From contig JBIKLL010000077.1 of assembly GCA_044359815.1 (NCBI GenBank), forward strand, positions 1 to 12,578: 12,578 nt of DNA, read 5' to 3'. A program made the position numbers and the translations under genes. The notes beneath the pieces were generated by a model. It was not told the origin of the DNA. It saw only the letters and a program-made list of their open reading frames with translations, and ran no database searches. Source of the stretch: Pseudobdellovibrionaceae bacterium (GTDB lineage: Bacteria; Bdellovibrionota; Bdellovibrionia; Bdellovibrionales; Bdellovibrionaceae). Below are positions 1 through 12,578 of this stretch, piece by piece (position 1 is the stretch's first letter; every line of letters begins with the position of its first letter).

Positions 1-33
1 GGGCACAGCCCGAGCAGAGAAGCAGGAGATGTG
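1..33 (-). repeat. Partial second copy (cut by window edge) of the GC-rich hairpin core at 11832-11886
   Basis: Reverse complement of 1-33 (cacatctcctgcttctctgctcgggctgtgccc) matches 11832-11864 (cacagctcctgcttctccgctcgagcggtgctc) at 28/33, ungapped, including a perfect 12-mer ctcctgcttctc. Confidence 0.85.
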
Positions 34-106
34 TTATTTTTAAATAAAATAATATAATTAGAGTTTTGAAATTCAAAATCAGCAACGTAGAAAGAGTTCT
101 GCTGGA

Positions 107-2233
107 TCACTTCTGCCATTGATGAAATCGTTTTAGTAAATCCATAATCCAGGGTTTGGTTTGGCTGCGTTTCCAGACGCCGGCCGCGTATTTGTTGCCC
201 TCGGGATAGGTTGGATAGATATGAATGGTTCCCAAAATTTTATTGAGCCCTATGCCGTATTTCATGGCCAAAATAAATTCTGAAATCATGCTGCTTGCTT
301 GCGAACCAACTATTGTAGCCCCTAAAATTTTATCACTGCCTTGGGCCGTTAGAACTTTAACAAACCCATAGGCTTCGCCGTCAGCAATGGCTCGATCTAA
401 ATCATTCAGGTCGTATTTTGTAACAGTGAAGGGGATATTTTTTGCCAGAGCCTCAGTTTCACTGAATCCCACACGGGCGACTTCGGGGTCCGTGAAGGTG
501 CACCAGGGGATCACTCTGTAATCGACTTTGAATTTTTTCAGCTTACCAAACAAGGCATTCACCGCACAAAACCAAGCTTGATGTGAAGCCACATGTGTCA
601 ATTGATAGGGACCTACGCAGTCACCGCAGGCATAAATATTAGGAAACCGTGTTTGCAAATACTCATTCACTTTAAATGTGCCAGCGGCCGTGGTTTCAAT
701 GCCCAGTTTTTCCAGTCCAAATCCTTGGGTATTTGCAGATCTGCCTGTGGCAAATAAAATTTGATCAGCAGTGACGGATTTACCTGATTTTAAACTGAGG
801 GATTTTTGTGAGCCTTCTTGCTTAAATCCACTGACGGATTCAGACAGCAAAATATTTATCCCTTGATGCTTAAAGTGGCTAGAAACCTCCATCGAAACAT
901 CGGGGTCTTCCTTGGGCATAATCCTGGATTCGTCCTGCACAATCGTGACCTGGGATCCCAGCCTGGAAAAGGCTTGGGCTAATTCGCAACCAATGGCGCC
1001 TGCACCCACCACAATTAATTTTTTGGGAATTTCAGTCAGGCTCCACAGGGTATCGCTGGTTAAAACATCTGAATCCTTCATGCCGGTAATTTTGGGCAGT
1101 CGTGGTCTGGCCCCTGTGGCTAAAATAATGTTTCTGGCTGAAAAAACTTTTCCATCGACCTGAACCTGCCAGGGCGAAATCAATTGGGCTGAACCCATCA
1201 AACACTCAACGCCCAAGCCTTGGTATCTGCTGACAGAATCGTGGGGTTCGATTTCAGAAATAACTTTGTGAACCCTTTGCATCACTTTTGCAAAATTAAT
1301 TTCAATGCCTTTTGTGGTTATCCCAAAATCTTCAGATTTAGAAATCAGATTTGAAACTTTGGCTGATTTAATCAGAGCTTTGCTGGGGACGCAGCCAGTG
1401 TTTAAACAATCACCGCCCATTTTGTGTTTTTCAATCAGCAGAACCTTTGCCTTAACCGCAGCGGCTATATAGGCTGACACTAATCCAGCCGAGCCAGCAC
1501 CGATGACAATCACATTGTAATCAAAATTTTTAGGTTTTTTGAATCCCGAATAAACCCGCAGATTTTGAATTTTGGATATAAAGGATTTTGCAATCCACGG
1601 CAGCAGTCCCAACATTACAAAAGATCCCAGAATTTCAGGACTGACAATGCCAGAGAGTGACTGCAGATTGCCCAACTGAGTACCGGCATTAACATAAACA
1701 ACTGTCCCCGCCAGCATTCCCAACTGGCTAACCCAAAAAAATGTAATCACCCTGATGTTTGTTAATCCCATCAGCAGATTGATTAAAAAAAATGGAAACA
1801 CCGGGATCAATCGCAGACTGAATAAATAAAAAGCTCCATTGCGAATAAGCTCTTCATTTATATTTGCCAGTTTTGAGCCAAATCGCTGACTGACCCAATC
1901 CCTGAAAATATATCTGGAAACCATAAAGGCAATCGTCGCACCCAAGGTGCTGGCAAAACTGACCATTACAATCCCTATCAAATTTCCAAACAAGGCTCCG
2001 GCTAAAACTGTCAGTAGTGTGGCTCCGGGTAAAGACAAAGCCACCGACAGCACATAAATTCCAAAAAAAGCACTCAAACACAGTACCGGATAGTTTTGAT
2101 AATATTCATCAAACAAATTTTTCTGAGATTTTATAAAATCCAGATTTAAATACTGAGTCAGGTTGAAATAATAAATCAAAACAAACACTGATCCCAAAAC
2201 CGACAAAAAAATTAATTTTTTAAAGTTTTTCAT
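107..2233 (-). CDS. VTT/TVP38 (DedA/SNARE-associated) membrane domain fused to a class-I pyridine nucleotide-disulfide oxidoreductase (MerA/Lpd-like)
   Basis: N-terminal ~230 aa is hydrophobic with LSLPGA..GALFG and LRLIPVFPFFLIN VTT motifs. Then GAGSAG FAD motif, GGDCLNTGCVPSK redox disulfide, GAGAIG nucleotide-binding motif and C-terminal HIYPTYPE. ATG at 2233 preferred over the TTG at 2263 used in the ORF track. Confidence 0.9.
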   Translation of the reverse strand: MKNFKKLIFLSVLGSVFVLIYYFNLTQYLNLDFIKSQKNLFDEYYQNYPVLCLSAFFGIYVLSVALSLPGATLLTVLAGALFGNLIGIVMVSFASTLGATIAFMVSRYIFRDWVSQRFGSKLANINEELIRNGAFYLFSLRLIPVFPFFLINLLMGLTNIRVITFFWVSQLGMLAGTVVYVNAGTQLGNLQSLSGIVSPEILGSFVMLGLLPWIAKSFISKIQNLRVYSGFKKPKNFDYNVIVIGAGSAGLVSAYIAAAVKAKVLLIEKHKMGGDCLNTGCVPSKALIKSAKVSNLISKSEDFGITTKGIEINFAKVMQRVHKVISEIEPHDSVSRYQGLGVECLMGSAQLISPWQVQVDGKVFSARNIILATGARPRLPKITGMKDSDVLTSDTLWSLTEIPKKLIVVGAGAIGCELAQAFSRLGSQVTIVQDESRIMPKEDPDVSMEVSSHFKHQGINILLSESVSGFKQEGSQKSLSLKSGKSVTADQILFATGRSANTQGFGLEKLGIETTAAGTFKVNEYLQTRFPNIYACGDCVGPYQLTHVASHQAWFCAVNALFGKLKKFKVDYRVIPWCTFTDPEVARVGFSETEALAKNIPFTVTKYDLNDLDRAIADGEAYGFVKVLTAQGSDKILGATIVGSQASSMISEFILAMKYGIGLNKILGTIHIYPTYPEGNKYAAGVWKRSQTKPWIMDLLKRFHQWQK

Positions 2234-2274
2234 ATTTTGGACTTTCTGAGTGTTGGTTTGCAAACATAAGGGTA

Positions 2275-2823
2275 TCAGTCAGTGGTTTCGTTAATGGGAA
2301 ACAAATAGGTCGTAATAAATCCTTGATCAGCATTAACTTGATAAATTTCGATGACCTCACCTGTAAACGGCAGTCTGCGTTCTTGAATCAGCTCCATGGC
2401 CTTGGGATAAACTTTGTAGGGACTGACAGAGGGCGATCCCAAAAACACAGCTTTCACATAATTTTGTTTTGGACGACTGATCATTTTGAACTGCGCTGGT
2501 ACTTCAGTTATCGGCTGATCGATCACGCAACCGACCAGGCTTCGCAGCCTGACTTCTTCGACTTTTTCTGGATCATCCAAAAACATTCCAAAGGTTTTTG
2601 GACAATTGATTTTGTTTTCTTTGGCAAATTTTTCGACTACCAATATGGAATCCAGGATTTTATGGTAGGGCCCCAAATTTTCAATAGCCAATAAATAAAT
2701 ATTATCGACTGGTTCATAGCTGATCTGTACAGGTTTAAAAATCCCCAGATGCATTAACAGATACACCACAAAACCAATAAACGATGCTATTACTGCAAGT
2801 ATTAAATATTTTATCGAGCCCAT
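2275..2823 (-). CDS. Membrane-anchored GyrI-like small-molecule-binding domain protein
   Basis: N-terminal TM helix, then GPY, FGMFLDDP..V....LRSLVGC and EIY motifs typical of the GyrI-like fold. Overlaps the upstream gene by 13 nt. Confidence 0.7.
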   Translation of the reverse strand: MGSIKYLILAVIASFIGFVVYLLMHLGIFKPVQISYEPVDNIYLLAIENLGPYHKILDSILVVEKFAKENKINCPKTFGMFLDDPEKVEEVRLRSLVGCVIDQPITEVPAQFKMISRPKQNYVKAVFLGSPSVSPYKVYPKAMELIQERRLPFTGEVIEIYQVNADQGFITTYLFPINETTD

Positions 2824-3362
2824 TTGATACTGCAGCCCATGGAAGGTGTTTCTTTGAAACCGATTTTTTGACGGTTTTTCAATGCCAAAGCGGCTTCATA
2901 CAGTTCGCGCTTTTTGACCTGGGATGGATCTTTCCAAGAATCATCCAGACGGCCACGGTATTGCAGACGCAAATCATGATCAAACAGAAAAAAATCCGGA
3001 GTACAGACAGCGCCAAAATCCTGAGCTGTTTTTTGAGTTTCGTCATGCAGATAGGGAAACAAATATTTTTTTTGATTCCAGCGCTTTTGCAGATTTTCAA
3101 AACTGTCTTCGGGGTAGCCATTGGGGTCGTTAGAACAGATTCCAATCGTGTTCACAGACTGCAGCTTTAAATCAGCGGCTAATTGTATCAACCGGTCTTC
3201 GATGGCTTTTACGTAGGGACAGTGATTGCATATAAACATAACCAACAGGGGTTGATTGTTTTTAAAATCTTTCAGCGAATAAGATTTTCCGTCCATGGCC
3301 TTGAGGTTAAAATCAGGACAAACAAAATTGCTGTCAGGTCCCGGAGTGTGAGTCAGTGCCAT
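2811..3362 (-). CDS. Thioredoxin-family protein (AhpC/TSA, peroxiredoxin-like)
   Basis: FICNHCPYV CxxC motif, FPYLHDETQ, GAVCTPDFF, YRGRLDD and C-terminal GCSIKW, all characteristic of this family. Confidence 0.92.
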   Translation of the reverse strand: MALTHTPGPDSNFVCPDFNLKAMDGKSYSLKDFKNNQPLLVMFICNHCPYVKAIEDRLIQLAADLKLQSVNTIGICSNDPNGYPEDSFENLQKRWNQKKYLFPYLHDETQKTAQDFGAVCTPDFFLFDHDLRLQYRGRLDDSWKDPSQVKKRELYEAALALKNRQKIGFKETPSMGCSIKWAR

Positions 3363-3365
3363 ATA

Positions 3366-4043
3366 TTATAAATCCATCCAATTTAAAATTTTGTTATCCA
3401 TCTGCAAACTGGCATCGGGCAAAACGGCTGTCAGATTTTTAAAGTCAGAATGCTTTTTAATCGCAAAAAATAAATCTTTGCATTGAGAGTCCGATAAAGG
3501 TGTTTCTGGTTTTAGGGCTGATAATTGTTTCCACCAGACATCTAAAAAAATTCTCCATTTATCGGCGTTTACAGTGGTGTGGTTTTGCAAACACCCAGCA
3601 TGATCCACTGGGGCTGCTTGCATCACATTGATGCCAATGCCAATCAAAGTGTGACAATGGTTTTGCACAATGTTTTCGATCAAGATCCCGGCAATTTTTT
3701 TATTGCCGATCCAAATGTCGTTCGGTGGTTTCACGGTCAGATCCAAATCCGGAAAAGCTTTTTCCAATGCCGTTAACAAACACCAGCCTACTTTTGCAGA
3801 AAAATTTAAACTGACTGGAACATCAAAATTTAGGGTCCATGTGGCCATCAAGGCTGAACCCGATTTGGGATTTGTCCAAGTACGGTCAAAGCGGCCCTTG
3901 CCACTGGATTGTTGATCAGCCACTGTTAATCGAGTGTCTAAATTTTGTTTTGCATAGGACTGTGTGGAATCCATCTGATTTGCAAAATGAGATTTAATAG
4001 ATAAATTTTGAGCCCAAGTTTTTGTTTCGTTAAATATATTCAT
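3366..4043 (-). CDS. birA: Biotin--[acetyl-CoA-carboxylase] ligase, monofunctional (no N-terminal HTH)
   Basis: DSTQ, QQSSGKGRFDRTW (GRGR..R.W-like), KPPND (KWPND-like), KIAGILIE and IGIGINV motifs; adjacent to nadC. Confidence 0.88.
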   Translation of the reverse strand: MNIFNETKTWAQNLSIKSHFANQMDSTQSYAKQNLDTRLTVADQQSSGKGRFDRTWTNPKSGSALMATWTLNFDVPVSLNFSAKVGWCLLTALEKAFPDLDLTVKPPNDIWIGNKKIAGILIENIVQNHCHTLIGIGINVMQAAPVDHAGCLQNHTTVNADKWRIFLDVWWKQLSALKPETPLSDSQCKDLFFAIKKHSDFKNLTAVLPDASLQMDNKILNWMDL

Positions 4044-4053
4044 GGACCTATTG

Positions 4054-4887
4054 TTAATTGGAACTCAGATGCCAGTCAAAGAGCATCGACATGTCGGCAC
4101 TTGGCGCCGAATGAGTCAGCGCACCCACAGAAATAAAATCCACACCCAATTCGGCTACAGACTCCACACGGTCGATGGTCATGTTGCCACTGGCTTCGAC
4201 CTCTATGGAATCAGGGATCATGTCCAAGGCAGATTTCAGCATTTCGTTATTCATGTTGTCCAACAGGATGCGATTAGCCCCCAGGATCACACATTCATTG
4301 ACCTCTTCCAGAGTCCCGGCTTCTATCTCAATCGGTAAGTCGCAGTTTTCGCGGATGCGTTTCACCGCTTTTGAGATCCCACCCATAACAGCAATGTGAT
4401 TGTCCTTGATCAAAATCGCTTGGCTCAGATTCATGCGGTGGTTTTTACCGCCGCCATGTTGGACTGCGCGTTTTTCGATTTCACGATACCCTGGGGTGGT
4501 TTTGCGGGTGTCCAAAATAATTGTGTTATAGCGGATGACTTTTTCAACAAAGGATCTGGTCATGGTGGCGATGCCTGATAGGTGCTGCATAAAATTTAAA
4601 GCCACTCGTTCTGCTTTTAATATTTGAATCAGATCGCCTTGGATGGTGCAGATATTTTGGTTTTTTAAAACCTTGGAGCCATCATCAAAATGCCATTTGA
4701 TTTTGGATTGTTGTTCCAGCAAATGCACAGTTTGTTCAAAAACAGCCGTGCCACTTAAAATCAAATCCTGTTTTGCCATGACTCTGGCTTTGCCAAATCT
4801 TGGTGGTAAGGCCAACGATTCGGTAGTCAAATCGCCAGTTGGCATGTCCTCTTTCAAGGCAGCTTTAATCAGTTCAGATAAAATCAT
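4054..4887 (-). CDS. nadC: Nicotinate-nucleotide diphosphorylase (carboxylating) / quinolinate phosphoribosyltransferase
   Basis: ALKED..GDLTT, ERVALN, LDTRKTTPG, NHRMNL, LIKDNH, ILLDNM, EASGN and ISVGALTHS. The start overlaps the upstream stop (ATGA). Confidence 0.97.
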   Translation of the reverse strand: MILSELIKAALKEDMPTGDLTTESLALPPRFGKARVMAKQDLILSGTAVFEQTVHLLEQQSKIKWHFDDGSKVLKNQNICTIQGDLIQILKAERVALNFMQHLSGIATMTRSFVEKVIRYNTIILDTRKTTPGYREIEKRAVQHGGGKNHRMNLSQAILIKDNHIAVMGGISKAVKRIRENCDLPIEIEAGTLEEVNECVILGANRILLDNMNNEMLKSALDMIPDSIEVEASGNMTIDRVESVAELGVDFISVGALTHSAPSADMSMLFDWHLSSN

Positions 4888-5846
4888 GGCGCATGATCGT
4901 CTTCTTGCATCAGGCGGTCAATTTCATCTTGAATAACACGCTCTGCGATATTGGGAATGATTTTCCATGCAATGTCCCTGATCACTCGGTGAATTTCTTC
5001 GCGCATAATTTCTTCGATTTTTTCAGTTTGAATGTATGAACTCATATCAGCAAAGCCTTGTTCTGATTTGCGAGGACGGTCTTCGTTTTTGCTGACAGGT
5101 CTTGCCGATGGCTTAACACTGCTGACAGGGACTTCCTCGGCCCCAGAGGACAGCATTATGGAGTTGCTAGAGATATCACCATTTAGCATTTCTGACAGTT
5201 CAACATCATCAGGTAGGGGATTAATCTTAACCTTGGACAAATCAGTTGATGACCAAGATTCAGATTCAGAATCACGAGCTTCGCGAACAGCGGGCTTCTG
5301 AGATTTTTTATTTTTTGGCAATGGCACTTGCTGAAAATCTTCGGGGTCTTCCAGATCCATGCTGGCCGCCGGAGAATTTTTGGAATCACCCTTGCCCTTG
5401 GCAATGGCTTCATCAGGACCCGGAATAATATCTGGCAGTTTTGGAAAGCTCAGATAATTTGAAATTTCATTGTCTTTAACTGAAGGAACATATTTTTTAA
5501 CTAAGGATCTTAGTGTTTCAGCATCAAAAGGTTTTTCCAGTCTGTCATTGGCTTTGCACGATTTGAACTTGGCTTCGTCCAATTCCATAAAGCCACTCCA
5601 CATCAAAACTACGGGAATGGATTTCAACAAATTGTCTTTTTTAAGGTCATCACAAACATCATAACCTGATCGTTTGGACAGCAGCACATCGGCAAAAACT
5701 ATATTAGGTTTGAAACTTTGAGCCACAGACAGAACATCTAAACCCACTGGAACCGCTTTGACCTCGACGCCAAAATCCTGCAATGCTAACTGCATCACTT
5801 TTTTAATATTTGTGCTTTCATCAGCCAATAAGACGCGAAGGGCCAT
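4884..5846 (-). CDS. romR: RomR-like response regulator (receiver domain, low-complexity linker, conserved C-terminal helix)
   Basis: Receiver domain VLLADES..IVFADVLL..KPF, an acidic Pro/Ser-rich linker, and C-terminal VIRDIAWKIIPNIAERVIQDEIDRL resembling the RomR C-terminus of Myxococcus/Bdellovibrio. Start taken at MALRVLL (ATG 5846). Confidence 0.75.
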   Translation of the reverse strand: MALRVLLADESTNIKKVMQLALQDFGVEVKAVPVGLDVLSVAQSFKPNIVFADVLLSKRSGYDVCDDLKKDNLLKSIPVVLMWSGFMELDEAKFKSCKANDRLEKPFDAETLRSLVKKYVPSVKDNEISNYLSFPKLPDIIPGPDEAIAKGKGDSKNSPAASMDLEDPEDFQQVPLPKNKKSQKPAVREARDSESESWSSTDLSKVKINPLPDDVELSEMLNGDISSNSIMLSSGAEEVPVSSVKPSARPVSKNEDRPRKSEQGFADMSSYIQTEKIEEIMREEIHRVIRDIAWKIIPNIAERVIQDEIDRLMQEDDHAP

Positions 5847-5895
5847 GCTGTCAGTACACATGCTTTTATTTATGGAGTCAAGATAGAATCAAGTC
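5847..5895. promoter_or_regulatory. Compact divergent promoter region between romR and the LptF/LptG gene
   Basis: Only 49 bp between the two ATGs. Plus strand: TAGAAT (5884-5889) 6 nt before ATG 5896. Minus strand: TTGACT (5881-5876), 17 nt, TGTACT (5858-5853), 6 nt before ATG 5846. Confidence 0.45.
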
Positions 5896-6984
5896 ATGCT
5901 TGGAACAAAAATTGACCGCTACCTTTCAAAATTGTTTTTCGGATTTTTTATTGGTGGTTTATTGGTGTTTGTGACCTTGTTTTTGGCCGTCGACGCATTG
6001 TCGACAATGGTTTCATACCAAGGGGTGCCAGCCATTTCGTTCATCCAATATTATGCCTATCTGTTTCCAGACATCGTGTACAAGATGGTGCCAGTGGCCT
6101 GTGTGATTGCCACGGTTTTTACCCTATCAACAATCAACAAAACCAATGAACTGATCGCCCTGCAAAGTGTGGGTTTTAGTTTAGTCCGAGTTTGCTATCC
6201 CATAGTTTTTTGGATCTGTGTCCTGTGTTTTTTAAATTTATTTTTAAGCGATAGGGTGATTCCCAATTTCACCAAGATGAAAAATTTTATTTTTTATCAC
6301 GAAATTGCAAAAAACCCTTCGATGTTTTCGATAGTTAAAAATGAAAGGATTTGGTACAGGTCCCACGACAAAATTTTTAATATCAAAACACTGAATGAAA
6401 AGAGCAATAAAGCGCAGGGTTTGACGCTTTATTATTTTAACGAAAATTGGGATTTGATCCAGATGATGACGGCCACCGAGGTCGAAATCAAAGAAAGCAC
6501 CTGGGAGCTGATTAATGGATCGGTCACCATATTTACCGAGGATTCCAGCTTTCCGCAGACCAGCGAATTCAAAACAAAAACCATTCCCATCGAAAAAGAC
6601 ACCAAAGATTTAGCTTCTTCTGGCAACACCTCGGACATGCTGAGCATTGGTGAGCTTTATCATTTTATTAAAACCAATCGTGAGGCCGGTCTGGACACAG
6701 TCAGGTACGAAGTGGATTTTCATTCAAAATTTGGATTTGCCTTAGCTCCGTTTATTATGGGCTTGTTAGGAATTCCGTTTAGCGTGACCCGGGGTCGATC
6801 GGGCGGCTTAAAGCTGAATTTGAGTATATGCTTGGGGCTGATTTTGCTGTATTGGATCAGCTATTCGTCATCGATTACCTTGGGCAATTATCGACAGATA
6901 CCACCCATGCTATCGGCATGGCTTCCCAATCTGATCAACCTGGCTCTGGCCGTATTTCTGATCCGCAAAAAAATCCAAGTCTGA
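5896..6984 (+). CDS. lptG: LPS export ABC transporter permease, LptF/LptG family (probably LptG)
   Basis: IDRYL N-terminus, NELIALQSVGFSL motif, three TM helices, a periplasmic domain (IWYR..), three more TM helices, and a C-terminal LG....PPMLSAWLPN. Confidence 0.75.
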   Translation: MLGTKIDRYLSKLFFGFFIGGLLVFVTLFLAVDALSTMVSYQGVPAISFIQYYAYLFPDIVYKMVPVACVIATVFTLSTINKTNELIALQSVGFSLVRVCYPIVFWICVLCFLNLFLSDRVIPNFTKMKNFIFYHEIAKNPSMFSIVKNERIWYRSHDKIFNIKTLNEKSNKAQGLTLYYFNENWDLIQMMTATEVEIKESTWELINGSVTIFTEDSSFPQTSEFKTKTIPIEKDTKDLASSGNTSDMLSIGELYHFIKTNREAGLDTVRYEVDFHSKFGFALAPFIMGLLGIPFSVTRGRSGGLKLNLSICLGLILLYWISYSSSITLGNYRQIPPMLSAWLPNLINLALAVFLIRKKIQV

Positions 6985-6989
6985 ACCGA

Positions 6990-7395
6990 GCCTGCGGTTA
7001 TTATGAACTTTAAAAAATATTTCTATGATTTTACACCTTGAGAATACATTTGCGAGCGCGACGGTTAATTTATCGCCGCATATCTCGTGATGCGTAAATG
7101 CAAAGATAATTTTTTTCACTATTTTTAGACACTCGCTAACGGCCGCGGGCTCATCTCTCGTATTGAGTCATTTAGACTAATCACTTTTACGATTAATAAA
7201 TTATCTTAAACCTGATTAGTCTAAATGACTCAACACCAGATATGCCCCGCGCGCTCGCTGAATGTGTCTAAAAACAGTAAAAACAAATTATCTTTCCATT
7301 TATGCAATACGAGAGATGAGCTTGCGGCCGTTAGCAAGTATTCTCAAGGTGTAAAATCATAGAAATATTTTTTAAAGTTCATAATAACCCCAGGC
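6990..7395. repeat. Nested multi-arm inverted-repeat (fold-back) element
   Basis: Arm A 6990-7047 / 7338-7395 (57/58 complementary); arm B 7091-7132 / 7264-7306 (38/43); arm C 7163-7183 / 7213-7233 (21/21). Motif Y 7131-7165 / 7305-7339 (32/35, inverted); motif X ~7046-7092 / 7231-7265 (inverted, variable middle). Confidence 0.95.
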
Positions 7396-7451
7396 AAGTG
7401 GGCCGATTGTTGATGTTTTTTTAAATCGGGCTGGCTCCTGCGGGCGTAATC

Positions 7452-7460
7452 TGATAGGAT
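7452..7460 (+). promoter_or_regulatory. Extended -10 element (TGnTAGGAT) or Shine-Dalgarno-like AGGA upstream of def
   Basis: tgataggat at 7452-7460, followed by 6 nt and ATG 7467. Confidence 0.4.
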
Positions 7461-7466
7461 GCCCCT

Positions 7467-8090
7467 ATGATTTTAGAGGTATTAAAATTTCCAGATCCCA
7501 GGCTCCGCGAAGTTTCTAAAGAGGTCACTCAGTTTGATCAGAAACTCAAAACCCTTTCTGAGAATATGCTTGAAACCATGTACGGTGAAAACGGTGTGGG
7601 ATTAGCGGCGCCACAGGTTGGCGAGCTGATCAGAATGCTGGTGATCGACACTAGGCCGCGGGATACGGGCGGCAGGTATGAGGAAAATCAGCTTGAGCCA
7701 TTGGAATCTATGGTTCAACAACCTTTAGTTATTATTAATCCCGAAATAGTCTCTCACGATGGTAAAACTACCTACGATGAAGGCTGTCTGAGCGTGCCTT
7801 CGTTTTATGAAACTGTAGACAGATTTAAAGTCATTGAACTTAAATATTTTGATGTCACGGGCAAGGAATGCCGGATACAAACTGACGGTCTGTTGTCGAT
7901 TTGCATTCAACATGAAATGGATCATTTGGAAGGCACTTTGTTTATCGATCATTTGAGCTTTTTGAAAAGCAACAAAATTAAAAATCACATTAAAAAATAC
8001 GGATATCCACCAAAAGGTTCTCGCTCACGGGGCGATGGAAAAAACGCAGAAACCGAGGACGAGTTAGAACCAGTGGAAGGAAAAAAGTAA
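7467..8090 (+). CDS. def: Peptide deformylase
   Basis: GVGLAAPQVG, EGCLS and QHEMDH (HExxH) motifs; directly upstream of fmt. Confidence 0.98.
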   Translation: MILEVLKFPDPRLREVSKEVTQFDQKLKTLSENMLETMYGENGVGLAAPQVGELIRMLVIDTRPRDTGGRYEENQLEPLESMVQQPLVIINPEIVSHDGKTTYDEGCLSVPSFYETVDRFKVIELKYFDVTGKECRIQTDGLLSICIQHEMDHLEGTLFIDHLSFLKSNKIKNHIKKYGYPPKGSRSRGDGKNAETEDELEPVEGKK

Positions 8091-8093
8091 TCA

Positions 8094-9041
8094 GTGAGTC
8101 GGATCAGGACTGTTTTTCTTGGGACTCCCGATTTTGCTGTGACTTGTCTGCAAGCCATGCTCGAGGACGATCATTTTGACATTGTAGGTGTGGTCACACA
8201 ACCTGACAGACCTTCTGGTCGTAAGATGCAGCTGACAAAAAGCCCTGTGCGGATATTGGCTGAAAAACACGGTCTTAGGATTTTAACACCAGAAAAAATG
8301 AATTTACCAGAAAACCAATTAGAAGTGGAAAAATGGGGAGCCGAAGTCGCCGTGGTCGTGGCCTTTGGACAGATTTTAAACACTCAATTTTTAAATATGT
8401 TCACCCACGGCTGCGTGAATGTTCACGCAAGCTTATTGCCACGTTGGCGGGGAGCCGCTCCGATTCAAAGGGCCATCGAGGCCGGTGACAAAGTCACAGG
8501 CGTGGCTTTGCAAAAAATGGTCAAAGAATTAGATGCCGGTGATGTTTTGGGTGTTAAAAAAATCCCAATCACTCAGGATATGAATTCCAAAGAGCTTCAT
8601 GATGCTTTGGCTCCACTGGGGGCAGAGCTTCTTAAGGTCGATCTGATGGATTATGTCCGCGGCAATTTAACACCTGAAAAACAAGACCCACAGTTTGTTA
8701 CCTACGCTAAAAAAATTGATAAGGCAGAAAGCCTGATCGCTTGGGATAGCGCTGAAAAGGTTCACAACAAAGTGCGAGCCTTTGTGTGGGGGCCTGGGAC
8801 TTATATGGTTTGGAATCAACTCAAGGTGAAAGTTCATAAAACTAAAGTCATTGATACCAATACGACTCCAATGAAATCTGATTCTATCGGCAGCATTATC
8901 AAGGTTTCCGATGAGGGCATCGATATACAAACTGGCCTTGGCATTGTGCGCCTGCTTGAATTGCAACCGGAATCACGCAATAAAATGTATGCAACTGAAT
9001 TTATCAAAGGCTACGGAATTAAAGCCGGTGATAAAGTTTAG
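8094..9041 (+). CDS. fmt: Methionyl-tRNA formyltransferase
   Basis: FLGTPDFA, VVTQPDRPSGR, VVAFGQIL, NVHASLLPRWRGAAPIQRAI and LDAGD; GTG start. Confidence 0.98.
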   Translation: MSRIRTVFLGTPDFAVTCLQAMLEDDHFDIVGVVTQPDRPSGRKMQLTKSPVRILAEKHGLRILTPEKMNLPENQLEVEKWGAEVAVVVAFGQILNTQFLNMFTHGCVNVHASLLPRWRGAAPIQRAIEAGDKVTGVALQKMVKELDAGDVLGVKKIPITQDMNSKELHDALAPLGAELLKVDLMDYVRGNLTPEKQDPQFVTYAKKIDKAESLIAWDSAEKVHNKVRAFVWGPGTYMVWNQLKVKVHKTKVIDTNTTPMKSDSIGSIIKVSDEGIDIQTGLGIVRLLELQPESRNKMYATEFIKGYGIKAGDKV

Positions 9042-9084
9042 TACAGGCAATTGACTGTAGCTTGATTGCTGAAAGGTCAAAACT

Positions 9085-9741
9085 ATGAATCAAAAATTAA
9101 TTGCTCCATCAATCCTGTCAGCAGATTTTGCAAAACTGGGGCAGGAAATCACTGACGTCACAGCCGCCGGAGCTGATTGGATTCATGTGGATGTGATGGA
9201 TGGGCATTTTGTACCTAACCTGACGATTGGCATGCCTGTGGTGGCTGCGTTGAAAAAATTCTGTAAAATCCCATTAGACGTTCATTTGATGATCGATAAA
9301 CCCGAAAAATACATCGCAGAGTTTTGCAAAGCAGGCAGCGACAGTCTGACAATTCATGTAGAAGCCACTGATCAACCAGATAAAGTTTTACGAATGATCA
9401 AGGATTTGAAAGTCAAACCTGGGATCAGTCTGCGACCCAAAACAGCTCTGTCCAAAATTGAACCTTTGCTGTCACAGGTGGATTTAGTGTTGGTTATGAC
9501 TGTGGAGCCAGGATTTGGTGGACAGGGTTTTATGCTGGATCAGGTAGCAAAAATAGACGAGCTGAAAAAAATCCGTGAAGAAAAAGGTTATAAGTATTTG
9601 ATCGAAGTCGACGGTGGTGTCAGCGATCAAACTGTAGGGCATTTAAAAAATGCAGATGTGCTGGTGGCTGGCAGTTTTGTATTTCAAAAACCCGGATCAA
9701 TAGAAAAATATCAGGAACAAATCAGAAAGCTTCGGGCATGA
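9085..9741 (+). CDS. rpe: Ribulose-phosphate 3-epimerase
   Basis: IAPSILSADF, HVDVMDGHFVPNLT, DVHLM, VMTVEPGFGGQ and IEVDGG. Confidence 0.98.
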   Translation: MNQKLIAPSILSADFAKLGQEITDVTAAGADWIHVDVMDGHFVPNLTIGMPVVAALKKFCKIPLDVHLMIDKPEKYIAEFCKAGSDSLTIHVEATDQPDKVLRMIKDLKVKPGISLRPKTALSKIEPLLSQVDLVLVMTVEPGFGGQGFMLDQVAKIDELKKIREEKGYKYLIEVDGGVSDQTVGHLKNADVLVAGSFVFQKPGSIEKYQEQIRKLRA

Positions 9742-10706
9742 GCCGAAAATTTATTCTGGGCATAGTCGGCATTTTGGTTTTAGTGCCAATCATTTTAGTA
9801 GTTCATATTGTAAATCCAGTTATAGCCATCAGGTTGAATAATTATGATTTTAAAGCCAGTCCCGAGAATCTGAACAGACATGTGACTGAATTATCGGCAA
9901 AGCCTTACAGAAATGTTTCAAACATTCAGGGTACAGAAAAGACTTTGAATTACATAAAAGCTGAATGGTCCCGACTGGGTTTGTCTGTGACCGAGCAAGA
10001 ATTTGATGTTTATAAAAACAAACATAAAAATCTGATCACTCGCATTGGGGACAGCAGCAAGCCATTGCTGGTGATTGGGGCTCATTATGACGTTTACAGT
10101 GATTACCCAGGGGCTGATGACAACGCTAGCGGCGTGGCGGGGATTTTAGAATTAGCCAGGTTATTGACCGAGAATTCGCATCTGGTAAATCATCCCATTG
10201 AGCTTGTGGCCTATGCTAACGAAGAACAGCCTTTTTACGATACAGAATTTATGGGATCCCTAATTCATGCAAAATCGCTAATCGAAAAAAAATCCTCTGC
10301 GGATCTGATGATCAGTCTTGAGATGATAGGGTATTTTACTGATGAACCAAAGTCTCAGATTTTTCCGGTCCAAATGATGAAGGGCTTTTATCCAACTACG
10401 GGGAATTTTATTGGATTGGTTTCAAACAGCCTCAATTGGTGGACAACCAGAAAAGTCAAAAGCCTGTTTACTAAGGCTGCTGATATTCCTACGTATTCGA
10501 TCAATTCACCGGCTTTTGTGGCTGGGATTGATTATTCTGACCACAGAAGCTATTGGTCCCAGGGCATTCCGGCTTTGATGGTCACAGACACGGCTTTTTA
10601 CCGAAACCGCAATTACCACACCGCCAATGATAGGCCCGAGACCTTAAATTATGACAAAATGGCCGAGGTCATTAACGGAGTGACATCTGTCGTCCTGGGT
10701 TGGTAA
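9738..10706 (+). CDS. M28 family metallopeptidase with N-terminal membrane anchor or signal
   Basis: GAHYD, GADDNASG, NEE, SLEMIG, SDH and YHT..D metal-ligand motifs; ATGA overlap with the rpe stop. Confidence 0.9.
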   Translation: MSRKFILGIVGILVLVPIILVVHIVNPVIAIRLNNYDFKASPENLNRHVTELSAKPYRNVSNIQGTEKTLNYIKAEWSRLGLSVTEQEFDVYKNKHKNLITRIGDSSKPLLVIGAHYDVYSDYPGADDNASGVAGILELARLLTENSHLVNHPIELVAYANEEQPFYDTEFMGSLIHAKSLIEKKSSADLMISLEMIGYFTDEPKSQIFPVQMMKGFYPTTGNFIGLVSNSLNWWTTRKVKSLFTKAADIPTYSINSPAFVAGIDYSDHRSYWSQGIPALMVTDTAFYRNRNYHTANDRPETLNYDKMAEVINGVTSVVLGW

Positions 10707-10796
10707 TTAGTATCTGGCAAAATTTTTGACAGGCTCATAAATTAGGTCGTTATTGGTTATTAATGATAGATTCAGTAATTAATAGTTTGTGATCGG

Positions 10797-10817
10797 TAAT
10801 ACGTAAAATCCGTATTA
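10797..10817. promoter_or_regulatory. Candidate transcription-factor operator (7-7-7 inverted repeat)
   Basis: taatacg-taaaatc-cgtatta, perfect 7-bp arms, upstream of the secreted orphan gene. Confidence 0.4.
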
Positions 10818-10859
10818 AGGAAAATTCGAAAAAGTAAAAATCAAGGGCAAAGAAAAAGG

Positions 10860-10905
10860 CAATGAAAACGACAATGAAAACGACAATGAAAACGACAATG
10901 AAAAC
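10860..10905 (+). repeat. 12-bp tandem repeat (caatgaaaacga) x3.8
   Basis: Perfect units at 10860, 10872 and 10884, and a 10-nt partial unit at 10896. Gives in-frame ATGs at 10862, 10874, 10886 and 10898 (MKTT repeats). Confidence 0.95.
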
Positions 10906-10927
10906 AAAAAATGAAAAGAGCACGAAA

Positions 10928-11485
10928 ATGAAATATTCCCGAAAACCCCAAAATGTTATCGCTAGATTGTTGTTTTTTGTTGTGGCGTTTATCGCAGGGC
11001 TTTTGACCTTTGAAACTGTTCAAGCAAATTCGATGGATACATTGATGTCAAAACATGTTCCTAATTTTAAAAATGGCACAGTGATTTGTTTTGAGAATTC
11101 GGTAGTGGCCTTGCCTAAATTAGCGATCAGATTTCAGGACAACAAAATTCAAAAAATCGCTTTAGCTATGGGCGAAATCGAAATGGGATTTGTGGACCAC
11201 GAGGAAGGGTCTGTAATTTTGCTTGGTGAAGGTTGGTCCAGGGGCGGCACATTGGGAATGAAGTTTTTTATCCAAATCGACGAACCCAGCAGCGTTTTAA
11301 ATAATCAAATCAGAAATAACTTTATTTCGGCCCGTATGCGAATCAGCCATCCAGCTCAGAAAATGGTTCATTATTTAAATGGCAATGAAAAGAAATATAA
11401 AATGTATTGCAACTCTTATTCAGCCAGCGAAACAGTCGCCATCGAATACGATGATGGTTATGAAAAAACCGAGCTTAAGTTTTAG
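10928..11485 (+). CDS. Hypothetical secreted protein
   Basis: ORF 10862-11485. From ATG 10928 it reads as a signal peptide MKYSRK...LLFFVVAFIAGLLTFETVQA|N. No family recognised. The start could be any of the upstream repeat ATGs. Confidence 0.65.
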   Translation: MKYSRKPQNVIARLLFFVVAFIAGLLTFETVQANSMDTLMSKHVPNFKNGTVICFENSVVALPKLAIRFQDNKIQKIALAMGEIEMGFVDHEEGSVILLGEGWSRGGTLGMKFFIQIDEPSSVLNNQIRNNFISARMRISHPAQKMVHYLNGNEKKYKMYCNSYSASETVAIEYDDGYEKTELKF

Positions 11486-11708
11486 TTTTATTAAATAACC
11501 AAAAAATCAATGACAGCACGACACTGATTAATATCGATGTCGTGATCGGAAAATAAAATTTAAAATTTTCTTTTTCAACCGCGATATCACCGGGCAGTTT
11601 GCCAAAATTCAAATAGGGTCCTAAAAGCTGCCAAACCACGGCCCCCAAAACCAGCATCAATCCAACGACAAACATCAATTTAGGCCCTTGATCAAAATTT
11701 ATATTCAT
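11475..11708 (-). CDS. DUF2905 family small membrane protein
   Basis: GKLPGDI..EKENFKFYFPITTSILISVVLSL motif between two hydrophobic helices. ATG 11708 is preceded by GGTAGGA; the ORF-track start at 11759 is less likely. Confidence 0.88.
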   Translation of the reverse strand: MNINFDQGPKLMFVVGLMLVLGAVVWQLLGPYLNFGKLPGDIAVEKENFKFYFPITTSILISVVLSLIFWLFNKTKT

Positions 11709-11758
11709 AGGCTTTCCTACCAAGGTAAAAACATTAATACTTACATCCACTGAATACA

Positions 11759-11958
11759 CAGGTTTACCTGACCTAGCAAAAGTTTTAGTTTTATATTTGT
11801 AAAAAGAAATCTCATTTTTAATTTAAGGTGGCACAGCTCCTGCTTCTCCGCTCGAGCGGTGCTCCCGTCGTCCAGGCTCCGCGGAGGCCACCTTAAATTA
11901 AAAATGAGATTTCTTTTTACAAATATAAAATTAAAAATTTTGTTGGGCAGTGAGCCTG
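11759..11958 (+). repeat. Long inverted-repeat hairpin with a GC-rich structured core
   Basis: 11789-11832 is perfectly complementary to 11887-11930 (44 bp). Pairing extends to 11759/11958 with 5 G-T wobbles, 1 G-A mismatch and 2 single-nt bulges. The 54-nt core 11833-11886 contains palindromes ccgctcgagcgg (11848-11859) and ctccgcggag (11877-11886). Confidence 0.95.
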
Positions 11959-12108
11959 GACTTAGATCTGAGGGGGTTGGCGATGGCGTTACATAATGCT
12001 TTTTTCTGATGGACTAAAACCAGATCTTGTCTTGTCAGAAGCTTGGAAAATCATAAAAATATTATTGAACAGTAAAAATTGAAATCTGAAAACTCAAGAG
12101 GAGTCATA

Positions 12109-12578
12109 ATGAAAAAGGGAATTTTATTTTTAACATTGGTAGTAATAGCAATCGCTTGTAGCAAGAAAAAAACGGATGAAGAATCCGAAGGCATATCAGA
12201 CAATGTCAGTAATATCATCGAAAGCGCACTGAGCGACGTCACGGCTTCAGCAGACAACGTTGATGGCTCAGTCTCATCAATGGTGGCAGATGGATTTAAT
12301 TTATTTGGCAGCGAAATCAGACCATTGGCGGCTTGTTCAATCGGTACTGCCAGGTCTTCTTGCAATACAACAGCTTTAACCAGAACAGTTGATTGGGCTG
12401 AGTGTTCAATCACGTTGTCGACTGGGGATGCCACATTGGATGGGACAGTAACTGAAACCTACAGTGGTTTTGGTGCGGCTTCTTGTACTATGACAGGAAA
12501 TAATTCGACAGTGAAGCGAGCCATCAGTTCGTCTGACCCAGTGATTTTGACTTTGCCTTCTGGCGCAAAAATCACCAC
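12109..12578 (+). CDS. Lipoprotein, 5' part (runs off the window; not in the ORF track)
   Basis: AGAGGAG RBS before ATG 12109; MKKGILFLTLVVIAIA-C17-SKKK lipoprotein signal. My translation has no stop to the window end; Ser/Thr-rich with four further Cys. Confidence 0.88.
   Translation, partial: MKKGILFLTLVVIAIACSKKKTDEESEGISDNVSNIIESALSDVTASADNVDGSVSSMVADGFNLFGSEIRPLAACSIGTARSSCNTTALTRTVDWAECSITLSTGDATLDGTVTETYSGFGAASCTMTGNNSTVKRAISSSDPVILTLPSGAKIT

Follow-up and report, generated by a model that had tools for sequence, protein, structure and literature searches.

The window, as we call the 12,578-nt stretch of DNA analysed here (contig C92 of the source genome G000 of a predatory-type lake bacterium, an assembly of 2.95 Mb in 125 contigs that is 91% complete), carries between lptG and def a 406-nt nested fold-back sequence in which two GC-rich motifs, X and Y, are set between three AT-rich stems, A, B and C. 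The two halves of this sequence are not mirror copies, since X faces Y', which raises the question of what kind of element occupies the site and how such an architecture is made, spread and maintained. The complementarity that an earlier note had reported for the outer arms was recovered in full, while the counts for the inner stems proved slightly high: B and B' do pair, in 34 of 41 columns (36/45 with wider bounds) and not 38/43, and C pairs with C' at 20 of 21 positions (7162-7182 against 7214-7234) and not at all 21. The left arm indeed reads X then Y and the reverse complement of the right arm Y then X, the Y copies being 91% alike over 35 nt, and DNA and RNA folds agree in placing X opposite Y' and Y opposite X' in the rod. 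As either DNA or RNA, a 426-nt stretch collapses into this one rod with a z of about -23, none of 100 shuffles being as stable, and no ORF of 80 aa or longer lies inside the element (Table 1). Consensus motifs of hammerhead, hairpin and twister ribozyme types were compared informally, by eye, and none fitted.

Table 1. Parts of the element between lptG and def and its two neighbouring genes, in window coordinates.
Feature	Position	Strand	Remark or basis
lptG/lptF-type permease gene, upstream neighbour (context only)	5896..6984	+	PF03739
Outer arm A, AT-rich	6990..7047	+	starts 5 nt past the lptG stop; 57/58 complementary to A'
X, left half of outer core	7048..7091	+	'long' subtype, in which a small hairpin is inserted at about 7058-7079
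B	7092..7130	+	start of the outer unit's tip stem fused with the shortened arm of the inner unit; type-1 doublet junction; 34/41 columns pair with B'
Y' half of inner core (+ strand reading, Y)	7131..7165	-	91% alike to outer Y'
C stem, tip loop and C'	7162..7234	.	20/21 pair; 30/36 including the tip
X half of inner core (+ strand reading, X')	7231..7265	-	pairing and strand fold energies
B'	7265..7304	+	pairing with B
Y', right half of outer core	7305..7339	+	pairing, 91% likeness to the inner copy, family comparison
Outer arm A'	7338..7395	+	57/58 with A
Decayed family end motif	7391..7405	-	sequence; kept in the window copy on the right side only
def, peptide deformylase, downstream neighbour (context only)	7467..8090	+	PF01327

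The element is one of many. G000 contains 130 X and 130 Y' matches in 93 clusters. Of these, 33 are complete doublets arranged as in the window, 14 are X..Y' singles, 36 are cut off by the end of a contig and 10 are degenerate (one of them probably a chance match); at least nine more singles carry a compact, more ancestral core. As the earlier note had anticipated, X and Y thus occur elsewhere with different stems, the same doublet layout standing at 33 loci with different flanks; its further claims, that X..Y' is a directional bipartite unit present twice (the outer on the + and the inner on the - strand) and that the whole is a nested non-autonomous repeat of REPIN-like kind, are borne out by these doublets and by the pairing of their stems. 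The basic unit is almost certainly arm-X-stem-Y'-arm and the doublet such a unit with a second, inverted one in its tip, and there is very little doubt that the window holds a nested doublet of a real repeat family. Doublet junctions fall into two unrelated types, 29 of type 1, to which the junction at B belongs, and 4 of type 2. Inner and outer units of type-1 doublets come from different subfamilies, and insertion of one unit into another is therefore favoured over a fold-back copy. In all 57 short-type cases the X and the Y' of a unit are of corresponding subtype; in the window, the outer X is of the long subtype found in 13 of the 33 outer units, the inner Y' is of the CCCG subtype and pairs with an inner X of GGGG type, and the C region is an AT-rich extension standing, at the homologous alignment position, in place of the short G-N-A capped tip of compact relatives.

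The compact cores of G000 (C10:1040, C14:12968, C26:9801, C33:133520, C68:9531, C85:18145, C99:15887, C113:5765 and C124:43801) form a subfamily with short tips and arms of its own, three copies of which adjoin an X/Y element or a member of a second hairpin family. This family 2 is present twice in the window (11772-11947, and 1-86 as a copy cut by the contig start) and has 29 motif matches in G000; its 61-nt arms, 93% complementary and resembling the A arms of the X/Y family, enclose a conserved GC-rich tip core. In all, 150 loci of G000 bear a perfect 20-nt inverted repeat within 520 nt, 42 of them outside the four families scored. The window also holds a 12-nt tandem repeat (10842-10933) that spans the start of an ORF without a Pfam match (10862-11485), giving it an MKTT-MKTT-MKTT leader; the true start is probably further in.

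Copies in G000 are intergenic, mostly just past stop codons and dispersed between ordinary genes; 44 of the 47 complete elements are flanked by an ORF on either side, and the two ORFs converge in 31/44 against 142/653 background gaps, on crude ORF calls. Terminal inverted repeats are present and a transposase gene is lacking, as in MITEs. Over 41 elements no direct target-site duplication was detected (mean longest shared flank word 3.12, against 3.12 for shuffled pairings), a comparison that a short duplication could escape because the arm ends are ragged. Two family patterns gave no matches in viral contigs. The lptG-def gap measures about 30-110 nt in four of the seven relatives with both genes in one locus, and none of the five gaps scanned in relatives contains a comparable repeat. 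Parts of the element were found at about 20-200 times the depth of the flanks in all four lake runs compared, out of 24 runs listed, and in none of the four did a joint skipping the element appear over 5900-9000, in contig-only data from which rare variants drop out. No RNA data set is among those 24 runs, which has no bearing on expression.

The arms are nearly perfect within a copy and variable between copies. Outer arms of G000, of median length 58 nt, are 97.8% alike within copies and 77% between them, the latter being also the mean that relates arm A, homologous to the other family arms, to its counterparts; 142 departures from the arm consensus occur on two arms against 31 on one. Arm mismatches have no strand bias (29 G-T, 25 A-C), and pairing in an RNA of one strand therefore fails to explain the upkeep of the arms. 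For 18 copies in the complete genome G279, likeness of the arms is about 99% inside a copy and 48% from one copy to another (46% when shuffled), while that of the core is 96%. The outer ends are the least conserved part of the G000 arm consensus, and an end motif found in 37 of 141 arms against 77 of 3000 background windows holds GTGG reading outward, with no foldable palindrome after it in the consensus; REP ends, for comparison, have a 5' GT(A/G)G tetranucleotide and then a short palindrome. Among the 46 typed units of G000, three have an inverted tip loop. Template switching is described as leaving changes on both sides of a stem, inverted loops and stems lengthened by copying of the reverse complement (PMC8794818), and the arms match all three; being a mutation process and no element, template switching accounts for the upkeep of the arms and not for spread or for conservation of the core. 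An element in G344 occupies a site empty in the congeners G342 and G343, and part of its 81-nt perfect arm mirrors the final 31 nt of a host gene whose C-terminus is conserved in three congeners. Of the proposal that the units are flanked by inverted and not direct duplications, the inverted part is thus upheld at this one site, and a direct target duplication was not found. Break repair driven by SbcCD was set aside as a discriminator: sbcD was not found in G000 (91% complete) and scores over cut-off in 1 of the 109 genomes of family f6, and its absence may permit long palindromes without discriminating, because carriers and non-carriers of the core are alike in this respect.

The core has a wider distribution. 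A motif search of 384 genomes of the order led to true homologues in G342 and G344, single pattern matches without arms in G109, G112 and G331 being judged chance. A covariance model built from 14 cores matched 15 of the 109 f6 genomes and 2 of 149 other genomes of G000's family, and a second model combined with a pattern search added G222 (family f2) and found, in two phylum samples (151 and 401 genomes), no core outside the order. Carriers therefore number about 19, in three families of the order Bdellovibrionales, with a patchy one to about 140 cores per genome; by eye, 28 of the 28 displayed matches sat between inverted arms. X and Y' are one covarying rod-shaped core: in 37 aligned cores 94% of the cells are paired and 9 of 15 pairs change on both sides, a covariation reached by none of 500 shuffles, slid partners giving at most 44%, although these figures lean toward structure because the structure itself was derived from the same sequences, many of them detected by a related model. 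An A.G mismatch flanked by two T-A pairs recurs in every one of the 37 cores. The X->Y' strand has 17 G-T cells against 3 A-C cells and is the more stable strand in 35/37 cores with DNA energies and 29/37 with RNA energies; for the inner unit of the window, DNA parameters give -43.6 kcal/mol on the - strand against -36.5 on the + strand. The candidate in which the Y..X' strand folds into local hairpins was dropped, as relatives show both wobbles and stability on the X->Y' strand, and the suggestion of an RNA rod folding in both polarities is unsupported because the core has one favoured folding strand. We infer that the core is a folded single-stranded DNA structure read by a putative protein; the replaced tip of the window's units and the weak replichore bias, both described below, count against this.

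Some cores are themselves interrupted. In L061 (G344:C23) and L064 (G342:C46) the interruption consists of other small GC-rich hairpin repeats with GCGAAGC loops, and the insert of L064 is also present beside element L045, such that other repeats target or join the core. L211 (G279:C1:1974762-1975210) and L212 (G279:C1:2228960-2229294) share homologous inserts, each some 110 nt long and situated in the X half, whose differences fall, by eye, mostly at would-be third codon positions; they may be a captured piece of coding sequence.

Y1 transposases are the candidate movers. The nine Y1 matches of G000 correspond to one 211-aa RAYT-like gene (NF047646 at 72.5 bits, against a cut-off of 80) and eight 203-aa paralogues, and none of the 46 Y1 or recombinase loci surveyed in several genomes has a scoring core next to it. 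The link of the family with HUH/RAYT enzymes that had been proposed stands by sequence match in relatives and falls for the RAYT-like gene of G000. In G279, 6/39 cores are capped by a string that occurs upstream of and right after the RAYT-like gene L166, which is also followed by a degenerate core, and 5/39 by the inverted repeat flanking a second RAYT-like gene, L176; a twelfth capped core (L216) was recognised by eye, and about 27-28 of the 39 have arms without a recognised transposase end. Three G342 elements (L047, L064 and L250) end in the inverted repeat of the RAYT-like genes L067/L076 of G342 and G344. Arms that begin with such repeats are known, then, from two genera besides that of G000. 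Among f6 genomes, a RAYT-like gene was found in 12 of 15 with the core and 37 of 94 without it (crossed by hand), a co-occurrence confounded by kinship and genome size; three core-positive genomes, including G272 with at least 23 cores, gave no RAYT-like match. The RAYT-like gene of G000 was rejected as current mover for having a separate repeat family of its own (about 45 of 56 motif matches, by eye, at loci distinct from the X/Y loci), which the X/Y ends resemble only loosely. The cognate enzyme of G000 would accordingly have been lost, have diverged or have escaped assembly. The 203-aa paralogues were also discarded, with no adjoining core and with kin in the core-negative G343.

Both kinds of Y1 gene in G000 have features of their own. 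The RAYT-like gene (L021, C8:9479-10290) has a short flanking inverted repeat that recurs at about 20 other loci, and its family of some 45 copies, mostly inverted pairs 100-380 nt apart, is apparently an ordinary, separate REPIN/TIRtron system. The eight Y1/HUH paralogues (L022-L029; C23:210-821, C48:48186-48797, C56:3005-3616, C47:11973-12584, C49:93340-93951, C100:633-1244, C125:2378-2989 and C8:23373-23984) are 85-93% identical to the C23 copy, with a conserved upstream stretch and no conserved downstream end. A tandem repeat of a different unit each time lies within 700 nt of 8/8 of them, against 32/150 background ORFs, and likewise near Y1 homologues in G344 and G305, which could mark an undescribed repeat-making Y1 element.

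Given these patterns, we favour, with a probability of about 0.58, spread of the family as single-stranded DNA by a RAYT/TIRYT-type Y1 transposase, coupled to upkeep in place by copying between arms and between copies. A hairpin with transposase ends and a core would have been copied to gene ends, and a unit of one subfamily would then have entered the tip of another, at least twice, such entry placing one core on each strand. In G000 the ends would later have decayed and the loci become fixed; from then on template switching between arms would keep them complementary, extend them into host DNA and sometimes flip loops or whole interiors, and ectopic gene conversion would swap interiors between loci. 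The protein recognising the core would meet it as folded single-stranded DNA.

A sister lineage recovered in a metagenome scan bears on the late steps of this scheme. Nine of its contigs have flanks 87-96% alike to those of G000, and eight map to assembled G000 sites, all occupied in both lineages (L096 was excluded, its site falling past the end of a G000 contig). When the sister arms are compared with 141 arms, the orthologous locus comes out closest in 6/8 cases; for interiors this holds in 0/8, two of them being too short to inform. All 7 loci comparable in this respect have interiors of different subtype in the two lineages, and the whole interior has the opposite orientation at 3/8, L097/C73 being counted as of the same orientation, with a deletion in G000 evident from the alignment. 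These swaps and flips come from short-read assemblies, in which mis-assembly through the repeat is possible: at C49 no perfect run between the G000 arms exceeds 29 nt and the sister left arm matches the G000 right arm, which brings that flip within reach of short-read assembly, and at C110 the perfect arm run is 51 nt. Within G000, arm and interior distances show no significant correlation (rho 0.11, p 0.12, 24 type-1 doublets). We read the interior changes as ectopic conversion plus occasional inversion, with no switch.

The strongest rival would dispense with end recognition, the core itself being mobile or self-spreading, entering the tips of palindromes already present (hairpins with transposase ends, further repeats or the core's own units) or mirror-copying its target into arms, and the RAYT ends belonging to its hosts. 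This is unlikely in our judgement, even if much of the above suits it: one core lies within arms bearing two different transposase ends and within mutually unrelated G279 arms, L213 (G279) is a core-less hairpin with the first, L166-type arm, in G000 similar arms carry the different tip core of family 2, self-nesting arose twice, the mirrored gene end of G344 stands at a site empty in congeners, and interiors differ at fixed loci. Against it, no recurrent mobile-type gene was found among 403 ORFs beside cores, where the largest clusters were spurious ORFs across the core itself, and no reverse transcriptase (PF00078) was found in G000, 91% complete; moreover, the G000 arms are clearly homologous between copies and even the unrelated G279 arms have, by eye, a stretch rich in G in common close to the core, as would suit old common descent. 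In its fullest and equally doubtful form, the core would be a hitch-hiking DNA module of about 80 nt, with a strand-specific single-stranded fold and a priming-like mini-hairpin cap, that colonises the hairpin tips of several transposase-ended repeats and of itself, mirror-copies its arms from local DNA and overwrites or flips copies between fixed sites, spreading by the copying of palindromes and not by the recognition of ends.

Quite improbable as well is a structured 3' UTR RNA selected by the host for protein binding, mRNA stability or aid to termination, the doublet providing each transcript with one core. The position after stop codons and between convergent genes, the covariation with G-U wobbles on one strand, the loci kept across lineages and the supply of one core to each strand by the doublet would all be expected of such an RNA. 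Yet where the neighbouring genes run in one direction, the favoured strand is antisense to them in most cases (11 vs 3 in G279, 8 vs 4 in other genomes and 2 vs 0 among G000 singles, on crude ORF calls), strand preference is cleaner with DNA than with RNA energies, and the number of cores varies widely among genomes. Rfam gave no match at gathering score for the window or for 11 loci with compact cores, and below it (window, E up to 10) sub-threshold matches only, mostly to generic miRNA-type hairpins. The tips point in the same direction. Loops of the form G-N(1-2)-A cap 36 of the 39 G279 cores and include GCA, GTA, GTTA, GCTA and GATA, beyond GNRA. Mini-hairpin loops of G-N-A type are described as exceptionally stable when made of DNA and far less stable as RNA, and DNA mini-hairpins such as GCGNAGC / GCGNNAGC as occurring at priming and promoter sites in single-stranded DNA, with phage and plasmid priming sites cited for loops that resemble the C-closed G-N-A or G-N-N-A tips of compact cores, including GAAA, GTTA and CCGAAGG (PMC13037366). 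The likeness is one of loop class only, and the units of the window, without a G-N-A tip, have replaced the capped tip. No replichore bias of significance was seen (24 vs 15 in G279, by hand count, and 23 vs 16 in G000).

A regulated switch, in which a site-specific recombinase would flip the interior at A/A' or B/B', is very improbable. It would account for the opposite orientation at three of eight orthologous loci and for the single, degenerate co-oriented copy at C22, and G000 does have two tyrosine recombinase genes; no core lies near either of these, the inner unit is flipped in 0/33 complete doublets, no promoter-like or terminator-like site was found within 6900-7500, and flips are seen at stems that are unrelated in sequence, among them tip stems of 20 nt, as fits generic template switching. 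The idea that inversion between B and B' would co-orient the units thus survives as rare fixed differences at every stem and not as a dedicated invertible switch. An assembly fold-back or amplification chimera, which the 36 of 93 clusters broken at contig ends and the lack of a lake-run contig spanning the whole element might have suggested, is scarcely credible in view of the same layout at 33 loci with locus-specific arms, its presence in the independent sister-lineage assembly, the depth in the four lake runs and the compact homologues in G279, a genome complete in a single contig.

The statement that the element fits no recognised class was too strong, since it works like a REPIN or a TIR repeat with the pattern of conservation reversed. 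Like REPINs with their RAYTs, the family is extragenic, multi-copy, hairpin-forming, non-coding, vertically kept and sometimes nested, with RAYT-like genes in most carrier genomes (PMC3116915, PMC5581495, PMC3686654, bioRxiv 10.1101/2021.07.10.451892). REPINs are described as having conserved ends around a variable spacer (bioRxiv 10.1101/2021.07.10.451892), whereas in the X/Y family it is the middle that is conserved and the arms that vary; its units measure 170-430 nt against about 100 for REPINs, the core is asymmetric and, unlike REPINs, covaries across three families, and in G000, at 91% completeness, the RAYT-like gene carries other ends and not the repeat that would flank a cognate RAYT. 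TIRtrons, RAYT-like genes flanked by terminal inverted repeats that form repeat families and occur elsewhere as dimers (PMC3733652, PMC6006769), are matched by the RAYT-like repeats capping some of the hairpins in G279, G342 and G344 (11/39 copies in G279 and three in G342), not by G000; the TIRtron descriptions consulted give no shared structured core between the TIRs and no mention of Bdellovibrio (PMC3733652, PMC6006769). The X/Y family differs in having one core common to two TIR families in one genome and in arms without TIR.

Two further kinds of element are also disfavoured: no cassette array of the integron attC type was matched, the copies being dispersed between ordinary genes with no core near the two tyrosine recombinase genes, and the reverse transcriptase expected of a retron or group II intron was, as said, not found in G000. 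ERIC, YPAL and bcr1 are among the bacterial MITEs and long palindromic repeats. Such repeats, of up to about 400 bp, have terminal inverted repeats, stable long stem-loops and no transposase gene (PMC3184786), in all of which the present element is similar; it differs in its undetected direct target duplication, its decayed ends and its copy-specific yet near-perfect arms. We have not filed it as a member of any of these classes because two REPIN features, conserved ends and a cognate RAYT, and the target duplication of MITEs fail in G000. A literature search of mostly open-access main texts found no description of this family in Bdellovibrionota, and the supplementary TIR/REP lists of PMC3733652 and PMC6006769 could hold these ends.

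What this analysis of sequences adds is the match to transposase ends, the comparison with the sister lineage, the empty site and the strand evidence. Copying and persistence of REPIN type are still argued from indirect evidence (PMC5581495). By reversing the REPIN pattern, the X/Y family separates the parts, such that transposase ends, self-correcting arms and conserved core can each be traced alone, and a single G279 core common to the ends of two RAYT-like genes allows a direct test of recognition by the enzyme. The arms, with their two-sided changes, loop flips and mirrored gene ends, provide a natural, many-copy bacterial record of template switching. If it were true that the core is a single-stranded DNA signal spreading without end recognition, it would represent a new mode of selfish spread.
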